Below are positions 1 to 64,000 of a DNA stretch of 64,000 nucleotides, one piece after another. A model generated the notes under the pieces. That model made no database searches and was not told where the DNA came from. It saw only the letters and a program-made list of their open reading frames with translations. The stretch lies in the sequence record PP892526.1; one strand, written 5' to 3'. This DNA comes from Escherichia phage vB_EcoM_I14.1. How positions within the stretch are numbered: position 1 is the first letter of the stretch; each line of letters starts with the position of its first letter. Position numbers and translations under genes: made by a program.

Positions 1-333
1 TTAATTACGGTAAATGGTAAAGGCGCTCACAGTATTATGCTTGAGCTTAAACAACGATTAGAGATGAGTTCAGTCAGAGATTTAATTCTTGAAGAGACAG
101 GAGCTACAGTTCTAGATACTGGAGCTATCCCAAATGACTACACTTATCTTAATACAGATTTCGAAAATTCTGCACCTCTTGTTGTAACTCTTGTAAAAAA
201 TTCAGTCCTGAAAGATGAACGTGGAGGTATTATTGAACGTGTCATTGTTGATGGTGAATTGGTTTACGAAGAAGGACAAGAGCCACCAGAATATACTATC
301 CATCTAGATGTAGACTCCAAAGGGGTAAAATAA
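1..333 (+). CDS. virion structural protein, C-terminal part (frame open to window start; ORF track starts it at Met 37)
   Basis: Frame 1 has no stop from nt 1; stop at 331-333 abuts the sheath gene start; no motif recognised. Confidence 0.3.
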   Translation, partial: LITVNGKGAHSIMLELKQRLEMSSVRDLILEETGATVLDTGAIPNDYTYLNTDFENSAPLVVTLVKNSVLKDERGGIIERVIVDGELVYEEGQEPPEYTIHLDVDSKGVK

Positions 334-1686
334 ATGTGGAATCCAATTGTTAATGTAGATATTACATTGAACACCGCAGGAACTACAAGAGAAGGTTTTG
401 GGCTACCACTATTTTTAGCTTCAACAGATAACTTTGAAGAAAGAGTCCGTGGTTACACTTCCTTAACTGAAGTTGCTGAAGATTTCGATGAAAACTCTGC
501 TGCATATAAGGCTGCTAAACAACTTTGGAGTCAGACTCCTAAAGTAACCCAGCTTTATATTGGTAGACGTGCTATGCAGTACACTGTATCAATTCCTGAT
601 GAGGTTACTGAGAGCACCGACTATTCTTTAACTGTAGCTGTTGGCGGTGGAGTTTCTCAACCATTCCAGTATACAGCACAGACATCAGATACCGCTGAGA
701 AAGTGCTACAGCAGTTCAAAACACAGATTGAAGCAGAACCTTCTGTAAAAGACCTTGTTACTGTCAATGTAACTGGTGCTGGCGGTTCAGCAACAATGGT
801 AATCACCAAAGCTGGCGACAATGACTTCGTGAAGGTTACTACTACAGCACAAACAGTGTCAATTGCAAGCACAACTGCTGACACAGCATCGACTGCTCTG
901 GCAGCTATTGAAGCTTATTCAACTGACTGGTATTTCATTGCAGCAGAAGACAGAACTCAACAGTTTGTCTTAGCAATGGCTTCTGAGATTCAAGCTCGTA
1001 AGAAGATTTTCTTTACAGCTAACTCTGATGTAGCAGCACTGCAAGGTACAGAATTAGCCAGTGCAAATGACGTTCCAGCACAACTTGCTAAGAATAAGTA
1101 CACTCGTACAGTTTGCTTGTGGCATCACACAGCAGCAGAAGATTATCCAGAAATGGCATACATCGCTTATGGTGCTCCATATGATGCAGGTTCAATTGCT
1201 TGGGGTAACGCACAGTTAACTGGTGTAGCTGCTTCTCTACAGCCATCTAATCAGAGACCTCTGACAAGTATTCAGAAGTCAGCTTTAGATGCACGTCACT
1301 GTAACTTTATTGACCTTGATGGTGGTGTTCCAGTGGTTCGTAGAGGGATTACTTCTGGTGGGGAATGGATTGATATCATCCGTGGTGTTGACTGGTTAGA
1401 ATCAGACCTGAAAACTTCTCTGAGAGACTTGCTAATTAACCAGAAGGGTGGTAAGATTACTTATGATGATACTGGTATTACCCGTATTCGTCAAGTCATT
1501 GAAACCTCTCTGCAAAGAGCAGTCAACAGAAACTTCCTGTCATCTTACACAGTTAATGTTCCTAAAGCCTCTCAAGTTGCTTTGGCAGACAAGAAAGCTC
1601 GCATCCTGAAAGATGTTACCTTCGCAGGTATCTTAGCAGGGGCTATCTTGGATGTTGACTTGAAAGGTACAGTGGCTTACGAATAA
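334..1686 (+). CDS. contractile tail sheath protein (by synteny)
   Basis: 450-aa ORF immediately upstream of tube, chaperone and tape-measure genes; size and order typical of myovirus sheath; no motif verified. Confidence 0.5.
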   Translation: MWNPIVNVDITLNTAGTTREGFGLPLFLASTDNFEERVRGYTSLTEVAEDFDENSAAYKAAKQLWSQTPKVTQLYIGRRAMQYTVSIPDEVTESTDYSLTVAVGGGVSQPFQYTAQTSDTAEKVLQQFKTQIEAEPSVKDLVTVNVTGAGGSATMVITKAGDNDFVKVTTTAQTVSIASTTADTASTALAAIEAYSTDWYFIAAEDRTQQFVLAMASEIQARKKIFFTANSDVAALQGTELASANDVPAQLAKNKYTRTVCLWHHTAAEDYPEMAYIAYGAPYDAGSIAWGNAQLTGVAASLQPSNQRPLTSIQKSALDARHCNFIDLDGGVPVVRRGITSGGEWIDIIRGVDWLESDLKTSLRDLLINQKGGKITYDDTGITRIRQVIETSLQRAVNRNFLSSYTVNVPKASQVALADKKARILKDVTFAGILAGAILDVDLKGTVAYE

Positions 1687-1701
1687 TAGAGGTAAATTGG
1701 A

Positions 1702-2148
1702 ATGGCTATGTATCAGCAATATTCCCCTAAAGACGTTGTGTGTAGCTGGAATGGTATTGCCATTGAAGGCTTTGCCCCAGACTCATTCTTACGTCTACAG
1801 AGAACATCACCACTTGTGACACCAGTTGTAGGTGCAGGTGGTCAAGTTGCTCTGACAAGAAATGCAGACAAGACAGGTACTATTGAGATTGAGCTAATGC
1901 AGACTTCTCTCTCTAATCAGATGCTTTCTGCAATTCAAGCTAAACAAGACAATATGGAACTTGAAGAAGATATCTCTTCTAACTTCGTAATCTACGACCC
2001 ATCAGGCTCTGTTCTGGCAACTGGTATTAATGCTTGGTTGCAGGAACTACCACAGATTGAACTTGGTCGTGACCAGAACTCTAAAACTTGGATTTTTGGT
2101 TGTGAGAAGCTAGACTACACTTCTACAATTCCAGCGTCAAGTGTTTAA
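1702..2148 (+). CDS. tail tube protein (by synteny)
   Basis: 148-aa ORF between sheath and chaperone genes, followed by a hairpin plus T-run. Confidence 0.5.
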   Translation: MAMYQQYSPKDVVCSWNGIAIEGFAPDSFLRLQRTSPLVTPVVGAGGQVALTRNADKTGTIEIELMQTSLSNQMLSAIQAKQDNMELEEDISSNFVIYDPSGSVLATGINAWLQELPQIELGRDQNSKTWIFGCEKLDYTSTIPASSV

Positions 2149-2159
2149 TAAATCCTATA

Positions 2160-2193
2160 AGGGGGAGACTTTAAAAGGTCTTCCCCTTTTTTG
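2160..2193 (+). terminator. intrinsic terminator candidate after tube gene
   Basis: Imperfect GC-rich hairpin gggggagac...gtcttcccc followed by TTTTTT. Confidence 0.5.
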
Positions 2194-2221
2194 TTTCTTT
2201 TAAAAGTATTAAGGAATCACA

Positions 2222-2620
2222 ATGAAAACAGAATCTAGAGTAATTAATGGTAAGAAAGTAAACATCATTCTGCTTGGGGCAAGAGATGGTATTAAGATGT
2301 CTATGAAGTTGGGTAAAATTGTTGTTCCAACATTTGCACAGATGCTGTCAAGCCTGACTGATAAAGATAAGAAAGAAGCTCCGATGGTTCCGTTTAAAGA
2401 ACTTGTTGAAGCTTGTTTTGACAGAATTGAAGAAATTAACCTTGAAGAAATGGCTACCCTGTTATTTCAAGGGGCAACTGTTGATGACTTCCCACTTAAT
2501 ATTGATACATACTTCCAAGCAAACTATGGTGAATTTATTGATTACTTAGCATTTGCGCTGGAGGCAAACTTCGGAAGTTTTTTCGAAGCAAGCATTTTCA
2601 AAAGCCTAACTTCTCAGTAA
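2222..2620 (+). CDS. tail assembly chaperone (gpG/gpE-like)
   Basis: Position between tube and tape-measure genes; canonical slippery heptamer T_TTT_TTC at 2578-2584 near its 3' end. Confidence 0.55.
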   Translation: MKTESRVINGKKVNIILLGARDGIKMSMKLGKIVVPTFAQMLSSLTDKDKKEAPMVPFKELVEACFDRIEEINLEEMATLLFQGATVDDFPLNIDTYFQANYGEFIDYLAFALEANFGSFFEASIFKSLTSQ

Positions 2621-2622
2621 AC

Positions 2623-2861
2623 ATGGGTAATACTCTACAGACACCACTGACTGATGCTGCTGTAGAGGCAACCTATGAAGAAGCAGACGAGATGAAATTT
2701 GTGCTTGCTATTTATGGTATGGAAGGGTGTAAAGAAACACTTGACCAACTCTTTGCTATGACATTCTCTGATTTATTATCATTGAGACAATTTCTTGAGA
2801 TTCAGAGGTCGTATAAAGAGGAAATTGCTTACAACGAACTTAGAAGAGCAGGAAAAATGTA

Positions 2862-2862
<1 letters not shown>
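2623..2862 (+). CDS. tail assembly chaperone frameshift extension (gpGT/E'-like)
   Basis: Lies in the -1 frame relative to 2222..2620; that frame is open from the slippery site (2581) through 2862. Confidence 0.45.
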
Positions 2863-8246
<5,384 letters not shown>

Positions 8247-8247
<1 letters not shown>

Positions 8248-9716
8248 TGGCAGGACTAACTACAACAGGATTACAAACTCTAAGATATCAGGAGATTTTT
8301 GATAATATCAAATCAAGACTTCTTAGAGATATTTCACCAAACCTTGACGTTTCTGAAGATAGTCAATTAGGACTCTTCCTAGCTTCAATTGCAAGGTCTT
8401 TAGCAGATACTCATGAGATTCTATCAGAAGTCTACGATGGGGGTACAATTGATAAGGCTGAAGGCTTTAACCTTGATGATATTACAGCTTTAAATGCGGT
8501 ATACAGATATGTTGCTCAGGCAACAAGAGGTCAAGTTGAGTTTACTGGAACGACTGGTGCTACCATTCCTTCAACAACAAGATTAAGAAGTACTGCCGGA
8601 AACATCTTTTATCCAGTTAATAATATTACCCTTACTCCATCATATTGTGTTGAAGCTGTCCTTGAAGTTAACTCTTTACGAACTGATGCAGATTATGTTA
8701 TTATTATTGATAACGTCATTTTCTCATATAAACCAACCTCATCAGACACAATCACCACGCTTCTAACAAAATTGGCAGAGGCTATTAATGGTGGTATTGT
8801 AGCAAAAGCAGAAGTCATTAATGATGGAGCCGCATTAAGAGTCTATAAAGATGAGGGCGATATCATTGCAAGAACAAACCCTATGGTTGTCACTGCAACA
8901 ACGTTTCTGACCTTTACAAAAATTACAACTATTTCAGATGTAGTAGCTGAAGAGGTGGGTGCTACCCCTGCTTTGGCTGGTACACTTATTGAGATTGAGA
9001 CAACTGTTGATGGTCTTGACAGTATTTATAACAGGTATGACTTAACAACTGGTAGAAACGAAGAAACTGACACAGAACTTAGACAGAGATATTTAGAATC
9101 TTTAGCAGTTACTGGTGTAGGGACTTTGGATGCAATTGTAGCTGCTGTTAAAAGAGTTCAAGGTGTCTCAGATGCTTCAGGTGTTGAGAATGATACTGAA
9201 GAGACAAGCTCAGAAGGTCTTCCACCAAAATCTTTTAAGATTGTTGTAGTTGGTGGTCAAAATGATAATGTTGCTCAAGCAATCTGGGATACAAAACCTG
9301 CTGGTATTAGGGCTTATGGCTCAATTTTTGGTACAGCCCATGATTTAGGTGGTTTGGCACATAATATTTATTTTAGCAGACCAACACCAAAATACGCATT
9401 TGTTAAAGTCTCTTACTCTTTATATGATGAAGAAAGCTTGACAATCCCTGAAGAGGATATCAGAGACAGCATTGTACAAGGTATTAATGCCTACGGAAGA
9501 ACTCTTAAGGTTGGTAATGATGTTATCCCTAACAGAATCTATGGACATATCTATGACGTAATTAAAGGTATTGAGATTAATGAAGTTAAAGTAGCATTAT
9601 CAAATAGCCAATCAGTTCCACCTAGTGACGGGCAGTATACTACAGCAAGAATTACTGTTGACGGTGACCAATATACTGTTTGGGAAAGCAGTCAGTATAC
9701 CATCACTAAGGAGTAA
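8247..9716 (+). CDS. baseplate wedge protein (gpJ-like, by synteny)
   Basis: 489 aa, position and size. Confidence 0.4.
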
Positions 9717-9718
9717 TA

Positions 9719-10573
9719 ATGTTTGAAAAGATTGATAGTGTTTATTACAAAACACTTGATGAAAGGACTGTAACACAGTTTAAAGATAAATTTATCTATA
9801 CAAGTATCTTGAAAGCAATCACTGATGAGTTACAAACTCTAGAGGATGTTTGCTGGCAGATGCACACAGAGAGAAATATCAGGACGTCAGTAGGACAACA
9901 ACTGGATAATATTGGCTCACTGATTAAAGTTCCTAGACCTTTAGGTGCAGATGATGAAACATATAGAGCTATGCTTTATATCCAAATCTTCCTAAGACGC
10001 TCTGACACCACCCCAACATTCTTGCAAAAAGCAATTATGACACTATATGGTGCAACTTTCTCTCAGATTTTTGAGCATATTACTCCTAAGACTGGTGGTA
10101 TCGTTATCCGTATCAACACTAGGAAAAGCGTTCTAGATGCTGCATATACACTGTCAAAGATTTCTGCAACAACTACTGGCTCCGCTGTTATCTTAAGAGA
10201 TGTTACTTTAAAAGGAACTGCTTGGACTCCTGTAGAGGTTGCTGATTCATCACTTGCTATTGTTGATGATAAAGAGAACTGGTTTGTAACTGACGCTAAC
10301 AGAGGTCTTGTCACAAATAACACTGGTGGCTCTCTGGAGTCCAACCTAGTAGGGAGCCTTGCAGATGCTGGTGTTATTGATGGTTACTTTAAGGTTGACA
10401 GAACAGCAAACTCACAGAGTGATGATTATATGACTGTAGATAGGTCTAATAACAGTGGATATTTCATCGTTGGTAAAGAAGCTATCGCAGGTGGTGCATA
10501 CGGAATCATGGCTGAGGTTGCACAAATTGTCAAAGGCAGAAAAGATAAATCACAACAAGAAGGAAATTCTTAA
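9719..10573 (+). CDS. baseplate/tail-fibre-associated protein (gpI-like, by synteny)
   Basis: 284 aa, between gpJ-like gene and fibre genes. Confidence 0.3.
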
Positions 10574-10875
10574 TGGCAGTTTTAAATTGGTCTACAAATG
10601 AAGTAGATACTGATGGTAACCAGTTAAAAGTTTTACCACCACCGGAAGTTCAAGAGACAGGTCTTTTAAAGGGTGAACCTATGGGTAGACAGTGGTTCAA
10701 CTATATTATCAACTACCTGCTTAATAAAGTAAACGGCACTGTTGGTGAAGTTCGCTCATATGCAACTGAGCAACCAGATTTAGTGGCTAATGGCTGGAAT
10801 CTGATTAAGTCTGAGACAGGGACTGCATCAACAAGTACAAGAAACCTTTACACATATGAATATGTAGGAGCTTAA
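10573..10875 (+). CDS. hypothetical tail protein
   Basis: 100-aa ORF with overlapping start, upstream of fibre genes. Confidence 0.3.
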
Positions 10876-10877
10876 TA

Positions 10878-12053
10878 ATGGCAGTAGGTGAAATTCAAAT
10901 TAGTGCCTTGCCACAAGCGGCCTTACCAGTTGATTTAAGTGATATCTTCCATCTCAAGCAAGGTGTTGAGGATAAAAGATGTACGCTTGAACAGTTGTTA
11001 GCACCTCACGCATCTCTGAGGAATAACCCTCATGGTGTAACTAAATCACAAGTTGGTCTTGATAATGTTATTAACTCTCTTCAATTAGTTGCAGCTAATA
11101 ACTTGTCAGATATTGTAAGTGTTGCTGAGGCAAGAGCAAATCTACAAATTATGTCGTCAGAGGAAGTGAATAACTTAATTCAGCAACATATTGACGACAA
11201 AAGTAACCCACACAATACAACGAAAGCACAGGTTGGTTTAAGTAATGTTCAGAACTGGACAACATCTAATCTGTACAATGAAGATGCTGATAAGTATGCT
11301 ACCGCGAAAGCAGTTAATAATTTATATAAAGCTATCCAAGCGTCATATCCAGTAGGGACTATTCATCTATCTGTTAACTCTGCTAACCCATCCACTTACT
11401 TGCTTTGTGGAGGTACTTGGGAGTTAGTTTCTAAAGGTAGAGCATTAGTTGGTTATGATACAGATTCTAGACCTGTTGGTTCAACGTTTGGTTCTCAGAC
11501 TGTAGCATTAACAAATAATAATTTACCAGCACATACTCACTCTATCTATCTAACAGGTGGTGGTCATACACACTCTGCAAGTGTATCTATCTCTAGTTTT
11601 GATTATGGTTCAAAAAGTACATCAACTTTTGATTACGGTACAAAAACGACTAATAGTGCTGGTGCTCACACTCACACGTTTAGTGGCACAACAAGTAATG
11701 CTGGTAACCACAACCATAGAGTCCCTATGAGGGGTAATGATAGGGGTGGCACAAACGCTATTACTGCATCTGCTGATGCTGGTGTTGGTAATGCTATGTA
11801 TACTGATTTAGCTGGTGCTCACACCCATAGCTTCTCAGGTACAACTGCATCATCTGGTGCTCATAGCCATACTGTCGCAATTGGTGCTCACAGCCACACT
11901 GTTAATATTGGTTCGCACAGTCATACAGGCACTGTTACTGTTTCTAGCTCTGAGCATACACACTCAGGGACATCTGGTTCTGTTGGTGGTGGTCAAGCTT
12001 TCAGTGTTGAGCAGCCATCTTTTGTAGTGTATGTGTGGCAGAGAACAGCTTAA
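10878..12053 (+). CDS. tail fibre protein with His-rich HxH repeat tip
   Basis: C-terminus carries repeated GAHTHSFSG / GAHSHTV / GSHSHTG motifs (HxH repeats as in T4-type fibre tips) and ends in WQRTA. Confidence 0.6.
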   Translation: MAVGEIQISALPQAALPVDLSDIFHLKQGVEDKRCTLEQLLAPHASLRNNPHGVTKSQVGLDNVINSLQLVAANNLSDIVSVAEARANLQIMSSEEVNNLIQQHIDDKSNPHNTTKAQVGLSNVQNWTTSNLYNEDADKYATAKAVNNLYKAIQASYPVGTIHLSVNSANPSTYLLCGGTWELVSKGRALVGYDTDSRPVGSTFGSQTVALTNNNLPAHTHSIYLTGGGHTHSASVSISSFDYGSKSTSTFDYGTKTTNSAGAHTHTFSGTTSNAGNHNHRVPMRGNDRGGTNAITASADAGVGNAMYTDLAGAHTHSFSGTTASSGAHSHTVAIGAHSHTVNIGSHSHTGTVTVSSSEHTHSGTSGSVGGGQAFSVEQPSFVVYVWQRTA

Positions 12054-12062
12054 TTTCTTTAC

Positions 12063-12086
12063 AGGGGCTATAAAGCCCCTTTTAAG
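12063..12086 (+). terminator. hairpin between the two fibre genes (attenuator or weak terminator)
   Basis: aggggct-ataa-agcccct followed by ttt. Confidence 0.35.
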
Positions 12087-12099
12087 AGGAAAATTCATA

Positions 12100-14637
12100 A
12101 TGGCAGATTACAAATTGAGTCAGTTAAACTCAATCGACACAATTCGTTCAGAAGACCTATTGCACATCAGAGTTAAGAAAAGACCTAAAATGTTGGGTGA
12201 CGAAGACCGTAGAATGACCTATCAAGACTTCTTAGCATCTTTTAAACTTGAAAGATTTGTTCAGATTGCTGGTAGTACTATGACAGGTGACTTAGGGATT
12301 GTTAAGTTACTTTATGGTGGTAAGGCAGTATTTGACCCAACAGGCTCTTCTGAGGTTACTATTGGGGATATTTTAAAGACTTTTAAAATTAATTCAAATG
12401 GGCTTAAACTCACTATTGCAGATGCCACAAGGTCGGCAACTGTTTATCATACTTTGAACAAACCAAGCCCTAATGAACTTGGCATGAGAACTAATGAAGA
12501 GAATGATGCAAGATATGCAAGGCTTGCTGTTACAAACACATTCTCTGGAACTCAGAACATTCAAGGTGATGCTAACTTACTTCGCCTTAGAAACCGAAAT
12601 GCAAACAATGCACAATACATTGAAGGTGTAAACCTAGATGGTTCAGCTAGATGGTGGGTTGGTATTGGTAGCAATGGTTCTGACGAAGTAAAACTGTACA
12701 ATAACAAATACAACTCAGTCTTGACTGTTGCAAGTAATATCTCTGTTAATAAATCTTTAGCAATCACTGGACAAGTTCAACCTTCAGATTTCTCTAACTT
12801 AGATGCTAGATACTTCACTCAGACAGTTGCTAATCAGAGATTTGCACAGTTAGCTGGCAATAATACTTTTACAGGTGCTAACACTTTCACTAGCCTTGTT
12901 GTTAAGAAGAATGCTAATGCTATTACTTTGCAGAATACTGATACAAGTACAGCACTTTACATTCTCGGTAAGAAGTCTGATGGAACAAATAAATGGTATG
13001 TTGGTACAGATTCTGACGAGACACGTCTGAACATTTATAACTACCTTACAGGTTCACAGGTTTCACTAGGTACTACTATTGGTATCAATAAGACTGTGCA
13101 AATCACTGGACAAGTTCAACCTTCGGATTGGGCTAATATCGATTCTAGATATATTCCGGCAGCAACATTAAGTACGATTGCAAGAACTAATGCTGCTAAT
13201 ACATTCTCTGCACAACAGGTTATCAACGCTGATGGTGAAGCTCTTGCGTTAAAAGCAAAAACTGCAACGTCATTATTTATTAGAGGTAAGGATGTTGATG
13301 GAACCAGCAAGTGGTATGTTGGTAATGGTGATGCCAGTGATATCTTAAACCTGTATAACTACAAGACAGGTAAAGGGCTTAACATTGGTTCAGTATTTGA
13401 AATGAATGCAACTTTAGCAATCACTGGACAAGTTCAACCTTCTGATTGGGCTAATATTGATGCAAGATACTTTACGCAAAGTGCTAGTGATGGTAGATAC
13501 CTGAGAGTCAGAAGTACTGGCTTCAATAATGGAAACGTTGAAAAGTGGGCTAAAATTGCTACTGTCGTTATGCCGCAATCCGCATCTACTGCGGTGATTG
13601 AAGTGTTTGGTGGGTCTGGTTTTAATGTTAACGCACCACACCAAGCAGGTAAGTGTGAGATTATTTTACGAACATCAAACAATAACCCAAAGGGTTTAAA
13701 TGTTGTAGCTTGGAGAACCGCAGAGAATACCATTGTCACAGATATTGGTTATGTTAACACATCTGGCGACACTTATGATATTTACTGTAGGGTCGGTACG
13801 TACCAAAATGGTACAACATCAAGAGTTCAATCTTCTAGCAATGCAAGTGTGCAGCTATTTGAAGTCCCACAAACGTTTGATGATGCCCCACAAGGTATTG
13901 TGAAGGGTACAATTGCAAAATACTACACAAGTTTGCAAAAGCCAACCCCTTCAGATATCGGTGCATATACTAAAGCTGAAACTGACCAGAAAATTGCAGA
14001 AGCAATCAGTGACTCTACAGACCTGAATAAAATCTATCCAGTCGGTATTGTGACGTGGTTTAACAGTAATGTTAACCCTAATACAGCACTTCCTGGTCTA
14101 ACTTGGACGTACCTGAACAATGGTGTTGGCAGAACTATTAGAATTGCAGCAGCAAATGGCTCAGATGTTGCTACAACTGGTGGTTCAGACTCTGTAACGT
14201 TATCTGTTGGTAACTTACCTTCACACACGCATAGTTTCTCTGCTACCACTTCATCATTTGATTATGGTACTAAGACTTCTAGCACAACTGGTAACCATAA
14301 CCACAACAGGGGGACTATGGAGATTACTGGTACAGTAGGTTACTTCAGAAGTGATTCTAGCAGCTTCTACACAGCAAGTGGTGCATTCACACTTGGTAGT
14401 TCAACTGCTTCTAAAGGTTTTACTGGTTCTAACTTCACTTATGGTATCCCTGCTAACTTCAATGCGTCAAGAACTTGGTCTGGTGTAACGAATACAACAG
14501 GTAACCACAGCCACACTGTTGGTATTGGTGCTCACAGCCACACAGTTAGCGGTAACACAGGTGGTACTGGTTCTGGTTCAGCATTTAGTGTTACTAACCA
14601 GTTCTACAAGTTAATGGCTTGGGTAAGAACTGCTTAA
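12100..14637 (+). CDS. long tail fibre protein (three internal tandem domains, HxH repeat tip)
   Basis: Start taken at ATG 12100 behind RBS aagagga (ORF track begins at 12031); three ~110-aa repeats each ending ITGQVQPSD(W/F)(A/S)N(I/L)D(A/S)RY; C-terminal GNHSHTVGIGAHSHTV and WVRTA. Confidence 0.65.
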   Translation: MADYKLSQLNSIDTIRSEDLLHIRVKKRPKMLGDEDRRMTYQDFLASFKLERFVQIAGSTMTGDLGIVKLLYGGKAVFDPTGSSEVTIGDILKTFKINSNGLKLTIADATRSATVYHTLNKPSPNELGMRTNEENDARYARLAVTNTFSGTQNIQGDANLLRLRNRNANNAQYIEGVNLDGSARWWVGIGSNGSDEVKLYNNKYNSVLTVASNISVNKSLAITGQVQPSDFSNLDARYFTQTVANQRFAQLAGNNTFTGANTFTSLVVKKNANAITLQNTDTSTALYILGKKSDGTNKWYVGTDSDETRLNIYNYLTGSQVSLGTTIGINKTVQITGQVQPSDWANIDSRYIPAATLSTIARTNAANTFSAQQVINADGEALALKAKTATSLFIRGKDVDGTSKWYVGNGDASDILNLYNYKTGKGLNIGSVFEMNATLAITGQVQPSDWANIDARYFTQSASDGRYLRVRSTGFNNGNVEKWAKIATVVMPQSASTAVIEVFGGSGFNVNAPHQAGKCEIILRTSNNNPKGLNVVAWRTAENTIVTDIGYVNTSGDTYDIYCRVGTYQNGTTSRVQSSSNASVQLFEVPQTFDDAPQGIVKGTIAKYYTSLQKPTPSDIGAYTKAETDQKIAEAISDSTDLNKIYPVGIVTWFNSNVNPNTALPGLTWTYLNNGVGRTIRIAAANGSDVATTGGSDSVTLSVGNLPSHTHSFSATTSSFDYGTKTSSTTGNHNHNRGTMEITGTVGYFRSDSSSFYTASGAFTLGSSTASKGFTGSNFTYGIPANFNASRTWSGVTNTTGNHSHTVGIGAHSHTVSGNTGGTGSGSAFSVTNQFYKLMAWVRTA

Positions 14638-14644
14638 TCACTTG

Positions 14645-14673
14645 TTGACTGATTGTTAAGATGGTGTTAATAT
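14645..14673 (+). promoter_or_regulatory. sigma70-like promoter with dyad around -10
   Basis: TTGACT-N17-TAATAT; inverted repeat agatggtg...caccatct flanks the -10. Confidence 0.45.
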
Positions 14674-14716
14674 TCTTTATGGGTATTCTCACCATCTTGG
14701 CTGATGAGGTGATTAA

Positions 14717-14914
14717 ATGCCTACAATCCTAGCAATTCTTCTAAAAAATCTAGGTAGCTTCTTCTGGAAACTCATTTTATCCCTTCTAAGTGAATACATG
14801 ATTGAGAAAGTGTTCTTTAGGCTTGCAAGATACCTTGCGAGTAAAACAGACACACCTATTGATGATGAGTTCGTAGATAACTTAGAAAAAGCTTTTAAGG
14901 GGGAAAATAAATGA
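14717..14914 (+). CDS. small membrane protein (holin-like candidate)
   Basis: 65 aa with hydrophobic N-terminal segment; own sigma70-like promoter upstream. Confidence 0.3.
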   Translation: MPTILAILLKNLGSFFWKLILSLLSEYMIEKVFFRLARYLASKTDTPIDDEFVDNLEKAFKGENK

Positions 14915-15282
14915 AGTGGCTAGAGGAAGCTTTTAAAAATAATATTGGTGCAATTGTAGTTGGTATTTTTAGTGTTATTGGGATGTATACCACCATGCAA
15001 GTTTCAAGTGGTAAACAAGAAGTGTCTGTCACAACAAAGTTACAGCAGCTAGATAACTATTCCAAAAGTAATTATTCAGCTATTCGTGATTTACAGTCTG
15101 ACATGAGATTGATTCAGCTAGGGATGGAGAACCAGAAAGTTCAGTTAGAGAATGTTAAGGGTGAGAATGCAAAACTTACCAAAACTCTTGATAAGTTCTC
15201 TGATAGTGTGAACAATCTGGCTCAGTCAGTATCAGCCTTGCAAGCTATTACTGAAAAGAACACAAAGAATACTGAAAAGTAA
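14911..15282 (+). CDS. membrane-anchored predicted coiled-coil protein
   Basis: N-terminal hydrophobic helix (IGAIVVGIFSVIGMY) then heptad-like sequence; followed by terminator. Confidence 0.3.
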   Translation: MKWLEEAFKNNIGAIVVGIFSVIGMYTTMQVSSGKQEVSVTTKLQQLDNYSKSNYSAIRDLQSDMRLIQLGMENQKVQLENVKGENAKLTKTLDKFSDSVNNLAQSVSALQAITEKNTKNTEK

Positions 15283-15287
15283 AGTTT

Positions 15288-15317
15288 AAGGCTCCTTTTT
15301 ACGGGAGCCTTTTTTGT
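15288..15317 (+). terminator. intrinsic terminator between convergent gene clusters
   Basis: ggctcc-tttttac-gggagcc followed by TTTTTT. Confidence 0.65.
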
Positions 15318-15318
15318 T

Positions 15319-16218
15319 TTATTTACCTACTGACAAAGGTGCTTCAATCTTTCCTGCATGTTGGTAGTTGTTAATTCCACCGATAAAGTCACTTGCAGTG
15401 AGATGTTTTAGGTCACTTAAAGTATTAAGTTGTAAACCAATCTCAAAAGTAGGTGCATGGAACTCTTCATTGTTCAGTAGTTCATAAACCTGTTTCATGT
15501 GGTTCTGATAAATCTGGGTATCTCCAAAGACACCTATCAAGTACCGTGGAGTGTATCCAGTCATCTTACAAAGAACTTCCAGAATAAAGCCATAAGATGC
15601 AATATTAAACGGAAGTCCTAAAAAGGTGTCTACAGAACGCTGATACCATTGTAAGTCAACTTCACCCTCGTTAGTGATATAAATCTGAAACAGAACATGA
15701 CAAGGTGCTAAAGCCATTGAGTTTGCTGCAATATCTGCTGCATTCCAAGCATTAACAAGCATGTAACGGTCTGTGATATCACCCTTCATCTTTGTTACTA
15801 AGGTCTCTAACTGGTCTACAACACAACCATTATGACCTTCAAAGTTTCTCCACTGAACCCCGTAGATTCTTCCACCTGCATCTTCTAACCAATCTTGTTC
15901 AGAAGAGTAATTAGAGCTTAACCAGCGTTTAAAATCATCTGACCAGATTGTCCAACGTTCTCCATCATTTTCACCCCAAGTACGGTAACGGAGTTCACCC
16001 AACTTATTCTCACCATTCAGGAACCATAAAGCTTCCCCAATAACTTGCCGTGTGAACACCTGTTTAGATGTTAAGAGCGGGAAACCAGTTCGCATATCAA
16101 AACGAAACTGAGGTGGAGCAAAAGCAGAGATAACATCTCCAGTTCGTGTGGTACGCAGTTCACCAACGGATAAAACATGGTTCAGGATATTTTTGTAACT
16201 TGAATCTGCTTGTGACAT
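15319..16218 (-). CDS. thyA: thymidylate synthase (ThyA family)
   Basis: Motifs TTRTGD, FPLLTSK, IYGVQWR, catalytic APCHVLFQ, QRSVDTFLGLPFNIASY, GDTQIYQNH. Confidence 0.85.
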   Translation of the reverse strand: MSQADSSYKNILNHVLSVGELRTTRTGDVISAFAPPQFRFDMRTGFPLLTSKQVFTRQVIGEALWFLNGENKLGELRYRTWGENDGERWTIWSDDFKRWLSSNYSSEQDWLEDAGGRIYGVQWRNFEGHNGCVVDQLETLVTKMKGDITDRYMLVNAWNAADIAANSMALAPCHVLFQIYITNEGEVDLQWYQRSVDTFLGLPFNIASYGFILEVLCKMTGYTPRYLIGVFGDTQIYQNHMKQVYELLNNEEFHAPTFEIGLQLNTLSDLKHLTASDFIGGINNYQHAGKIEAPLSVGK

Positions 16219-16219
16219 A

Positions 16220-16765
16220 TCAAAGGTGTCCTTTTACTTGTGGTGTATAGATATCAAAAGTTGCTTTTCCATCTGCTGATGGTCTTGACTGAATCTTAGC
16301 AAAAATTTTACGGTCATGCAACTTGTCAAAGAAGTTCTCAAAAGGTAGATACACAGTTGCCTCTTCAGTCACTTCATGGAAAACTGTATGAAACACTACA
16401 TCAGCATACGGTAAAGCACTGACAAGGATACCTGCACCACCAATTACGAAAACATCTTCTTCAATATTACTGTCAAGATACTTTAAAAATGCTCCAAAAG
16501 AGTCTTGATGAGATTTAGCAAACATAACGTCATCTTTACTAAAATCTATACCGTAATAAGGCACAGAGTTTGTTAAGATAAGGTTTTCACGTTCAGGTAA
16601 AGGATTACTTCCCAGAGTCTTGAAAGTCTCGTTACCCATTACTACTAAGTTGTCTTTAGTGAGTCTCTTAAACTCTTGCATATCCTCTTTATGTCGAGGC
16701 CACGGCATACCAGTTGGAGTACCAAACTCACCATTTCCACCACTTGCAAAGATTAATTTAATCAT
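16220..16765 (-). CDS. frd: dihydrofolate reductase
   Basis: DHFR signatures: GMPWPRHKEDMQEF, VVMGNETFKTLG, VFVIGGAGI; co-located with thyA. Confidence 0.8.
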   Translation of the reverse strand: MIKLIFASGGNGEFGTPTGMPWPRHKEDMQEFKRLTKDNLVVMGNETFKTLGSNPLPERENLILTNSVPYYGIDFSKDDVMFAKSHQDSFGAFLKYLDSNIEEDVFVIGGAGILVSALPYADVVFHTVFHEVTEEATVYLPFENFFDKLHDRKIFAKIQSRPSADGKATFDIYTPQVKGHL

Positions 16766-17022
16766 TTTGTAAATCCTTTCTTAATGAACCAGTTGATAAC
16801 AGTCTTCACAGCTTTATTGCTATGGTAGATTAAGTGCGGTGTAGGTTGGTATGAACCATAAGCCCAGAAAGCAATAATTTCACTACACCCTGTACATCTT
16901 GTACTCTCTTCAGCAATATGACCGTTGACTATTTCACTTACCTCGCCTTGTAAGTCTGTACATCCACAATGTGGACAACGAATAGGTGCTCCGTCAGACT
17001 CATAGCAGTGTTCAATTTTCAT
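16762..17022 (-). CDS. zinc-ribbon protein
   Basis: CPHCGC ... CTGC cysteine pairs. Confidence 0.35.
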   Translation of the reverse strand: MKIEHCYESDGAPIRCPHCGCTDLQGEVSEIVNGHIAEESTRCTGCSEIIAFWAYGSYQPTPHLIYHSNKAVKTVINWFIKKGFTK

Positions 17023-17538
17023 TTATTTAACCTCAAAAACTGGCTCAAGAACCAATATAAAGTCTACACAGTCATCTTCTTCATCCAGAATACCATCAAA
17101 GTTCTTAGGAACGAAGTCGAAGAGGCTCATAACAAAGCAGTCAGAAGTAACTCTAATAGTGCCTCCCATATTCTCTACAGTCAACACTGTACGGCTTTCT
17201 TTTACCTCTCTCAGAAGATTACTCACAAAGTCATCTAAGAAGTACTTCATCAGTGACTTAAAGCCTTTAGGGTAATCTGTACCAGAGTATGTTTCAATCT
17301 GAGGTACAAGCTTAACATTTATGCTAGTCTTTGTTAAGAATGTGCTAGAGAACATACTATCAGGTAACTTACAAACAGTCTTTCCAGTACCTTCATGCTC
17401 AATCTCAACAAAACCAGCTTCGTCGCCACATGTAACTATTTTAAAAGATGCTTCATTCTCATACTGTGAAGCCATAAACTTTTTAAGCATTTCCTTAAGG
17501 AAATCTGCATGAGCATCTTGTAAGTAGATATCAATCAT
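17023..17538 (-). CDS. hypothetical protein
   Basis: 171-aa ORF in leftward operon. Confidence 0.35.
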   Translation of the reverse strand: MIDIYLQDAHADFLKEMLKKFMASQYENEASFKIVTCGDEAGFVEIEHEGTGKTVCKLPDSMFSSTFLTKTSINVKLVPQIETYSGTDYPKGFKSLMKYFLDDFVSNLLREVKESRTVLTVENMGGTIRVTSDCFVMSLFDFVPKNFDGILDEEDDCVDFILVLEPVFEVK

Positions 17539-17551
17539 AGTTAATCACCTA

Positions 17552-17911
17552 TTATGGGAACAGACACTTGATGTCATCGTTTTTGAAAACGAAACTTGTG
17601 TAATTGTGACCATCAACATCCAGCCAAACAGCCTGAACATCTACACCATCAAGATTGTGGTAAAGCTCTTTGATGAAGTGGTCTTTCACAATCTGGCTGC
17701 TAGTTGTTTCCAGCTTAATATTTGAGATTGCTGAACCTACAGCCATATAACCCATGACACGTTTCTTCTCAGTATGCTTAATCTTACCATCTTTGTAAGC
17801 CATAATGAGATTGGAAAGAATCTTCACACCATAATACTTTTCAAGGTGAGTAGGTACACCATAAAAGCCTAATGCGAAGTTTTCAGAGTGGATAATGTTT
17901 TCACGTTTCAT
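17552..17911 (-). CDS. hypothetical protein
   Basis: 119-aa ORF in leftward operon. Confidence 0.35.
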   Translation of the reverse strand: MKRENIIHSENFALGFYGVPTHLEKYYGVKILSNLIMAYKDGKIKHTEKKRVMGYMAVGSAISNIKLETTSSQIVKDHFIKELYHNLDGVDVQAVWLDVDGHNYTSFVFKNDDIKCLFP

Positions 17912-17912
17912 A

Positions 17913-18212
17913 TTAATCTGCCAACCTTAAATTAAAATTAACACCAAATTTTTCACATACTTCCAACATAAACTTAAGAGAAACATTACCAGTGAGATTG
18001 ATTATGTTGGATACACGAGACTGAGAGATACCACAAATTTTAGCAACTTGCTCTTGAGAAAGGCCTCTGGATTTAATCTCTCTCTTAAAACGATGTGCAA
18101 CGAAGTCTCTCATTTCGTCTACATCCATTGGACAAATATAACTCTCCATTTCAGCCTCTCTGTCAGCCTCCCAATCATCTTGTGGAGCATAAGGGTCAAA
18201 AACCTCATTCAT
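17913..18212 (-). CDS. helix-turn-helix DNA-binding protein (Cro/C1-type)
   Basis: LSQEQVAKICGISQSRVSNIIN resembles XRE-family HTH; start taken at internal Met (ORF track 18242). Confidence 0.4.
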   Translation of the reverse strand: MNEVFDPYAPQDDWEADREAEMESYICPMDVDEMRDFVAHRFKREIKSRGLSQEQVAKICGISQSRVSNIINLTGNVSLKFMLEVCEKFGVNFNLRLAD

Positions 18213-18417
18213 CTTTCTTCTTCCGTTTGCGTGAAGTGTCAATCAATGAATCTATGTTTGTAGCTCTGACCTTTTCACGTTCATCGTTAAGATAATCATC
18301 AAGAGCCTTTTCAATCTGTGAATCATCTTGACAGATAACTGTAAAGACTGTAAAGCCGTCTATATCATCAATTATCTTACCATAACCGCTTCTGGGATGT
18401 AACTTTTTCAGAGCCAT
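18205..18417 (-). CDS. hypothetical protein
   Basis: 70-aa ORF. Confidence 0.25.
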   Translation of the reverse strand: MALKKLHPRSGYGKIIDDIDGFTVFTVICQDDSQIEKALDDYLNDEREKVRATNIDSLIDTSRKRKKKDE

Positions 18418-18418
18418 A

Positions 18419-18802
18419 TCAAATACCTGTGCAGCTTCTGTTTTCTAAGAAATACTCAACACCATACATAGCTTTTTGCATCAAATCTTCTTTAAACTGA
18501 ATACGATGATTAAGCATAGCCTGTACATCAATATCATCATGGTGCTTCTCTTTAATATTTGCAGATTGCAGGAAATACTCTGCAAGAACACGATACTGAT
18601 AGTCAGTTACCTTGTCAGTCATCTCTGTTAAAGATTCTTCAGAGATTGGTTTAAGTAACTCACCATTAGCCAAAGCAACACCTTTAACAATCTGGCAAGT
18701 ATCTTCTGGAACACCTGATAAGTCCACATTTGGAAGTTCTGTTGCATTGACTGGTAAATTCATTGCCATAACCATTGCAGCAGCTAATAAAATCTTTTTC
18801 AT
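18419..18802 (-). CDS. secreted/periplasmic protein
   Basis: N-terminal signal peptide MKKILLAAAMVMAMNLPVNA; first gene of leftward operon. Confidence 0.4.
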   Translation of the reverse strand: MKKILLAAAMVMAMNLPVNATELPNVDLSGVPEDTCQIVKGVALANGELLKPISEESLTEMTDKVTDYQYRVLAEYFLQSANIKEKHHDDIDVQAMLNHRIQFKEDLMQKAMYGVEYFLENRSCTGI

Positions 18803-18846
18803 AATGACCTCAAAGTTATATTAAATTTTGTATTACATTGAGTATA

Positions 18847-18892
18847 AAAATAAGCTATAACACCTGACTTGTCAACAGATTTTATAGCTTAT
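18847..18892 (-). promoter_or_regulatory. leftward promoter embedded in an 11-bp perfect inverted repeat (operator candidate)
   Basis: Minus strand TTGACA-N17-TATTTT; arms ataagctataa (18850-18860) and ttatagcttat (18882-18892) flank the -35. Confidence 0.4.
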
Positions 18893-18910
18893 TTGGCAGA
18901 TTTTTTATAA

Positions 18911-19450
18911 GGCTACTGCCATCCTTCCATACCTTACCACACCAAACCACACCATACCGAGCCACACCCTACCAGACCCTACCAAACCCGACCGAGCATC
19001 ACTTAAAAATCCTCTTAGAAGACTCTTAAGTGATGTAATCGAATTTTAATGTAGCTCCGATTAACTACCCATACCTCACCTTACTTAACCGTACCGCACA
19101 GAACCACACCAAACCTAACACCACTTCTCATCACCTTATTAAAAACCCTGTTTAAAGACCTTTTAAAAAGATGAGTCTCATTTTAATGTAGATGAGACTA
19201 ACTACCCGCACCGAACCTCACCTGACCTGACAGCACCCGACCTCACCGCGCCATACCATACCATACTTCACTTAAAAATCCTCTTAGAAGGCTCTTAAGT
19301 GATGTAATCGAATTTTTATGTAGCTCCGATTAACTACCCGCACTTTACCAAACCTCACCCTACCCTACCAGACCTTACCTAACCGCGCCGTACCTCATTA
19401 AAAGACCCTCTTAAAGACCTTTTAAAAAGGAGCCTCCGAAGAGGCTACCT
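18911..19450. repeat. tandem array of four ~110-160-bp composite repeats (G-poor CA-rich tract + A/T-rich palindrome + hairpin with conserved loop)
   Basis: Unit ends at 19070, 19207, 19339; units A and C share a ~70-bp near-identical block; unit B keeps loop ttttaatgtag and tail aactaccc with a different stem. Confidence 0.6.
19420..19448 (-). terminator. intrinsic terminator for leftward two-gene cassette
   Basis: Minus strand hairpin gcctc-ttcg-gaggc followed by tccttttt, just past the stop of 19458..19898. Confidence 0.5.
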
Positions 19451-19457
19451 AGTCAAC

Positions 19458-19898
19458 TTAGAAAGGTTTTCTACGTTGCTTATTAATGTTAGCTTTCATA
19501 GCAGCTAAATGGTTTTGCTGTTCAATCAGTCGTGAGCGTTCTTGATGGCTAAGTGCCATAGTGTTCACATTCTCAATCGCTTGAGTGGCTTGCTTTAAAG
19601 CTCGACCAATCTTGCCAGACATTTTACGTTTTGCAATAGTTGCTTGATGCTTAGGTTCAACCACACGATAACCAACACCCATTGAAGCAACCAGATAAAT
19701 CTTCTCTTCTTTAAGAAGCTTCTCAATAAACTTCTCAAGTCGGTTTAGACGTGTAAGCGCATAAGCCTTCATTTCATCTTCGTACTTAACAATGTCACCT
19801 TGATAAGTTGGCTTCACAATACCTAAGAATGTGTCCATCTCAGAATGTGATACAGTGTCACCGTAACTAAACTTTGCTGCTAATGCTTTTGTATTCAT
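19458..19898 (-). CDS. hypothetical protein (repeat-flanked cassette)
   Basis: 146-aa ORF followed by leftward intrinsic terminator. Confidence 0.4.
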   Translation of the reverse strand: MNTKALAAKFSYGDTVSHSEMDTFLGIVKPTYQGDIVKYEDEMKAYALTRLNRLEKFIEKLLKEEKIYLVASMGVGYRVVEPKHQATIAKRKMSGKIGRALKQATQAIENVNTMALSHQERSRLIEQQNHLAAMKANINKQRRKPF

Positions 19899-19900
19899 AA

Positions 19901-20506
<606 letters not shown>

Positions 20507-20574
20507 TTAGTTGATTGTTAAGTTGTTTGTAAAGAACCCTCAACAGAAGACTCTTTAGAAACTTGGTAGATTTT

Positions 20575-20700
20575 TAACGTGGCTACTACCATCCACCCAG
20601 ACTTTACCATACCTCACCAGACCATACCTCACCTGGCCGCGCCTTGCCTTGCCAAACATCACTTAAAAACCCTTTTAAAAGACTCTTAAGTGATGCTGGT
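20575..20700. repeat. fifth copy of the composite repeat (CA-rich tract + catcacttaaaaa...cttaagtgatg palindrome)
   Basis: Shares ggctactaccatcc, the CA-rich tract and the 10-bp-arm palindrome with units at 18911-19450. Confidence 0.55.
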
Positions 20701-20725
20701 GAGTACCCGTTGGTTTATGCTGCTC

Positions 20726-20753
20726 AGTATACTCACCAAATTTTCTATGTCAA
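20726..20753 (-). promoter_or_regulatory. leftward sigma70-like promoter for cassette 20503->19458
   Basis: Minus strand TTGACA-N16-TATACT. Confidence 0.45.
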
Positions 20754-20760
20754 CAACTTT

Positions 20761-21897
20761 TTATTCGTAGTCTCGAATAACGAGGCCAACAGGAAACTGT
20801 AAAGAACCCTTACGAGTCATCTTCTGGAACTGAACCGTTAAAGGCTTCCCAATAAACTCTTCAGGATGTTCAGCAAGATACTGTTTCTTCTCATGAGTAG
20901 TCTTCCATGAGACATCTACAAAGACGTTAGGAAGAGTCTCTACAACGAACTTGCCATGACCACGCTTATCAGTCTTTACACCAGTCACTTTAAATTCTTC
21001 AGTGTGCATCTTCTTGTGCTTAATCAAGAAGTACGAACGGTGACAACACTCATAGAAGGAGTCTTCAGAGATTGAACGGTACATTGCACCTTCAAACTTA
21101 GCTTCAACCCACTTATCATGAGCTTCATCAAACTCTTCCCAAGAATTTACACGACGAGACTTAACAGGAACAACTTTACAGCCATCTCTGAAGTCATTCA
21201 ATGGTGAAGTCTCAATGATATCTCTACGCTCAGGCCACGTCTTAGTGCTGTCACAGATGTCGTACCAGTAAAACTGGAGTAGATGTCGGTCTGGATTGTC
21301 AGCATTCTTAATCATAGACACAATATCTTCTAAGTCCCAACCATGAGCATAAATCTCACCATCAAAGTCTTCGACTTGTGGATGCAATTTAAGCAACAAA
21401 AGCAAATCTGGGATTAGTTCTGCTGGGACGTTGTAAACAGCATTCTCACGAGAATAAGCCGTGAAGCTAACTGAATCAGCATCTCTTGAAATTCTACAAC
21501 GTACACCATCAAGTTTTGGTTGAGCATCAGCAGGGAATATCAAATACTTTGCATGACTCACCTTTGCAGCATCATGAGCAAGCTGTACACCTACCTTCTC
21601 AGTATTCTGTGCAGACTCTTTTGTGTAAGCATAGCCTTTGCGGTCAATTTGCTTTTTATACTTAGCAGCAACTTCAAAGAGAGCTTGCTGTTCAGCGTTA
21701 CGCTCATTCTTTTTACCGATGTTTTTCGGTTCTGCTGTGTACTCTTCAAACATCATCTTGCCATTTTCTTTACCGTAGGTTGTAATAACTTTGTCGCCTA
21801 CAGCAACGCATGACCATACGTTGAAAGAGCCATCTTTATTTTGTTTGTACAGTATTGTCATTTTATTCCTCTGAGTGATACCAAGTGTTGCAAGCAT
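20761..21897 (-). CDS. ATP-dependent DNA ligase
   Basis: Nucleotidyltransferase motif I KLDGVR, motif III DGEIY, motif IV EGAMYR, motif V LIKHK. Confidence 0.8.
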   Translation of the reverse strand: MLATLGITQRNKMTILYKQNKDGSFNVWSCVAVGDKVITTYGKENGKMMFEEYTAEPKNIGKKNERNAEQQALFEVAAKYKKQIDRKGYAYTKESAQNTEKVGVQLAHDAAKVSHAKYLIFPADAQPKLDGVRCRISRDADSVSFTAYSRENAVYNVPAELIPDLLLLLKLHPQVEDFDGEIYAHGWDLEDIVSMIKNADNPDRHLLQFYWYDICDSTKTWPERRDIIETSPLNDFRDGCKVVPVKSRRVNSWEEFDEAHDKWVEAKFEGAMYRSISEDSFYECCHRSYFLIKHKKMHTEEFKVTGVKTDKRGHGKFVVETLPNVFVDVSWKTTHEKKQYLAEHPEEFIGKPLTVQFQKMTRKGSLQFPVGLVIRDYE

Positions 21898-22054
21898 TAC
21901 ATGCGTAAAGCTCTAAGTCATTTTTATCTGGTTTATGAAAACAGTTTGCTCCGCAGTGGCAACGAAACGGCTTTCCACCAACTGTCAGGATGAAAGATTG
22001 AACCTTTCCATCAGGAGTTCGTACAGCATTTTTATGCTTATCTTCTTTGTTCAT
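21863..22054 (-). CDS. zinc-finger protein
   Basis: CHC ... CNAC cysteine/histidine cluster. Confidence 0.3.
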   Translation of the reverse strand: MNKEDKHKNAVRTPDGKVQSFILTVGGKPFRCHCGANCFHKPDKNDLELYACNACNTWYHSEE

Positions 22055-22356
22055 TTTCTCTTACCACCAATCTCTACGTCAATAACCTGAACATCACCAG
22101 CAACATCAAACTTGTGAATGATGCTTTCCACAGTGTAAGTCCAACCATCGATGCGAACCAATTCACCTTCTCGTGGGACTATTGGGTTACGTTGAGCTAC
22201 GGTTGTAGTGGAGTGAACAACATCATAACAATAGATATAGTTTACTAGGACTTCCATCGTGAAAACCTCACTCAATAACCGTAGTATGTGATTGACCATT
22301 TTTGCCATAGCTATAAGATGTTGTTGTTTGAGAGTTTGGACATCTGACAACAACAA
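22051..22356 (-). CDS. hypothetical protein (start uncertain)
   Basis: ORF overlaps the next gene; true start probably an internal Met. Confidence 0.25.
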   Translation of the reverse strand: MLLSDVQTLKQQHLIAMAKMVNHILRLLSEVFTMEVLVNYIYCYDVVHSTTTVAQRNPIVPREGELVRIDGWTYTVESIIHKFDVAGDVQVIDVEIGGKRK

Positions 22357-22504
22357 TATCTCTGCTTATGGCATCGCCATGTAACTTGTAGACTTTGCAA
22401 TCTTGCATCTCTGGTGGGAGGCTATAAGAAGCATTTTTATCCTCGTAAGAGGGATTGCAGCCAGCTAGAAAAATAACACCAAGCACAATTACTGCTTTCC
22501 ACAT
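22268..22504 (-). CDS. lipoprotein
   Basis: Signal peptide with lipobox FLAGC. Confidence 0.35.
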   Translation of the reverse strand: MWKAVIVLGVIFLAGCNPSYEDKNASYSLPPEMQDCKVYKLHGDAISRDIVVVRCPNSQTTTSYSYGKNGQSHTTVIE

Positions 22505-22691
22505 AGCACTTCTCCTATTTACTGTTCACGATGTTCTACTTCTCTATATGTACGCCGGTAGTATATGATGAGCTGTGCTAAGTCGCTACTTTTAACATCT
22601 GAGCGTAACAGTTGCCAATCAAAACCTTTACCGACCCTTCCATATAAACTAAAGAATTTTACTTTGCGTTTCATTTTGGTGTTCCCAATAC

Positions 22692-22919
22692 TCAGAGGTC
22701 AATGCTAATACGTTCACCCTTAAGGACTCCTGTACGGTCTCTTGCAATCTTACCGTCAACAATAAGGATATGCGCAGACTTTAAAGATTCACTATTAAAA
22801 CCTTTTACGAACTTACTAGGCATCACCACAATAAGCATCTCTTGAATCAACTCTGGAGTATAGCAATTGTCGTGAAGTTGCTGAATAACATCTGCAAGTG
22901 TCATTTTTGGTGTCTCCAA
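22692..22919 (-). CDS. small protein, paralogue A (possible S4-like RNA-binding fold)
   Basis: ~45% identical to 23107..23316; shared C-terminal GKIA(R/K)D(R/K)TGxLKGER(I/V)xI. Confidence 0.35.
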   Translation of the reverse strand: METPKMTLADVIQQLHDNCYTPELIQEMLIVVMPSKFVKGFNSESLKSAHILIVDGKIARDRTGVLKGERISIDL

Positions 22920-23110
22920 TACTCAATGTCAATAAGTTCTTGTGCAATGCTTTTCAGATTACCTTTCAAGAAAACCTTCTCAGAACCTGAAAGAGATGAA
23001 TTGTCAATTAACCTGTTCATTCTCTCAAACAACTTCTGTTTACGATTCTTGATAGTTTCCTTTGAAGCACCTTTCATCATCGCTGCATGGGTTCTTCCAC
23101 GGTGGCTCAT
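22901..23110 (-). CDS. small basic protein
   Basis: 69-aa ORF between the two paralogues. Confidence 0.3.
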   Translation of the reverse strand: MSHRGRTHAAMMKGASKETIKNRKQKLFERMNRLIDNSSLSGSEKVFLKGNLKSIAQELIDIEYWRHQK

Positions 23111-23316
23111 AGTAAACTCTCAATATTTACACGCTCACCTTTTAAGTAGCCTGTCTTATCTTTTGCGATTTTACCTCCAGCAATAAAGATATCTACTCTA
23201 CGTAGAACTTCAGGGTTTACCCTAGAACTACTGCAAATGACAATAAGCATACTTTCAATCTCTTTTTGAGAATACCCAGCACATTGCAACTGTACTTCAA
23301 TCTCTGAAAGTGTCAT
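23107..23316 (-). CDS. small protein, paralogue B
   Basis: Paralogue of 22692..22919. Confidence 0.35.
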   Translation of the reverse strand: MTLSEIEVQLQCAGYSQKEIESMLIVICSSSRVNPEVLRRVDIFIAGGKIAKDKTGYLKGERVNIESLL

Positions 23317-23377
23317 GTGACCTCCTATACAAGATACAGTATAAGGTACTCTTCCATGAGCACCTTGTCAATATTAA

Positions 23378-26077
23378 TTAGTGTACTTCAAGCCAGCTTT
23401 TACCAACCTTACCAGTACCTGTTACAAGTGTTTCTTTCTTAAGACCTAAGTTCTTAGAAGCTTGCCCATAATACCAGTCAGTAACTGCTTTCACTTCTGC
23501 CGTCATACTTTCTGGACATTCCCAACTCGTTTCATCGTGATATGCGCAGAGCAAGCGAGCACCAATAGCTGGTTGACGACCATTCAACTTCATCAAACCT
23601 TCGTCAATCATACGACGACAAGCAAGGTTAATTGCCTCATTTTGAATCTGAGCCTCTGAACCCATCAAAAGATAGTTCAACAGTTTGTGTGGAGATTTAC
23701 ACCACAACCAAGCTCCAGCAACCTTTACAAAACCCCCTTTAGAGATTGCAGCAGTCTTACCAAACACCTCTTCAAGTGCTTTTTTAGTCGCTTTGTAGTC
23801 AGCTTCCAAGTCATCAAGCAGCTTCTTAATTTTAGGCAAACGAATAAAGTAAGTCTGTTTAGTCAGTGCACCTTCCTGAGTAGTTGCAGCTTTAATCGTC
23901 TTAGCAAACTTCTCATCACCTGCACCGAACAGCAGTGCATAGATACCATTCTTAGCTTTCTTACGACCCTTACTAATCTCATGAAGAAGATTCTCATCCT
24001 GAGTAGCTCGGCAAGTCAAGATATCCTGCTCATCATTCAAGCTAAAGTAAATACTGTTCAGTGTGTGTGCATCAGTCCCTGAATAGACAACGTAAAGGTC
24101 ATTCTCAGAGTCATAGCGTAGGTACTTATCAATCTCTGGATTGAGGTACTCATCAAAGTGTTTGCAGTAATAGCGTCCATCTTCTTGACGAATAAACTCA
24201 ATCTCTTCTTTACCTTGCGTTACCGCTTTGGTGAAGTCTTTGTCACCCATAAAGTTACAAAGAAGAACTAGCTGGGCTGAGTTCATGTCTACAGAGACAA
24301 CGTTAGTACCTTCTTCACAAATCCACACTGCCCTCATTGGTTCCCCATAGACAGCAGCACCAGACGGTACGTTTACAATACCATACTGTGTCATACGCCC
24401 AGTTGAAGTACCAAATACCATTGCACCAGCACTAAGGCGACCATCAGGACGAATCTGGTTCAGCCAACCTTTTTCATCATCCTTTGAGTTCTCAATAGTT
24501 CTGCGTCGGTGCATCAAAGTATAGTACTTAGCAATCTTCTGTCCAAGCTCACCTTCAATCGTATCATAAGATGATTCAGTAAGCTTTGGTGAAGTCCTAA
24601 TCAGACAAGGTTCAAGTAAATCTGTGTACTTCTTCACAGACCAGTTATGCTCAATGTACTGGACACCTTCATGTTCAACATAACTCAACCCACACCGTTC
24701 AACCATCTCCTGCCACTTAGGATGCTTTGTAATCATCTTTTTGTTGTCTTTGAAACGACAAACTTTGACAGGGCGACCGTCTGAATCTTTCTTGTAGTTC
24801 CAGTCATCTGGAATCCAACCAACTGATTTCAAATAGTCTTTAACAACTGCTACCTGAGTCATACGAGAAACTTCGAACTCAATTGGTGTATATGGTGCAT
24901 CAATCAAACCTGTGTAGCGACTTGACTCAAGCTCAAAGTGGTTAACAACATGGCTGTTATAGTACTTCACAGTTTTAACTGTTTTTACTGGCTTCCAATC
25001 TTTGCATTTCTTACCAATCTTTGCATTCAACTCATTGCAAATTGCACGAGCATCCTTCATTGCTACAAAACCTTCCTTGTACTCTTCACCAGTTACAGAG
25101 TTGGTTGGTGTATAGCAATTCCGCTTTTCAATGTTAAAAATCTTTGTAGTTGGCTTACCAAATGGCTTGATTTCATATGTCTGCATCTCACCGTTACGTA
25201 CCTGCTGACGATACTTTGTCTTAGGGTACTTGGTAATTCTCTTCAATCCATCTGCATGCCCGAATGCTTCAACATACTCATTCCAAGCTTTTGCAAACTC
25301 TTCTCCAGTGACTTTACCTTTGGTCTTAATAGTTGGTGGAAGGTGTGGTTCAACTTCTGAAGCAAGCTCATTAGTCAACTTGTCAAGTTCCTTTACATGA
25401 AACTCCATAAGTTCTTTATCAGCTTTCCAACCATTGATAGCTTGTTGACTCATCCAGAAAGATGTTTCTTTAGCTCGCATGTAGGTTTCATAAGTATCTA
25501 CGCCACACTTCTTCAGCTTGAGATATTCATTATCCAGTGCGCGTTTAGTTTTGGCGTTAATACGGATATCTTCTACAACACGAGTGAAGATTTCTGCATT
25601 CCACACACCCCAATGTTCAATCTCTGGTTTACGTACACCAACACGAGCACCCCATGCTGCCAAGCCATGAGCGCCTTTATAGCCTTTTGGAGTTGGTCTA
25701 TCCATCCACTGAACACGAGACTGGATAAGAGAATCCTGAAAGAAATTACTCCACGGCTTACACTTTGGATTATCAAAGTTCCACAAATCAGGTGCAATGT
25801 GATTGAAAACCCACCAGTCATATCCCAGACCATTATGGATGCAAAGTCGTTTTGCCTTTAACGCAAACTCAACACCTTCACGCAAGCCACCCTTAATGTA
25901 CTTGGTATACTTGTGACCGAGGATAGGTTCATCTGTAAAGACCCATACAGGCGGCTCTTCATCGTCAGATTTATAGTCTGCGAAAGCCATTACGTGCACT
26001 TTAGTGAACTCAAGGAGTAAACCATCAGTTTCTGTATCACCAACTAAATGTAAGTTTTTAAAATCTACGTTTTCCAT
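23378..26077 (-). CDS. DNA polymerase, family A, with 3'-5' exonuclease domain
   Basis: Exo motif VGDTETDGL; Pol A motif B-like KKAKNGIYALLFGAG; motif C-like LLCAYHDETSWE; start at Met behind RBS gagggag (ORF track 26107). Confidence 0.85.
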   Translation of the reverse strand: MENVDFKNLHLVGDTETDGLLLEFTKVHVMAFADYKSDDEEPPVWVFTDEPILGHKYTKYIKGGLREGVEFALKAKRLCIHNGLGYDWWVFNHIAPDLWNFDNPKCKPWSNFFQDSLIQSRVQWMDRPTPKGYKGAHGLAAWGARVGVRKPEIEHWGVWNAEIFTRVVEDIRINAKTKRALDNEYLKLKKCGVDTYETYMRAKETSFWMSQQAINGWKADKELMEFHVKELDKLTNELASEVEPHLPPTIKTKGKVTGEEFAKAWNEYVEAFGHADGLKRITKYPKTKYRQQVRNGEMQTYEIKPFGKPTTKIFNIEKRNCYTPTNSVTGEEYKEGFVAMKDARAICNELNAKIGKKCKDWKPVKTVKTVKYYNSHVVNHFELESSRYTGLIDAPYTPIEFEVSRMTQVAVVKDYLKSVGWIPDDWNYKKDSDGRPVKVCRFKDNKKMITKHPKWQEMVERCGLSYVEHEGVQYIEHNWSVKKYTDLLEPCLIRTSPKLTESSYDTIEGELGQKIAKYYTLMHRRRTIENSKDDEKGWLNQIRPDGRLSAGAMVFGTSTGRMTQYGIVNVPSGAAVYGEPMRAVWICEEGTNVVSVDMNSAQLVLLCNFMGDKDFTKAVTQGKEEIEFIRQEDGRYYCKHFDEYLNPEIDKYLRYDSENDLYVVYSGTDAHTLNSIYFSLNDEQDILTCRATQDENLLHEISKGRKKAKNGIYALLFGAGDEKFAKTIKAATTQEGALTKQTYFIRLPKIKKLLDDLEADYKATKKALEEVFGKTAAISKGGFVKVAGAWLWCKSPHKLLNYLLMGSEAQIQNEAINLACRRMIDEGLMKLNGRQPAIGARLLCAYHDETSWECPESMTAEVKAVTDWYYGQASKNLGLKKETLVTGTGKVGKSWLEVH

Positions 26078-26137
26078 TTTTACTCCCTCTAAAATCATTA
26101 ACCTCATACATTACTGCAAAAAATTATAAAAAGCAAG

Positions 26138-26334
26138 TTGACAATGTACTTGACAAGGTGTTAATCTTTGCGAAGTGGGTTTTTACTTAAAAGGTTACTT
26201 AACAGTTTAACTATACAGATACTTTAAAACTCTTAAAAGATTATTTAATAGCTTTTAAAAAGCTTTAAAGTATAACGTATAGAATACGTTAAGATAAAAG
26301 ATTAAAACTTAATAGTTACTTAAAAGAGGCTTAC
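26138..26334. promoter_or_regulatory. divergent regulatory region between DNA polymerase (leftward) and rightward cluster
   Basis: Two TTGACA hexamers 12 bp apart; AT-rich; dyad taacgtat-agaa-tacgtta near 26270-26300. Confidence 0.3.
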
Positions 26335-26757
26335 ATGCAGAAAATGTTTGTTCACCCAGACATAGCTAACTTTGTTAGGGCTTTGCAGAAGTTGGAAGAA
26401 CTTGACATTGCTGCTCAACGGGAATATGCTCACCATCACAGGAGAATGGTTGATATACAACATGAAATAGAGTTGTCTGAAAACTATGAAGATGACTTAA
26501 AATGCTCTGTATTTGAGCATATGAAAGATGTTGCTACAGCGAGACGTAAAGCTAAAGACACAGTTGCTTTACTAGATTCTCTTAAAAAGAGGTTGCAAAG
26601 TGGTACAGACCTGTGTAATCTAGCGTCACTGATTAACGATGTTGAAACTTCTTGGGATAGACATTACTATCCACGTTCTGAAAAGACACTTGACTTTTCT
26701 TCATCAGAAAACTTAAAATGTTCTAGAAAGAAACTTAACCAACTGAGAGAGAAATAA
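26335..26757 (+). CDS. hypothetical protein
   Basis: 140-aa ORF, first gene of rightward cluster. Confidence 0.35.
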   Translation: MQKMFVHPDIANFVRALQKLEELDIAAQREYAHHHRRMVDIQHEIELSENYEDDLKCSVFEHMKDVATARRKAKDTVALLDSLKKRLQSGTDLCNLASLINDVETSWDRHYYPRSEKTLDFSSSENLKCSRKKLNQLREK

Positions 26758-26758
26758 T

Positions 26759-27571
26759 ATGAATACTACTGTAGACCAGATGCTTGAAGAAAAAGGTATT
26801 GACGAAGCATTCTTAATCAATGCCGTAGAAAGCATGGCTATGATTCTTCGTGGAAACAACTACACAGAACAGTTTATGCCTGCAAGCTATAACTTGCCTA
26901 AAGACAAGTCTGATAACGGTGCTTTTGCAGAACAGGTTAATATGATGCTGTGTGACAAAACACTTGCTTTAGCATCTATCGTTGTAGGTGTTGATGCTCT
27001 TGCAGAGTTCATTTTTTATGAGATGCAGAAAAATGACTATATTGCCATGACCTCTGAAGAAAAAGACTCGCTACTGCTCTTAGGTAATAATGAGCTAGTT
27101 GACCTGTTAATTTCGTCAACGAGTGCTGTTATGGCTGCTCTTGAGAAGCGCATGGTAGAGAAGCTGTCACGATATGAAAAACTTGATTGGGGTGTAGAAG
27201 AGTTAAACCCACGAATCAAAGAGATTATCCAGCAAACTAAAGACTCTTTAGCAGAAGCTGTGAAAGATGATTCTGTAGCTGATGTAGAACCACTACAGGT
27301 GAAGGTCGCTCTGATGATTCCAGCTATCTCTACAATGATGAATATCGTTGCACTAATCCAACTTTCTCAGATGTTGGGTGTAACCATTGAGTTCGTTGAG
27401 GAGATGACTGGTGGTGTCAGTATGCAAGCAATCAATGATGTTTTGGTAAACATTGGTGCTTCAATCATTGAAGAGAAGCTACGTATTAACTTCGGTGATG
27501 ATTTTGTGAAACAAATCTCAGCTATGGCTGAAAAAGAGCAATCACAGATTACTAGTGACCAACTGCACTAA
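26759..27571 (+). CDS. hypothetical acidic protein
   Basis: 270-aa ORF, followed by hairpin terminator. Confidence 0.35.
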   Translation: MNTTVDQMLEEKGIDEAFLINAVESMAMILRGNNYTEQFMPASYNLPKDKSDNGAFAEQVNMMLCDKTLALASIVVGVDALAEFIFYEMQKNDYIAMTSEEKDSLLLLGNNELVDLLISSTSAVMAALEKRMVEKLSRYEKLDWGVEELNPRIKEIIQQTKDSLAEAVKDDSVADVEPLQVKVALMIPAISTMMNIVALIQLSQMLGVTIEFVEEMTGGVSMQAINDVLVNIGASIIEEKLRINFGDDFVKQISAMAEKEQSQITSDQLH

Positions 27572-27580
27572 GTCTTTATA

Positions 27581-27612
27581 AATCTTACAAGCCTCCTTAG
27601 TTGGGGGCTTTT
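27581..27612 (+). terminator. intrinsic terminator candidate
   Basis: aagcctcc-ttagtt-gggggctt followed by ttt. Confidence 0.4.
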
Positions 27613-27632
27613 TAGTAATTAAGGGAGACAAA

Positions 27633-28376
27633 ATGAGTAATATTATTGCATTTACTGGAAAGGCACGTTCTGGAAAAGACACCTCATGTTCGATTGTTAA
27701 GAATATCTTAGAAGATGAGTATGGCTACAATGTTGCAGTAATGGCATATGCAGACAACCTTAAGCTTTCTGCATCAAAGATATTTGACCTGACTTGGAAT
27801 GACCTATACGGTGAAACTAAAGAGACTCCACAGGTTTTTGATTTATCATACTCTGAACTGATGTTCAAAGTTACAGAAGCTATGGAGTTCACCTTCAGAG
27901 ATGAACGTTACCATATGGACTTTAAGCTTATGTCGGAGTTAACCGGACGATTAATCATGGAACTTAAGAAGGTCGCTAAACCGACTCTATTGACACGTCT
28001 GGGGTTTAGTAAAAAGTATAAATTCTCATCAAGGCAAATTCAACAGATTTGGGGCACTGAAGTTATCCGTAAAGTTATGGGTGACAAATTCTGGGCTAAA
28101 GACCTCGAAACACGGATGGTTCGCTTCTTTGAATCTTGTTCACTAAGGAATCAAGAGGGTGTTGTTTTAATCAGTGACTTAAGGTTTGACTCTGAAGCTG
28201 AGTGGCTGAGTAGATTTGCACACCAAACTATTGAAGTAAAAAGAGACAATGTGGATAAGGTTTCATCACATGTTTCAGAAAATGGGATTTCTACCAAATA
28301 TGCGCGTGACATTATCCATAATAATGGTACTCTTGAAGACCTTGAAAGCAAGCTAAGAGCTATCCTGAAAATTTAA
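27633..28376 (+). CDS. deoxynucleoside monophosphate kinase
   Basis: N-terminus IIAFTGKARSGKDT closely resembles T4 gp1 P-loop (FLSGVKRSGKDT); similar length and C-terminal NNGTLEDL. Confidence 0.65.
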   Translation: MSNIIAFTGKARSGKDTSCSIVKNILEDEYGYNVAVMAYADNLKLSASKIFDLTWNDLYGETKETPQVFDLSYSELMFKVTEAMEFTFRDERYHMDFKLMSELTGRLIMELKKVAKPTLLTRLGFSKKYKFSSRQIQQIWGTEVIRKVMGDKFWAKDLETRMVRFFESCSLRNQEGVVLISDLRFDSEAEWLSRFAHQTIEVKRDNVDKVSSHVSENGISTKYARDIIHNNGTLEDLESKLRAILKI

Positions 28377-28384
28377 AATGGAGA

Positions 28385-28585
28385 ATGAAGATGAGAGTAA
28401 AAGATAATTTCAAGGTTATTGACCATCGTTTAGTGGAACTCTCATCTCTTTCCAATGAGGTAATGATTGAACGTCTTAAGAGAGTTGAATCACGAAGGAA
28501 AGAGATTGCAGATGAAATTCATGAACTGGACAAGATTGAAAATGGATTGAAGGCAGAACTACAACGAAGAGGTGCTAATGTCTAA
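28385..28585 (+). CDS. hypothetical protein
   Basis: 66-aa charged ORF. Confidence 0.3.
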   Translation: MKMRVKDNFKVIDHRLVELSSLSNEVMIERLKRVESRRKEIADEIHELDKIENGLKAELQRRGANV

Positions 28586-30563
28586 AGGTCGTAAATTGAA
28601 AGAGGCTGGTCAGTTTATTGGTCATTGTGCATGTCCACGTTGTGGTTCATCCGATGCTGGTTCAATCTACCATCATGACGATGATTCTTATTCGATGACT
28701 TGCTTTAGCTGTAACAAAGGTTTCCCAGAGTGGGATTTTGATAAAGGACAAATCGTGAGCACTTATTCTACTGGTTCAGATAATAAAAACCGTACTTTCC
28801 GTGGAATGGATTTAGACGATGTAAAAGAAAACCTAGAAGCAATGGACTTGAAAGACAGGAAAATTCCTGCAAAAGTCCTTGAACGTTTAGGTATCAAGGT
28901 TGATATTGATAGTGACGGCGAAATTGATGCGCATTTCTATCCAACTTACAAACGTAATGAAGATGGCAAGCTAGAACATGTTGGTTATCGTGTTCGTCAC
29001 CGTTACCCAGAAGACCACCCAAAAGAACACCTACGTGGTAAGCTAAAAGACTTTTCAGGTGGTGTTGGAGATATTAAAGGCGAACTGGCAATGTTCGGTT
29101 CATGGATTGCTCCAGAAGGTGGGAACCGACTGTTCATCTGGGAAGGTGAGATGGAATGTGCGACAGCTATCTACATGACTTCTTTGGCGATTAAAGATAA
29201 GTCTCGTCGTAAGAATTACTGTCACGTATCTGTTCCATCAGGTGCAAACATTAAGTCTATTAAGGACAACTATCAGTACATCACATCATTTGATGAGATT
29301 TACTTGTGCTTTGATAATGATGAAGCAGGTGCTAAAGCTACCAAAGAGGCTGCTGGTATCCTACCTATTGAGAAGGTTCGTTTGTTCCAGTATCCAGAAG
29401 GTGTAAAAGACCTTAACGAATGGTGGACAAAGTTCTATAAAGAGAAAGACACAGTTCTGGAAGGATTTAAACAGCGTATCTACAACGCACCTCGTTACTG
29501 CCCTGCTGGTATCAAGAACTTCGCAGATGGTTTTGAGGCAATGAAGAATCGTGGTCAGATTCCATTGATTCCTTTCCCAGAATCTTTCGGGGATTTGAAT
29601 AGGTTGACTTATGGTGGTTACGGTTTAGGTGAGATTACAACTCTGGCAGCACCATCTTCAGTAGGTAAATCAGCATACACCCGTGAAATGATTTACACTG
29701 CTTGGAAGGAAACCGATTACAATATTGGTGTAATTCCAGTTGAAGATACCTATGAAGAGTTGATGGAGATGCTCTGTGCAATCCACCTGAGCAAGCAGAT
29801 TTCTGAGATTCCTTATGACGAACGTGATTGGGATGAATTAAAGGAAGCACACGCAGAACTATCTAAAGGTCGTCGTATCCACATCGTAGACCATCAAGGG
29901 GCAATTGACCAAGATAACCTGCTGGAATTTGTTGACTATCTTGTTAACAGTTTAGACTGTAAGATTATTATTCTTGACCCTATTACGTTGGCTCTGTCAC
30001 GTTCAGATACGGATGAAGAGGAAGTTTTGTCTGAACTATTGCGTCGTTGCAAACGCTACCAGTATGCACAGGTTAACGTCTGTCACGTTCGTAAGAGTGC
30101 AGGTGGTCAGAAAGCCAACTCTGAAGGTGGAGATATCTCTGAAGAGGATATTAAGGGTTCTGGTGCATACTTCCAGATTTCCATGAACAACATTCTGTTA
30201 ATGCGTAACAAGGTTGACCCAGACCCTGTTAAGAAAAACTTGACAAAAATCAAGTTAACTAAGTGTCGTCGTCATGGTAAGTCAACAGGTATTGCTGGTC
30301 ATACTTGGTACAATCCAGACACAGGACGTCTTATCAAAGCTTCTGGGTGTGGTGTTGACATTGATGGTGCAGCAGAAAATATTCGTCAACAGTTTGGTAT
30401 TGGTGAAGCTGAAGACCATTATGACGACTCTTTACCTCATTATGAAGATGAAGTGTTTGACCGTGAGACTGGTGAAGTCTATACTGAAGAACAGCGTCAA
30501 AGCTCAACGATTCCACCTGTATTAAGTGAGGATGCAGATGACTGTCCGTTTGAAACTGAGTGA
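28572..30563 (+). CDS. DNA primase-helicase (T7 gp4-like)
   Basis: N-terminal Cys4 zinc ribbon CPRCGS...CFSCNKG; Walker A LAAPSSVGKS; Walker B IIILDP. Confidence 0.8.
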   Translation: MLMSKGRKLKEAGQFIGHCACPRCGSSDAGSIYHHDDDSYSMTCFSCNKGFPEWDFDKGQIVSTYSTGSDNKNRTFRGMDLDDVKENLEAMDLKDRKIPAKVLERLGIKVDIDSDGEIDAHFYPTYKRNEDGKLEHVGYRVRHRYPEDHPKEHLRGKLKDFSGGVGDIKGELAMFGSWIAPEGGNRLFIWEGEMECATAIYMTSLAIKDKSRRKNYCHVSVPSGANIKSIKDNYQYITSFDEIYLCFDNDEAGAKATKEAAGILPIEKVRLFQYPEGVKDLNEWWTKFYKEKDTVLEGFKQRIYNAPRYCPAGIKNFADGFEAMKNRGQIPLIPFPESFGDLNRLTYGGYGLGEITTLAAPSSVGKSAYTREMIYTAWKETDYNIGVIPVEDTYEELMEMLCAIHLSKQISEIPYDERDWDELKEAHAELSKGRRIHIVDHQGAIDQDNLLEFVDYLVNSLDCKIIILDPITLALSRSDTDEEEVLSELLRRCKRYQYAQVNVCHVRKSAGGQKANSEGGDISEEDIKGSGAYFQISMNNILLMRNKVDPDPVKKNLTKIKLTKCRRHGKSTGIAGHTWYNPDTGRLIKASGCGVDIDGAAENIRQQFGIGEAEDHYDDSLPHYEDEVFDRETGEVYTEEQRQSSTIPPVLSEDADDCPFETE

Positions 30564-30819
30564 TAGTTATAAAAGAGAGGGGTTCATACCCTTCTTTGAA
30601 GAAAAAAGTTTAAATAAATTTCAGGAAGAGTGTTTGACAAAGATTGATAGGTTCTATAGAATGCTCTACATGAAATGTGATGGAGGCGTTGAGGTAGAAG
30701 AAAAGTTCCATCACAGTATGATAACAGTCACTATTACTATACCTCGACATAATATTGGTTGGTTGTTTATAATTAAAGAAAATGTGTTTGAATATCAAGT
30801 ATATCGGAGAATATCATGA
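30526..30819 (+). CDS. hypothetical protein (doubtful start)
   Basis: ORF overlaps primase 3' end. Confidence 0.2.
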   Translation: MRMQMTVRLKLSDSYKREGFIPFFEEKSLNKFQEECLTKIDRFYRMLYMKCDGGVEVEEKFHHSMITVTITIPRHNIGWLFIIKENVFEYQVYRRIS

Positions 30820-30965
30820 AACACTCTAAAGCATTTGAAAAAGTTTTTGGGGATTCCTTAAAAGCCACTGCTGGCAAACCAGCAAAATACTATGAAGAGA
30901 AGCGTGTAAGAACTGGAAAAACTGCACGTAAAGCAGCTTCTAAAGATAAGCACAACTTCCAGTAA
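30816..30965 (+). CDS. small basic protein (49 aa, below ORF-track cutoff)
   Basis: ATG at 30816 behind RBS ggaga; Lys/Arg-rich. Confidence 0.25.
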   Translation: MKHSKAFEKVFGDSLKATAGKPAKYYEEKRVRTGKTARKAASKDKHNFQ

Positions 30966-31037
30966 TTAATGTTTGACAATAGAGTATCAACAAATTAGAA
31001 TTGGTACTCTTCATAAATTGAGATAGAGGTTTAAATA

Positions 31038-31895
31038 ATGTCTAAAGTTGTTAAAATGAAAGCTCCGGTAGAGAAGTACAATGGTACTGAACGTCAAACT
31101 CTGCGTTACCTGCTGAAAGATGTCTGGTTTTATTACCTGAACACTTCACCACGTCCGGGAAAAGGTAAATCAATTGATAAGAAATTCCCAGGAAAAGACT
31201 GCAACTACAGTGTTTCAATTCTGGCAGAAGATGGTAACAAGCTGTTTAAAGAGTTCACTAAGTCTAAGAAAAACCCAGAAGGTTGGGATAAAGTTACTAC
31301 TGAAGCAGTTGATGCAGATGATTTCGAAGAGAAGTTTGGTTGCAAACCACCATTTGAAGCAGACACTTACTACATCTTGAAAGTAAGTCGTGCAGCAGCT
31401 TATAAGGATGGTGCTGTGTGGACAGCTAAACAGTCATTCCCTGTAATGCTGATTGAAGAAGTAAACGGTAAGCGTGTAGCTGTTAAGCAGCCGATGAAGA
31501 AAATCAAAGCTCAAGCATCTGATAAGCATGAAGATGACAAGAACTATGATGTAATTCATCCAGATATTGCAGTTGGTAACGGTTCTTTTGGTAGTGTGAT
31601 TCTTTCTACTCACTTCTACACCTTTGAGAACAATGTTCTGACAAAACCTATTCAGGAACAGTTTATCATTGATACTCTTGTGCCTTACACTGGTGGTAAC
31701 GGTGCTAATGGCGAACCTGAACTGGATGAAGACGAACTTGCTATGCTTGGTCTTGATGGTGTTGAAGATAACGGTGAAATCACTGAAGAAGATGCAAAAG
31801 ACCACAAACCTTCGAATGATTCTGATGATGGTGACGATGAAGACTTGCCAGACCCAGATGACGAAGAAGATGAAGACTTCGATACAGAAGACTAA
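31038..31895 (+). CDS. single-stranded DNA-binding protein candidate (acidic C-terminal tail)
   Basis: C-terminus DDGDDEDLPDPDDEEDEDFDTED resembles acidic tails of T7 gp2.5 / T4 gp32; location in replication cluster. Confidence 0.4.
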   Translation: MSKVVKMKAPVEKYNGTERQTLRYLLKDVWFYYLNTSPRPGKGKSIDKKFPGKDCNYSVSILAEDGNKLFKEFTKSKKNPEGWDKVTTEAVDADDFEEKFGCKPPFEADTYYILKVSRAAAYKDGAVWTAKQSFPVMLIEEVNGKRVAVKQPMKKIKAQASDKHEDDKNYDVIHPDIAVGNGSFGSVILSTHFYTFENNVLTKPIQEQFIIDTLVPYTGGNGANGEPELDEDELAMLGLDGVEDNGEITEEDAKDHKPSNDSDDGDDEDLPDPDDEEDEDFDTED

Positions 31896-31957
31896 TCTCT
31901 AAAAGTTACTTTAAAGCCCTGTACTTAGTATGGGGCTTTTTCATATGGAGAGTCACA

Positions 31958-32998
31958 ATGGAGAAGTATACGCTAACAAAACTTCCCGATTCAGTTACAC
32001 ATGTCTTTATCGACTCTGACAGTATTGCCTATAAAGGTGCTTGTGTAGTTGAGAAAGCAAAATATAAATATGTCAATAAACTCACAGCAGAAGAATCTGA
32101 ACCATTTGATAATGCAAAAGATGCAGCAAGATGGTTAGCAGACCAGAGAATCCTTGTAGAAGAGCTTGGCCTAGCATTTGATGAAGATGAATGGGAAAGA
32201 CAGACTTGGAAAGAAGCTAAGAGTGAAAAAGAAGCTATCATGGCTACTCAGCAGGTTCTTCAGGAATGGCTTAAGGTTGTTGGTAAAGAAAGAACTTGGG
32301 TAGGTTACTTAACAGAGAAGGGTGTACATAAACATAAAGACATTAAAGGTCTTGAGCACCAATATCAAGGTAACCGTAAAGAGGCTGTCACACCAACACA
32401 CTTAGTTGCTTGTCGTGAATATCTTTTATCCAGACCAGAGTTCAAACTCTTAAAGGGTGGCTTCGAAGCCGACTCAATCGTTATTGCTAAAGCTGAAAAG
32501 ATGGGTAAGAAAGCTGCTCTTATGAGTATTGACAAAGACCTTCGACAAGCTGAAGGGACTTATTGTATTGATATGACTTATGAAAAGTCACCACTAATTT
32601 TTATTGCTGATAATAATGTTGGTGATATCTGGGATTGCCCTATCAAATCAAAACCAAAAGCTGCAAAAACAGTTGGTGTAGGTTTTAAATTCTTGTGTTA
32701 TCAGGCTGTTGCTGGAGATAATGCAGACAACTACTTCGGCCTTAAAGGTGCTGGCAAAGTAGCTGTGATGAATGCTTTAGATGGTAAAGAGACCTATAAA
32801 GAGTGTCTTGACGCTATCTATGAACTCTATGCTAAAAAAGACTCTTATACCTATGTGTCATGGGATGGACAGACTGTCACAAAGACACCATTAGAGTTAA
32901 TGGAACAGCATTTCTGGATAGCATATCAAGAGAGAAATCCAAAAGATAATTTCTCTTTTAAGAAATATAATTGGGAGCCGTGTATGAATGAAGATTAA
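31958..32998 (+). CDS. 5'-3' exonuclease / flap endonuclease (RNase H-like)
   Basis: N-terminal acidic cluster VFIDSDSIAYKG; H3TH-like FGLKGAGKVAVMNAL. Confidence 0.45.
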   Translation: MEKYTLTKLPDSVTHVFIDSDSIAYKGACVVEKAKYKYVNKLTAEESEPFDNAKDAARWLADQRILVEELGLAFDEDEWERQTWKEAKSEKEAIMATQQVLQEWLKVVGKERTWVGYLTEKGVHKHKDIKGLEHQYQGNRKEAVTPTHLVACREYLLSRPEFKLLKGGFEADSIVIAKAEKMGKKAALMSIDKDLRQAEGTYCIDMTYEKSPLIFIADNNVGDIWDCPIKSKPKAAKTVGVGFKFLCYQAVAGDNADNYFGLKGAGKVAVMNALDGKETYKECLDAIYELYAKKDSYTYVSWDGQTVTKTPLELMEQHFWIAYQERNPKDNFSFKKYNWEPCMNED

Positions 32999-33485
32999 AG
33001 GATTTGGCAATTGTCCTACCTATGGTCATTGGGTATCTTTATGTGGGGAAGTTGACCCCACTAAACATTTTGGTTTTGTCTATTTAGTACACTGTAAGAA
33101 AACCGGACAATATTATATTGGAAAGAAACAGCTTAATAGCGTGACCAAAAGAAAAGTTGCTGGCAAGACTCGGAAGAAGGTAGTCACTAAGGAGAGTGAT
33201 TGGATGACTTACGAGACTTCTTCTGAGTATATTAAAAAAGATATTGAGAGCTTTGGAAAAGAATTTTTTGACTTTTACATTATCCAAACCTACTACACGA
33301 AAGGTGGCCTAGTTTATGGTGAAGCAAACCTCCAACATAAATTCGATGTAATGACAAAAAGGATTGACTCTAAGCTCAGACTCTTCTACAATGCCAATAT
33401 TGCAGCAATTAAGTTTATCACTAAAGAAACTTATGAAGATGCTGAAAAAAGAATCCATAAGGTAATGAAAGCAAATTGTGCTTGA
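32988..33485 (+). CDS. GIY-YIG-like endonuclease candidate
   Basis: FVYLVHCKKTGQYYIGKK resembles the GIY...YIG motif; weak. Confidence 0.3.
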   Translation: MKIKGFGNCPTYGHWVSLCGEVDPTKHFGFVYLVHCKKTGQYYIGKKQLNSVTKRKVAGKTRKKVVTKESDWMTYETSSEYIKKDIESFGKEFFDFYIIQTYYTKGGLVYGEANLQHKFDVMTKRIDSKLRLFYNANIAAIKFITKETYEDAEKRIHKVMKANCA

Positions 33486-33491
33486 TAACTA

Positions 33492-33737
33492 TTGAGAGAG
33501 AATAAAATGTTTAACAAAAGTAAAGCTGTGAGTCATGTAGCAAAGGTTGACAGCAAGATTGAAGAACTTGAGCGCATTCTTGCAAATGCCAGAGAGTCAA
33601 TAATTAAAGAAGTTGAAGCTGTTGAATCTCAAATGCAGCACCTAATGCTTAAACGTCAAGAGTTACGTGAGCATCTGGAATATATTGAAACACGAGAGCT
33701 AAAAGTTAACAGGTTTTTAAGGAGTCCAAATGTTTAA
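33492..33737 (+). CDS. hypothetical predicted coiled-coil protein
   Basis: 81-aa ORF. Confidence 0.3.
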   Translation: MRENKMFNKSKAVSHVAKVDSKIEELERILANARESIIKEVEAVESQMQHLMLKRQELREHLEYIETRELKVNRFLRSPNV

Positions 33738-34485
33738 CTCAAGAGAATCAGTAAAAAACTGGAATCTTCGTTGCGGAAACACACAAAAACAACCTTACAG
33801 TGATGAGTATTGGGAATCTTTGAAATCCCAGTCTCTGTGTATGCTTGAAGAAGCAAAAGAGCTTGTAAAAGCAATTGAAGAGAAAGACCCCATTGAGACA
33901 CTGGATGCTCAGGCAGATTTGCAATATGTTCTTGACGGTCTAATTTATCTGTCACAACATGACCACAATGGCGCTATGGAAGCTGTTTGCCATAATAATG
34001 ACCTGAAGTACACAGATGACTATGAAGAAGCTTTAAAACGTCTTGCAGATATTGAGAAGCGTACCGGTCAAGAGTGTATTATCAGAATGTCAGTGGTTGA
34101 TGGTAAAGAGTGGTATGCGATTGTCCGTGCAGCCGATGGGAAGATTATGAAGCAATCAAATCTCCCTAAAGTTCAACTTGGTGAATACATTGTAGAGCTT
34201 GAAAGCCAAGAACTTTTTGTGGTAGTATCTGAGACATGCGTTATCTGCAAAGGTATTGTAGGTAGCTTAAAGGATTTGGGTGTAGATGGTTTTGTAGAAG
34301 TTAATCCAATTACCTCTAAAGCAGACAAAGATTTCTGTAAAGAGAATGGACTATGGATTGCAGATATTGTCTACTACGATGGTGAGCAGTTCCATGTAAC
34401 CTCATACCCGAAACTGAATTATGATGCTAATAACCTGAAGTGCTGGTTGAAAGGGGTTGGTTATAATGGATTCACAGAACATTAA
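33730..34485 (+). CDS. MazG-like NTP pyrophosphohydrolase domain protein with C-terminal CxxC domain
   Basis: LEEAKELVKAIEE...DAQADLQYVLDGLIY resembles MazG/HisE helices; C-terminal CVICKG. Confidence 0.35.
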   Translation: MFNSRESVKNWNLRCGNTQKQPYSDEYWESLKSQSLCMLEEAKELVKAIEEKDPIETLDAQADLQYVLDGLIYLSQHDHNGAMEAVCHNNDLKYTDDYEEALKRLADIEKRTGQECIIRMSVVDGKEWYAIVRAADGKIMKQSNLPKVQLGEYIVELESQELFVVVSETCVICKGIVGSLKDLGVDGFVEVNPITSKADKDFCKENGLWIADIVYYDGEQFHVTSYPKLNYDANNLKCWLKGVGYNGFTEH

Positions 34486-34789
34486 TAAAGAAGGTGTGGC
34501 TCAGAAGAGCCACTTCTCAAACTACAATATCTCTATGACGGTGTTTATGAATGACCCGTTACTTGAGAAGTATGGTGAGACTCCAGATACACTTCTGGAC
34601 AATGAACAAGTTTTAAAAGCAGTCCTGTACAAATATGGGATTGATATTGAGAAAGAGTATTCCTTTGAAATCTGCCAACACAGAAATACTTTTGGTAAAG
34701 TTGTGATGGCTCCACTCTTCATGGGTGTAGAAAGAACCGACTATGGTTGGTTATATCTAAAAAGAAACTTGGAGAAGTACCGTGTCTAA
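34457..34789 (+). CDS. hypothetical protein
   Basis: 110-aa ORF. Confidence 0.3.
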   Translation: MVIMDSQNINKEGVAQKSHFSNYNISMTVFMNDPLLEKYGETPDTLLDNEQVLKAVLYKYGIDIEKEYSFEICQHRNTFGKVVMAPLFMGVERTDYGWLYLKRNLEKYRV

Positions 34790-35123
34790 AGCAAAAAAGT
34801 TATCTTATGATGACATTATCTCAGGTGCTAAGTTAGGTGTTGACAGTATCGGACAAGACGTTAAGCACGGAGACACAGTTATGTACTGTGATGACCGAAG
34901 AGGGAGAAGTGCAATCTTGTTTGGAAGAATTGTTTGCAAGATGCGAGGTAATTACGTTGTTGCAGACATGGATGTGAACGTTACACAAAAACTTGAAACA
35001 CTTATGGATGATAATACATCATCATCATGGTTCTTCCTGAATTGTATGCACACTTCTTCAGTCACAAAAGTAAGTGATAAGTTTTACGATATGTGGCAGA
35101 ATGAGCAAATTTTCAAGATTTAA
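34782..35123 (+). CDS. hypothetical protein
   Basis: 113-aa ORF followed by terminator. Confidence 0.3.
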   Translation: MSKAKKLSYDDIISGAKLGVDSIGQDVKHGDTVMYCDDRRGRSAILFGRIVCKMRGNYVVADMDVNVTQKLETLMDDNTSSSWFFLNCMHTSSVTKVSDKFYDMWQNEQIFKI

Positions 35124-35125
35124 AC

Positions 35126-35153
35126 TAGGGAGCCTCTTCGGAGGCTCTTTTCA
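35126..35153 (+). terminator. intrinsic terminator upstream of nrdA
   Basis: gggagcctc-ttcg-gaggctc followed by ttttcat. Confidence 0.55.
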
Positions 35154-35169
35154 TCTGTAGGATTTAAAA

Positions 35170-37404
35170 ATGATTAAGACAATTAAAAAATCAAACGGTA
35201 CAGTAGTAAACTTTGACCCAGAAAGACTGAATAAGTGGGCATCATGGGCAGATAAGCGTGGTATTATCTGGTCAGAAGTCACTATGGAAGCTATGAAACG
35301 TGTCTATGAAGGTTGCACTACAAAAGAGATGCACCAAGCCATGATTGATGTTTGTGTTGATAAACAAACTCAAGAGTACTCAGATATGGCTGGACGGCTA
35401 CTGCTGGGAATTATCTACAAAGAAGCCTTTGGAGGCTTTACTAAGGTTCCTACGCTGATTACCTTCGTTAAAAATATGGAGAGAGCAGGACTTTGGGAGA
35501 AGATGGACTATTCTCAGGAAGAGCTTGAATATCTGCAAGGGTACATTGTGCACTCAAAAGATATCTCTTACGGTTATGCAGTCCTGAAACAGTTTAGAGA
35601 TAAGTATGGTATCCGTGATATTAAAACGGGAAGACTTTTTGAGTCACCACAGTTTATGTTTATGGGTATGGCTATGAAAGCCTTTGAGAAGCAACCAAAG
35701 CACCGTAGACTGCAAGATGTTATCAAGCTGTACACTTACCTATCTGACCTGAAGATTAATGCTCCTACGCCTTATCTGAATGGTTTAAGAGCTACTAAAT
35801 CAGGTTATGCGTCATGCTGTTTGATTAAGGCGAATGATACCGCTGAATCACTTGGTATTGCTGCAAAGGTTGCTTATGATATGACTACAAAGCAAGCTGG
35901 TATTGGGATGCTGATGGAGACTCGTACTATTGGTGATGGTATCCGTCAAAATACTATTGAGCACATGGGTAAGCTGCCTTATTACAAGCTTGTACGTTCA
36001 TCTGTAGAGGCAAATAAACAGAAGAGTCGTGGTGGTTCAGCTAACAACTTCTACACTGCTCTAGACCCGCAGATTGAAGATTTACTACGCTTGAAGCACC
36101 CTACAACGGTTCCTTCTAAACGTATTAACGAGATGGACTACTCATTTGGTACAAATGATTATTTCTGGCAGTGTGTTCAGTATGATACAGATTGGTTACT
36201 ATTCTCTTACAAGGATGCACCAAAACTTTATGATATGTTCTACACCGCATCTGCTGATGAGTTTGCTATGGCAGTTGGTCACGCAGTACATTCTGGTGTT
36301 AAGCACAGACGAGTAAAGGCTCGTGAAATTGCTAAACTGTTTATCCAGCAGCGTTATGCAACAGGTCGTGTGTATCCATTCTTCACAAATAATGCAAACA
36401 CACATACACCATTTAAAGAACCTTTGAAGATGTCAAATCTTTGTATGGAAATTGTGTTGCCAGTGTACGGTTTTGAGAAAGAGACAGACCTTTACAGAGA
36501 TGATGCTGTGAAAGAGGATGGTGAGGTAGCTCTTTGCTTCCTAGCTAGTTTGGTTGCAGGGAGAATTTCAGAAGATGAATACGCTGACGTTGCTTATTAT
36601 GCTCTTGCAATGGTTGACTCCGTTATTGACCTTATGGATTATCCGTATCCGTCGATGCGCAACCATGTTCAGAAGCGTCGTTCTGTTGGGATTGGCCTTA
36701 CAAATGTGGCTCATTACCTTGCGAAAAACTACGTGAACTATTCTTCAAGAGCAGGTAAGACGAAGCTTCATGAGCTTGCTGAAATGCACTCTTACTACTT
36801 ACATGAAGCTTCTTTAAGACTTGCTAAAGAACGTGGTGTACCTGAGTATATGCAGTTCACTAAGTATCCTGAAGGTTGGGTTCCTCCGAAGACAGCTAAC
36901 AAGAAGATTGATGAGAAGCATGATGCAAAACTAAGATATGATTGGGATGACTTAGCACAACGTATTAAAGAAAATGGTGGAATCCGCAACTCCGTATTAG
37001 AAGCTTACATGCCTAATGAGAGTTCTTCACTGGCAACTAATACGACAAATGGCTTGTATCCAATTCGTGACTTTATTTTAACTAAAAAGTCTGCAACTGG
37101 TAACGTACTGTTTATTGTTCCAGATTACGAAGAGTTGAAGTATGTCTATGAAATTGCTTGGGATATTGACACCTTTGACCTGATTGATTGTTATGCAATT
37201 GTTCAAAAGTTCACTGGTCAAGCTATCTCTTCAGATTTCTATGTTGACTACGCAAAAGCTAAGAAGGTATCATTAGCTCAAGCTTTGAAGTACATGATTT
37301 ATGCCAACTCAGTAGGTATGAAAACCATGTACTACCTTAACAGTCGCATTGGTGTAGGTAAATCTGCACTGCAAGATGCTTATTGCGAGGGTTGTGGTGT
37401 TTAG
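35170..37404 (+). CDS. nrdA: ribonucleotide reductase class Ia, alpha subunit
   Basis: 744 aa; ATP-cone-like N-terminus; active-site SNLCMEI; C-terminal CEGCG. Confidence 0.9.
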   Translation: MIKTIKKSNGTVVNFDPERLNKWASWADKRGIIWSEVTMEAMKRVYEGCTTKEMHQAMIDVCVDKQTQEYSDMAGRLLLGIIYKEAFGGFTKVPTLITFVKNMERAGLWEKMDYSQEELEYLQGYIVHSKDISYGYAVLKQFRDKYGIRDIKTGRLFESPQFMFMGMAMKAFEKQPKHRRLQDVIKLYTYLSDLKINAPTPYLNGLRATKSGYASCCLIKANDTAESLGIAAKVAYDMTTKQAGIGMLMETRTIGDGIRQNTIEHMGKLPYYKLVRSSVEANKQKSRGGSANNFYTALDPQIEDLLRLKHPTTVPSKRINEMDYSFGTNDYFWQCVQYDTDWLLFSYKDAPKLYDMFYTASADEFAMAVGHAVHSGVKHRRVKAREIAKLFIQQRYATGRVYPFFTNNANTHTPFKEPLKMSNLCMEIVLPVYGFEKETDLYRDDAVKEDGEVALCFLASLVAGRISEDEYADVAYYALAMVDSVIDLMDYPYPSMRNHVQKRRSVGIGLTNVAHYLAKNYVNYSSRAGKTKLHELAEMHSYYLHEASLRLAKERGVPEYMQFTKYPEGWVPPKTANKKIDEKHDAKLRYDWDDLAQRIKENGGIRNSVLEAYMPNESSSLATNTTNGLYPIRDFILTKKSATGNVLFIVPDYEELKYVYEIAWDIDTFDLIDCYAIVQKFTGQAISSDFYVDYAKAKKVSLAQALKYMIYANSVGMKTMYYLNSRIGVGKSALQDAYCEGCGV

Positions 37405-37456
37405 TTTTAATAACTATGAGGGTCGTAAAAGACCCTCTAAAATTAACTTTGGAGGA

Positions 37457-37717
37457 ACTATGAAAGACCTAATAGAAAAACATGAGAGACCCATATACTT
37501 GCTCCACAAACCTCGGAAAACGCTGTACTATGTAAGTAGCACAGATATGATGATAAAACAAAATGATGACTCATGGGTCGATGGTGTCTCTTACATCTCT
37601 ACAGCAGATGGTAAAATCTATGCAAGACCTTATGACATGTTTAACAAAGAAAATTGGGAAGTTTTAGACAGAAAACAAGCCTTAGAGATGATAAAGAAAG
37701 GAGAAATCACGCTATGA
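37457..37717 (+). CDS. small ORF between nrdA and nrdB
   Basis: ATG behind RBS ggagg; stop overlaps nrdB start (ATGA). Confidence 0.3.
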   Translation, partial: TMKDLIEKHERPIYLLHKPRKTLYYVSSTDMMIKQNDDSWVDGVSYISTADGKIYARPYDMFNKENWEVLDRKQALEMIKKGEITL

Positions 37718-38787
37718 TTAACCAACACCCAATCTTTTTAGGTGGTGAGAGAAAAACATTCGACTCACTTAATAAGCACTACCCAAAAATCTTTGAGCTA
37801 TATAAACAACAAAAAGCACAAGACTGGTCAGAAGATGAGTTCCCTTTTGAACAATCACGTCTTGATTTTGAGAGTGTACCAGCATCAATGTCAGGTGTAA
37901 TGCTTGAGATTCTTAAGTGGCAGTGGGAAGCAGATACCCAAGTTGCTAAGAGTTTAGCATTTTCCTTTGCACCATTCATCTCTGATGACATTTATGCAAC
38001 TGCAATTGTGAAGCAGACTGAGATTGAAAACCTACACGCTCTCACTTACTCGGAGATTGTAAGACAATGTATTAAAAATCCTGAAACAATCTTAGATGAG
38101 ATTAACCAGAACATTGCTGTACAAGACCGATTAAAAACTGTGAACCGTGTTCTTGAAGAATTGCTGGACGAAGGTATAAACTATCGGCTGAGTTATGTCC
38201 GTGACTCACTTCTGGATAAAGACCCTTTACACTTCCATAAAGTGATTCTAAAAGGTCTATTTGCAGTTACTGCACTTGAAGGTATTTCTTTTATGGCATC
38301 CTTTGCATGTACTTTTGCACTTGATGCTCAAGATAAATTTCAAGGTATTGCTCAAGCTGTCCAGAAAATTATGCTTGACGAAATCCTTCACACTAAAATT
38401 GATATTGAAGTTTTAAAAGAAACTTTAAGAGATGATGAGTGGCAAAAAGCTTTCCAACAAATTCTTCCAGAGATTAAAGTAATCTTAGATGAAGTAGTTG
38501 AAAGTGAAGAGAAATGGTCGTATTATATCTTCTCCGAAGGACGTGCTGTAGTTGGGTTAAATACAAAGCTTCTTCATGAGTGGGTTTACTATAATGCTGC
38601 CCCACTGTATGATATGTTTGGCATTCCCAGAGATTTTGTAGCTCCTAAAGAACCACCTTTGAAGTATATGATTAAGAAGATGGAAATTGATAAAGAGCAG
38701 AATGCTAATCAGGAGCAACAGAACGGTGCGTATTTATTAAATACTGTTGTAGACGATTTGAATAGTGGATTTTTAGAGGTTCCTTAA
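37714..38787 (+). CDS. nrdB: ribonucleotide reductase class Ia, beta subunit
   Basis: Follows nrdA; ~357 aa; start at Met behind RBS ggag (ORF track 37654). Confidence 0.85.
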   Translation: MINQHPIFLGGERKTFDSLNKHYPKIFELYKQQKAQDWSEDEFPFEQSRLDFESVPASMSGVMLEILKWQWEADTQVAKSLAFSFAPFISDDIYATAIVKQTEIENLHALTYSEIVRQCIKNPETILDEINQNIAVQDRLKTVNRVLEELLDEGINYRLSYVRDSLLDKDPLHFHKVILKGLFAVTALEGISFMASFACTFALDAQDKFQGIAQAVQKIMLDEILHTKIDIEVLKETLRDDEWQKAFQQILPEIKVILDEVVESEEKWSYYIFSEGRAVVGLNTKLLHEWVYYNAAPLYDMFGIPRDFVAPKEPPLKYMIKKMEIDKEQNANQEQQNGAYLLNTVVDDLNSGFLEVP

Positions 38788-39029
38788 TGACTTATGTAAT
38801 TTACTCCAAAACTGGATGCCCTCAGTGTGAGACTGCAAAGAATTTTGCGAAAGCTCGTGGTATTGACCATGTTGTGAGAATGTTAGGGCAGGATTATGAA
38901 CTGTCAGACCTGATGGATATTGCACAGATGCCAGTTCGTCAGATGCCATTCATCATGAAAACTGATGGTCAAAATCTAAAACCTGTTGGAACGCTACAGA
39001 ATTTTATGGCAGAGGTGAATAATGCTTAA
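38787..39029 (+). CDS. glutaredoxin-like protein (NrdH/thioredoxin-like)
   Basis: N-terminal CPQC redox motif; between nrdB and nrdD. Confidence 0.65.
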   Translation: MTYVIYSKTGCPQCETAKNFAKARGIDHVVRMLGQDYELSDLMDIAQMPVRQMPFIMKTDGQNLKPVGTLQNFMAEVNNA

Positions 39030-39228
39030 ACGCCTTTGGGAAGGTTTGGTTGTTGATGCACCAGCCATTGTGATTGGTATGCTTGTTGTTAACCTATTTA
39101 CTGATTTTGAACAAGGTTCATTGTTTGGAGCCATGTTACTATGGGTTATCTTTGAAATATTAGAGATACAGTTAGGCATCACGGAAAAACTAAGAAAACT
39201 CGTTTCGAAGTTTTCTAAAAAGATTTAA
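39022..39228 (+). CDS. small membrane protein
   Basis: 68 aa, two hydrophobic segments. Confidence 0.3.
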   Translation: MLKRLWEGLVVDAPAIVIGMLVVNLFTDFEQGSLFGAMLLWVIFEILEIQLGITEKLRKLVSKFSKKI

Positions 39229-39233
39229 AATGA

Positions 39234-39259
39234 AAGGGTCTCTTCGGAGACCTTTTTAG
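39234..39259 (+). terminator. intrinsic terminator or attenuator upstream of nrdD
   Basis: gggtctc-ttcg-gagacc followed by ttttt. Confidence 0.55.
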
Positions 39260-39276
39260 CATGTAAAGGGGTAATA

Positions 39277-41421
39277 ATGAACAAAGTACAGATTATTAAA
39301 AAGAATGGCTCACTTGAAGAACCTGATATCAAAAAAGTTTTAGCAGCAGTAACTAAGTCAGCTAACAGGGTTGGGTATAAAGAACTTCCACCAGATGTTA
39401 CCCAAGCTCTTGAGTCAGCATTTATGAGGATTCTGGTAAAGTCCACTAAGCAGAATAATTTGCTCATCTCGGTAAATGACATTCACAGTATTGTTGAGGG
39501 TGCTTTGGCAGAAGTCAATCACGAGATTTATGAGTCTTACTCAACATACAGAAATTACCGTAAAGAGGTTGCTCAAAATTGGGATGAGCTTTACCAAAAG
39601 ACTAAAGACACACTCTTCTTAGGTGACCGTGAAAATGCTAACTTTGACAGCAGTTTAATTTCTACAAAAGGTTCAATTATTCGTGGCTATCTGACTAAAG
39701 AAATCTTTAAACAATACCATTTAACACCAGAGGAACTCGAAGCCATTGAAAAAGGGTTTATCTACATCCATGACTTAAGAGACCTAATTTTTGGTGGTAT
39801 CAACTGTTGCCTGTTTGACATCGGTAAAGTACTGAAAGGTGGCTTTGAAATGTCTGGCATCGAATACTGTGAACCGAAGTCTGTACTGTCAGCCTTACAA
39901 GTTATCGGTGATGTAGTTCTTTCAGCAACTGCACAGCAATTTGGTGGATTTACTTTAGCAGAGATTGATAAGGTACTTGTACCATATGCTAAGAAGTCTC
40001 TACGCTATCATGCTGAGAAAGCAGCATCTTACGGTATTCCTAAAGAACATTACCATAACTATGTCATGGAGCAGTTACAGATTGAATTAACTCAAGGCTT
40101 CCAGTCACTAGAGATGAAGCTAAATACTGTACCTTGTAGCCGTGGTGATTTCGCATTCACAACTTTAACATTTGGTTTACTTGACTCAGACATGTCTAAT
40201 GAAGACAACCGACTACAATACATGATTGCAAACACTATTCTTGATGTTCGCATGAATGGACAAGGTAAGAGCAAGAAGCCTGTTGTATTCCCTAAACTGG
40301 TTTATATTCATGACCAGAAGAGACACGATGAGAATATCTGTCAAGGTCAACTGTACAGTAAAGCTATTGAGTGTTGCTCTAAAGCTATGTATCCAGATTT
40401 CTTAAGTGTATCTGGTCATGGTGCTGTAGCAGAGGCTTTTGAGCGTTCTGGCAAGGTAATTTCACCGATGGGTTGCAGAGCTTTCTTATCCCCATATCTT
40501 AACGAGAATGGAGAAGAGTTCTACGTTGGTCGTGCTAACATTGGTGCTGTATCTTTGAACTTACCAATGCTTTACCAGTATTCTAAAGAGAACGGTTTAG
40601 ATTTCTGGAAAGAGCTTGATAAGTACCTAGAGATGATTCGCAGCTTCCACAAGAAACGCTACGAAATGATTGCTAATATGCCAGCAAGTTCTAACCCTCT
40701 TGCATTCACACAAGGTGGTCTGTACAAAGGGACTAAGAAACCTACTGACAAGGTTGGTTGGGATATCGTGAAGTCTTTCACAGCTTCTTTTGGGGTTACT
40801 GCTCTTGATGAGCTGTCTGTTCTTGCTGAAGGTAAACGACTTCATGAAGTTGGAAGCTATAGTTTTGCATATGATGTTCTGGCATACATCAACATGAAAA
40901 CTGAAGAGTTTAAAAATGAAGATGGCTTCTTATATGCCGTCTATGGGACTCCAGCAGAATCACTTTGTGGAACTCAACTAAAACAGTTCAGAGATATGTT
41001 TGGCGTTATCAAAGGTGTTTCTGACAAGGAATACTTTACAAACAGCTTCCACATGAATGTTGCAGCAGACATCTCACCATTTGAGAAGCAGGACTTAGAA
41101 GAGCCATTCTTCCATATCTGTAGAGGCGGTAGAATCCAGTATGTTAGAGTAGCTAACCCAGAAAACTTACCAGCACTTAAAAGTTGTATTACAAGAGGGA
41201 TGTTGAAAGGTTTTTATCAGGGACTTAACTTTGACTTAGCAATCTGTGAACATTGTGGCAACAGGCCAAAGGCTGATGTTGAAGAATGTGAGGTTTGCCA
41301 TTCACATGACATCTCTGTGATTAACAGAGTGTGTGGGTATCTTGGGTGGACTAAGATTAAAGGCGAATCCCGAATGAATGATGCAAAAATTGCTGAGATT
41401 CGTGACAGGGTTTCTATGTAA
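39277..41421 (+). CDS. nrdD: anaerobic ribonucleotide reductase, class III
   Basis: 714 aa; C-terminal zinc site CEHCG...CEVCHSHD and glycyl-radical motif RVCGYLG. Confidence 0.9.
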   Translation: MNKVQIIKKNGSLEEPDIKKVLAAVTKSANRVGYKELPPDVTQALESAFMRILVKSTKQNNLLISVNDIHSIVEGALAEVNHEIYESYSTYRNYRKEVAQNWDELYQKTKDTLFLGDRENANFDSSLISTKGSIIRGYLTKEIFKQYHLTPEELEAIEKGFIYIHDLRDLIFGGINCCLFDIGKVLKGGFEMSGIEYCEPKSVLSALQVIGDVVLSATAQQFGGFTLAEIDKVLVPYAKKSLRYHAEKAASYGIPKEHYHNYVMEQLQIELTQGFQSLEMKLNTVPCSRGDFAFTTLTFGLLDSDMSNEDNRLQYMIANTILDVRMNGQGKSKKPVVFPKLVYIHDQKRHDENICQGQLYSKAIECCSKAMYPDFLSVSGHGAVAEAFERSGKVISPMGCRAFLSPYLNENGEEFYVGRANIGAVSLNLPMLYQYSKENGLDFWKELDKYLEMIRSFHKKRYEMIANMPASSNPLAFTQGGLYKGTKKPTDKVGWDIVKSFTASFGVTALDELSVLAEGKRLHEVGSYSFAYDVLAYINMKTEEFKNEDGFLYAVYGTPAESLCGTQLKQFRDMFGVIKGVSDKEYFTNSFHMNVAADISPFEKQDLEEPFFHICRGGRIQYVRVANPENLPALKSCITRGMLKGFYQGLNFDLAICEHCGNRPKADVEECEVCHSHDISVINRVCGYLGWTKIKGESRMNDAKIAEIRDRVSM

Positions 41422-41575
41422 AACTTGACAAGGTGGTGTGAGTCTTGATAGGCTTACATCACCTTTTTTATTGGATGTTAGACATGGCAGAGAGTATTAT
41501 TGGGTTGTTCATAGGTTCTGTCTTACTAGGGTTCTTTTTAGGACTTTCTTATTGTGAATTAAGAGGCAAGTTAAA

Positions 41576-41767
41576 ATGCTTAAAACATTGATACCCATAC
41601 TCCACATACTAGTCTTCTTCTTTGGGGTTAGCGTCATGGTATGGGGTTTTTCAGACCCACAATGGAGTTTCGCATATCATGGTCAGATGGATTTATGGTC
41701 ATGCTTCAAACCATTTTTAGGGTTAGCTATAGCATTCAGTGCATTACCAACTAAGGTGAAATTATGA
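41576..41767 (+). CDS. small membrane protein
   Basis: 63 aa, hydrophobic. Confidence 0.3.
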   Translation: MLKTLIPILHILVFFFGVSVMVWGFSDPQWSFAYHGQMDLWSCFKPFLGLAIAFSALPTKVKL

Positions 41768-42159
41768 TTAAGTTGAACAAAAAACAGTTAGAGTGGATTA
41801 AAGATTACGCCTCAGAGTGTGGCTCTTGCGAAAAGAATCACGTAAGATACTCAACATTTCATACGGTCTTCACATTGTATGTTGGCGACAACGTTCTAAG
41901 TGATTCCGTAGAAGACGGTGTAGCGTTACCTAATGAGTTACTTGATAAACTAGCTGTAGTCACTGGAACTTGGTCTGAAGAAGACGGTCATGAATTATCT
42001 GATGATGTTGTCTTCTACACTCTTGAAAACATCATGAATCCAGAGTACATTATGCTAATGACTTGTGCACAAGACTGTGTGCCATTACAAAACTTCATTA
42101 AAGAACACTGTGAAGAATTTATTACTAAACAGGTTCCTTGTCAGGTAGTGTTTGAATAA
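41764..42159 (+). CDS. hypothetical protein
   Basis: 131-aa ORF between nrdD and nrdG. Confidence 0.3.
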   Translation: MIKLNKKQLEWIKDYASECGSCEKNHVRYSTFHTVFTLYVGDNVLSDSVEDGVALPNELLDKLAVVTGTWSEEDGHELSDDVVFYTLENIMNPEYIMLMTCAQDCVPLQNFIKEHCEEFITKQVPCQVVFE

Positions 42160-42194
42160 GTAAAACAATTAAATAATATTGGTGAGGTAACTAG

Positions 42195-42680
42195 ATGAAT
42201 TACATGGAGATTCGACCATTTGACACAGCTAATGGTGAAGGGGTTCGTGTGAGCCTCTTCGTAGCTGGCTGCAAACATCACTGTGAAGGCTGCTTTAACA
42301 GGGAGTCTTGGAAATTTAATGCTGGTAAAGAGTTTACTTATGCAAACCTCTACGGCATCATTAAGTTAATGGATGATAATGCTATCAGTGGGCTGTCAAT
42401 ACTTGGTGGGGAGCCTCTGGATGACAGAAACATTCAAGAAGTCACCAACATATGCAAGCGTATTAAAACTGTTTATCCAGAAAAGTCTATATGGCTTTGG
42501 ACAGGTTTTCAGTTACACGAAAAAATTCACCTAGATGTGATGAAATATGTTGATGTGGTGATTGATGGTAAGTATGATTCTTCTAAACCAACAGTTAAAC
42601 CATATCGTGGTTCTGATAACCAAAACCTCTGGAGAAAAGAGTATGGATGGCAAGGCGATTGTCAATGGCGAGCAGAATGA
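42195..42680 (+). CDS. nrdG: anaerobic RNR activating enzyme (radical SAM)
   Basis: CKHHCEGC cysteine cluster; 161 aa; downstream of nrdD. Confidence 0.8.
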   Translation: MNYMEIRPFDTANGEGVRVSLFVAGCKHHCEGCFNRESWKFNAGKEFTYANLYGIIKLMDDNAISGLSILGGEPLDDRNIQEVTNICKRIKTVYPEKSIWLWTGFQLHEKIHLDVMKYVDVVIDGKYDSSKPTVKPYRGSDNQNLWRKEYGWQGDCQWRAE

Positions 42681-42918
42681 TTATTCTGGTAAGTGGACTT
42701 ACGACATTAACAAGTTAGATGCTTGGATGATTTATACGAGAGAAAAATTTGGTTCACGTTCATTATGCGCTCTTGCAACGATTGTAAAGAATGTCACGTT
42801 TGTCATTCATGAATCAGATAAGTTTGGAGACTTCTACAGGGTTCAAAATATCAGAGAAGGTATCACTCCAATAGGTATCACTGAAGAAGAACTTCATAAG
42901 TTCTGTATTAAACTTTAA
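42643..42918 (+). CDS. hypothetical protein
   Basis: Start at Met behind RBS ggag, overlaps nrdG 3' end (ORF track 42562). Confidence 0.3.
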   Translation: MDGKAIVNGEQNDYSGKWTYDINKLDAWMIYTREKFGSRSLCALATIVKNVTFVIHESDKFGDFYRVQNIREGITPIGITEEELHKFCIKL

Positions 42919-42933
42919 TGAGAGAGACTAAAA

Positions 42934-43200
42934 ATGGGAATTTTAGGTAATATGAAAGCTGGCTTCTTGAAGGCACTGGCAAAAGCAGCAGCAATCATTT
43001 CTATGACTGGAAAGCAGGTTGGTGTAGATGCTTCAGCAGTTGCACAAGTTCTTGCAAGCCAAATTGAACAGCAGCCTTACATCCACGTCGGACGTGGTAA
43101 AGGTGGTAAAAAACAAGCACATCGACCAACTGGTGCAGCAGCAATTAAACGTGCAGCTAAGAAAGCTCGTAACCGTAAACGTAACAAGAAGGCTAAATAA
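42934..43200 (+). CDS. small protein with highly basic C-terminus
   Basis: C-terminal KRAAKKARNRKRNKKAK. Confidence 0.3.
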   Translation: MGILGNMKAGFLKALAKAAAIISMTGKQVGVDASAVAQVLASQIEQQPYIHVGRGKGGKKQAHRPTGAAAIKRAAKKARNRKRNKKAK

Positions 43201-43202
43201 TC

Positions 43203-43523
43203 ATGAGTAAAGTTTATAACACTCATAAATTACAGATTTTCGTACTGTGCCAGTTTATGGCTAAAGAGTATAACTACTACTATTGTGGTACAGGGTTCAT
43301 CAGTGATAATGACGGCTCATATCTACCATTCAAAGAGGCTGTAAAACTCTTCAATGAAGAGAAAAGCTCTAAGAAAGATATTGAAAAGGTTAAGCTAACC
43401 TACAGCAAGAAAGATAAGAAGATTATCTGCCTAGATAACTTTGTAAAAGTTACTGGAGAAGCAAAAGAGTTTATGGATGAGAGTGAAATCTCATTCACAA
43501 GCATCTTGAAAGTAGCTCAGTAA
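43203..43523 (+). CDS. hypothetical protein
   Basis: 106-aa ORF, terminator downstream. Confidence 0.3.
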   Translation: MSKVYNTHKLQIFVLCQFMAKEYNYYYCGTGFISDNDGSYLPFKEAVKLFNEEKSSKKDIEKVKLTYSKKDKKIICLDNFVKVTGEAKEFMDESEISFTSILKVAQ

Positions 43524-43533
43524 AAAGATACTA

Positions 43534-43570
43534 TAAGGGGACTGTAAAGGTTCCCTTTTTATTTTTTGTG
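43534..43570 (+). terminator. intrinsic terminator candidate
   Basis: ggggac-tgtaaag-gttccc followed by tttttatttttt. Confidence 0.5.
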
Positions 43571-43578
43571 GAGATACT

Positions 43579-44094
43579 ATGTACCTGTCAAACCTGAAAC
43601 GTTCTGCTGCAATGTCTGTTCTGAGACTAAGCTTTGAAGAGCGTCAAGAGTTCATTGATTCCCACCAATATGACCCTTCCAATTCCAATCACATGATTCT
43701 CTGGAACCGTGATAACTTCCGTGAAAGAGCACTTGTCCGTTATTACCCACACTACACAATAGATAACCTGTATGAATGGTGTGTTGTGAAGAACACTATT
43801 GCAACACTTAACAATCTTTGCAGGTATACAGGCAAGCAAACATTTACACTAGGTCACCACAAGCCTGTTACAAAAGGTGGTGAACATCACTGTGCAAACT
43901 GGTTTATTCAAACTAAAGCTGATAACCAGAGGCAAGGCGATAACCTTCTAAGTACTCCTAAGATGACCTATGAAGAGCAAGAGAAATATATCAAAAATAA
44001 TATGCCAGATGTGCTTGACAACAACTATACAGATTTGGCAATATCTCTCCTGTTGAAGTTCGAGACAGTTTATAGGGCAACTTACAATGGCTAA
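43579..44094 (+). CDS. HNH endonuclease
   Basis: GHHKPVTKGGEHHCANW...NQRQG resembles the HNH core. Confidence 0.5.
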   Translation: MYLSNLKRSAAMSVLRLSFEERQEFIDSHQYDPSNSNHMILWNRDNFRERALVRYYPHYTIDNLYEWCVVKNTIATLNNLCRYTGKQTFTLGHHKPVTKGGEHHCANWFIQTKADNQRQGDNLLSTPKMTYEEQEKYIKNNMPDVLDNNYTDLAISLLLKFETVYRATYNG

Positions 44095-44365
44095 AGAGAA
44101 GTGGGAAATTTTACCATTAGTGAGTGAAGGCGGTAACGGTTGTGAGATGTACATGATACGTGGTCATGTCCCAGAACCAATTGCACTTGAGATGGTAAAC
44201 AACTTTACAGATGGCTCTTACAAAGACTTAGGAGAACCAACTGTCAAGCAACAATGGGTTAAACCTGTACCAGACAGCACAGGTAACTGTAGTGTACTTT
44301 ATCACGTTGTAGACCCTGCAAAATGCAAATCTGCAATGGCAGTAACAAACGTAACTTTTGACTGA
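44087..44365 (+). CDS. hypothetical protein
   Basis: 92-aa ORF. Confidence 0.3.
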   Translation: MAKEKWEILPLVSEGGNGCEMYMIRGHVPEPIALEMVNNFTDGSYKDLGEPTVKQQWVKPVPDSTGNCSVLYHVVDPAKCKSAMAVTNVTFD

Positions 44366-45257
44366 GAGAGAAACTATGAAAACATCTATCCGTGTTACAG
44401 TTCATTCACCGACTAAAGGGACTCATGAAGAAGAGTTTAACATCATTCAATTCCCTTCTGGTGAGATTGGTGGACACTTTTCACAAGAGCTTGTTGATTT
44501 TACTGCTTATGCAGCATCATCTATCAACAATGTGATTATGATTGTGAAAGGTTATGATAAGGACACATTGTTTGCTGTGGCACTTGCTAAAGAAGCAATT
44601 GATGATTTAGTCCCTCATGACTATGCCTTAAAGACTGTCATTTTTTACTACTTACCAAATGCACGATATGACCGTCACATGTTTAAAGGTGATGCAGCAG
44701 CTTTAAAGGTTTTTGCTAAACAGGTCAATGCAATGGGGTTTGGTGCAGTCTGTGCAGTTGACCCTCACAGTTATGTACCAGATAACCTGTTTAACTGCTT
44801 CCAGAGTATTCCTCAAAAGGAAATTGCAGTCCACTATGCAAATGACCCACTGGTTGATTACTTAGTAGCCCCAGATGCAGGTGCTGCTAAGAAGATTGCA
44901 GAGACTGCTAAAGAGGTGGATAAGCCATACATCACAATGTCTAAAGTGCGTAACCTTAAAACTGGTGAAATTACTGGTATGCGAATCCTTGATGATGTTG
45001 ATTTGACAGATAAAACCGTCATGATTCTGGATGATATTTGTGATGGAGGACGAACCTTCATAGAAGCAGCTAAACATCTTCGTGAAGCAGGTGCAAAACG
45101 TGTGGAACTCTATGTAACACATGGTATCTTCTCTAAAGGTGTTGAAAACTTACTTGACAATGGTATTGACCACATCTACACTACAAACTCTTTAGGGGAA
45201 GCTAAAGACCGTGGCTTAACACATTATGGTCAAGTTACTGTAGCAAATTTGGATTAG
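44358..45257 (+). CDS. prs: ribose-phosphate pyrophosphokinase (PRPP synthetase)
   Basis: PRPP-binding loop VMILDDICDGGRTF; ~300 aa. Confidence 0.8.
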   Translation: MTERETMKTSIRVTVHSPTKGTHEEEFNIIQFPSGEIGGHFSQELVDFTAYAASSINNVIMIVKGYDKDTLFAVALAKEAIDDLVPHDYALKTVIFYYLPNARYDRHMFKGDAAALKVFAKQVNAMGFGAVCAVDPHSYVPDNLFNCFQSIPQKEIAVHYANDPLVDYLVAPDAGAAKKIAETAKEVDKPYITMSKVRNLKTGEITGMRILDDVDLTDKTVMILDDICDGGRTFIEAAKHLREAGAKRVELYVTHGIFSKGVENLLDNGIDHIYTTNSLGEAKDRGLTHYGQVTVANLD

Positions 45258-45265
45258 GTATTAAA

Positions 45266-45757
45266 ATGGATAAGGGTTACTTCGAAAAATACCTAATATA
45301 CGAACCGGAGACAGGTTTACTAATTTGGAAAGTAACCCTTTGCAATACCGCTATTGCTGGTAATGTTGCTGGCACAAGGTCTAAGAAGGGTTATATCCAA
45401 GTCCAGATAAATAAGAAGAGGTACTATGCACATAATATTGCATGGATTATGTCTGGAGGTGAGATACCAAGTGGATATGAGATAGACCACATAGACCTTG
45501 ATAAATCTAATAATAAGTTGGAGAATTTAAGACTTAGCACAAAGTCACAAAATCAGAGGAATAGGGGTATATACAAGAATAATAAAACTGGTGTGAAGGG
45601 TGTAAGTTTTTGTAAACAAACAGGTCTTTACAAAGCAAGAGTCATGCTTTACCATAAAGAATACTTTTGTGGAAGATTTAAAACGGTAGAAGAAGCAAAA
45701 GAAGCTGTAATTAAAAAGCGAATAGAACTTCATGGTGAGTTTGCAAGACATAACTAA
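45266..45757 (+). CDS. HNH homing endonuclease with AP2 DNA-binding domain
   Basis: HNH_3-type YEIDHIDLDKSNNKLENLRL; AP2-like GVKGVSF...YKARV...GRFKTVEEAKEA. Confidence 0.7.
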   Translation: MDKGYFEKYLIYEPETGLLIWKVTLCNTAIAGNVAGTRSKKGYIQVQINKKRYYAHNIAWIMSGGEIPSGYEIDHIDLDKSNNKLENLRLSTKSQNQRNRGIYKNNKTGVKGVSFCKQTGLYKARVMLYHKEYFCGRFKTVEEAKEAVIKKRIELHGEFARHN

Positions 45758-45771
45758 GAGAGAGATAAAAT

Positions 45772-47553
45772 ATGAGTAAGTCACTTTACGCAGTACCAGC
45801 AGGTCTTAATGCAGATGCTTACAAGGCATCACATATATATCAGTATCCAGATGCTACGCAATATCTTATGTTGAACCTGACACCACGTAGTGACAAATGG
45901 TTTAACAGCCCCTTAGCAATTGATGGTGTAGTTGCTTTTGGTATTCAACGTTTCGTTAAAGATTACTTGATAGACCATTGGAATGCCACCTTCTTTGAAC
46001 GTGATAAAAAAGAAGCAATTGACGAAATCTTAGAAGTCATGAACGGTGTTCTGGGTAAAGATGCTATTGGTCGAGAACATTGGGAAGCACTCCACGATTT
46101 AGGTTATCTACCAGTTGAAGTATACGCTGTAGAAGAAGGCACAGTTGTTCCTATGCGTGTACCAATGATTGTCTTCCAGAACACTGTTTCAGGTTTCCAT
46201 TGGGTAGCTGGGTATCTGGAAGATGCTTTCTCTGCTGAGATTTGGAAGGCTTGTACCATTGCAACTATTGCATTGCACTATAAACGTATCTGTAAGAAGT
46301 GGTCTGACCTTACTTGTGATAACGACTTACATTTGCCTTATCAGTGCCATGACTTTGCTATGCGTGGTATGTCTGGCTTTACTGATGACGCATTTAACGC
46401 TGTAGGTCACTTAACCAGCTTTAAAGGAACTGACAGCTTCCCTGCTGTGTATACAGCTAAACGCATCTATGGACAGTCCTACCCAATCTCTGATATTGGT
46501 AGTTCTGTACCAGCCACTGAACACTCTGTAATGTGTGCAAACATTGCTTGGGAAGGTGGTAATGAGTTGATTGAAGAAGAAAGACGCTTTAAAGGTGAGT
46601 TACAAACCTTCCGTCGTTTCTTAACAGAAACTTACCCAACTGGCATTGCAAGTGTTGTTTCAGATACTTATAACTTCTGGAGAACTGTATCAGTTATATT
46701 ACCAGAACTTCGTAAAGAGATTATGGAACGTGATGGCAAACTGGTAATTCGTCCTGACTCTGGAGACCCTGTACATATTGTCACAGGCTATAAAGCAATC
46801 CACTTAGAGTGTGCTAAAAAGGCTTATTACGAACACCTAAGCAAGCTGGAAGCCAGCGACACAATGTTGAATGCTGTTCTGAACATGAAGCTTGAAAACA
46901 TCAATTATGGTATTGCTGGATGGCTATTGTCAGAAGGCTACGAAATGGTTGTTGACAGAGAAGACTTTGAAGTTGCTGATACAGTGCTGTTGAAAAATGC
47001 TTATATGGTTGGTTCTGCAAACGTTGTAACACGTCCTGTAGCGGAGATTGATGGAGCTATCAAGACACTGTATAACATCTTTGGAGGAACTATCAACTCT
47101 AAAGGTTTTAAAGTACTGGATGAGCATATCGGACTGATTTATGGCGACTCTATCACGTTGGAACGTGCAAACGAAATACTGAAGCGTTTGTATGAAATGG
47201 GTTTTGCAAGCTCTAACGTAGTGTTTGGTGTAGGTTCTTATACTTACCAGTACATGACTCGTGATACCTTTGCATTTGCTGTCAAAGCAACTCTTGCAAG
47301 CATTGGTGGTAAAGAGATTATGCTTGCAAAAGACCCTAAAACAGATAGCGGTGTTAAGAAGTCTGCTTTTGGTGGTGTAGCACCTATGTGGGATGGTGAT
47401 AATCTGAAAGCTGTAGATGGCTATGGATTCCAGAGCTTTGCAGATGTGCTAGAGCATCCAGCTTGTGCTTTACGTTTAGTCTTTAGCGACTCTGAGCAGT
47501 TCGGTTACACAACTCTTGGTGATATTCGAAATAATATTGACAAGCAGCTTTAA
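45772..47553 (+). CDS. nadV: nicotinamide phosphoribosyltransferase
   Basis: Alignable to NAMPT: DAYKASHIYQYP, CHDFAMRG, FKGTD, PATEHS, VVSDTYN. Confidence 0.85.
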   Translation: MSKSLYAVPAGLNADAYKASHIYQYPDATQYLMLNLTPRSDKWFNSPLAIDGVVAFGIQRFVKDYLIDHWNATFFERDKKEAIDEILEVMNGVLGKDAIGREHWEALHDLGYLPVEVYAVEEGTVVPMRVPMIVFQNTVSGFHWVAGYLEDAFSAEIWKACTIATIALHYKRICKKWSDLTCDNDLHLPYQCHDFAMRGMSGFTDDAFNAVGHLTSFKGTDSFPAVYTAKRIYGQSYPISDIGSSVPATEHSVMCANIAWEGGNELIEEERRFKGELQTFRRFLTETYPTGIASVVSDTYNFWRTVSVILPELRKEIMERDGKLVIRPDSGDPVHIVTGYKAIHLECAKKAYYEHLSKLEASDTMLNAVLNMKLENINYGIAGWLLSEGYEMVVDREDFEVADTVLLKNAYMVGSANVVTRPVAEIDGAIKTLYNIFGGTINSKGFKVLDEHIGLIYGDSITLERANEILKRLYEMGFASSNVVFGVGSYTYQYMTRDTFAFAVKATLASIGGKEIMLAKDPKTDSGVKKSAFGGVAPMWDGDNLKAVDGYGFQSFADVLEHPACALRLVFSDSEQFGYTTLGDIRNNIDKQL

Positions 47554-47574
47554 AAGTATATGATAAGAGGCTCC

Positions 47575-47600
47575 TACGGGAGCCTTTTTAATTTCTGGAG
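47575..47600 (+). terminator. intrinsic terminator after nadV
   Basis: gaggctcc-tacg-ggagcc followed by ttttta. Confidence 0.55.
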
Positions 47601-47606
47601 AATGCT

Positions 47607-47951
47607 ATGGACAACCTTTCCATATGGTTTAACAAGAAACCTGTACAACCGAAATACTTACAAGTTGCCTATACAGACATCCTTGAAGTTCTCGGTAAAG
47701 AAAAGTTTGAAAAGTTTTGTGAAGGTATCTACAATCACCACTGCCAATTTGCTACAAAAGAAGGTATGTTTGTCATAGAACAGTTCTTTGGCAGAGACCC
47801 AGATGATTATGAAGAGATTAGTTTTGTAATGAAATACATGATAGAGTATATTGAAAATCGTGGATTCGAAGTTAATCCTGAATTTTATGAGCATGAGGGT
47901 GTACCTTTAGCAAAAGGTTTTGATGGTATACTCGTTAACTGGACTTGGTGA
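47607..47951 (+). CDS. hypothetical protein
   Basis: 114-aa ORF. Confidence 0.3.
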   Translation: MDNLSIWFNKKPVQPKYLQVAYTDILEVLGKEKFEKFCEGIYNHHCQFATKEGMFVIEQFFGRDPDDYEEISFVMKYMIEYIENRGFEVNPEFYEHEGVPLAKGFDGILVNWTW

Positions 47952-48292
47952 AAATTATGAAAATCAAAGAAATGAACATCAACATTGTCTTAGAAGAACG
48001 CTGGGAGAACATCAAGAAGCCTGAAAATGGTCATAAGTTCCTCAACAAAATCTTAGTAGCAGCTAAAGAAGAACTGACTGGCAAGGTTGCAGCAGCAATC
48101 ACAATAAAGGTGTGTGTAAAAGGTCTTCCAGACAATCACCAATTTGCACTTGACGAGTTTAAAGAGAGCTTCTACAATCCAAACAAACAGATGCTTGAAA
48201 GTAACTTTGCAGTGTCTACAAGTATCGTCCATGACAGAAGCTTTATCCTTTACAAGAATATGAGAGGTGAGTCATGCAAGCATATTGGATAG
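47945..48292 (+). CDS. hypothetical protein
   Basis: 115-aa ORF. Confidence 0.3.
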   Translation: MVKIMKIKEMNINIVLEERWENIKKPENGHKFLNKILVAAKEELTGKVAAAITIKVCVKGLPDNHQFALDEFKESFYNPNKQMLESNFAVSTSIVHDRSFILYKNMRGESCKHIG

Positions 48293-48450
48293 AAATTTTA
48301 CTGTCACTTGGTAGTGTAGCAGTATTTGTTTACCTTCTTTGCAAGTACTATGCAGAGCACAAAAAATGTGACTTCTGTGACGGAGAAGGCTATACAAGAG
48401 CAGGTTGTTGCCCTATGTGTGGTGGTTCTGGTAAAATGTTTAATAAGTAA
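48274..48450 (+). CDS. small membrane-anchored zinc-finger protein (58 aa, below ORF-track cutoff)
   Basis: ATG behind RBS gaggtga; hydrophobic N-terminus then CDFCDGEG...CCPMCGGSG (DnaJ-like CxxCxGxG). Confidence 0.3.
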   Translation: MQAYWIEILLSLGSVAVFVYLLCKYYAEHKKCDFCDGEGYTRAGCCPMCGGSGKMFNK

Positions 48451-48478
48451 TTTAACAGTAAACTAAGAGGAAAGTATT

Positions 48479-50845
48479 ATGCGCATGGTAAATGACCACG
48501 CAGAAGTGATTAAGAGTTCAACTTCTTTGGAGACGTCTCAAGCACAGATTACGATGACACCTGAAATGTTCAGCCTTTTGAGTTCTGGTGTATATACCTT
48601 TAAAGAAAGGGCAGTGATTCGTGAACTGTCATGTAACGCAGTAGATGCTCAGAAAGAAGCTGGAAAAGAGAACATCCCATTCCATGTGCATTTACCTACT
48701 CGTTTTGAGCCTTATTTTGAAGTTCGTGATTTTGGAACTGGATTGACTCATGATAAAGTTATGAGTTTGTATCTAAATTACGGGGCTTCTACGAAGAATG
48801 ACTCTAATGATTACATTGGTGCAATGGGTATCGGTTCAAAATCTCCATTTGCAATCGCTCAGTCATTCACAGTATCTAGCTATGTTGATGGTGTTGTTAA
48901 TAAGTACTCTGTTTACCTTGAGAATGGTATCCCTCAAGTAACTAAGCTGACCACCAACCCAACAAAAGAACCTAATGGTTTAGCTGTACGTGTAGCAGTT
49001 GCTGACCATCGTATTTCAAAGTTCTTTGAAGAAGCTGGTCATGTATACTCATACTTTGCTGTAAAACCAGAAAGTAACATCGAGTATGACGATGTATTAG
49101 TAGATATGAATGTCATTGCCCGTGAAGAAGGTGTTTATGATGCCATGATTCACAAACAAAGCTGGCGTTCTAGTGGTAACAGGACAGAGTTTAATGTAGT
49201 GATGGGTAACATTGCCTACCCTGTTAATATGGAAGCATTACTTGGTGATGATTTCTTCAAAGTATTGCCAGAATTTTTCCGTAGGAGCGTAGACCTTGTA
49301 AACATCTACATGCCTATTGGTTCAGTTGCTATTGCAGCTTCTCGTGAAGCATTGCAGATGAATGACACGACAAAAAATGTTATCATCGAAGCTACTAAAA
49401 AGATAACTGAAGCAATTACAAAGGATGTTATCAAGAAAGTTAATAGCCAACCTACACTCATGGATGCTGCACAGGCTTATGCTGAGTTGCGTTTGAACTC
49501 ACGAGAGATGTTTAATGCTGTGTGTCCAAAGCTAGAGTGGGGAGGCGTTAAGCTTGATTCTCTGGAAGAAGAATTACTAAACATTCGTCGTGGAATTATC
49601 TACGCAGAAGATGGCTCAGTCATCTATGAACGTGATGGTAAAGGTAATATTAAAGTTGATAGGAATGGAAACAACATCCCTAAAGTAGATTATCTTTATA
49701 ATCCTGTTGCTTATGTTAAGTTCAACTCTTTAGAGAGTAAGATTCGTGCAACATCGCTTTCCTACACTCAAGAGGCAAGTATGTTCAATATCTTTGGCGC
49801 AATGCGTAAAAGCCAAATTGAACAGTTTTTGTTTGTTATCAATGACCGTCGCAATAAAAACGGTACTGAGAAAACTGTAGGACGCAACCAGATTCTGCGT
49901 GGTGCATGTCGAGACTATGCCAGCGAGTCAAGTCTGTTTCACAGATACAATGGTATTGTCTTTGTATTCTCTACTGAGAAAGAGCTAGATGATTTAATCA
50001 ATCTGCACAAACTTGATAAAAGCTTGTTAAAGATTGTGAAGATGTCTGATAAGGAACATCATTATCAGCGTAAAGAAGCTGTGAGAGGTGTTGTAAAACT
50101 CTGGAAAGCTGTTCCAGCAGAAGGTGTAGCTTCATACAAAGAGGTGTCAGAAGACTTTGATACAATTGAAGAGCCTCAGCTTTACATTAAGGCAGTCGGT
50201 GACACAGTTGATGGTGAATGTTTTTGCTCATCTCCAGAAGATGTAGCTAAGTCAGTTGCTAATGTTACAGGTAAGACAATCTATGTTTTCCGAAAAGCAA
50301 ATTGGAAAAAGATACCAGAAGACTGGATTGAAGTAGATGAGAAGCTCTTGAACGACAGCTTAACTGATGTTCACTGGATTAATTACAACAGGTATATGAC
50401 ACGTATCTATATGAATGGTGTCCTTGACCTTACAAGCAGTTGGATTATTGCCAGAAACTTTACGTTCAATAACAGGAAGATTTCTCGTGGTTATTGCTAT
50501 TCACGAGACACAAATAAAACTATCTTCTTAGAAGGCAATGAAGATGCTGTTGAGGCAATGTTTGGTAAAATCCAATACGTTGCTGCACCGTTTGCATACA
50601 CTTACACCGTTAGTCGGTTGCAAACTTTGAAAGAATGCCTTGACAACGATACAAAGCTGTACAAGAAAATTAAGAAAGCTGGTGACCGTATGGTTATTAA
50701 GGTGACAAACTATCTTTTAAAAAGAAAACAAGAAAACTTCTTGCTTTCTCATTTAGATTGGAATAAAGTGTCACCTATCGAAGTGAGTAAGTTCTTAGGC
50801 TTTGATGTGAAGTGTGTTCCAGAAGGGACTACAATTTACGATTAA
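48479..50845 (+). CDS. rIIA: rIIA protector protein
   Basis: N-terminal ATPase-like region matches T4 rIIA as recalled: AVIRELSCNAVDA, FEVRDFGTGL, NDYIGAMGIGSKSPF. Confidence 0.85.
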   Translation: MRMVNDHAEVIKSSTSLETSQAQITMTPEMFSLLSSGVYTFKERAVIRELSCNAVDAQKEAGKENIPFHVHLPTRFEPYFEVRDFGTGLTHDKVMSLYLNYGASTKNDSNDYIGAMGIGSKSPFAIAQSFTVSSYVDGVVNKYSVYLENGIPQVTKLTTNPTKEPNGLAVRVAVADHRISKFFEEAGHVYSYFAVKPESNIEYDDVLVDMNVIAREEGVYDAMIHKQSWRSSGNRTEFNVVMGNIAYPVNMEALLGDDFFKVLPEFFRRSVDLVNIYMPIGSVAIAASREALQMNDTTKNVIIEATKKITEAITKDVIKKVNSQPTLMDAAQAYAELRLNSREMFNAVCPKLEWGGVKLDSLEEELLNIRRGIIYAEDGSVIYERDGKGNIKVDRNGNNIPKVDYLYNPVAYVKFNSLESKIRATSLSYTQEASMFNIFGAMRKSQIEQFLFVINDRRNKNGTEKTVGRNQILRGACRDYASESSLFHRYNGIVFVFSTEKELDDLINLHKLDKSLLKIVKMSDKEHHYQRKEAVRGVVKLWKAVPAEGVASYKEVSEDFDTIEEPQLYIKAVGDTVDGECFCSSPEDVAKSVANVTGKTIYVFRKANWKKIPEDWIEVDEKLLNDSLTDVHWINYNRYMTRIYMNGVLDLTSSWIIARNFTFNNRKISRGYCYSRDTNKTIFLEGNEDAVEAMFGKIQYVAAPFAYTYTVSRLQTLKECLDNDTKLYKKIKKAGDRMVIKVTNYLLKRKQENFLLSHLDWNKVSPIEVSKFLGFDVKCVPEGTTIYD

Positions 50846-50925
50846 AGTGTTTGACAAGGGGCTTCAAAGCCCCTTAGAATAACCTCACAAAAATGATTTA
50901 TTAACTAACAAGAGAGAGCAATAAG

Positions 50926-52035
50926 ATGACTACTAAAACTAAAGCACAGATTGACGCAGAAATCTACAAACTGGTTAAAGAAGGTAAGCTGACTAAAACA
51001 GCTATTGCACAGAAGTTCAATACTTCAACCCGTTCAGTTGGTCGTGCTGTAGAGCGTCATGAAGCAACCTTAAAAGGGAAGAAAAAGGCAGCTTCGACAC
51101 CAGCCAAGAAGACTTTGAAGCAAGTTGCTAAGTCAGTTAAAAAGAAAGCTGGAAAACCAGTTGAAAAGGTTGTTAAAGACACTGTACAGAAAGTTCCAGT
51201 AAATAAACTGCACGAAGCTATGCAGAAAGATGACAAGATTGAGTACATGATTACTGGTGACTCTGTAATTATGACTTATGGTTCAGAATCTGAAATTGTT
51301 GAGTCTACTCATCCGAACTATCAAGAAATTGTAGTTCATGTTGTGAAAGGTGAGTTCAAGAAAGCATTTGAACTGATGAACATTCGTAAGTCTATCGAAA
51401 ACTTCACTCAGGGTGCTATCACAATCAAAGGTGACAAGTTATTCTACGGTGCTGTTGAGATGCGTTCTACTCTGGTTGACCGTATTCTTCACATGATGAA
51501 GACTGGTGATAAAGGTTTTGAACGACTTGTAATGTTCTTCGAAAAACTGATGGAAAACCCATCTAAAGATTCTGTAGAACAACTTTGGGGATTCGTATCT
51601 CACCTTGATGTTGAAATTGATGAAGAAGGTTACATCATTGGTTGGAAGAAAGTCTCTACTCGTGAAGGCAAGTTGGTTGACTCCCACACCTACAAAGTAC
51701 CTAATGATTTGGGTAACATTGTAGAAATGCCACGTTGGATGGTTGATAACAACCGTAACGTAACTTGCTCTCAGGGTCTTCATGTTGGTGCTTGGGATTA
51801 TGTTCGTTACTTCTCAGGTGATACAATCCTGAAGGTTCGTGTCCATCCACGAGATGTTGTATCTGTTCCGACTGATTACAACGATATGAAGATGCGTTCA
51901 TCCCGTTATGAAGTTGCAGCAATAGTTGATAATCAACGTAAAGTGTTGAAAGCATGGGACGGTAAGACTGAAGCTTTGCATGTCATCGTTGGCACTGCTG
52001 GTGAACTCATCTCCCAACGTAAACGTGAAATCTAA
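50926..52035 (+). CDS. rIIB: rIIB protector protein
   Basis: Downstream of rIIA; C-terminal RVHPRDVVSVPTDYNDMKMR and LVDRIL motifs match recalled T4 rIIB. Confidence 0.7.
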   Translation: MTTKTKAQIDAEIYKLVKEGKLTKTAIAQKFNTSTRSVGRAVERHEATLKGKKKAASTPAKKTLKQVAKSVKKKAGKPVEKVVKDTVQKVPVNKLHEAMQKDDKIEYMITGDSVIMTYGSESEIVESTHPNYQEIVVHVVKGEFKKAFELMNIRKSIENFTQGAITIKGDKLFYGAVEMRSTLVDRILHMMKTGDKGFERLVMFFEKLMENPSKDSVEQLWGFVSHLDVEIDEEGYIIGWKKVSTREGKLVDSHTYKVPNDLGNIVEMPRWMVDNNRNVTCSQGLHVGAWDYVRYFSGDTILKVRVHPRDVVSVPTDYNDMKMRSSRYEVAAIVDNQRKVLKAWDGKTEALHVIVGTAGELISQRKREI

Positions 52036-52047
52036 TAAGTAATTTCT

Positions 52048-52078
52048 TAAAAGGCTGCTTCGGCGGCCTTTTTTATTT
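52048..52078 (+). terminator. intrinsic terminator after rIIB
   Basis: aggctgc-ttcg-gcggcct followed by tttttt. Confidence 0.55.
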
Positions 52079-52135
52079 GTATTTTGTGCAGAGTGCTGTA
52101 TAATTGTTGTCACGATAAACTAAACAGGAGAACCA

Positions 52136-52684
52136 ATGAAGAAGTTGATTCTAGGTTTGTGCTTAATGTTTACAGCACACTTATCTTATGCAGTTGACTG
52201 CCCAGAGCTATCAATTAGCCAAAAAGTTAACATGTTAAAAGCTTACCAGTATGGTGAGAATAATATGGGGAAGGGCTGGGGTATTACTCTAGCAGCTATA
52301 GCCTTACAAGAGTCAGAGTTAGGTCTGAAGGTAGAGAATAAAAAGACCCATGACTATGGTATTTTCCAGAATCACTTGAAGACTGTTGTAAAGCGTAACA
52401 AAATTAGTCCTAATGTGGCTAAAAAGAAACTCTTAAAAGATTTTGACTATGCAGCAAAAGAGACGCATAAAGAGCTTGAGTTTTGGACGAAGGTACATGG
52501 TCAACCAAAGTCAAAGAAGACTTTACAAAAAGTTTTAGCATCATATAATGCTGGGTATTCGTACAAAATTCCTAAAGCTAAGAAATACTCTCAAGATGTC
52601 TACAACAATATGAAAGTTATTGCTCAATGTGAATTTGCAACAAACATTTCTAAGGTAAATCATGAAAAAATTAAGAAAGTCTGA
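52136..52684 (+). CDS. lytic transglycosylase (SLT domain) with signal peptide; endolysin candidate
   Basis: Signal peptide MKKLILGLCLMFTAHLSYA; SLT motifs ALQESELG, DYGIFQ, SYNAGYSY. Confidence 0.55.
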   Translation: MKKLILGLCLMFTAHLSYAVDCPELSISQKVNMLKAYQYGENNMGKGWGITLAAIALQESELGLKVENKKTHDYGIFQNHLKTVVKRNKISPNVAKKKLLKDFDYAAKETHKELEFWTKVHGQPKSKKTLQKVLASYNAGYSYKIPKAKKYSQDVYNNMKVIAQCEFATNISKVNHEKIKKV

Positions 52685-53357
52685 TGAAGTCCTGTGCCAT
52701 GCTTACGACCTACATCCTCATGAGTTAGGTCTTGATTCCTGTGTATGGACCTCAGAACAGTGCAGAGATTTTGAAGATACTGCAAGAGAAGTTGTATGTT
52801 CACTTGAAGAGTTCCACACATCAGAATCAATTGTGAACGTTGTGGACAAAGAGACTGGACAGCCTATAGGTGTAAGACGTGACAGTTTAGTCATAGTCAA
52901 TAAAGACCTTGTAGAAAAAGGTAACCTCATCTTAGCAGATATTGATGGTGTTCTTACAAATTTTAATCACGAAGATTGCTCAACGGAACTGACTGATGGG
53001 TCATTCTCACAGTACACTAATCTTCTTGACTCTGTAAGAGCAAAACCAACGTATGTTTTTAGTATTATTGATGCAATCGCTAATCATGCTGCCATTGGAC
53101 TCTTGACAGCAAGAGGTGAATCTCAGAGAATACCTACTGAGATGTTTTTAAGGCATAACATAGAGCATGATTACATGCTTTTTATGCGTGGTTTTGGAAC
53201 TAACTCTATAAGTGCAGAAAGTTTAAAAGCTAGGATGATTCAGTCTTGCATTCTGCCTTACTTTAATATAGTATGTTTTATAGAAGATACAGAGAAGAAT
53301 GTTCAGAAGGTAAACAGAATCCTTCCACACATTAAAACCATGTTAGTTAAACATTGA
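52662..53357 (+). CDS. HAD-superfamily phosphatase candidate (start uncertain)
   Basis: Motif I-like LADIDGVLTNF; weak. Confidence 0.35.
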   Translation: MKKLRKSDEVLCHAYDLHPHELGLDSCVWTSEQCRDFEDTAREVVCSLEEFHTSESIVNVVDKETGQPIGVRRDSLVIVNKDLVEKGNLILADIDGVLTNFNHEDCSTELTDGSFSQYTNLLDSVRAKPTYVFSIIDAIANHAAIGLLTARGESQRIPTEMFLRHNIEHDYMLFMRGFGTNSISAESLKARMIQSCILPYFNIVCFIEDTEKNVQKVNRILPHIKTMLVKH

Positions 53358-53833
53358 GAGAAAAACTTATGAACAATATCATTACGGTAGCACTGGACGA
53401 TACGACAAACAAATCTGTAGTAGTTCGTAAATTGATTCAAGGTAACTTTGAAGGTAAAATTTTTCGTGCTGTCAATGTAAAAACTGATGGCAGCATTCGT
53501 GAATATCGTGCATTGTTGAACGTTAAGAAGCACGTAAAAGGTGTTGGTTCAACGACTGCACACAAAGAAAACCTGATGACTATCTATGATATGGGTAAGG
53601 CTTCAGAGTTAGGTGCTGAAGGTATCGTTAAAGAAGGTGCTCCGTATCGCTCTTTCAATCTGGAAACTACTCTTATGCTTTCCTTTACAAGTGGTTCTAA
53701 AACAATCACTTACCTCTTTACTGATGCTGCAACGGTATCTGCTATTAAGGATGGCACTGTCAAAGCTGGCGTAGTTGCTGCTGCAAAAGCTTCTTCGATG
53801 GCTGCGAATATCCTTGCTAAAGTCCTCAGTTAA
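53354..53833 (+). CDS. hypothetical protein
   Basis: 159-aa ORF followed by terminator. Confidence 0.3.
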   Translation: MREKLMNNIITVALDDTTNKSVVVRKLIQGNFEGKIFRAVNVKTDGSIREYRALLNVKKHVKGVGSTTAHKENLMTIYDMGKASELGAEGIVKEGAPYRSFNLETTLMLSFTSGSKTITYLFTDAATVSAIKDGTVKAGVVAAAKASSMAANILAKVLS

Positions 53834-53843
53834 GGTTAAGATA

Positions 53844-53870
53844 CAGGCTCCTTCGGGAGCCTTTTTCATT
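53844..53870 (+). terminator. intrinsic terminator candidate
   Basis: caggctcc-ttcg-ggagcc followed by tttttc. Confidence 0.55.
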
Positions 53871-53885
53871 TCAGGAGATTGTTAA

Positions 53886-54233
53886 ATGACATTTAAAGAG
53901 TTCTGTCAAGCTACTTTCATAATTGTTTTCTTAGTTGGGGCAGGTGTCTGGGGAGGATACTCTTACAGAGACTACCAAGTTGCTGAAGCTGAGTTAAGCA
54001 ATGAGAAACTAATAAGTGTTGCTAAAGATGCTTATCAGGAAGGTTTAGCCACACTCAGCACCAATTACAAAAATGATTTGAAAGATGTGCTTGCTAAGAA
54101 TAAGCACACAAAAGAGGTACTAACATATGAAAAGACTAAGCCAGAGTTTTATAATGTTTGTGTTACTGATAATTATGTCAGGGTGTTCAACGAACAAAGT
54201 GAACAGTACATTCAAAAACTCCCAAGTAAGTGA
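53886..54233 (+). CDS. inner-membrane spanin (Rz-like) candidate
   Basis: N-terminal TM helix FIIVFLVGAGVWGGY then predicted helical periplasmic domain; overlapped by lipoprotein ORF. Confidence 0.4.
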   Translation: MTFKEFCQATFIIVFLVGAGVWGGYSYRDYQVAEAELSNEKLISVAKDAYQEGLATLSTNYKNDLKDVLAKNKHTKEVLTYEKTKPEFYNVCVTDNYVRVFNEQSEQYIQKLPSK

Positions 54234-54396
54234 GAGTGACAAGTACACTCAAGAAGAGTCAAGATTCACTGTCAAAGGTAATACTGGTAGTGATGTGGCA
54301 GCAGCCCTTGAGTTTTATCGTGATGGTTTTTACCAGTGCACAATCAAAGCTAATAACCTTATTGATATGATTTTATTAGGGAATAAACAGCAATGA
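54127..54396 (+). CDS. outer-membrane lipoprotein spanin (Rz1-like) candidate
   Basis: Starts in an alternate frame inside 53886..54233; lipobox IIMSGC. Confidence 0.4.
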   Translation: MKRLSQSFIMFVLLIIMSGCSTNKVNSTFKNSQVSESDKYTQEESRFTVKGNTGSDVAAALEFYRDGFYQCTIKANNLIDMILLGNKQQ

Positions 54397-54662
54397 CAGA
54401 GAATGAAGATACTTTTTACGTAGAAGGTTACTTACTGTTACCACGACCAAAAGAAACTTATATGCGGATTGATTTCTCACCAACCATTATGGATAATGTG
54501 ATGTGTCATATCTTTATGCAAGGTGTCACAGCACAGCTTAAGCACGTTGGTAAAGAGTGCAAAATAAAGGTTGACACTCATCCAGAAATCAAAGAGAATC
54601 ACTACACATGGTTCTTACCGGACTCTAAAGAAATCTTAGCAGTTCTTAAAACGAGGAAATGA
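54393..54662 (+). CDS. hypothetical protein
   Basis: 89-aa ORF. Confidence 0.3.
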   Translation: MTENEDTFYVEGYLLLPRPKETYMRIDFSPTIMDNVMCHIFMQGVTAQLKHVGKECKIKVDTHPEIKENHYTWFLPDSKEILAVLKTRK

Positions 54663-54973
54663 TTATGCAATTCCAGCCAACAAATCGTGGATTTTCTTAT
54701 GCAGAATTTAAAGATGCTAAAGGAGAGATTTGTACTTTACAAGAAAGTTCATCATATGAACCATGTATCTGGTTAGGTGCTAAAGAGGTCTCTGTTCAGT
54801 ACCTAGATGGTGGCTGGAAAACACTTGATATCCCAGCATTAGTAGGCAAAGATTTTGTAGGTAACCAAAGAATGAAGCTCAACCAAGAACAGGTGAAAGA
54901 GTTATTACCATACCTTCAGTACTTTGCTGAAAATGGTGAATTACCAACAGAGGAACTTACAAATGCAGATTAA
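54659..54973 (+). CDS. hypothetical protein
   Basis: 104-aa ORF. Confidence 0.3.
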   Translation: MIMQFQPTNRGFSYAEFKDAKGEICTLQESSSYEPCIWLGAKEVSVQYLDGGWKTLDIPALVGKDFVGNQRMKLNQEQVKELLPYLQYFAENGELPTEELTNAD

Positions 54974-55289
54974 TGGAAGAGACTTTGTAGCCGTTTACTA
55001 CGAGAAAGATAAAGAAGTTGGCGTAGCACAAGTATCTTATGGTAATGGTAAGTGGTTGTATGGGACAATCGCAGTAGTCGGAACAAGAAGTGATACAAAA
55101 ACTTTTAAAGACTGTGTTGACCTTCTTGAAGAATCCATCCATAATCATTGGTGTCTGATATGGATGACTGACAACGAAGTGATAGAACGCTTCAAAAAGA
55201 TTGGTATCAACATTGATAGCATTGAGCATGTTGACTTGTATGAGCTAACTGAGAAGGTAAACTATGAAAGTAATACTAGCCAGAGATAA
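54963..55289 (+). CDS. hypothetical protein
   Basis: Start at internal Met (ORF track 54924). Confidence 0.3.
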   Translation: MQINGRDFVAVYYEKDKEVGVAQVSYGNGKWLYGTIAVVGTRSDTKTFKDCVDLLEESIHNHWCLIWMTDNEVIERFKKIGINIDSIEHVDLYELTEKVNYESNTSQR

Positions 55290-55497
55290 AAAGACCCGTA
55301 AGATTGTACGTTCAGCAGTATTCAAAGGGAGACATGAAGTCGTCCCGTTTGCAGGAGAAGATGTGTTAACTTACAAGAAGGTGATGAAACGTGAGTCCAG
55401 TAACCATTTCCGTGACTTCTTCTCTGAACCATTAGAAGATTTTAAAAGTCGTTGTGGTAAAGGTATCATCACTCAAGAGGTAATTATTCATGGCTGA
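55264..55497 (+). CDS. hypothetical protein
   Basis: 77-aa ORF. Confidence 0.3.
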   Translation: MKVILARDKKTRKIVRSAVFKGRHEVVPFAGEDVLTYKKVMKRESSNHFRDFFSEPLEDFKSRCGKGIITQEVIIHG

Positions 55498-55690
55498 CTT
55501 CTGCAAAGACTGCTCTATCGAAATGTTCGGACGTGATACAGGTGACTTAAAAGGTCTTATCACTGAAGATGACTTTAAAGCTGGCTATGCAATGCCAGTA
55601 ATATGTGAAGGTTGTGGATGTATCTGGGTAGACCATGAAGGACAACGTGTAAAACCTTCAGAAGATAAAGAATCTTGGGAGAGATGCTAA
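55490..55690 (+). CDS. zinc-ribbon protein
   Basis: CKDC ... CEGCGC. Confidence 0.3.
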   Translation: MADFCKDCSIEMFGRDTGDLKGLITEDDFKAGYAMPVICEGCGCIWVDHEGQRVKPSEDKESWERC

Positions 55691-56476
55691 ATGGGTATTG
55701 TAAAAATCATCAATGGGGATATCTTCTCCGCATTTGATAAAGGTAAGTTTGATATCATTGGTCACGGTTGCAACTGTATGAACTTAATGGGTGCAGGTAT
55801 CGCTGCCAAGATTTCTAAACTTTACCCAAAAGCATATGAGACCGATACAGAAGTTTATCTGTATGCAGGTGGTATAGGCCACAAACCCTGTGAAAATTTA
55901 CTAGGTAATTTCTCTGTAGCACGTTTAGAACAAGGCCGTATAGCTAACCTTTACACTCAGCTTAAGACTGGTAAAGATGCCCGATACAGTGCTTTAGAGT
56001 CATCTTTGAAACAGCTTAACAGATACTGTGAAGTCAATCAGTTGAAGAAAGTTGGGTTACCTATGATTGGTGCAGGTATCGGTGGACTAGACCCTCAAGC
56101 CGTCGCAGTTATCATTAATCAGGTGATGAAGAGTGTAGATGTGTATCTGTATGTCTACGAAGGCGAGATGTACCACAAGTTACGCTCAGGTTGGAAGAAC
56201 TACTGTGAACCAGAATACTTTGCAGGTGTAGTAATGTTCACAGATGATACAGTTACCCTCTTCAGACGAAGAAAAGGTAAGATACATCAAAGTAACCCTC
56301 CGGTTGAGAAGATGTCTCTAAGTAACGCTCTAGTTACCCACCTGTCGAAGAGCAATCACAGAATTGCAGTAACATTTGGCAGTGATGCAGATACATATAT
56401 CTATGCAAGAACTGATGAGGATGTTGAGGAAATTTTCTCTTCACCGGAAGTTACCTTCTTAGACGCAAAGAACTAA
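55691..56476 (+). CDS. macrodomain protein (TARG1/DarG-like ADP-ribose hydrolase candidate)
   Basis: N-terminus VKIINGDIFSAF...FDIIGHGCNCMNLMGAGIAAKI resembles recalled TARG1/OARD1 signature (CISEDCRMGAGIA). Confidence 0.5.
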   Translation: MGIVKIINGDIFSAFDKGKFDIIGHGCNCMNLMGAGIAAKISKLYPKAYETDTEVYLYAGGIGHKPCENLLGNFSVARLEQGRIANLYTQLKTGKDARYSALESSLKQLNRYCEVNQLKKVGLPMIGAGIGGLDPQAVAVIINQVMKSVDVYLYVYEGEMYHKLRSGWKNYCEPEYFAGVVMFTDDTVTLFRRRKGKIHQSNPPVEKMSLSNALVTHLSKSNHRIAVTFGSDADTYIYARTDEDVEEIFSSPEVTFLDAKN

Positions 56477-56539
56477 GAAACTCTGTAGAATATTCACAAT
56501 AGACTAAGCCTTTCTTATCTGGTAAATTTTTCAGGTAAG

Positions 56540-56760
56540 GAGGGCTTTTTCATTTCAGGATTGTGCAGGCAGAGTTCTGTAGAGAAATCTGTAGAGAAAA
56601 TTTTGAACTCCAAAGAGAAAATTCATTTTCAAACTGTGCAGGTAATCTCCAAAGAGCTTTTTCATTTTCAAAACGTGCAGACCCCGCTCAGGTCGGGCAA
56701 GAAAAATCATTTTAGAATTGTGCAGGTAGGTGGGTGCAGGTGGGGATGTCGCCATTTCTC
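56540..56760. repeat. cluster of 4-5 direct repeats with core (t)TCATTTtCA(a)a(a)TGTGCAGG
   Basis: Copies near 56548, 56620, 56662, 56705, plus gtgcagg again at 56735; ORF-free, upstream of first early promoter. Confidence 0.5.
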
Positions 56761-56904
56761 ACAAGGCTACCACATCTGGAAATAAAAGTCAACAGAAAAA
56801 TTTGTAGCGGATTGAAAAATAATTCTTGATTATAGTTCTGTTTTGTGGTAGTCGCGTGCGCCCGTTTCATTACAGTTTTTGCAAAAATATTTTTAAAATT
56901 TTTC

Positions 56905-56993
56905 TTGACTCTCTGACTATGGTTATTTAATATTTGCATCAACGGGGGGCGATGACCTCCCAGCTAACTAACCTTAAACTAGGAGATTCAAAA
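56905..56993 (+). promoter_or_regulatory. early promoter plus conserved leader hairpin and RBS (cassette 1)
   Basis: TTGACT-N17-TAATAT, then aacggggggcgatgacctccc hairpin, then ccttaaactaggagattcaaaaATG. Confidence 0.55.
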
Positions 56994-57374
56994 ATGGCTT
57001 ATCGTGCACCTAAATTCATCAACAAAGACAACTTTCGCAACGTACTGGAGAAGGCACTTGATGAAAAATTTAACGGTAAAATAATTGTTGTTCATGCGTT
57101 CAATTTCAAGTATGATATCAACGGGAATAAAATCAACCATTACACGGCAACCATGTTAGATGGTACGCTATCAAGTGAAAAAGCCGTACTGAATGCACTG
57201 GCAGGACGTGGTAAAAACCTGATAAAATGCGATAAGAGACGTTATCAGGGCGGCGCATATGGTTACGATGATGCTGTTTACCATCTTGAAAATATGGGCT
57301 ATTCAGTGGAAAAAGCTGGAATATCTCAAATAATCGGCAGTGACGGCTATGTGACAATTTTCAAAATTAACTGA
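56994..57374 (+). CDS. early small protein, hypothetical
   Basis: ATG behind conserved ccttaaactaggagattcaaaaATG; promoter 56905-56933 upstream (ORF track 56934). Confidence 0.45.
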   Translation: MAYRAPKFINKDNFRNVLEKALDEKFNGKIIVVHAFNFKYDINGNKINHYTATMLDGTLSSEKAVLNALAGRGKNLIKCDKRRYQGGAYGYDDAVYHLENMGYSVEKAGISQIIGSDGYVTIFKIN

Positions 57375-57376
57375 TA

Positions 57377-57462
57377 AAGTACTTTACAAGGGGCTTATAG
57401 TTCGATAAAGTAAGCCCCAGATAAAGAGCTTTACCACTAAATCCTAAATTGGAGATTCTAAA
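57377..57462 (+). promoter_or_regulatory. intergenic stem-loop + RBS cassette (hairpin type)
   Basis: gtactttacaaggggcttatagttcgataaagtaagccccagataaagagcttta ... ggagattctaaaATG. Confidence 0.5.
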
Positions 57463-57720
57463 ATGGCTATTATCAAAAACGTTGTAATTACTGCAAAAAC
57501 TCGTGATGACGCTCGCATTATGGCTAAAAAGTTATGCGGGAAAGTGATTGACAACGGAAAAAAATCTGCTGTAAGATGGGGCGTGAAAGCTGATAAGCAA
57601 CTAACCTTAAAACGTAATTCAAGCAACCTTTTTAAAGGTGTGGAAACACTTGGTAAAGTGAACGTATTCACTAAGCAAGGTTATAAAATGCACTTATCAT
57701 TAACTGGTAAATTAATCTGA
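57463..57720 (+). CDS. early small basic protein, hypothetical
   Basis: Conserved hairpin-RBS cassette upstream; Lys/Arg-rich 85 aa. Confidence 0.45.
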   Translation: MAIIKNVVITAKTRDDARIMAKKLCGKVIDNGKKSAVRWGVKADKQLTLKRNSSNLFKGVETLGKVNVFTKQGYKMHLSLTGKLI

Positions 57721-57810
57721 TAAAGTACTTTACAAGGGGCTTAAAAGCTGATATCTTAAGCCCCAGATAAAGAGCTTTACTACATTAACCTTAAACTAGG
57801 AGATTCAAAA
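57721..57810 (+). promoter_or_regulatory. intergenic stem-loop + RBS cassette (hairpin type)
   Basis: Same framework; stem ggggcttaa...ttaagcccc with different loop. Confidence 0.5.
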
Positions 57811-58323
57811 ATGAAAACTGTAGACGCTACCTTTGAAGTTGTAAAAGAAAAATTTTCCATCATTTACGAAGCTGTTAACTGCTACGAAGCAAGCCATAGC
57901 CTTGATAATTGGAAATTTACAGATAATCATCAAGGTGGCGTGACTATTAAAAACCCCAACTATCGTTATAATGCTTTTAAATATGCAATCCCTTTACATT
58001 ACAGCCTTAAACAGCTTTCGAGTGACTATGCAAAACAAGGCCGGGAAAACCCTTCAAAAGAGGCTTATATCAGCTTACAAAGAGAACTAGAAAGGGATTT
58101 AGAGGCTTCAGCATATAATATTGCCGCGAAAGTTGTGGATGCAAACGGTAAAACGGTTTTAGAAAGTTTTTATACTGGTTACGCTTTTGATTGGGCATAC
58201 AGTGACGGCGAAGATTTAGAGGATAGACTAAAAGAGGAGGTGAGCAATTCAGGCGCAGAATCTGAAGTATTAGAACGCTTGGAAGCATTAAAAGATTCAG
58301 TGATGAATATCTTTAAGAACTAA
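57811..58323 (+). CDS. early protein, hypothetical
   Basis: Conserved hairpin-RBS cassette upstream. Confidence 0.45.
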   Translation: MKTVDATFEVVKEKFSIIYEAVNCYEASHSLDNWKFTDNHQGGVTIKNPNYRYNAFKYAIPLHYSLKQLSSDYAKQGRENPSKEAYISLQRELERDLEASAYNIAAKVVDANGKTVLESFYTGYAFDWAYSDGEDLEDRLKEEVSNSGAESEVLERLEALKDSVMNIFKN

Positions 58324-58412
58324 ATAGATTTCTTTACACGGGGCTATCAAGCTGATAAGATAGCCCCAGATAAAGAGCTTTATTAACTAACCTTAAACTA
58401 GGAGACTCAAAA
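58324..58412 (+). promoter_or_regulatory. intergenic stem-loop + RBS cassette (hairpin type)
   Basis: Stem ggggctatc...gatagcccc (compensatory change), then agataaagagcttta and RBS. Confidence 0.5.
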
Positions 58413-58709
58413 ATGAAATTATCAAATAAAGTTAGGGAAAATCTAAGCAAGTTACTCAACAAAATTGATTTTATCGAGACATCAAGGAATAGTCATGATG
58501 TTATGGAATGGTTACACGGAAAAATCAAAGGCCGTCGTGTAGTGATTTGCTTATGGAATAGTTGCAGGGAATATAAAAAACCTGTATTACAAGTCAATAT
58601 CTATGATGATACTTTTAAAAGCCATGTAAAGTCTAAAAGTGATTTATTAGAATCCTATGAGATAACTGTAAATGGCAAAGTATCACGTAAAGAGGAAACA
58701 CCATGTTAA
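58413..58709 (+). CDS. early small protein, hypothetical
   Basis: Conserved hairpin-RBS cassette upstream. Confidence 0.45.
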   Translation: MKLSNKVRENLSKLLNKIDFIETSRNSHDVMEWLHGKIKGRRVVICLWNSCREYKKPVLQVNIYDDTFKSHVKSKSDLLESYEITVNGKVSRKEETPC

Positions 58710-59035
58710 TGACTGGTATCACTGCAATCATTGCCATTTTCGCGCTATATAAGGCATATAAAGCCTATAATCTAGCAAATAAGGCAATCACACAGCAGGT
58801 TAGCAATAGCCTTGTAGAAAGCTTTCTAGGGCGTCTCAGTGATGAGCAAATAAAGCGGTTAGAAATGAGCTTCAGATTTCAATCGAGAACTTATCAAATC
58901 AGCGACATTTTCAAAGATGATTTTCAGCTTGTCGATGATTATAACTCCCTGATAAATGCTTTAAATATCAGTGACTTAAAAGACTATTACGCTGTAATTG
59001 TCCAAGAATTGAGCAAACGAAAAAATTTATCTTGA
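58703..59035 (+). CDS. early membrane-anchored protein, hypothetical
   Basis: N-terminal hydrophobic helix ITAIIAIFALY; overlaps previous stop. Confidence 0.4.
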   Translation: MLMTGITAIIAIFALYKAYKAYNLANKAITQQVSNSLVESFLGRLSDEQIKRLEMSFRFQSRTYQISDIFKDDFQLVDDYNSLINALNISDLKDYYAVIVQELSKRKNLS

Positions 59036-59126
59036 TTTTGGTTTTTAAAACAAGTAAATTACTAATCAACGGGGAGGGAATGACCTTCCCCCACTAAATA
59101 AAGTCCTTAAACTAGGAGATTCAAAA
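59032..59126 (+). promoter_or_regulatory. early promoter plus conserved leader hairpin and RBS
   Basis: TTGATT-N17-TAAATT, aatcaacggggagggaatgaccttccccc, ccttaaactaggagattcaaaaATG. Confidence 0.55.
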
Positions 59127-59399
59127 ATGTATACTACTAACAATGGTCGCACTTTAAACGTAACCCTGCGCCACTATGTGAACGGTGTAATGCACTTCGA
59201 GGATTTACAAGCTGAACAACATATACTAGATTGGCAACTTGCAGGACTCCAAAAAACTGCTACCGGATACGGGAAAAAGATTCCAACTAGCTGGAAAGTA
59301 TACTACGAAGGACGTTTGCGCAGAATTTATCAAGATGTATGCAGCAATAGCGCATCAAGTTACATCATGGTAAAAGGTGAAAAATTACACTTAGCATAA
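59127..59399 (+). CDS. early small protein, hypothetical
   Basis: Promoter-leader cassette upstream (59032-59126). Confidence 0.45.
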   Translation: MYTTNNGRTLNVTLRHYVNGVMHFEDLQAEQHILDWQLAGLQKTATGYGKKIPTSWKVYYEGRLRRIYQDVCSNSASSYIMVKGEKLHLA

Positions 59400-59484
59400 A
59401 GTACTTTACAAGGGGCTTATAGTTCGATAAAGTAAGCCCCAGATAAAGAGCTTTATCACTCAATCCTAAATTGGAGATTCTAAA
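59400..59484 (+). promoter_or_regulatory. intergenic stem-loop + RBS cassette (hairpin type)
   Basis: Near-identical to 57377-57462. Confidence 0.5.
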
Positions 59485-59889
59485 ATGGCTATTAATAATC
59501 GTGAGTTATCAATCTTAAAAGCACGTTTGACCGTTAACCGGATTAATGTTATTACATCATCAGCACCTGATGAGACATTGCACAACATTATCGGGAAGAT
59601 TCAAAGTGTTATCTTAGACGTTGAAAGCGTAAAAAACTCACTGGCTGACGTTGCAGCAGGTATCACGCTAGACGGTGCACAATATGAAATGGCTGACATG
59701 TTAGGCAAATCTAAGGTAATGAATAAAGAGCTTGATTTAAAAATGTTCCGCTTTGCCGTGAAAGTGTGGCTATCTGTCGAGTATGACGCAAATTTTGCAA
59801 TCGCTGACTTTTTCGCAACATGGTTGCAACGTAATTTAACAAATCATGATTTTCGTGATATCTGCGACGTAATTTACGCAGAACTTTAA
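59485..59889 (+). CDS. early protein, hypothetical
   Basis: Hairpin-RBS cassette upstream. Confidence 0.45.
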   Translation: MAINNRELSILKARLTVNRINVITSSAPDETLHNIIGKIQSVILDVESVKNSLADVAAGITLDGAQYEMADMLGKSKVMNKELDLKMFRFAVKVWLSVEYDANFAIADFFATWLQRNLTNHDFRDICDVIYAEL

Positions 59890-59898
59890 AAATTTCTC

Positions 59899-59992
59899 TT
59901 GATTTTGGTTTTTAAAACAAGTAAATTATTAATCAACGGGGAGGGAATGACCTTCCCCACTAAGTAAAGTCCTTAAACTAGGAGATTCAAAA
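59899..59992 (+). promoter_or_regulatory. early promoter plus conserved leader hairpin and RBS
   Basis: TTGATT-N17-TAAATT plus leader; ~95% identical to 59032-59126. Confidence 0.55.
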
Positions 59993-60196
59993 ATGGCTAT
60001 TATTAACGGCTTAAACATTGAAACTACTCACATCAAAGATATCAAAGTTGGTGATATAGTCCTTTTTCACGGCGTAGAAAAAACCGTCACTGAAAAGGAT
60101 ATCAAGGAGGATTCATTCATGGGCCGGACTCTCTTCGGTGATTCCTATTGCTTAGGTTACCTTGCAGTTTTAAAAGTTGTCAAAAATAACCGTTAA
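59993..60196 (+). CDS. early small protein, hypothetical
   Basis: Promoter-leader cassette upstream (59899-59992). Confidence 0.45.
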   Translation: MAIINGLNIETTHIKDIKVGDIVLFHGVEKTVTEKDIKEDSFMGRTLFGDSYCLGYLAVLKVVKNNR

Positions 60197-60282
60197 AGTA
60201 CTTTACAAGGGGCTTATAGTTCGATAAAGTAAGCCCCAGATAAAGAGCTTTACCACATTAATCCTAAACTGGAGATTCAAAA
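60197..60282 (+). promoter_or_regulatory. intergenic stem-loop + RBS cassette (hairpin type)
   Basis: Near-identical to 57377-57462. Confidence 0.5.
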
Positions 60283-60825
60283 ATGAAATGCTTTCACGGT
60301 ACTACTCAAGAAAACTTCGTCAACCTGATTAATAACGGTGATAAACCATCAGGCGCATGGAATTGTTCGGATATGGATGGCAATTTTTACGTTTATCCAG
60401 AAAATAAAATCTATGGCGACGATGAGGAAGAAATAATCTCTGAAGGCATTCAACAAGCTTTAGGTAATGCCACTATAACGGCAGCTTTTCAGATGAAAAC
60501 TCAAAACATTGTTATCTTGGAACTTGATATTCCAGAAGATGAGTTGAATGATGATTATTCTTGTGATAATATGTCGAGTGTGGCAAGTTTTACAGAGTAT
60601 TTTGATATAAGCTGGATTAAAAAGGTTTATATCACTGAATTTAATGCTATGTTTTCACCTTTTTGTCTTCCTTCACTGGATAACCCGAACTTAAACTATC
60701 TTGATGAGTCTCTGGAACTTCTCGCTAAAAGTGTTCAGCAATCGGACAGTATTCAGGTTTTTTGTGACATCATGGATACACTAACAGGAAACATTGCAGA
60801 AGAGGATTTGAAGAGTTTTTTCTAA
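60283..60825 (+). CDS. early acidic protein, hypothetical (N-terminal FHGT motif)
   Basis: Hairpin-RBS cassette upstream; FHGT at residues 4-7; acidic. Confidence 0.4.
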   Translation: MKCFHGTTQENFVNLINNGDKPSGAWNCSDMDGNFYVYPENKIYGDDEEEIISEGIQQALGNATITAAFQMKTQNIVILELDIPEDELNDDYSCDNMSSVASFTEYFDISWIKKVYITEFNAMFSPFCLPSLDNPNLNYLDESLELLAKSVQQSDSIQVFCDIMDTLTGNIAEEDLKSFF

Positions 60826-60851
60826 AAACCTATGCAATCACCTTATAAACA

Positions 60852-60878
60852 CTGATTAGCCCCTCACAGGGGCTTTTA
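60852..60878 (+). terminator. hairpin terminator candidate inside early array
   Basis: agcccctc-aca-ggggct followed by ttta. Confidence 0.4.
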
Positions 60879-60891
60879 GGAGGCTTTAATC

Positions 60892-61125
60892 ATGCTTACA
60901 ACCATTTACCTCATCCTTTCTATCTGTAATGGTCATTCGTGTGACTTTAAAGGGCTTGAAGAGTTTACAGGAAGTAAAGAAAATGCTATTCAAGTGTGCC
61001 AGATAGCAAGGCAAGACTATCCCGCCAGTGATGATATACAATGTTACTTTAAGACAGAAGATGAAGACGGTGTCTATTTTGACAGCGTAGACGGTCAATA
61101 TGAAATTATCATTGAAAAAGACTAG
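60892..61125 (+). CDS. early small protein with hydrophobic N-terminus
   Basis: RBS aggagg; terminator-like hairpin upstream. Confidence 0.35.
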   Translation: MLTTIYLILSICNGHSCDFKGLEEFTGSKENAIQVCQIARQDYPASDDIQCYFKTEDEDGVYFDSVDGQYEIIIEKD

Positions 61126-61214
61126 ACAAGCCTGATAAAAGTCTGTAAATTGTCAATCAACGGGAGGTAATAACCTCCCCACTAAGTAAAGTCCTTAAAC
61201 TAGGAGATTCAAAA
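61124..61214 (+). promoter_or_regulatory. early promoter (weaker -35) plus conserved leader hairpin and RBS
   Basis: TAGACA-N17-TAAATT, gtcaatcaacgggaggtaataacctcccc leader. Confidence 0.45.
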
Positions 61215-61556
61215 ATGGCTTATGTAACCGTAATTACCGACAAAGCTGGCTCATCTTGGTCAACTCAAGTAAGCGATAAGATGTCACCTATGAAGTGCCT
61301 AAAATACTTTGAGCAATGGAACAAAGGCGAGGATGTCAGCCCCTTTCAAGTGATGCAGATTATCCATACAGATAACGAAGGGAATAAAACTGTTTTGAAT
61401 AGTGAGTACTACGCAACCCGATTTGAAACGAGATGTAAAGCAATGAAGCTTTTGCGTGAGTCTGGTTATTCTCATATTGCCTCACTAATCTGGGATGACC
61501 TGCTAAAAAATCAGCGTATCAGCTATGTAAAACCTGAAAAAATATTCATCAGTTAA
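61215..61556 (+). CDS. early small protein, hypothetical
   Basis: Promoter-leader cassette upstream. Confidence 0.45.
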   Translation: MAYVTVITDKAGSSWSTQVSDKMSPMKCLKYFEQWNKGEDVSPFQVMQIIHTDNEGNKTVLNSEYYATRFETRCKAMKLLRESGYSHIASLIWDDLLKNQRISYVKPEKIFIS

Positions 61557-61685
61557 TCAACAACTTACAAAAAACTTTTAAAAAGATGTTGACAATCCCT
61601 CTTGACATTGGTAACTTTGTTCGAGGGGGTTTATCTAAAAGGGATTAACTTAAAAGATTCTTTATAGATAAACTTAAAAAATTGC

Positions 61686-61780
61686 TTGCAATCAACTATC
61701 AAAACAAGTAAATTACTAATCAACGGGAGGGATAACCCCCCCCCCACTAAATAAAGTCCTTAAACTAGGAGATTCAAAAA
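61686..61780 (+). promoter_or_regulatory. early promoter plus leader containing a C10 homopolymer
   Basis: TTGCAA-N17-TAAATT; leader gggagggataacccccccccc with C-run at 61736-61745. Confidence 0.5.
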
Positions 61781-62311
61781 ATGAACAAGTTCAAAGCTAT
61801 CAACTTCATTCGTTCAAATAGTGTTATGTCAAAGCCTGTTAAAGATACCTATGAATTTCGTTGCAATGGGGTGCATTTTGCAACCATTACCAAATCAGAA
61901 AACGGAGCTTATTACATCCATCGCCGTAATGTTGCAACCGTTGTTGTCTCTCACTTTATGCAAGCTGTCGCGGAACTTCTCCCGATGTTTTTAGGGCTTT
62001 ACTTGGATGAGTGTAAAAACGTTCACAATCACGTTAAAAACCTTTTAAACAGTTATAAAATGGCTTATGAACGTTCTATCAAGTCCTTAAACAAGTTTTA
62101 CAACGCACCTAAAAATACTGTATCAATGGCCTACGATGTAAATGGTGAGGCGGTGAGTCTCTTTGAAGTGGAAGAAATCAAGCTGCATGATTTACGCCCT
62201 AGCGGTGACTCTAAGACTCTCGGTGAAGGTTTAACGTTCAATATCAAGAACTTAGAGAAAACTTTAAAAGATATTGAAAAAGATATTGACGAGACAACCA
62301 AAAATCTGTAA
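61781..62311 (+). CDS. early protein, hypothetical
   Basis: Promoter-leader cassette upstream (61686-61780). Confidence 0.45.
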   Translation: MNKFKAINFIRSNSVMSKPVKDTYEFRCNGVHFATITKSENGAYYIHRRNVATVVVSHFMQAVAELLPMFLGLYLDECKNVHNHVKNLLNSYKMAYERSIKSLNKFYNAPKNTVSMAYDVNGEAVSLFEVEEIKLHDLRPSGDSKTLGEGLTFNIKNLEKTLKDIEKDIDETTKNL

Positions 62312-62376
62312 ATTGTCAATCAACGGGAGGGAATGACCTTCCCCACTAAGTAAAGTCCTAAACTGGAGTTATCAAG
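62296..62376 (+). promoter_or_regulatory. early promoter plus conserved leader hairpin and RBS
   Basis: TTGACG-N17-TAAATT, gtcaatcaacgggagggaatgaccttcccc. Confidence 0.5.
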
Positions 62377-62640
62377 ATGGAAAACGTAGAATTAACCGCA
62401 CTATTGCAGATTGCAACTGATAAAGAGGATGTAGCACTGTTCCACCGCATTGAAAGCGATTTGTTCAATGGTGAAATCATTAAAGAATCTTACGAAGTTG
62501 TCGGATTCAAAGATGGTAAATCATTTGGATTCTTTGACCTCGACAAAGGCAAAGCGGTTACAAAATATGATGTTTTATCTTGTGAGATTCTGACAAAATA
62601 CAACGAAAAAAGGCTTGCAACATACGACAACATGCAGTAA
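62377..62640 (+). CDS. early small protein, hypothetical
   Basis: Promoter-leader cassette upstream (variant RBS ctggagttatcaag). Confidence 0.4.
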   Translation: MENVELTALLQIATDKEDVALFHRIESDLFNGEIIKESYEVVGFKDGKSFGFFDLDKGKAVTKYDVLSCEILTKYNEKRLATYDNMQ

Positions 62641-62706
62641 ATTACTAATCAACGGGGAGGGATAACCTCCCCACTAAGTAAAGTCCTTAAACTAGGAGAT
62701 TCAAAA
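62641..62706 (+). promoter_or_regulatory. conserved leader hairpin and RBS (promoter -35 weak)
   Basis: taaattactaatcaacggggagggataacctcccc ... ccttaaactaggagattcaaaaATG. Confidence 0.45.
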
Positions 62707-62955
62707 ATGGCAACTATCCGCGCAACTGTCAATGCTTATGGCTGTTATACTCTGGACGTTAAATTTGATATTGGTGGAACTGATGAGTGTTTTTCATTAG
62801 TGAAGACAGTTATCAAGCAAGTTATCCCAGATTATAACCCTACTGATGACTTCTGGAAAGATGCTGTAAAAGAGGCATTAAACGACGAGCATCACTATCA
62901 TTACTGGGGTGACTTGATTATCTCACTGTACTACAATAAACAAGGTTACAACTAA
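62707..62955 (+). CDS. early small protein, hypothetical
   Basis: Leader cassette upstream; last ORF before strong terminator. Confidence 0.45.
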   Translation: MATIRATVNAYGCYTLDVKFDIGGTDECFSLVKTVIKQVIPDYNPTDDFWKDAVKEALNDEHHYHYWGDLIISLYYNKQGYN

Positions 62956-62961
62956 TCGCCG

Positions 62962-63017
62962 CAACGGGGCTAAATAGCCCCAGATACCTTCACAGCCCCA
63001 TTTAAGGGGCTTTTTTA
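62962..63017 (+). terminator. tandem hairpins with T-run; strong intrinsic terminator closing the early array
   Basis: ggggct-aaat-agcccc, then agcccc-attta-aggggct followed by TTTTTT. Confidence 0.65.
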
Positions 63018-63019
63018 CG

Positions 63020-64000
63020 TCTATGTAATAGCCTCTATACAATCCCTTTCCTTTCCTTTCCAGAATCTTACTAGACCTTAAAAGCAATAACTCTATAGTC
63101 TACTCTATAATCTCTTATCAAATCAACTTAAATAAAAGCCCATAACCCGAAAGGGAAGGGTAACCGTTTAAACGCTCTATAAAGCTCTATAACAGCCTTA
63201 TCAACCTAACTTAAGGGATTGCATTAACTCACCCTAAAAAGCCCTTTATAAAGCTTCCTAGAGCCTTAAAAGAATCTTATAAGGGTGTAAGCTTTATTAT
63301 CTCGTTAGTTCCTTGTGAATAACTAGAAAGGGCTTGTTAGTGTCTTAAAAGTATGTTATAGGGGCTATAAAGTTACTTCAAAGTTACGTAAAAGTGGTTT
63401 AAAAGTTACGTAAATGCTAGCCCCCTTAACATTTTCTTAACAATTTCTTAACAACCCCTACATAGTTATGCTTGTTAGCAACTTGTTAGCCCCTTGTTAA
63501 ATCTCTGTTAAAACCACGTAAAAGCCTTGTAAGAGTCTTTAGCATAGCCTTTAAAGCCCCTGTAAAGCCCTATAAATAGCTTTCTGTATAGTTGGGGTGT
63601 AATTACTAGGGAGAGACTAAAAAGAGCTTATAAGGAGCTATAGAAAGCTTTTAAGAGGGCTATTTAAAAGGTCACTAAGAAAGGAAAGGGAACGATAAGA
63701 AAAGAGATAGTGACCATGTTAATAGCTTGTTAAAAAGATTAAACACTTGTTAGGAACTTGTTAATTATCTTAACAAAATAACTCTTTAAAATTAACTTGT
63801 TAGCTCTTGTTAGTCATCTGTTAAGATTCTATAAAGACCATGTAGCAACTGTTAAGAAACTGTTACACCCTTGTTAGTTCTGTTAAGAATCTGTTAAGAC
63901 CTCTGAAGAGATGTTAAGAGGTTGTAAGAACTGTTAAGAGATTGTTAAGGATATTTTAAAATTCTGCAAAGGGGATGTTACAGGGATGTTAAGGGCTACC
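63020..64000. repeat. ORF-free, repeat-dense non-coding region (ctctata, acgtaaa and TGTTA word families)
   Basis: No ORF of 60 aa or more on either strand; ctctata x5, aaagttacgtaaa x2, 21 copies of TGTTA. Confidence 0.6.
63850..63995. repeat. helically phased TGTTA(A/G) iteron array
   Basis: TGTTA starts at 63850, 63861, 63872, 63881, 63892, 63912, 63932, 63943, 63976, 63987 (spacings 11, 11, 9, 11, 20, 20, 11, 33, 11), plus a tgtaag variant at 63923. Confidence 0.6.

What the first reader, a model, noticed from the sequence alone, without database searches (positions are those of the whole stretch)
2222..2862. Programmed -1 ribosomal frameshift in the tail assembly chaperone
The 132-aa ORF carries a canonical X_XXY_YYZ slippery heptamer T_TTT_TTC at 2578-2584. 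The -1 frame is open from 2581 through the 79-aa ORF ending at 2862, which then overlaps the tape-measure start. This matches the conserved chaperone frameshift (lambda G/GT, P2 E/E') and would give a fusion of roughly 200 aa.
Basis: partly seen in the sequence, partly recalled or inferred. Interest (0 to 1): 0.45.

Follow-up and report, generated by a model that had tools for sequence, protein, structure and literature searches.

The report
Known tail-chaperone ribosomal frameshift, Felix O1-type phage
The window is a Felix O1-like E. coli phage, and the flagged site is the usual -1 ribosomal frameshift that makes a long and a short tail assembly chaperone; it is real and well supported, but it has already been annotated and published for this phage group.

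Summary
TTTTTTC lies at 2578-2584 in the T_TTT_TTC register of the 132-aa ORF (2222-2620). The -1 frame is open from 2542 to the stop at 2860-2862, which overlaps the tape-measure ATG (TAATG). The predicted fusion is 213 aa.

- The gene sits between the tube and tape-measure genes and matches Pfam Phage_TAC_15.
- The heptamer is invariant, synonymous sites included, in all 17 frameshift-type lineages examined (28-100% aa identity).
- In every one the -1 frame stays open 81-108 codons.
- Several relatives have no start codon until after conserved -1-frame residues.
- The ORF2 ATG has no Shine-Dalgarno and is ATA in one relative.
- A Buttiauxella prophage encodes the long form as one in-frame 201-aa gene. 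It aligns across the predicted junction, and its short gene has lost the heptamer.

It is not new. RefSeq Salmonella phage Mushroom (same genus) and Citrobacter phage Michonne carry the joined CDS. The Moogle and Michonne papers (2015) and a 2025 paper on Andersonviridae describe it. No protein-level proof was found for this group.

Additions from this work:
- A strong GGAGG 13 nt upstream, a possible dnaX-like stimulator.
- No 3' structure at canonical spacing in the window.
- A conserved hairpin at 2633-2667 of unknown role.

The parts
2159..2198 (+). Rho-independent terminator-like hairpin plus T-tract between the tube gene and the chaperone gene (context: it probably lowers read-through into the chaperone and tape-measure genes)
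   Evidence: 13-pair stem, 6 GC pairs, then TTTTGTTTCT. The homologous site is annotated as a terminator in wV8 and Michonne.
2222..2620 (+). TAC-N (gpG-like) ORF, 132 aa, the zero-frame product
   Evidence: Pfam PF21822 Phage_TAC_15, E 1.9e-19. phrog_1613 'tail assembly chaperone', E 7e-49. SD AAGGA upstream, dG -6.1.
2560..2564 (+). Internal Shine-Dalgarno-like GGAGG with a 13-nt spacer to the heptamer; a candidate 5' frameshift stimulator (inferred)
   Evidence: Anti-SD duplex dG -9.3 kcal/mol. That is stronger than 90% of gene-start SDs in the window, and only 0.8% of 20-nt windows are as strong. SD stimulators of -1 shifts act at 9-14 nt (PMC5009743). Present in 13 of 18 frameshift-type relatives/lineages examined, absent in 5. 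GAG is preferred at that Glu codon (9 of 11), unlike other Glu columns.
2542..2617 (+). Overlap window in which a -1 shift yields the fusion (from the last -1-frame stop to the ORF1 stop)
   Evidence: It contains only one canonical in-phase heptamer.
2578..2584 (+). Slippery heptamer T_TTT_TTC (P-site TTT, A-site TTC)
   Evidence: It is invariant in all 17 frameshift-type lineages examined. In the 15-lineage codon table the synonymous sites are also fixed: Ser codon AGT x13 or TCT x2, TTT 15/15, TTC 15/15. U_UU.U_UU.C belongs to the efficient H_HH.U_UU.Y class in E. coli (PMC4066793).
2584..2862 (+). -1-frame extension (T-like domain), 92 codons plus stop. It includes the annotated 79-aa ORF2 (2623-2862).
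   Evidence: phrog_4963 'tail assembly chaperone', E 2.8e-55. The -1-frame peptide is homologous in relatives upstream of any start codon. The ORF2 ATG at 2623 has no SD, dG +0.7.
2222..2862 (+). Predicted TAC-NC (gpGT-like) fusion, 213 aa: 2222..2584 joined to 2584..2862 with one base re-read
   Evidence: The homologous coordinates are annotated as a 2-piece joined CDS in RefSeq NC_041923.1 (Mushroom) and KT001916 (Michonne, 'ribosomal slippage'). It aligns across the junction to an in-frame 201-aa gene of a Buttiauxella prophage.
2633..2667 (+). Conserved RNA hairpin inside the -1-frame extension, 48 nt after the heptamer; role unknown
   Evidence: MFE -13.3 kcal/mol, z -3.86, 0 of 200 shuffles as stable. 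Relatives give z -3.2 to -4.2. Three pairs show compensatory double changes among Felixouna-, Moogle- and Suspvirus sequences.
2862..5090 (+). Tape measure protein gene, 742 aa; its start overlaps the fusion's stop (TAATG)
   Evidence: Pfam TMP_3, E 2.3e-17. phrog_4036, E 0.

Best explanation
The window is a Felixounavirus (100% identical to Escherichia phage vB_EcoM_D4). Most ribosomes translating the chaperone gene from 2222 stop at 2618-2620 and make the 132-aa short chaperone (TAC-N, gpG-like). A minority slip back one base on T_TTT_TTC (2578-2584), with tRNA-Phe in both the P and A sites. They then read CGA at 2584 and continue in the -1 frame to 2860-2862. That makes a 213-aa long form (TAC-NC, gpGT-like) sharing residues 1-121 with the short form. 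By analogy with lambda G/GT and P2 E/E+E', many short copies and a few long copies coat the tape measure protein encoded immediately downstream. The -1-encoded domain recruits the tube protein, and neither form stays in the virion. Shown here: the sequence signals, their conservation, and the existence of an in-frame fusion homolog. Inferred: that slippage occurs, the ratio of products, and the chaperone function. The shift probably runs at low efficiency on the heptamer alone, possibly helped by the GGAGG 13 nt upstream (dnaX-like). No 3' structure sits at canonical spacing in this genus.
For: Identity and synteny: sheath 334-1686, tube 1702-2148, TAC, TMP. The heptamer is in phase and the -1 frame is open for 94 codons, against a median of 7 for 50 other in-phase heptamers. 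In all 17 frameshift-type lineages examined, down to 28% aa identity, TTTTTTC is invariant and the -1 frame stays open 81-108 codons, ending at the start of the next gene, the tape measure gene wherever I checked it. In the 15-lineage codon table the Ser codon is AGT or TCT (always ending in T), with TTT 15/15 and TTC 15/15, while other conserved Phe columns vary. In the Erwinia phages and in L036, L039 and L050 the first -1-frame start codon lies more than 35 codons (39-82) after the heptamer. In the Erwinia phages it lies after the conserved ...YG.E.CKET motif, so that motif can only be reached by frameshifting. In L058 a -1-frame TAG directly abuts the heptamer, so the shift cannot be upstream of it. 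The ORF2 ATG has no SD (dG +0.7, weaker than 98% of gene starts) and is ATA in the Felixounavirus contig L021. Rosetta-stone case: the Buttiauxella noackiae prophage has a short TAC without the heptamer (TCA TTC TTC). It also has a separate in-frame 201-aa gene that aligns to fusion residues 81-208 across the junction, E 6e-13. Two distant members have strong stem-loops starting 6 nt after the heptamer: L049 z -5.8 and L050 z -2.8. Such stem-loops act on ribosomes. Prior annotation and publication. Felix O1 virion proteomics lists Gp63, Gp64 and Gp67 but not Gp65 or Gp66, which are the two chaperone ORFs by position. That fits non-structural chaperones.
Against: I found no protein-level demonstration of the fusion in any Ounavirinae phage. 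The window has no stimulatory structure within 56-70 nt of the heptamer (z +0.9 and +0.6). Efficiency is therefore unknown and could be very low. In Sf14 (Mooglevirus), mass spectrometry of pelleted particles reported the ORF2 homolog gp42 but not the ORF1 homolog gp41. A G-T fusion alone would not predict this, although the preparation was crude and no peptide data are held. The viral-contig search used the peptide pattern NF[GS]SFFE, which favours members that keep Ser-Phe-Phe but does not fix codon choice.
Confidence: 0.87

Rival explanations
1. The two ORFs are independent genes. ORF2 (79 aa) is translated on its own from ATG 2623, by termination-reinitiation two bases after the ORF1 stop, and no fusion is made.
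For: The ATG lies 2 nt after the TAA. The window's own GenBank record and most Felixounavirus records annotate two separate CDS. Sf14 particle mass spectrometry listed gp42 (ORF2 homolog) but not gp41.
Against: There is no SD before 2623 (dG +0.7). The ATG is not conserved in position among relatives, is absent for 39-82 codons after the heptamer in the Erwinia phages, L036, L039 and L050, and is ATA in L021. -1-frame residues upstream of any start codon are conserved. This reading does not explain the invariant heptamer at synonymous sites. It also does not explain the in-frame G+T gene in Buttiauxella, whose short gene has lost the heptamer. In the Moogle and Susp lineages the ATG sits inside the 5' arm of a stable hairpin.
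Confidence: 0.06
2. The frame change is made by RNA polymerase, not the ribosome. Transcriptional slippage on the T6 run deletes one U in a fraction of mRNAs, and those mRNAs encode the fusion directly.
For: The site is a homopolymeric T run, and sequence alone cannot fully separate the two mechanisms. UUUUUUU and AAAAAAA runs are known to give mRNA indels (PMC4066793).
Against: The run is only 6 nt and its length and phase are invariant in all 17 frameshift-type lineages examined; it is never lengthened. From my own knowledge, bacterial RNAP slippage usually needs about 7-9 or more identical bases. The accompanying signals act on ribosomes: an SD-like GGAGG at 13 nt and 3' stem-loops 6 nt downstream in L049 and L050. 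The terminator-like hairpin just 5' of the run is not significant (z -0.4 to 0).
Confidence: 0.05
3. The heptamer and the open -1 frame are a coincidence with no recoding. ORF2 is non-coding or a spurious ORF.
For: An AT-rich genome has many T runs. No experiment is available.
Against: ORF2 matches a conserved phage family (phrog_4963, E 2.8e-55). The 94-codon open -1 frame compares with a median of 7. Conservation spans all 17 frameshift-type lineages examined. The ORF2 homolog was detected by mass spectrometry in Sf14.
Confidence: 0.01

Closest known systems
Salmonella phage Mushroom (Felixounavirus, RefSeq NC_041923.1) and Citrobacter phages Michonne and Moogle (Mooglevirus): annotated tape-measure chaperone frameshift
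   Same: The genes are orthologous (96.9% and about 81-82% nt identity). They share the same TTTTTTC heptamer and the same 641-nt joined CDS giving a fusion of about 213 aa. The papers PMC4591319 and PMC4319497 state the -1 frameshift.
   Different: Nothing substantive differs. The window's own record (PP886228.1) and most Felixounavirus records simply list two separate CDS. Those annotations are predictions, not experiments.
TAC-N/TAC-NC -1 frameshift of Vandenendeviridae and Andersonviridae (phage Adele paper, PMC12846349)
   Same: That paper reports an invariant GTTTTT motif near the 3' end of TAC-N and an uninterrupted -1 frame. It finds the same motif in 231 Andersonviridae phages, the family that contains Felixounavirus.
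   Different: That study was also purely comparative. It did not report the upstream GGAGG, the lack of 3' structure, the 2633-2667 hairpin or the in-frame Buttiauxella homolog.
Phage P2 E / E+E'
   Same: P2 is a myovirus whose chaperone gene lies between the tube and tape-measure genes. Its -1 shift occurs on a T-run heptamer (TTTTTTG) with no 3' hairpin (PMC3091744).
   Different: The last base differs (G versus C). The products are 91 and 142 aa, against 132 and 213 aa here. No sequence homology to P2 E was found or tested; the window protein falls in Pfam Phage_TAC_15.
Phage lambda G / GT
   Same: The logic is the same: short and long forms share an N-terminus, are made at a fixed low ratio (30:1), bind the tape measure and recruit the tail tube, and are absent from virions (PMC5009743).
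   Different: Lambda is a siphovirus, its heptamer is G_GGA_AAG, and no detectable sequence similarity was found. Function here is inferred, not shown.
E. coli dnaX -1 frameshift signal (5' SD + heptamer + 3' stem-loop)
   Same: An SD-like element lies within the 9-14 nt window upstream of a heptamer.
   Different: The window has no 3' stem-loop at 5-9 nt. The SD is absent from 5 of 18 related lineages, so it is optional at most. The gene is unrelated.
T4-like phages with separate short and long TAC genes (Vladimirov et al. 2022, as summarised in PMC10885494)
   Same: The Buttiauxella prophage relative (L057) uses this arrangement: a short TAC plus a separate in-frame long TAC.
   Different: The window itself keeps the overlapping two-frame arrangement with a heptamer.

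Membership tests
Tail assembly chaperone with programmed -1 frameshift (lambda G/GT type; Xu, Hendrix & Duda 2004) | Gene pair lies between the major tail (tube) gene and the tape measure gene | tested here: met
   Tube 1702-2148 (PF11681, phrog_280), ORF1 2222-2620, ORF2 2623-2862, TMP 2862-5090 (PF20155).
Tail assembly chaperone with programmed -1 frameshift (lambda G/GT type; Xu, Hendrix & Duda 2004) | Downstream ORF is in the -1 frame, overlaps the 3' end of the upstream ORF, and lacks its own translation signals | tested here: met
   -1 frame open 2542-2859. ATG 2623 has no SD, dG +0.7. The start codon is not conserved and is ATA in L021.
Tail assembly chaperone with programmed -1 frameshift (lambda G/GT type; Xu, Hendrix & Duda 2004) | In-phase slippery X_XXY_YYZ heptamer inside the overlap | tested here: met
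   T_TTT_TTC at 2578-2584 is the only canonical in-phase heptamer in ORF1. The motif class is efficient in E. coli.
Tail assembly chaperone with programmed -1 frameshift (lambda G/GT type; Xu, Hendrix & Duda 2004) | Site and -1 ORF are conserved in diverged relatives, including at synonymous positions | tested here: met
   All 17 frameshift-type lineages examined (28-100% aa identity) keep TTTTTTC and an open -1 frame of 81-108 codons. Erwinia phages match the window at DNA level only in a 41-nt island around the site (92.7% identity).
Tail assembly chaperone with programmed -1 frameshift (lambda G/GT type; Xu, Hendrix & Duda 2004) | Sequence membership in a recognised TAC family | tested here: met
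   PF21822 Phage_TAC_15 scores 70.9 bits against a cut-off of 22. phrog_1613 and phrog_4963 are both 'tail assembly chaperone'. No PDB sequence relative was found.
Tail assembly chaperone with programmed -1 frameshift (lambda G/GT type; Xu, Hendrix & Duda 2004) | Two products with a common N-terminus are made at a fixed ratio | not testable with these tools
   Only indirect evidence is available: an in-frame 201-aa homolog of the fusion in Buttiauxella, and the ORF2 homolog detected by mass spectrometry in Sf14.
Tail assembly chaperone with programmed -1 frameshift (lambda G/GT type; Xu, Hendrix & Duda 2004) | Both products are required for tail assembly and absent from the mature virion | not testable with these tools
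   The Felix O1 virion proteome lacks Gp65 and Gp66, which are the two ORFs by position. The Sf14 crude particle preparation lists gp42. The evidence is mixed and no genetics are available.
dnaX-type tripartite -1 frameshift signal | SD-like sequence 9-14 nt 5' of the heptamer | tested here: met
   GGAGG at 2560-2564 with a 13-nt spacer, dG -9.3, top 0.8% of 20-nt windows. Spacing rule from PMC5009743. Its function is untested.
dnaX-type tripartite -1 frameshift signal | Stable stem-loop or pseudoknot 5-9 nt 3' of the heptamer | tested here: not met
   2585-2640 folds at -3.4 kcal/mol, z +0.91. 2585-2654 gives z +0.64. The feature is met only in the distant members L049 and L050. No frameshift element of Rfam matched, and the five weak matches in 2100-3000 were all far below their gathering scores.
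Transcriptional slippage site | Long homopolymer run (typically at least 7-9 nt) whose length, not phase, matters | tested here: not met
   The run is exactly T6 and is phase-locked in every frameshift-type lineage. The run-length threshold is from my own knowledge.

The most novel reading that the evidence does not exclude
In Felixounavirus the chaperone frameshift may run without any 3' structure. It would be tuned instead by a dnaX-like internal Shine-Dalgarno (GGAGG, 13 nt upstream). The conserved hairpin at 2633-2667, which abuts or buries the internal AUG, would control whether a T-only polypeptide is made. The Sf14 report of the ORF2 homolog, but not the ORF1 homolog, in particle preparations would then mean that a T-domain product associates with tails, unlike lambda.
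Probability: 0.15. Interest if true: 0.3.

Novelty: already known. Interest (0 to 1): 0.12.

Why it matters
The practical value is for annotation. The window's own GenBank record and most of the roughly 300 related records list two separate 'tail assembly chaperone' CDS. Erwinia and Pectobacterium phage records leave the -1 ORF unannotated or call a 37-aa fragment. A joined 213-aa CDS, as in phages Mushroom and Michonne, would be the better annotation. Biologically it adds one more well-conserved case of G/GT-type recoding in a therapeutically used phage genus. It also offers a comparative series for asking how frameshift efficiency is set: heptamer alone, with a 5' SD, with a 3' hairpin, or replaced by two genes. 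It does not open a new question.

Tried and rejected
- **Downstream stimulator.** I folded 56, 70 and 120 nt after the heptamer. There is no structure at canonical spacing (z +0.9, +0.6, -1.4).
- **Upstream hairpin.** The terminator scan flagged 2558-2574 plus the T-run, which could stimulate transcriptional slippage. Folding 14 lineages gave z near 0, so I rejected it.
- **Rfam scan of 2100-3000.** Only sub-threshold chance matches, all around the terminator.
- **PDB sequence search with the fusion.** No relative found. NCBIfam gave no hit.
- **Large protein search with the fusion.** It returned only short forms of about 132 aa (60% coverage) and no annotated in-frame fusion among 89 hits. 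It did lead to the Buttiauxella locus.
- **Other in-phase heptamers in the window.** The one at 45245 (A_AAT_TTG, 170 open codons) is just the next gene, 45266-45757, with its own ATG. The one at 60816 (TTTTTTC) has only 10 open -1 codons.
- **Collision with a ribosome terminating at the ORF1 stop as stimulator.** Rejected, because the distance from heptamer to stop varies from 13 to about 29 codons among lineages.
- **A second shift site, U_UUC at 2596-2599.** It is possible in principle but conserved in only some lineages, so I did not favour it.
- **Virion proteomics of VpaE1.** The table is an image and could not be read.
- **Structure prediction.** Not run, because relatives' -1-frame sequences could not be submitted under the tool's input rule and a single-sequence model would be weak.

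Full report
**What the window is.** Megablast of 1700-5100 gives a 100% match to Escherichia phage vB_EcoM_D4 (PP886228.1). It also gives 95-99% matches to about 190 Felix O1-like phages of E. coli, Salmonella and Shigella. The local gene order is typical of a contractile tail module:
- tail sheath, 334-1686
- tail tube, 1702-2148
- a 132-aa ORF, 2222-2620
- a 79-aa ORF, 2623-2862
- a 742-aa tape measure protein, 2862-5090

**The observation.**
- The sequence at 2578-2584 is TTTTTTC. ORF1 codons are AGT(2576-78) TTT(2579-81) TTC(2582-84), so the register is T_TTT_TTC.
- The -1 frame has a stop at 2539-2541 and none again until 2860-2862. It is therefore open from 2542 through the annotated ORF2.
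- The TAA at 2860-2862 shares its last base with the tape-measure ATG (TAATG).
- After a tandem -1 slip the next codon read is CGA at 2584. The product is M1-F121 plus 92 residues, 213 aa.
- This is not a chance pattern. ORFs of at least 100 aa in the window hold 50 in-phase X_XXW_WWZ heptamers, with a median -1 open length of 7 codons. Only this one (94 codons) and one trivial case at 45245 exceed 50.

**Homology.** ORF1 matches Pfam PF21822 Phage_TAC_15 (E 1.9e-19) and phrog_1613. ORF2 matches phrog_4963. Both PHROG families are labelled tail assembly chaperone. The fusion has no sequence relative in the PDB.

**Conservation.** I collected relatives from GenBank phages, IMG/VR contigs and public assemblies. 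They represent 17 frameshift-type lineages, from 100% down to 28% amino-acid identity. They include Mooglevirus, Suspvirus, Kolesnikvirus (Erwinia), Pectobacterium phage Wc4 and several metagenomic groups.
- Every one has TTTTTTC in the same phase. In every one the -1 frame opens within 20 codons upstream and stays open 81-108 codons, ending at the start of the next gene, which is the tape measure gene wherever I checked it.
- Synonymous sites are fixed in the 15-lineage codon table. The Ser codon is AGT in 13 lineages and TCT in 2, so two codon families both end in T. The first Phe is TTT in 15 of 15 and the second is TTC in 15 of 15. Three other conserved Phe columns in the same alignment use both codons.
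- Erwinia phages are too diverged to match the window by blastn, except for a 41-nt island at 2567-2607 (92.7% identity) centred on the site.
- One search pattern was the peptide NF[GS]SFFE. That favours members that keep Ser-Phe-Phe but does not constrain codon choice.

**Is ORF2 translated on its own?**
- The ATG at 2623 has no Shine-Dalgarno. Its anti-SD duplex dG is +0.7 kcal/mol, weaker than 98% of gene starts in the window and weaker than the median random ATG.
- The start is not conserved. In the Moogle and Susp lineages the first ATG is elsewhere. In the Erwinia phages, L036, L039 and L050 the first start codon in the -1 frame lies 39-82 codons after the heptamer. In the Erwinia phages it lies after the motif ...YG.E.CKET, which is conserved with the window.
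- GenBank records for those phages leave a gap there or call a 37-aa fragment.
- One Felixounavirus contig (L021) has ATA instead of the ATG.
- In L058 a -1-frame TAG directly abuts the heptamer (ggTAGTTTTTTC). That fixes the 5' limit of the shift window at the heptamer itself.

**A natural in-frame fusion.** A homolog in the Buttiauxella noackiae chromosome (P0084) sits in a prophage tail module.
- There a 126-aa short TAC is followed by a separate 201-aa gene and then the tape measure gene.
- The 201-aa protein aligns to residues 81-208 of the window's predicted fusion, continuously across the junction (E 6e-13).
- Its short gene encodes the same Gly-Ser-Phe-Phe as GGC TCA TTC TTC. It has no slippery heptamer, and its -1 frame is closed.
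- This is the arrangement described for T4-like phages. It shows that a G+T single polypeptide is a real protein in this family. It also shows that the heptamer's synonymous sites are held only where recoding is needed.

**Mechanism: ribosome or polymerase?**
- U_UU.U_UU.C belongs to the H_HH.U_UU.Y class, among the most shift-prone heptamers in E. coli, and is used by IS elements (PMC4066793).
- The window has no stable structure within 56-70 nt downstream (z +0.91 and +0.64). The same is reported for P2 E/E+E' (TTTTTTG; PMC3091744).
- Two distant family members do have strong stem-loops that start 6 nt after the heptamer: L049 (-27.9 kcal/mol, z -5.8) and L050 (z -2.8). This is the classic ribosomal stimulator geometry.
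- Upstream, GGAGG at 2560-2564 lies 13 nt from the heptamer. Its predicted pairing to the anti-SD (-9.3 kcal/mol) is stronger than 90% of true gene-start SDs in the window and is matched by only 0.8% of 20-nt windows.
- SD stimulators of -1 shifts act at 9-14 nt (PMC5009743). An SD-like element at 11-13 nt is present in 13 of 18 frameshift-type relatives/lineages examined and absent in 5. GAG is preferred at that Glu codon (9 of 11), unlike other Glu columns.
- I therefore treat the SD as a plausible but optional stimulator.
- A terminator-like hairpin immediately 5' of the T run, which could have favoured RNA polymerase slippage, is not significant in any of 14 lineages.
- The invariant T6 length and phase add to this, so I rate transcriptional slippage as unlikely. 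It is not excluded.

**Prior knowledge.**
- The same frameshift is annotated as a two-piece CDS at the homologous coordinates in RefSeq NC_041923.1, Salmonella phage Mushroom, of the same genus (173..813 of L052, 641 nt).
- It is annotated as 'ribosomal slippage' in Citrobacter phage Michonne.
- It is stated in the Michonne and Moogle genome announcements.
- A 2025 paper on Pseudomonas phage Adele reports a conserved -1 frameshift with an invariant GTTTTT motif in Vandenendeviridae. It finds the same motif in 231 Andersonviridae TAC-N genes.
- The window's own record, wV8 RefSeq and most others list two separate CDS.
- All of this is prediction. I found no experimental proof of the fusion.

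**Experimental hints.**
- Felix O1 virion proteomics lists Gp63, Gp64 and Gp67 but not Gp65 or Gp66, the two chaperone ORFs by position. That fits non-structural chaperones.
- For Sf14 (Mooglevirus), mass spectrometry of pelleted particles lists gp42 (ORF2 homolog) as detected and gp41 (ORF1 homolog) as not detected. This shows the -1 ORF is translated. The fusion model alone does not explain the absence of G-part peptides. The preparation was crude and no peptide-level data are held.

**An extra feature.** A 12-pair hairpin at 2633-2667, inside the -1 extension, is locally significant (z -3.86, 0 of 200 shuffles). It is conserved in the Moogle and Susp lineages (z -3.2 to -4.2). Three pairs keep pairing through double changes, partly at synonymous sites. 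It starts 48 nt after the heptamer, too far for a canonical stimulator. In the Moogle and Susp lineages the first -1-frame AUG lies in its 5' arm. Its role is unknown. Masking of internal initiation is one guess.

**Verdict.** The mechanism is a heptamer-driven -1 ribosomal frameshift giving a 132-aa and a 213-aa chaperone. It is already known for this phage group, so interest is low. The value lies in correcting annotation and in the minor mechanistic notes above.

Noticed in passing
window 2633-2667: A conserved 12-pair RNA hairpin lies inside the -1-frame extension, 48 nt after the heptamer and 13 nt after the ORF1 stop (z -3.86). Three pairs show compensatory changes among Felixouna-, Moogle- and Suspvirus sequences. 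In the Moogle and Susp lineages the first -1-frame AUG lies in its 5' arm. Its function is unknown.
   Followed up: partly
window 2560-2564: A strong internal Shine-Dalgarno-like GGAGG lies 13 nt upstream of the heptamer (dG -9.3, top 0.8% of windows). It is present in 13 of 18 related frameshift-type lineages and may be a dnaX-like 5' stimulator.
   Followed up: partly
window 2159-2198: A strong terminator-like hairpin plus T-tract lies between the tube gene and the chaperone gene. It is annotated as a Rho-independent terminator in wV8 and Michonne, and it probably sets lower expression of the chaperone and tape-measure genes relative to sheath and tube.
   Followed up: partly
L057 6001-6986 (Buttiauxella noackiae JPRU01000001.1): A chromosomal prophage tail module has a short TAC without a slippery heptamer and a separate in-frame 201-aa long TAC that aligns across the window's predicted junction. 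This is the T4-like two-gene solution within the Phage_TAC_15 family.
   Followed up: yes
L049 1675-1744 and L050 1648-1717: Distant metagenomic family members carry strong stem-loops starting 6 nt after the same TTTTTTC heptamer (z -5.8 and -2.8). The window and its closer relatives carry none. Stimulator type varies within one family.
   Followed up: partly
L021 (IMGVR_UViG_3300045988_004167), position homologous to window 2623: A Felixounavirus contig has ATA instead of the ORF2 ATG. This is a natural loss of the supposed ORF2 start codon.
   Followed up: no
L058 2830-2839 (Logan SRR33317146 contig): A -1-frame TAG directly abuts the heptamer (ggTAGTTTTTTC), so in that relative the -1 frame opens exactly at the slippery site.
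   Followed up: yes
Shigella phage Sf14, L055 301-938 (NC_042075.1 29825-30462): Published mass spectrometry of pelleted particles lists the ORF2 homolog (gp42) as detected but the ORF1 homolog (gp41) as not detected (PMC11821841 Table 1). A simple G-T fusion would not predict this, and lambda's chaperones are absent from virions. Raw data are in MassIVE MSV000096931.
   Followed up: partly
L003 1570-1805, L007 1570-1805, L004 1618-1852, L054 870-1105: GenBank records of Erwinia and Pectobacterium Ounavirinae phages leave the -1-frame chaperone extension unannotated, or call only a 37-aa ORF in phiEa104. Some Felixounavirus records label the chaperone ORFs 'head closure protein', 'Tc1 tail completion protein' or 'tape measure protein'.
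   Followed up: partly
window 45245-45251 and 60816-60822: There are two other in-phase slippery heptamers near ORF ends. A_AAT_TTG lies 3 codons before the stop of 44358-45257, and the next gene in the -1 frame has its own ATG at 45266. TTTTTTC lies 2 codons before the stop of 60283-60825, with only 10 open -1 codons. Neither looks like recoding.
   Followed up: yes
window 1-64000: TTTTTTC occurs 2 times on the + strand and 11 times on the - strand. ARAGORN finds no tRNA genes in this 64-kb window, although Felix O1-like genomes carry about 22 elsewhere.
   Followed up: no

What the first reader, a model, noticed from the sequence alone, without database searches (positions are those of the whole stretch)
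18911..19450. Tandem array of four composite repeats between leftward operons
About 540 bp of non-coding DNA holds four units. Each has a 60-75 bp G-poor, CA-rich tract (e.g. ccataccttaccacaccaaaccacaccataccgagccacaccctaccagaccc), an A/T-rich palindrome (catcacttaaaaa...ctcttaagtgatg, 10-bp arms) and a hairpin with conserved loop ttttaatgtag ending aactaccc. Units A and C are ~96% identical over ~70 bp, while unit B keeps the loop with a different stem (agtctcat/atgagact versus aatcg/cgatt). The array sits between a leftward terminator and the next leftward promoter, so it need not be transcribed with the flanking genes. On the top strand the tracts look like Rho-utilisation sites; on the bottom strand they are G-rich with GGG runs. 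Candidate roles: replication origin, small structured RNAs, antisense-transcription barrier, or recombination scar.
Basis: seen in the sequence. Interest (0 to 1): 0.65.

Follow-up and report, generated by a model that had tools for sequence, protein, structure and literature searches.

The report
Guide-RNA array of phage VIPR system
The four repeats are genes for small guide RNAs of a phage-encoded, CRISPR-like "VIPR" system that silences rival satellite elements; the system was described in 2026 in a sister phage, so this is a clear but already known example.

Summary
The window is Escherichia phage vB_EcoM_D4 (Felixounavirus). The "CA-rich tracts" are strict 5-nt repeats, (NNRCC)n on the top strand and (GGYNN)11-14 on the bottom strand. 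The bottom strand is the sense strand of the flanking genes. A fifth unit lies at 20563-20700.

Between the two sets of repeats lie two genes. One product is 191/195 identical to PDB 36pp "SUSP1 Vipr protein". The other is 145/146 identical to the SUSP1 neighbour gene (vap1). This is a type II VIPR locus (Viral Interference Programmable Repeat; bioRxiv 10.64898/2026.04.26.720920 and .720927). Vipr polymerises on the GGY motifs of each vrRNA, and the NN dinucleotides pair with DNA while skipping every third base.

I re-derived that rule independently. Of 46 guides from 12 related phages, 28 match four E. coli satellite loci at >=80% with a 1-nt skip; only 1-3 do so with other skips. D4 guides 2, 3 and 5 hit satellite genes (21/22, 22/24, 23/28). 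The rut, origin, G-quadruplex and scar readings are not supported. Already known; low residual novelty.

The parts
20726..20753 (-). Sigma-70-like promoter (TTGACA-16-TATACT, 11/12) upstream of vrRNA1 and vipr; probable promoter of the VIPR operon
   Evidence: position relative to vr1
20659..20700 (-). Leader hairpin of vrRNA1 (AU/GU-rich, about 19 bp; 'palindrome' type P). It ends directly at the first repeat.
20563..20658 (-). vrRNA1: 12 GGYNN units (20658-20599) plus a 36-nt pseudoknot tail of class C (20598-20563).
19901..20488 (-). vipr gene (195 aa, ATG at MKLLNIK): the RAMP-like protein that polymerises on the GGY motifs
   Evidence: 191/195 identical to PDB 36pp_D 'SUSP1 Vipr protein'. 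H17, K33, R39, E71, M72, K82, K88, R138, D177, W178 and R179 are present. PHROG 4652; no Pfam family.
19458..19898 (-). vap1 (146 aa), the VIPR accessory gene
   Evidence: 145/146 identical to SUSP1 AVU07_agp038, which occupies the same position next to vipr. The role is taken from 10.64898/2026.04.26.720920.
19431..19446 (-). Intrinsic-terminator-like hairpin after vap1. Its U-run is the start of the vrRNA2 leader.
19304..19436 (-). vrRNA2 unit: leader hairpin type Q (19436-19395), 11 GGYNN units (19394-19340), pseudoknot tail class B (19339-19304)
   Evidence: The guide matches 21/22 NN positions in an O157:H7 satellite.
19172..19309 (-). vrRNA3 unit: leader type P (19309-19268), 12 units (19267-19208), pseudoknot tail class A (19207-19172)
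   Evidence: The guide matches 22/24 in a satellite serine recombinase gene, with the skipped base at the wobble position.
19035..19177 (-). vrRNA4 unit: leader type Q (19177-19136), 13 units (19135-19071, three of them degenerate), tail class B (19070-19035)
   Evidence: No target was found.
18893..19040 (-). vrRNA5 unit: leader type P (19040-18999), 14 units (18998-18929), tail class D (18928-18893)
   Evidence: The guide matches 23/28 in the recombinase gene of the O157:H7 satellite.

Best explanation
The region is the downstream guide-RNA array of a type II VIPR (Viral Interference Programmable Repeat) system of a Felixounavirus.

The locus reads leftward: promoter, vrRNA1, vipr, vap1, terminator, vrRNA2-5.

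Each unit encodes, on the minus strand, an RNA of roughly 90-105 nt. It consists of 11-14 GGYNN pentamers followed by a 36-nt H-type pseudoknot.

The following steps were shown for the 98%-identical SUSP1 protein in the two 2026 preprints:
- One Vipr protomer binds each repeat and sequesters the GGY bases.
- The NN dinucleotides are presented for pairing with double-stranded DNA that carries the complementary dinucleotides separated by one skipped base.
- The result is an R-loop triplex that blocks transcription.

Inferred here for D4: guides 2, 3 and 5 are aimed at E. coli phage satellites that carry Felix-like tape-measure and baseplate genes. The sites are a region just upstream of a satellite gene and the large serine recombinase gene. 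The array is therefore a weapon of the phage against its parasites.

Inferred, not shown: the AU/GU-rich hairpin in front of every guide is an RNA-level signal by which a longer transcript is cut into mature guides.
For: 1. The protein partner is present. ORF 19901-20488(-) is 191/195 identical to the solved 'SUSP1 Vipr protein', and all cited RNA- and DNA-contact residues are present. The neighbour gene is 145/146 identical to the SUSP1 gene in the vap1 position, and synteny is the same.

2. The RNA anatomy fits. There are 11-14 GGYNN units, with G2 in 62/62 and Y3 in 61/62. The tail pseudoknot is 99% paired across 11 distinct tails, 8 of 9 pairs show changes on both sides, and slid controls give 29-43% paired.

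3. Comparison of 12 related phages shows conserved leaders and tails, hypervariable NN positions, and 3-5 vrRNAs per locus.

4. I found the association independently, before reading the literature. (ACCNN)x6 hits more than 120 IMG/VR contigs. In 29 of the loci compared (28 IMG/VR contigs plus the window itself), a ~200-aa homologue sits next to the array, nearly always (28 of 29 ORFs) on the GGY-sense strand. These homologues are 18-42% identical, with R138, W144 and the G-loop conserved.

5. The targeting rule holds. Of 46 unique guides, 28 reach >=80% NN match in four satellite loci with a 1-nt skip, against 1, 2 and 3 guides with skips of 0, 2 and 3. D4 vr2 matches 21/22, vr3 22/24 and vr5 23/28, against backgrounds of 15-18. 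Eighteen E. coli genomes carry the vr3 site exactly over 11 units, always in a recombinase gene. There is no self-target in the window.

6. The strand is the minus strand. Leader hairpins fold at -6 to -18 kcal/mol (most at -9 to -14) as minus-sense RNA, against -3 to -9 as plus-sense RNA, more stably in 35 of 37 variants.

7. Literature: 10.64898/2026.04.26.720920 and 10.64898/2026.04.26.720927.
Against: No expression data exist for this phage; transcription, RNA ends and Vipr binding are carried over from SUSP1.

Guides vr1 and vr4 have no identified target.

vr5 reaches only 82%.

A terminator separates vap1 from the array, and no sigma-70-like promoter was found inside it, so how vr2-5 are transcribed is unresolved.
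Confidence: 0.95

Rival explanations
1. Top-strand Rho-utilisation sites: rightward (antisense) transcripts would carry C-rich, G-poor 65-nt tracts that load Rho and stop antisense transcription.
For: The top strand of 18911-19450 has 179 C against 62 G. The tract length of about 60-70 nt is similar to the RNA footprint of a Rho hexamer (general knowledge).
Against: No sigma-70-like + strand promoter lies within or upstream of the array. One rut site would suffice, yet there are five. Rho does not require a fixed 5-nt register with invariant G2/Y3. The reading does not explain the covarying pseudoknot, the G.U-dependent minus-sense hairpins, the linked vipr gene or the matches of the NN code to satellites.
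Confidence: 0.02
2. Replication origin or R-loop priming zone built from iteron-like repeats and AT-rich palindromes.
For: The region has AT-rich palindromes, strand asymmetry and a position inside the DNA-metabolism gene cluster.
Against: About 60% of related Felixounavirus genomes lack the whole 1.7-kb locus. In EC6, for example, the flanking genes are joined by 273 bp. It therefore cannot be an essential origin. The repeat content (NN) is hypervariable between close relatives, unlike initiator binding sites.
Confidence: 0.01
3. Bottom-strand G-quadruplex-forming element (GGNNN repeats giving two-tier quadruplexes) acting as a structural or regulatory DNA/RNA motif.
For: The pattern (GGYNN)n formally fits G2N3 repeats.
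Against: In the solved complexes the two G bases are flipped out and held by the protein. The third position is constrained to a pyrimidine (61/62), which a quadruplex does not need. Position 1 tolerates A or T in 11/62 units, which would break quartets.
Confidence: 0.01
4. Neutral minisatellite or recombination scar without function.
For: Copy number varies among relatives (3-5 units), and there are local unit expansions such as GGTAA x5.
Against: There is strong purifying selection on GGY and on both pseudoknot stems, through compensatory changes. D4 vr3 and SME50 vr4 keep identical NN while differing only at GGY positions. The guides also show specific matches to satellites.
Confidence: 0.01

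Closest known systems
Type II VIPR system of Escherichia phage SUSP1 (Suspvirus, Ounavirinae); bioRxiv 10.64898/2026.04.26.720920 and 10.64898/2026.04.26.720927; PDB 36pp
   Same: Gene order is the same, between the ORF127 homologue and DNA ligase. Vipr is 98% identical and Vap1 99% identical. The repeat code (GGYNN), the leader types and the four pseudoknot tail classes are the same. One vrRNA lies upstream of vipr and an array lies downstream.
   Different: D4 has four downstream vrRNAs (five in all) against three (four in all) in SUSP1. None of the NN guide sequences are shared with SUSP1. The predicted D4 targets include a satellite of E. coli O157:H7, the serotype on which D4 was isolated.
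Class 1 CRISPR-Cas effector complexes (Cas7 backbone on crRNA)
   Same: A RAMP-fold protein polymerises along a guide RNA. A thumb flips out bases periodically. A variable guide is capped by a conserved structured handle (paper's statement).
   Different: There are no cas genes, no Cas1/Cas2 and no repeat-spacer array. The period is 5 nt with three bases hidden and two read, not 6 nt with one hidden. The target is read with a 1-nt skip, and no PAM is reported.
TRAP (trp RNA-binding attenuation protein) bound to (G/U)AG-NN repeats
   Same: It is an analogy only. An oligomeric protein reads a triplet that recurs every 5 nt, with two free spacer bases (general knowledge). This analogy led me to look for a linked protein.
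   Different: TRAP is a closed 11-mer ring that regulates its own mRNA leader, and its spacer bases carry no information. Here the assembly is an open helical filament and the 'spacer' NN bases are the information.
Type III toxin-antitoxin RNA arrays (ToxI-like tandem repeats)
   Same: These are tandem arrays of structured RNA units, often with pseudoknots, next to a small protein gene and cut into monomers (general knowledge).
   Different: ToxI repeats are identical 34-36-nt units cleaved by the toxin. Here the units are about 135 nt, have internal 5-nt periodicity and differ in sequence. There is no toxin homologue.

Membership tests
VIPR system (type II, SUSP1 clade) | A Vipr protein (minimal RAMP: RRM core, G-loop, thumb) is encoded in the locus. 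| tested here: met
   191/195 identity to PDB 36pp_D 'SUSP1 Vipr protein', E = 2e-128. The contact residues H17, K33, R39, E71, M72, K82, K88, R138, D177, W178 and R179 are present.
VIPR system (type II, SUSP1 clade) | An accessory vap gene lies next to vipr. | tested here: met
   ORF 19458-19898(-) is 145/146 identical to SUSP1 AVU07_agp038, directly downstream of vipr. That this gene is vap1 follows from the paper's description of a two-gene locus.
VIPR system (type II, SUSP1 clade) | vrRNA with 9-16 tandem YNNGG/GGYNN repeats; GGY conserved and NN hypervariable. | tested here: met
   There are 11, 12, 12, 13 and 14 units. G2 is 62/62, Y3 61/62 and G1 51/62; positions 4-5 are free. NN differs among 12 related phages while leaders and tails are conserved.
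VIPR system (type II, SUSP1 clade) | A conserved structured 3' tail, a pseudoknot in the SUSP1 clade. | tested here: met
   Two interleaved helices (columns 3-6/17-20 and 9-13/30-34) are 99% paired. Eight of 9 pairs have changes on both sides. None of 500 shuffles reach the score, and slid registers give 29-43% paired.
VIPR system (type II, SUSP1 clade) | Locus architecture: vrRNA(s) in the long intergenic regions flanking vipr (one upstream, an array downstream). | tested here: met
   One vrRNA lies upstream (20563-20658) and four lie downstream (18893-19394), all on the vipr strand.
VIPR system (type II, SUSP1 clade) | Guides match natural DNA targets by the noncontiguous rule (NN, skip one base), not by other spacings, and do not target the phage itself. 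| tested here: met
   28/46 guides reach >=80% at skip 1, against 1, 2 and 3 guides at skips 0, 2 and 3, in four satellite loci. D4 vr2 matches 21/22, vr3 22/24 and vr5 23/28. The best self-matches in the window are at background level. vr1 and vr4 have no target.
VIPR system (type II, SUSP1 clade) | vrRNAs are expressed as ~100-nt RNAs, co-purify with Vipr and repress targeted transcription. | not testable with these tools
   Shown for SUSP1 by sRNA-seq, pull-down, GFP reporters and cryo-EM. There are no data for D4.
CRISPR array | Identical direct repeats of 23-55 nt alternate with unique spacers, next to cas genes. | tested here: not met
   No identical short repeats are found. The units are composite, about 135 nt long and 71-76% alike. 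The neighbouring proteins hit no Pfam Cas family.
Rho-dependent terminator (rut site) | A C-rich, G-poor tract lies in an RNA that is actually transcribed, downstream of a promoter on that strand. | tested here: inconclusive
   The composition fits on the + strand. However, no + strand promoter-like site lies within or upstream of 18900-19450, and all flanking genes are on the minus strand.
Rfam RNA families | A match to a curated covariance model. | tested here: not met
   No family reaches its gathering score in the whole window. Only chance-level hits (E 0.45-6) occur around the array.

The most novel reading that the evidence does not exclude
The AU/GU-rich hairpin that abuts the first repeat of every vrRNA may be a double-strand-specific (RNase III-type) processing signal. 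It would cut a polycistronic transcript, started at the operon promoter at 20753 and reading through the vap1 terminator, into mature guides. I did not find this role stated in the main text of the first VIPR preprint; I read only the Results of the second.

Leader plus guide plus tail would then form a modular cassette that related phages exchange and duplicate. D4 carries one cassette more than SUSP1, and identical guides occur in different phages.

The two orphan guides (vr1, vr4) would be aimed at elements not yet sampled.
Probability: 0.3. Interest if true: 0.45.

Novelty: already known. Interest (0 to 1): 0.3.

Why it matters
VIPR is a newly described mode of RNA-guided DNA recognition, in which a repeat scaffold carries a gapped dinucleotide code. 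It has been proposed as an ancestor of CRISPR RAMP effectors.

This locus adds nothing categorically new, but it is a clean natural example and offers four useful points:
- It has five guides, three of them with identifiable targets in satellites of the phage's own host serotype.
- It provides an independent, sequence-only confirmation of the 1-nt-skip rule.
- It shows that the locus is an accessory module, present in roughly 40% of Felixounavirus genomes.
- It points to an open question, namely how guides are transcribed and matured.

For annotation, these intergenic 'repeat regions' (DR_4 in wV8, repeat_region in nataliec) and the two adjacent 'hypothetical proteins' can now be named.

Tried and rejected
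1. Rfam. No family matched, either around the array with the E-value threshold or in the whole window at gathering scores. There are no tRNA or tmRNA genes.

2. Early ideas, before the protein was identified. I considered a TRAP-like ring wrapping RNA, a Rho sponge or rut sites, an R-loop origin, two-tier G-quadruplexes, Chi-like or primase sites, and DGR-like diversification. I kept TRAP only as an analogy. The others were dropped once the linked protein matched the solved Vipr structure.

3. Pfam gave nothing for Vipr or Vap1. PHROGs gave only 'unknown function' families 4652 and 5926. Vap1 has no solved relative.

4. Exact gapped-pattern scans of IMG/VR for vr1, vr2 and vr4 (10 dinucleotides each) found nothing. 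The vr2 target was then found in an O157:H7 satellite fetched from the E. coli genome set.

5. I tested whether the leader motif is a general phage promoter. GTCTTNTAANNGGGTNTTTTAA occurs only before vrRNAs in 64 kb, and no sigma-70-like promoter was found inside the array. The promoter idea for the leaders is therefore not supported, though not excluded for a phage-specific promoter type.

6. The first E. coli locus I fetched (ECONIH5, L134) was an IS-ridden remnant of a satellite. It was usable only in part.

Full report
**1. What the sequence shows**

The window is 100% identical to Escherichia phage vB_EcoM_D4, a Felixounavirus. All genes around the finding are on the minus strand, in the DNA-metabolism cluster that includes thymidylate synthase, DHFR and DNA ligase.

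The 540-bp region really contains four composite units with a period of about 135 nt. Printed in register, they read ACCNN on the top strand. The pattern RCCNN x4 + RCC occurs 23 times in the window, only at 18931-19394 and 20606-20653, and never in 100 shuffles. A fifth unit therefore lies in the next intergenic region.

**2. How I reached the identification**

Many of them hold tandem arrays of 9-19-pentamer tracts separated by short conserved linkers.

I oriented each array so that ACC is on top and clustered the neighbouring ORFs. One family of about 200 aa was present in 29 loci, nearly always (28 of 29 ORFs) on the opposite strand and usually ending a few bases from the array. The functional strand is therefore the GGY strand.

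The window's member of that family is ORF 19901-20503(-). It has no Pfam family, and its PHROG (4652) has unknown function. However, it is 191/195 identical to PDB chain 36pp_D, 'SUSP1 Vipr protein'.

[quoted passage not shown] In these systems:
- Vipr is a minimal RAMP protein.
- vrRNAs consist of 9-16 GGY/NN repeats plus a structured 3' tail.
- Vipr forms a filament with one protomer per repeat and hides the GGY bases.
- The NN bases pair with DNA while skipping every third target base.
- The result is transcriptional silencing.
- In the SUSP1 clade the natural targets are mostly a satellite phage.

**3. Membership tests done here**

*Proteins.* All RNA- and DNA-contact residues named in the structural paper are present, apart from 'T175'. 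Residue 175 is V in both D4 and the PDB chain, so this is not a difference between the two proteins. The downstream ORF 19458-19898(-) is 145/146 identical to the SUSP1 gene in the vap1 position.

*RNAs on the minus strand*:

| vrRNA | Repeat tract | Units |
|---|---|---|
| vr1 | 20658-20599 | 12 |
| vr2 | 19394-19340 | 11 |
| vr3 | 19267-19208 | 12 |
| vr4 | 19135-19071 | 13 |
| vr5 | 18998-18929 | 14 |

Each tract is followed by a 36-nt tail. Over the 62 units, G2 is invariant, Y3 is 61/62 and G1 is 51/62. Positions 4-5 use all four bases.

The tail is an H-type pseudoknot: GTAG pairs with CTAC, interleaved with a second stem. Four tail classes occur in 12 phages, and a fifth variant in a satellite vrRNA. 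On 11 distinct tails:
- 99% of cells are paired;
- 8 of 9 pairs change on both sides;
- no shuffle out of 500 reaches the score;
- slid registers give 29-43% paired.

*Comparative pattern.* In 12 Ounavirinae loci the leaders and tails are conserved, while the NN positions differ almost completely. The number of vrRNAs is 3-5; SUSP1 has 1+3 and D4 has 1+4. D4 vr3 and SME50 vr4 have identical NN but differ at three GGY positions. This is the signature of selection on the code itself.

**4. Targets**

I implemented the skip rule locally. E. coli chromosomes that carry a vrRNA1-like sequence (147 genomes) led me to elements of about 12 kb. These elements have a tape-measure gene, a baseplate gene and a large serine recombinase. 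They are inserted at wrbA or in a DUF72 gene, matching the paper's satellite.

Across four such loci, 28 of 46 unique guides from the 12 phages reach >=80% NN identity with a 1-nt skip. Only 1, 2 and 3 guides do so with skips of 0, 2 and 3. This confirms the rule independently of the preprints.

For D4:
- vr2 matches 21/22 positions at a site 49-80 nt upstream of a gene in the O157:H7 satellite.
- vr3 matches 22/24 in the recombinase gene, with the skipped base at the codon wobble position. Eighteen complete E. coli genomes carry the first 11 units' site exactly.
- vr5 matches 23/28 in the recombinase gene of the O157:H7 satellite.

Backgrounds (other skips, shuffled guide order) are 15-20. 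No D4 guide matches the window itself under the 1-nt rule. vr1 and vr4 have no target in the material I could search.

**5. The 'palindrome'**

Every vrRNA is preceded by a hairpin of about 16-19 bp that ends at the first repeat. It comes in two sequence types, P (CATCACTTAAG...TTAAGTGATG) and Q (CCTTTTTAAAAGGTCTT...GGGTCTTTTAA).

In 35 of 37 variants it folds much better as minus-sense RNA than as plus-sense RNA, because of G.U pairs. Its core motif occurs nowhere else in the 64 kb.

An 11/12 sigma-70-like promoter lies about 60 nt upstream of the vr1 repeats. No such promoter was found inside the downstream array. The mature SUSP1 RNAs are about 100 nt, so they exclude this hairpin.

I therefore infer, with modest confidence, that the hairpins are processing signals. 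The words 'RNase' and 'matur...' do not occur in the first preprint.

**6. Rivals**

None of the rut-site, origin, G-quadruplex or scar readings explains all of the following:
- the fixed register;
- the covarying pseudoknot;
- the strand-specific hairpins;
- the linked vipr family (18-42% identical homologues that keep R138, W144 and the G-loop);
- the code matches to satellites.

The locus is also absent from roughly 60% of related genomes (91 of 230 records cover >=80% of it). In EC6 the flanking genes are joined by 273 bp. This excludes an essential origin.

**7. Verdict**

The finding is real and biologically remarkable, but it is the orthologue of a locus already characterised experimentally in phage SUSP1. 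Novelty is 'already known'. What remains of interest is the extra guide cassette, the D4-specific targets, the two orphan guides and the unresolved maturation signal.

Noticed in passing
window 20563-20700 (minus strand): A fifth unit of the same kind (vrRNA1: leader hairpin, 12 GGYNN repeats, pseudoknot tail) lies upstream of vipr, outside the finding. An 11/12 sigma-70-like promoter sits at 20753-20726, about 60 nt before its repeats.
   Followed up: yes
window 18999-19040, 19136-19177, 19268-19309, 19395-19436, 20659-20700: The hairpins in front of each guide are stable only as minus-sense RNA, because of G.U pairs. Their core motif is unique to these sites in 64 kb. They may be a processing signal; I did not find this stated in the first preprint.
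   Followed up: partly
related phages: L133 (EC6) versus L125-L132; The whole 1.7-kb VIPR module is an accessory insertion between the ORF127 homologue and DNA ligase. About 91 of 230 Felixounavirus-like records carry it; the rest join the flanks with about 270 bp.
   Followed up: partly
L126 (sp7), L130 (SME50), L128 (BPS15Q2), L127 (E9), L002 (ASO1B); Identical guides occur in different phages: D4 vr2 = sp7 vr2, and D4 vr3 = SME50 vr4 in NN but with drift at GGY positions. One shared guide ends in 1 to 5 extra GGTAA units in different phages, which suggests cassette exchange and repeat slippage.
   Followed up: no
L135 15034, L136 6557, L134 20033 (E. coli satellites at a DUF72 gene or at wrbA): The satellites carry a single vrRNA with a class-C-like pseudoknot tail (second stem covaries: GTCG/CGAC). 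They have no vipr or vap1 (no tblastn hit), so they would depend on a helper phage's Vipr. The wrbA-type guide matches the EC12-type satellite at 20/24.
   Followed up: partly
L135 10475-10512; L134 17994-18031; L136 4506-4543: The EC12 satellite's own guide matches host intergenic sites (torZ-cmoB at 23/26; rutG-ymdF at 21/26) under the 1-nt-skip rule. This may reflect a repeated host element or may be chance.
   Followed up: no
IMG/VR loci L038 (1234-2423, minus), L026 (4602-5049), L047 (2100-2616), L024, L090: Other viral contigs hold much longer arrays (up to 13 tracts), with quite different short linkers instead of leader and tail. Examples are AAATTAAATTCATTAAACCATTCCTT, CCCATTAGCCTT and ACCTGCCA. 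These are probably other VIPR types. About half of the arrays had no BLAST-detectable Vipr neighbour within 3 kb.
   Followed up: partly
L125 (wV8) 813-870 and 2206-2263; L001 (nataliec) 3403-3439: Public records annotate parts of these vrRNA genes only as 'repeat_region' (DR_4), and vipr and vap1 as hypothetical proteins. The vrRNA is not in Rfam 15.
   Followed up: yes
L137 9354-9385 (O157:H7 satellite): The D4 vr2 target lies in an intergenic stretch bracketed by an inverted repeat (AAAAAGCACAC ... GTGTGCTTTTT), 49-80 nt upstream of a satellite gene. No consensus sigma-70 promoter was found there.
   Followed up: partly

Follow-up and report, generated by a model that had tools for sequence, protein, structure and literature searches.

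A repeat element in the vipr leader of Escherichia phage vB_EcoM_I14.1 and its probable identity as a VIPR guide RNA gene

Layout of the locus and its repeat tracts

The window considered here, meaning the whole analysed stretch of 64,000 nucleotides from Escherichia phage vB_EcoM_I14.1 (sequence record PP892526.1), was 100 % identical (megablast) to Escherichia phage vB_EcoM_D4 (PP886228.1), a Felixounavirus, and had ~260 related records. The repeat element under study lies in a leftward-transcribed block that comprises thyA, DHFR, an HTH regulator, DNA ligase and DNA polymerase. Directly past the ligase stop codon at 20761 begins a sigma-70-type promoter, TTGACA-N16-TATACT (minus strand, 20753..20726), which had already been pointed out in the initial annotation and which scored 11/12, the top value in 18300-21000. 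It drives the element, the gene vipr (minus strand, 19901..20488), coding for a 195-aa RAMP (Cas7-like) protein, and the accessory gene vap1 (minus strand, 19458..19898, 146 aa). The vap1 product was identical at 145 of 146 positions to that of the gene following vipr in phage SUSP1; it displayed no Pfam family and matched phrog_5926, of unknown function (Pfam, PHROGs). A sequence scan placed an intrinsic terminator, AGCCTCTTCGGAGGCT + CCTTTTT, after vap (minus strand, 19431..19446), and its U-run doubles as the 5' arm of the next repeat hairpin downstream, that of vrRNA2. No data for these intergenic regions were found in the PhageMaP paper on Bas63.

The element is thus physically part of the 5' leader of the vipr-vap transcript, between the promoter and gene 19901-20488, as had been proposed. 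This leader is longer than the ~170 nt initially given, measuring ~230 nt if it is taken to end at the annotated ATG (20488) and ~215 nt with the GTG at 20503. A perfect 9-nt inverted repeat, TGGTGAGTA / TACTCACCA at 20697-20705 / 20730-20738, pairs the -10 region of the promoter with the part of the leader that immediately precedes the 5' hairpin, and could form only in RNA reading through from the ligase gene.

The element had been described as the fifth copy of a composite repeat, and a phase-aware scan of the 64 kb returned exactly five period-5 tracts, whose ACC is always on the + strand, and none elsewhere (18906-19020, 19058-19142, 19190-19284, 19322-19421 and 20581-20660). They were confined to two intergenic regions, four of them in 18.9-19.4 kb and the remaining tract at 20.58-20.66 kb. 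The minus strand, with its GGT... reading, was rightly taken as the functional one, and the RNA string quoted for it, ggtgaggtatggtctggtgaggtatggt, was found there at 20606-20633. The five copies (A to E) are less alike than had been announced. The palindrome catcacttaaaaa...cttaagtgatg does occupy 20657-20695, but its catcactt type was encountered only in copies A, C and E, copies B and D displaying the covarying variant ccttttaaaagg...ttttaatgagg instead. Similarly, the box ggctact[g/a]ccatcc, attributed to all copies, is present only in copies A and E. The sequence ggctactaccatcc lies at 20581-20594 and has its sole other near-match in the 64 kb at 18911-18924 (two matches versus 0.22 expected by chance). 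The left end of the element had been drawn too short, since the conserved 3' tail reaches ~20557, or 20525 if a second hairpin is included.

The leader copy, designated vrRNA1, was parsed at period five into a tract of 12 YNNGG units (minus strand, 20597..20656; NNACC on the + strand). Eleven units are canonical and a single one, TAAAG, is not. In minus-strand order they read TTTGG CAAGG CAAGG CGCGG CCAGG TGAGG TATGG TCTGG TGAGG TATGG TAAAG TCTGG, which corresponds to the NN code TT AA AA GC CA GA AT CT GA AT AA CT. The GenBank feature CDS0073, a 34-aa 'hypothetical protein' (minus strand, 20555-20659), lies wholly within vrRNA1 and is most likely a spurious gene call.

The four sister copies, all on the minus strand, share this organization. 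vrRNA2 (19304..19430) displays a P2-type hairpin (19393-19430), 12 units (19338-19397) and a pseudoknot tail down to ~19304. vrRNA3 (19172..19304) displays a P1 hairpin (19266-19304), 12 units (19206-19265) and a pseudoknot tail formed by GTAG/CTAC and GTCTCAT/ATGAGAC. vrRNA4 (19036..19177) consists of a P2-type hairpin (~19127-19177), ten units (19069-19118), eight of them canonical, and a pseudoknot tail. vrRNA5 (18848..19035) has a P1 hairpin (18997-19035) and 14 units (18927-18996), its tail (stem S1, GGCAG/CTGCC) being followed by an AT-rich terminator-like hairpin (18848-18894).

Vipr and the identity of the tracts

The product of vipr was identical at 192 of 195 positions to PDB 36pp_D, 'SUSP1 Vipr protein' (E = 2e-128), and the profile of the family matched one PDB entry, again 36pp (E = 4.6e-80). 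Its AF2 model (pLDDT 95.8) found its best Foldseek matches in Csm3/Cas7 of type III and type VII CRISPR complexes. Residues H17 and D177, which contact RNA at G1, are kept. Searches of Pfam and PHROGs gave no Pfam family and only a PHROG of unknown function.

Vipr homologues numbered at least 519, and the family displays conserved motifs. The pattern (ACCNN)6ACC was present in more than 120 contigs of IMG/VR; with 21 specified bases, its chance expectation is estimated to be near zero. Many of these contigs contained several tracts with varied NN, and hence not simple microsatellites, and 55 loci were sequence-diverse. In 32 of the 55, the tract was adjoined by a Vipr homologue, the family of 32 flanking proteins delineated by all-against-all BLAST including the window ORF 19901-20503. 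The flanking gene, of ~160-210 aa, was almost always on the strand opposite to ACC, and GGY was on its coding strand in nearly all loci with a clear flanking gene.

Unrelated IMG/VR contigs (L003-L122) displayed arrays of up to 18 GGYNN tracts adjoining Vipr homologues, for example at L100 3233-4392, L022 2217-3404 and L012 4602-5047. The punctuation between these tracts varied, being 'aactgcc', 'cattagcc' or a 4-nt 'tgcc' slip. Two more small protein families (~150-175 aa) recurred near the arrays and are probably vap genes.

Conservation within the pentamer was uneven. Among 386 units, drawn from 40 unique tracts in 11 Felix-like sources, the GGY positions displayed entropies of 0.74, 0.18 and 0.46 bits, versus 1.95 and 1.94 bits for the NN positions, which are nearly random, all 16 dinucleotides being represented. 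Several early ideas, namely a TRAP-like ring (the first lead), origin iterons or an R-loop primer, a G-quadruplex/i-motif, a Rho site and a primase-site array, were dropped since the tract is strictly tied to a RAMP protein and this protein matches 36pp. A tract acting through DNA-level structure (origin iterons, R-loop primer, G-quadruplex/i-motif) or as a Rho-utilisation site would agree with a G-rich transcript after a strong promoter, with the replication-gene block between ligase and DNA polymerase, and with a GG-N3 spacing from which two-tetrad quadruplexes might form. Such an explanation is nevertheless extremely improbable: it leaves aside the conserved third base (Y), the length of 9-16 units and the structured tails, and accounts neither for the strict linkage to RAMP genes in unrelated phages nor for the matches to satellites under a skip of one base, presented below.

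VIPR systems (Viral Interference Programmable Repeat) were described in two preprints of April-June 2026 as CRISPR-like systems whose small Cas7-like protein relies on reading pentamer repeats (GGY/NN) to find and silence DNA (bioRxiv 10.64898/2026.04.26.720920, 10.64898/2026.04.26.720927). Each of their guides, the vrRNAs, combines 9-16 YNNGG repeats with a downstream tail of ~40 nt, which is invariant and contains a pseudoknot. Each repeat is held by one Vipr protomer, which sequesters GGY and presents NN; the latter pairs with double-stranded DNA, one target base being skipped per unit (NNx), and transcription is repressed (10.64898/2026.04.26.720920, 10.64898/2026.04.26.720927). In SUSP1, four transcripts of ~100 nt surround vipr, one upstream (vrRNA1) and three downstream, and they co-purify with Vipr (10.64898/2026.04.26.720920). 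By experiment, SUSP1 vrRNA1 acts in trans as a guide, directing both DNA binding and the silencing of transcription, and a vrRNA of this phage works in trans from a plasmid. An E. coli satellite is the element on which natural targets in the SUSP1 clade converge (10.64898/2026.04.26.720920, 10.64898/2026.04.26.720927). Cryo-EM of SUSP1 vrRNA1 revealed 12 Vipr protomers and a 3' pseudoknot cap (10.64898/2026.04.26.720927).

The locus of the window phage closely resembles that of SUSP1. Both display the order ligase, promoter, vrRNA1, vipr, vap1, terminator and vrRNA array; Vipr and vap1 are 98.5 % and 99 % identical, respectively; promoter, leader, 5' hairpin stem, tail (100 %) and ribosome-binding site are identical; vrRNA1 has 12 units and the same position in both; and E. 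coli satellites are the predicted targets of both. Between a point 13 nt ahead of the -35 box and the vipr start codon, the window phage, SUSP1 and nataliec are identical, promoter included, except at four hairpin positions (loop and adjacent stem) and in the tract, where almost all differences are in NN. The Felix O1 form of the promoter is TTGACA-16-TATGCT. The two phages differ in the NN code, which is AT AA GT TC AA GC GG AA TA TT CT GT in SUSP1, in the number of downstream vrRNAs (three in SUSP1 versus four in the window phage), and in that RNA activity was measured in SUSP1, whereas the window phage is known from its sequence.

With the Cas7/Csm3 filament on crRNA of Class 1 CRISPR, VIPR shares the RAMP fold, a thumb by which guide bases are flipped with a constant period, a single protomer for each guide repeat, a structured conserved handle at one end and a programmable variable part. 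The period is however six nt with one base flipped in Class 1 CRISPR, versus five nt with three hidden and two read in VIPR, which reads its target with gaps (NNx) and is encoded here by a lytic phage. VIPR of the present type also differs by having no repeat-spacer array, Cas1/Cas2, PAM or nuclease, and neither a CRISPR-Cas array with unique contiguous spacers nor further cas-like genes were found in the neighbourhood of the locus. The likeness to TRAP and the Bacillus trp leader consists in a protein oligomer and a conserved triplet every ~5 nt of a 5' leader RNA. There, 11 GAG/UAG triplets with 2-3-nt spacers devoid of information serve a closed 11-mer ring and cis attenuation; in VIPR, by contrast, the 'spacers' carry information, the RNA is trans-acting with DNA as its target, and the proteins are not homologous.

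The repeat is therefore almost certainly the guide RNA gene nearest the promoter in a type II VIPR locus, vrRNA1, and the first of five guide RNAs of the window phage. Nothing in the sequence conflicts with its being a guide RNA, and the orientation of the promoter agrees with transcription in the GGY sense. Transferring the SUSP1 results, vrRNA1 would be expressed and processed, and would silence its target, as its SUSP1 counterpart does. Since a published phage has a nearly identical locus, and both the VIPR system and the SUSP1 clade are already described, the finding adds no new kind of system. Beyond the preprints stand the RNA-level 5' hairpin, the guide set of the window phage with its integrase targets, and an orphan vrRNA in vipr-less relatives. 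The class of element is very unusual, guide RNA information being carried by two of every five bases, and it had been singled out from raw sequence independently of the preprints.

Structured ends of the vrRNAs

The palindrome of vrRNA1 (minus strand, 20657..20695) is a 39-nt hairpin with 19-nt arms, one nt between them and a stem of 18-19 bp, which directly abuts the first unit. A hairpin of ~39 nt precedes every vrRNA in 13 phages and ends exactly at the first unit. It exists in two covarying versions, P1 (catcacttaag...aagtgatg) and P2 (ccttttaaaagg...ttttaatgagg). Over 26 copies from these 13 phages, 95.5 % of cells paired in the vrRNA sense, a level reached by none of 500 shuffles, and six pairs were altered on both sides. 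The 23 distinct copies displayed 300 Watson-Crick pairs, 86 G.U pairs and 24 mismatches in the vrRNA sense, versus 300, one and 109 in the opposite sense. Since sites that form G.U in the vrRNA sense are mismatched in the other, pairing appears to be selected in RNA of the vrRNA strand and not in DNA.

These figures bear on whether the palindrome could instead be a DNA-level internal promoter for each vrRNA (TTAAGA-N17-TTAAGT or TTAAAA-N17-TTTAAT) without any RNA hairpin. The hexamers are weakly -35/-10-like, have a spacing of 17 nt and would start transcription at the first repeat unit, and the downstream vrRNAs, which follow a terminator, need to be expressed in some way. The -10 box of these hexamers, however, lacks the conserved A at position 2, and the promoter scan did not call them; moreover, sites other than Watson-Crick form G.U when read in the vrRNA sense but A.C when read in the opposite one (86 versus 1), while the six pairs covarying between P1 and P2 point to selection for RNA pairing. 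Internal promoters are accordingly regarded as unlikely.

An RNA hairpin ahead of every vrRNA offers a lead on guide maturation. Mature guides are reported to be under 100 nt, whereas hairpin, tract and tail together make ~140 nt, so that the hairpin must be removed, at least from vrRNA1; the argument covers this vrRNA, which stands downstream of the sigma-70-type promoter. Neither VIPR preprint (10.64898/2026.04.26.720920, 10.64898/2026.04.26.720927) mentions the hairpin, a processing step or an RNase. From its sequence, the hairpin is probably a processing or boundary signal, RNase III being the simplest candidate enzyme for a stem of ~18 bp. A fuller proposal is put forward tentatively, namely that cutting by a host dsRNA-specific RNase (most simply RNase III) might set the 5' end and the filament length. 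As vrRNA1 sits in the vipr leader, the same cut would part the guide from the vipr-vap message, which could couple maturation to Vipr synthesis and possibly entail autoregulation.

In Shigella phage vB_SflM_004 (L134, ~720-860) and in Moogle (L135, ~690-830), the loop of one 5' hairpin contains an insert (caccacttaagagtctttaaattatattcgaaagagta...ctcatagggtttttaagtgttg).

Tails were of distinct types. Internal tails form an H-type pseudoknot, made of GTAG/CTAC plus either GTCTCAG/TGAGAC or TAATCGG/TCGATTA, in which 100 % of cells paired over nine variants, with three compensatory pairs in stem 2. The tail of vrRNA1 (minus strand, 20525..20596) contains stem S1, GGTAG at 20586-20590 with CTACC at 20565-20569, followed by a hairpin (20552-20562 / 20525-20535). 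S1 is common to vrRNA1-type and last-vrRNA-type tails, changing from GGTAG/CTACC to GGCAG/CTGCC and, in satellites, to GTCG/CGAC, with two compensatory pairs over 11 variants. Of the pseudoknot stems, S1 alone was assigned from sequence in the vrRNA1-type tail.

Satellite targets and vipr-less relatives

Blastn with the locus uncovered vrRNA-like stretches of ~90 nt in 61 E. coli chromosomes. The satellites concerned, ~12 kb in length, have genes for a large serine recombinase, a tape-measure protein and a Dit-like baseplate protein. Their integration sites are yecE, wrbA/ymdF and the vicinity of tonB (tonB/yciI). Six such loci in E. coli chromosomes (L128-L133; for instance L130 17683-29494 and L132 6199-16900) were retained. 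The yecE and wrbA/ymdF satellites scanned contained one vrRNA each, with a Felix-like tail, and no satellite had an annotated vipr gene. Two satellite proteins have counterparts in the window: the Dit-like protein shares 77 % identity with ORF 5090-5887, and the tape-measure protein, aligned over its full length, shares 29 % with ORF 2862-5090. This kinship fits a satellite exploiting Felix-like helper phages.

The five guide codes were scanned under the skip-1 rule against the six satellite loci (173 kb). The code of vrRNA1 matched at 22 of 24 positions on the coding strand of the large serine recombinase gene of tonB-site satellites (L132 16053-16087 and L133 15956-15990); this best match is imperfect and was obtained among six satellite loci, so that a better or another natural target may exist. 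The site is in frame, covering codons 272-283, and the skipped base is the wobble base, as 16900 - 16087 = 813 = 3 x 271. The sequence predicted to be recognised by Vipr and vrRNA1 of the window phage is TTCAATAAAGCTCAAGAAATCCTCGATAAAAATCG. Three of the four downstream guides matched the same satellite family: vrRNA2 an unannotated stretch upstream of a satellite gene (21/24, L133 10914-10948), vrRNA3 the recombinase gene of the wrbA-site satellite (22/24, L131 18588-18622) and vrRNA5 the large recombinase gene of the yecE-site satellite (23/28, L130 28305-28345). vrRNA4 displayed no significant target in the six loci scanned. At least vrRNA1, vrRNA3 and vrRNA5 hence match large serine recombinases of three satellite variants (tonB, wrbA and yecE), which makes a concrete and testable case of phage versus satellite.

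The observed scores of vrRNA1, vrRNA2, vrRNA3 and vrRNA5 were reached by none of 200 order-shuffled guides, and skips of zero, two or three nt gave scores at background, the best for vrRNA1 being 17/24. No self-target of at least 80 % was found within the window. Exact-pattern scans of IMG/VR gave no hit for the vrRNA5 target and two chance-level hits for that of vrRNA1 (18/24 with flanks), in keeping with targets residing in E. coli chromosomes and not in viral contigs. Because the NN code matches recombinase codons 272-283 in a satellite with related tail genes, the window phage most likely uses vrRNA1 to silence the integrase of a parasite.

The initial annotation had assigned the repeat a cis-regulatory role, for which support was not obtained. 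A cis-acting leader of genes 20488->19458 (attenuator, riboswitch-like element or protein-binding operator) would explain why the element stands between the promoter and the vipr start codon and why the vrRNA1 leader folds into stable hairpins (z = -2.6); in principle, Vipr bound to its own leader could also exert feedback on the stability of the vipr mRNA or on its translation. Against this, four more such elements lie past the operon terminator with no gene there to control; GGY is kept and NN hypervariable between otherwise identical phages; the neighbouring gene encodes Vipr; the orthologous RNA in SUSP1 guides the protein to DNA in trans, and works from a plasmid; and the variable NN behave as guide content, matching a satellite integrase gene at 22 of 24 positions. 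Rfam 15 contributed no family, its only match in 18700-20800 being at chance level and inside vap (E = 0.71, 17 bits versus a threshold of 100). A leader acting in cis is therefore judged quite improbable as the explanation of the repeat, and the features are those of a trans-acting guide RNA. An extra cis effect on vipr, through loading of Vipr on its own leader or through a cleavage separating guide and message, is possible beside it.

As a guide RNA gene, the element would work as follows. Leftward transcription from the TTGACA-16-TATACT promoter would yield the 39-nt hairpin, twelve YNNGG repeats, the structured 3' tail, vipr and vap, and the transcript would be trimmed to an RNA of ~100 nt made of tract and tail. 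Each repeat would then be bound by one Vipr protomer, hiding the GGY bases and displaying NN. The resulting filament would scan double-stranded DNA, skipping one base per NN (NNx), and block transcription at its site; the NN code of vrRNA1 is predicted to pair with codons 272-283 of the large serine recombinase of the satellite next to tonB.

Felix O1 (L123, AF320576.1 57609-57938) and about half of Felixounavirus records are without vipr and vap. This type keeps the promoter and the 5' hairpin, together with a single degenerate GGYNN tract, several units of which are broken, and a last-vrRNA-type tail, the comparable regions of the window being 18800-18900 and 20560-20780. The first and the last vrRNA seem to have recombined, so that the cassette was lost and an orphan guide remained; in Felix O1 and these relatives, vipr is gone and a decaying solo guide is kept.

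Other repeats were encountered elsewhere in the window. In 56900-62750, repeated cassettes of 80-100 nt precede many small + strand ORFs and combine a TTTACA-like box, a GC-rich hairpin (GGGGCTTA...TAAGCCCC or GGGGAGGG...CCTTCCCC; repeat families D1, D2, D4 and D9) and a near-identical RBS, TAAACTAGGAGATTCAAAAATG. They resemble the promoter-stem-loop cassettes of T4-type early regions. Within the tail-fibre genes (11600-14640), the coding sequence contains short repeats rich in His (GAHSHT-like), and three internal repeats recur at intervals of ~320-340 nt (families D8, D10, D11, D13 and D15).

Follow-up and report, generated by a model that had tools for sequence, protein, structure and literature searches.

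NAD+ reconstitution pathway 1 (NARP1) was discovered on genes 79-80 of Bas63 (Escherichia phage JohannRWettstein), without which the phage becomes sensitive to SIR2-HerA and NAD+ levels drop (Osterman et al., bioRxiv 10.1101/2024.02.11.579819). The pathway consists of an ADP-ribose pyrophosphate synthetase (Adps) and a nicotinamide ADP-ribose transferase (Namat). Because Bas63 Adps, the gene 79 product, purified poorly, both reactions were shown with homologues from Bacillus phage SpbetaL1 (Osterman et al.); the two reactions have been demonstrated in vitro and structurally for SpbetaL1 and ICP1 proteins (ICP1 Adps structures in PMC13586617). A Namat gene lies in the immediate vicinity of 97% of Adps genes (Osterman et al.). 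NARP1 has also been reported from bacteria (PMC12774641), and NARP1-AP (Adps-Adpp-Namat) is found in Vibrio phage Gary and related Thalassaviruses (bioRxiv 10.64898/2026.01.28.702374). In Vibrio phage KVP40, NARP2 (NadV/Nampt and NatV) likewise restores NAD+ with a phage NAMPT-family enzyme. Its NatV is a bifunctional NMNAT-Nudix enzyme.

We analyzed a window of 64,000 nucleotides of Escherichia phage vB_EcoM_I14.1 (record PP892526.1), which matches Escherichia phage vB_EcoM_D4 at 100% identity and the relatives of which are Felixounaviruses. Two genes in this window, whose products carry the database names ribose-phosphate pyrophosphokinase and nicotinamide phosphoribosyltransferase, are orthologous and syntenic to Bas63 genes 79-80, where NARP1 was discovered (gene order and flanks match on both sides), and so "Prs" would be Adps and "NadV" would be Namat (Table 1). 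An Adps-clade gene with a Namat gene nearby is the arrangement that defines NARP1, and the window pair has it. The locus is thus very probably the NARP1 of a Felixounavirus, the action of the D4 proteins being read from sequence, structural models and analogy with characterized homologues. The system itself is already known, the type example coming from a sister phage in Felixounavirus with a near-identical pair.

By this analogy, when a host NADase defense (SIR2-HerA, DSR1/2, type I Thoeris, SEFIR and similar) splits NAD+ into ADP-ribose (ADPR) and nicotinamide, Adps would use ATP to pyrophosphorylate ADPR at the 1'' position, forming ADPR-PP, and Namat would replace the pyrophosphate of ADPR-PP with nicotinamide, yielding NAD+ in a single step. 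Such a route would pass through no NMN intermediate and employ no NMN adenylyltransferase (NMNAT), and Namat would choose ADPR-PP over PRPP by means of an adenine-stacking clamp made of loop residues K42-W43 and the helix GSYTYQYMTRD. The first-pass annotation had proposed an NAD+ counter-defense module built from a PRPP synthetase and NAMPT-type salvage; the deletion phenotype of Bas63 genes 79-80 bears out the function, and the salvage chemistry gives way to that of NARP1.

Table 1. Features of the putative NARP1 locus and of the downstream macro-domain gene (window coordinates).
Feature	Coordinates	Strand	Basis
Terminator-like hairpin and T-run	43535..43557	+	Consensus scan: 9-bp stem, 4 G-C pairs, then TTTATTTTTT
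Two small ORFs between upstream hairpin and adps	43579..44365	+	Bas63 counterparts are genes 0077 and 0078 (synteny)
171-aa ORF	43579-44094	+	PHROG 3500, E 3e-93, no assigned function
92-aa ORF	44087-44365	+	PHROG 4726, E 4e-60, no assigned function
Predicted adps, 293 aa, PRPS-like	44376..45257	+	Pfam, PHROG, Bas63 orthology
HNH_3 + AP2 putative homing-endonuclease gene, 163 aa	45266..45757	+	Pfam, PHROG
Predicted namat, 593 aa, NAMPT-like	45772..47553	+	Pfam, PHROG, Bas63 orthology
Selectivity-clamp loop (SCL, beta1-beta2 loop) PRSDKWFNSPL	45883..45915	+	Same as Bas63 Namat
15-aa insertion, residues 259-273	46546..46590	+	Gap in phmmer alignment to 9W5W
85-aa lineage-specific insert, residues 343-427	46798..47052	+	No alignment to any PDB NAMPT/Namat chain
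Selectivity-clamp helix (SCH) motif GSYTYQYMTRD, residues 488-498	47233..47265	+	Fits Namat signature GS-X-phi-X-phi-X-phi-TRD (motif definition: PMC12774641)
Terminator-like hairpin	47565..47588	+	10-bp stem, 5 G-C pairs, then T-run; 12 nt past namat stop
Macro-domain gene, 261 aa	55691..56476	+	PF01661

Both genes lie within 3.2 kb, as had been claimed, and on one strand; they are not adjacent, being split only by a 492-bp HNH gene that the earlier annotation left unmentioned. The start that it gave for the upstream gene (TTG 44358) falls within the 3' end of the preceding ORF and was replaced by ATG 44376, which has GAGAGAGA in front, is annotated as the start in both the D4 and Bas63 records and gives a protein of 293 aa. 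The hairpin upstream of the two small ORFs probably forms the upstream boundary of the transcription unit holding adps and namat, and the hairpin downstream of namat is probably its end. The 171-aa ORF showed a weak HNH-like match (phrog_2214, E 2.7e-6).

A PRPP-synthetase-family ORF had been placed within 44358-47553, and it was recovered there on the plus strand (Pfam Pribosyltran/Pribosyl_synth; PHROG 619, E 2.5e-97). The predicted Adps has the same length as its Bas63 counterpart (bas63_0079; 293/293 aa aligned) and is only 79% identical to it because the N-terminal ~180 residues represent a different allele (~65% identity over this stretch and 97% beyond, as estimated from the alignment). 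ICP1 Adps, from a Vibrio phage, is 32% identical to the window protein, with the catalytic Lys, DD pair and PP loop kept. R87, H121, D161, K185, D212, D213 and D216 (ICP1 Adps numbering) were invariant in an alignment of the window, Bas63, Dax and ICP1 proteins, a residue test that does not separate Adps from PRPS, as the acceptor and catalytic residues are mostly common to true PRPS. The window equivalents include K190 and D219-D220, and the PP loop (C222-T227) reads CDGGRT in the window vs CDGAAS in ICP1. Unlike PRPS, the window protein has no C-terminal alpha11-alpha12 filament module: the alignment to human PRPS1 stops at query residue 292, corresponding to human residue 286/318, and PRPS1 runs ~30 C-terminal residues beyond the end of Adps.

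The second gene does encode the NAMPT-family protein of 593 aa described previously (PF04095 and PF18127; PHROG 448, E 8e-201; plus strand), and it is 97% identical to bas63_0080 over 593/593 aligned residues. Its best PDB sequence match was SpbetaL1 Namat (crystal structures 9W5W/9W5X, E 1e-128), which was likewise the best fold match of its AF2 model (pLDDT 92.6; TM 0.95, target-normalized). Using positions taken from SpbetaL1 (D13, Y15, F189, R192, D215, the catalytic His, R306 and D308), we found the NAMPT-like catalytic core of D15, Y17, F195, R198, D221, H251, R327 and D329 to be invariant in a 33-sequence alignment, along with G458-D459 and T496-R497-D498. SpbetaL1 Namat is ~38% identical to the window protein and shares its catalytic core and SCH motif (GSFTYQYNTRD in SpbetaL1), suggesting that the two-enzyme chemistry is the same.

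The residues that distinguish a Namat from a NAMPT lie in the clamp. K42-W43 of the loop map to the adenine-stacking position (via PDB-chain alignment); in loops with Lys third, the following residue stacks on adenine, Bas63 being the given example (Lan et al., PMC12774641). Other Namat loops stack through Arg itself or, as in the Lys type, through the residue after a Tyr. SpbetaL1 Namat differs here, with Arg40 in place of Lys-Trp. In the helix, the aromatics Y490 and Y494 occupy motif positions 3 and 7. True NAMPTs in the PDB differ from the window protein at this site (GAQTYQRNTRD in H. ducreyi NadV and GGALLQKVDRD in Xanthomonas Nampt), and the closest of them are without the aromatic clamp residues. 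By analogy with the characterized enzymes, the product would be a nicotinamide ADP-ribose transferase. It may also produce some NMN, since Namat retains a residual PRPP to NMN activity in vitro (PMC12774641; Osterman et al.).

The protein had been described as about 100 aa longer than NAMPT, in agreement with the 491-496 aa of solved NAMPT/Namat chains. The alignment that had been suggested for placing the extra length, made here against SpbetaL1 Namat (~97 aa shorter), assigned a net +77 aa to residues 343-427 and +15 aa to residues 259-273, the remainder being about +4 aa in the beta1-beta2 loop and minor differences at the ends. SpbetaL1 Namat has neither insertion. The 15-aa insertion is of variable length in Ounavirinae homologues. 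The predicted fold of the 85-aa insert is a compact beta-alpha-alpha-alpha-beta-beta-alpha-beta subdomain (pLDDT 92-96 in the model of the whole protein and 87 for the insert alone), and the insert is kept in Ounavirinae Namats, Bas63 included, down to ~45% overall identity, with a core of GYE(M/L)(V/I)V. A phmmer search of 1.84 billion representatives with the insert returned only one match, apparently a Namat fragment, and no relatives of the subdomain were detected elsewhere in sequence or fold.

The names in the databases suggest a classical salvage route, in which Prs makes PRPP, NadV makes NMN, and the host (NadR, PncC route) or an unseen phage NMNAT completes NAD+. Pfam, PHROG and NCBIfam names all fit such a route, the predicted Adps narrowly passes the broad subfamily model TIGR01251 (119.9 bits vs 113), the predicted Namat passes the NF006629 equivalog, and the PRPP to NMN activity noted above persists in vitro. 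Against it, all NCBIfam Prs equivalog models were failed by the window Adps (the best, NF002095, at 104.1 bits vs a cut-off of 296, the rest falling well short of theirs), and the window Namat bears the adenine clamp. The Bas63 operon overcomes SIR2-HerA even in a pncC nadR double-knockout host (bioRxiv 10.1101/2024.02.11.579819), and ADPR-PP is made in Bas63-infected cells, where it was found only when an NAD+-cleaving defense was present (Osterman et al.). Moreover, the SpbetaL1 Prs-like homologue gave no product in the canonical Prs assay with ribose-5-phosphate and ATP (Osterman et al., Figure 2D), and Namat given mixed substrates yielded NAD+ as the sole product (Osterman et al.). We therefore consider classical salvage very unlikely. 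Even less credible is general metabolic boosting, by which the pair would raise PRPP, NMN or NAD+ for phage nucleotide synthesis and replication with no dedicated counter-defense role. The pair does sit within a nucleotide-metabolism block (NrdAB, NrdDG, thymidylate synthase, DHFR and a MazG-like protein), but the dependence of ADPR-PP on an NAD+-cleaving defense in Bas63 speaks against this reading, as do the scarcity of the ADPR substrate without defense and the statement of the NARP1 authors that there is no excess NAD+ unless it has been depleted.

The search for an NMNAT bears on salvage as well. As the first-pass annotation had observed, none is visible in the window: a motif-level search of six frames over 64 kb found neither HxGH nor ISSTxxR motifs, and a search at the same level and over the same span found no Nudix box. 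Extending the look to the rest of the genome, as had been advised, we found no NMNAT or Nudix gene annotated in positions 1-50000 and 57321-85252 of the 89439 in the matching GenBank record. The gene named "NAD synthetase" in the D4 record encodes a SegE-type GIY-YIG endonuclease. Under NARP1, an NMNAT is neither needed nor found because Namat yields NAD+ directly from ADPR-PP, and its absence is a signature of the pathway and not a gap. NARP2 proceeds via NMN, needs an NMNAT and is without Adps, whereas the window has Adps and a clamp-bearing Namat; the phage NMNAT, often Nudix-fused, by which NARP2 is recognized was found neither by the motif search nor in the inspected D4 annotation.

Among bacterial loci, those of the nrtR / prs-like / nadV-like type (e.g. 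Klebsiella michiganensis) also have a Prs-like gene directly upstream of a NAMPT-like gene, and each product shares 48% identity with its window counterpart. Their NAMPT-like proteins carry a Namat-type GS(F/Y)TYQYNTRD and are 496 aa long without the insert. Unlike the window pair, these loci are chromosomal, not phage, and stand beside a Nudix/NrtR-type regulator gene.

The macro-domain protein that had been reported 8 kb downstream was also located, its ORF beginning 8.1 kb past the nadV stop. It comprises a macro domain (~residues 1-160; PF01661, E 4e-8) and a C-terminal extension of ~100 aa without a match. The NARP1-AP phages have homologous Adps and Namat (37% identity each in Vibrio phage Dax) and, like the window phage, encode a macro-domain protein, that of the window being possibly Poa1p/TARG1-like. 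In NARP1-AP the macro gene is inside the operon, no more than two genes from NARP1, whereas in the window it is 15 annotated genes downstream and an HNH endonuclease occupies the slot. DAX_176, the macro protein between Adps and Namat in Dax (the Adpp position), is only distantly related to the window protein (28% identity, E 3e-15), which also differs from NARP1-AP in its additional ~100 aa at the C-terminus. The window protein matched Poa1p weakly (E 0.015) and TARG1/OARD1 better (E 1e-5), its best curated family was the DarG macro domain (48.8 bits vs a cut-off of 250), and T4-like phages have macro proteins that are closer to it (33-37%); no Adps or Namat is annotated beside the macro gene in the T4-like phage records with those proteins. 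The link of the macro-domain protein to NARP1 is only a lead, the protein being a possible candidate for an accessory ADPR-1''-phosphate phosphatase acting in trans. A dispersed, extended NARP1 with this protein in trans and, separately, a role of its own for the 85-aa Namat subdomain make up a speculative proposal that we hold to be rather unlikely. In it, the subdomain could serve, for example, in regulation, partner or substrate channelling. A dispersed macro gene would escape the published survey because its range was two genes from NARP1, and such a dispersed system, if true, would also beat RES-type (aRES) NAD+ phosphorylases, unlike plain NARP1.

Returning to the NARP1 assignment, Adps and Namat should replace the names repeated in every annotated record inspected. 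For phage therapy and host-range prediction, the analogy with Bas63 suggests that D4 probably evades the SIR2, TIR, DSR and SEFIR classes of NAD+-depleting defense.

The HNH gene (Pfam HNH_3, E 1.6e-19; PHROG 99, E 3.5e-69) is a mobile intruder outside the NAD+ pathway. Where the window has this gene, Bas63 has a 45-bp spacer with a hairpin at the same site and clean flanks. The gene was present in 60 phage records vs 256 records matching the pair, with a nucleotide identity of 90-100% across Felixounavirus, phiSUSP1 and Moogle. Genomes that are otherwise collinear either have or lack the gene at this one intergenic position, and it is a putative free-standing selfish homing endonuclease in the adps-namat spacer of about one quarter of related phages.

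The region of the pair is made up of three ORFs in one orientation, encoding a PRPS-family protein, an HNH endonuclease and a NAMPT-family protein. A 4-kb stretch around the pair matches Escherichia phage vB_EcoM_D4 (PP886228.1; D4 coordinate − 25363 gives the window coordinate) at 100% identity and about two hundred Felixounavirus genomes, Felix O1 included, at 90–96%. The first-pass annotation had begun its span at 44358; both of its genes were confirmed, but this start is a TTG within the 3′ end of the upstream ORF. As annotated in D4 and in Escherichia phage JohannRWettstein (Bas63), adps starts at ATG 44376, upstream of which lies GAGAGAGA, and namat, like adps, is preceded by a AGAGAGAG element.

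Features of the NARP1 locus and of compared loci (window positions unless another record or a protein is named; L006, Bas63 locus; L007, Vibrio phage Dax locus; L010, Klebsiella michiganensis contig DAHJTQ010000013.1)
Feature	Coordinates	Description
adps (first ORF, +)	44376-45257	293 aa, PRPS-family; Pfam Pribosyltran + Pribosyl_synth; PHROG 619, E 2.5e-97
HNH gene (second ORF, +)	45266-45757	163 aa, HNH_3 + AP2 endonuclease; PHROG 99, E 3.5e-69
namat (third ORF, +)	45772-47553	593 aa, NAMPT-family; PF04095 + PF18127; PHROG 448, E 8e-201
Namat insert	residues 343-427	85 residues in place of 8-residue SpbetaL1 loop; net +77
Namat, second longer segment	residues 259-273	net +15 vs SpbetaL1 Namat
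Namat clamp loop		net about +4 vs SpbetaL1 Namat
Namat termini		minor extra residues vs SpbetaL1 Namat
Divergent part of adps alleles	44376-44920	N-terminal ~180 residues
Terminator-like hairpin	43535-43557	putative upstream bracket of transcription unit
Two conserved ORFs	43579-44365	171 aa, weak HNH-like match; 92 aa
Terminator-like hairpin	47565-47588	putative downstream bracket of transcription unit
Sigma-70-like promoter and hairpin	47537-47588	TTGACA, 16-nt spacer, TATGAT; 11/12 matches
NrdD gene	39277-41421	uninterrupted, 714 aa
Bas63 NrdD gene	L006 6631-9517	annotated two-piece join
Macro-domain gene	55691-56476	261 aa; PF01661; 8.1 kb downstream of pair
'NAD synthetase' of D4 record	32988-33485	SegE-type GIY-YIG homing endonuclease; PF19835, E 9e-28
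Dax Namat	L007 4546-6135	529 aa
Klebsiella michiganensis pair	L010 3127-5491	homology to window pair
Nudix/NrtR-type regulator gene	L010 2211-2930	divergent from the Klebsiella michiganensis pair

A two-gene Prs and Nampt operon has been described in four BASEL phages and studied in Bas63 (Osterman et al., bioRxiv 10.1101/2024.02.11.579819). According to that work, Bas63 without genes 79-80 is ~20-fold sensitive to SIR2-HerA and shows deeper NAD+ depletion, wild-type Bas63 still escapes in a pncC nadR double-knockout host, and a new metabolite, ADPR-pyrophosphate (ADPR-PP), builds up in infected defence-carrying cells. The SpbetaL1 Prs-like enzyme (Adps) converts ADPR and ATP to ADPR-PP and showed no canonical Prs activity, while the Nampt-like enzyme (Namat) forms NAD+ from ADPR-PP and nicotinamide, preferring ADPR-PP to PRPP (bioRxiv 10.1101/2024.02.11.579819).

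Bas63 (MZ501086) is a Felixounavirus whose genes 79 and 80 encode proteins of 293 and 593 aa. Window Adps is 79% identical to the former (293/293 aa aligned) and window Namat 97% identical to the latter (593/593 aa), and the two phages share a neighbourhood of NrdAB, NrdD, NrdG, small ORFs, the pair and rIIA/rIIB. From these identities and this neighbourhood we infer that the window pair and the type example of NAD+ reconstitution pathway 1 (NARP1) are direct orthologs; as judged by homology, the locus is NARP1, already known from a sister phage. The counter-defence role proposed in the first-pass annotation was thus right, the pair being orthologous to genes whose deletion sensitises to SIR2-HerA, but the chemistry assumed there (PRPP synthetase, NAMPT and a missing NMNAT) was wrong, since a Bas63-type pair is Adps plus Namat. 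What is left over once NARP1 is assigned is minor: the Namat insert, a divergent N-terminal Adps allele and a possible macrodomain link.

Both proteins carry the marks of their families. An alignment of ICP1, Dax, Bas63 and window Adps found the ICP1 key residues R87, H121, D161, K185, D212, D213 and D216 invariant; the ICP1 structure was solved by Liu et al. (PMC13586617), and loss of the PRPS C-terminal alpha11-alpha12 module, also missing from window Adps, is a family signature (PMC13586617). None of the NCBIfam Prs equivalog cut-offs was reached by window Adps (e.g. 104 bits vs 296). For Namat, a PDB sequence search placed two Namat entries on top (E 1e-128), and the AlphaFold2 model (pLDDT 92.6, pTM 0.91) had as its top fold matches the SpbetaL1 structures 9W5W and 9W5X of Lan et al. 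(PMC12774641), with a TM of 0.95 normalised by target. The catalytic core residues of Namat were invariant in a 33-sequence alignment. The adenine 'selectivity clamp' of Namat has two parts, one a variable loop giving a further stacking residue (PMC12774641). Residues 488-498 of window Namat read GSYTYQYMTRD, against GSFTYQYNTRD in SpbetaL1 Namat, whereas true NAMPTs have GAQTYQRNTRD (Haemophilus ducreyi) or GGALLQKVDRD (Xanthomonas); Bas63 has an identical clamp loop, PRSDKWF (K42-W43), and serves as the Lys-type example (PMC12774641).

The absence of an NMNAT noted in the first pass held up: a motif scan of all frames of the 64-kb window found no HxGH, ISSTxxR or Nudix-box motif, and no NMNAT or Nudix annotation appears in the D4 record across 1–50000 and 57321–85252 of its 89439 nt. 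An 'NAD synthetase' annotated in that record proved to be a homing endonuclease; the wrong label could mislead searches for NAD enzymes in the D4 genome.

The ~100 extra residues previously remarked on in NadV (here Namat) are real, and alignment to SpbetaL1 Namat located them mostly in one insert, in the loop following the RPDSGDP strand. Bas63 Namat is built alike, at 593 aa, which means that NARP1 can function in vivo with the insert present. It occurs in all Ounavirinae-type Namats aligned, down to ~45% overall identity, with a conserved GYE(M/L)(V/I)V strand and only 20–48% identity between genera in the insert itself. In other phage Namats the identical site is occupied by unrelated or shorter inserts. 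Those in the metagenomic homologues P0105 and P0110 and in Dax Namat are either ~75 aa, Y/K/E-rich and marked by a TPHG(K/E)xG motif, or ~37 aa with a GYE-like strand kept. Such differing inserts at one loop point to an insertion hotspot, a site that tolerates or attracts insertions. Whether modelled alone or within Namat, the insert was confidently predicted to fold into a compact beta-alpha-alpha-alpha-beta-beta-alpha-beta subdomain; no sequence relatives outside Namat were found among 1.84 billion representatives, and neither structural paper (PMC12774641, PMC13586617) discusses it.

Where Bas63 has a 45-bp adps-namat spacer with a hairpin, D4 has instead the HNH ORF, separated from its neighbours by 8 and 14 nt. 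Its 514-bp segment is present in 60 phage records, one copy in each, compared with 256 that match the pair, and is 90–100% identical in nucleotides across three genera (Felixounavirus, phiSUSP1 and Moogle), while the flanking adps and namat of phiSUSP1 and Moogle are ~77–83% identical. A conserved segment between diverged flanks is the pattern typical of a mobile homing endonuclease. Given its orientation and tight packing, the HNH gene probably leaves the transcription unit unbroken. Adps itself exists as two alleles in Felixounaviruses: one, at ≥90% identity to window Adps, is found in ~154 records, the other, at 60–80%, in ~94, among them Bas63. By estimate, the divergent N-terminal part is ~65% identical, whereas the C-terminal 113 residues and the whole of Namat are ~97% identical between the alleles' phages, which suggests recombination mosaicism.

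Between the upstream hairpin and adps lie two ORFs that may be co-transcribed with NARP1; their conserved Bas63 counterparts are genes 0077 and 0078. At the other end, a near-consensus sigma-70-like promoter overlaps the 3′ end of namat and is directly followed by a terminator-like hairpin, so that one unit appears to end and the next to begin within ~50 bp. In the same gene block, Bas63 NrdD, as annotated, contains a homing-endonuclease gene (bas63_0068) that the window's NrdD lacks, a further mobile element whose presence varies.

The macrodomain ORF seen earlier 8 kb downstream was confirmed, 15 genes away from the pair. RES-type defence (aRES) yields ADPR-1″-phosphate, unusable by NARP1, and ~15% of NARP1 operons were found, in a survey of genes within two of NARP1, to encode Adpp, a Poa1p-like Macro-domain phosphatase that regenerates ADPR (2026 preprint 10.64898/2026.01.28.702374). 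The window protein resembles the Dax macro protein encoded between Adps and Namat (28% identity, E 3e-15), which makes a trans-acting Adpp role a lead; it is only a possible one because of the distance of 15 genes, the low identity to Dax, the closer T4-like phage macro proteins (33–37%) and a best curated family match to the DarG macro domain (E 6e-13, far below the family cut-off). Because this best score falls to the DarG antitoxin family, the protein might instead reverse ADP-ribosylation or counter DarT. Its C-terminal ~100 aa (residues ~160–261) gave no family match.

Bacterial copies were mentioned only briefly by Osterman et al. (bioRxiv 10.1101/2024.02.11.579819). Enterobacterial chromosomes carry a pair of an Adps-like (48% identity) and a Namat-like protein (48% identity, 496 aa), and in Klebsiella michiganensis a Nudix/NrtR-type regulator gene lies divergent from it. 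ADP-ribose is reportedly a signal for NrtR regulators, a response that would fit an ADPR-recycling role of the enterobacterial pair. The enterobacterial Namat-like protein bears the Namat-type motif GS(F/Y)TYQYNTRD.
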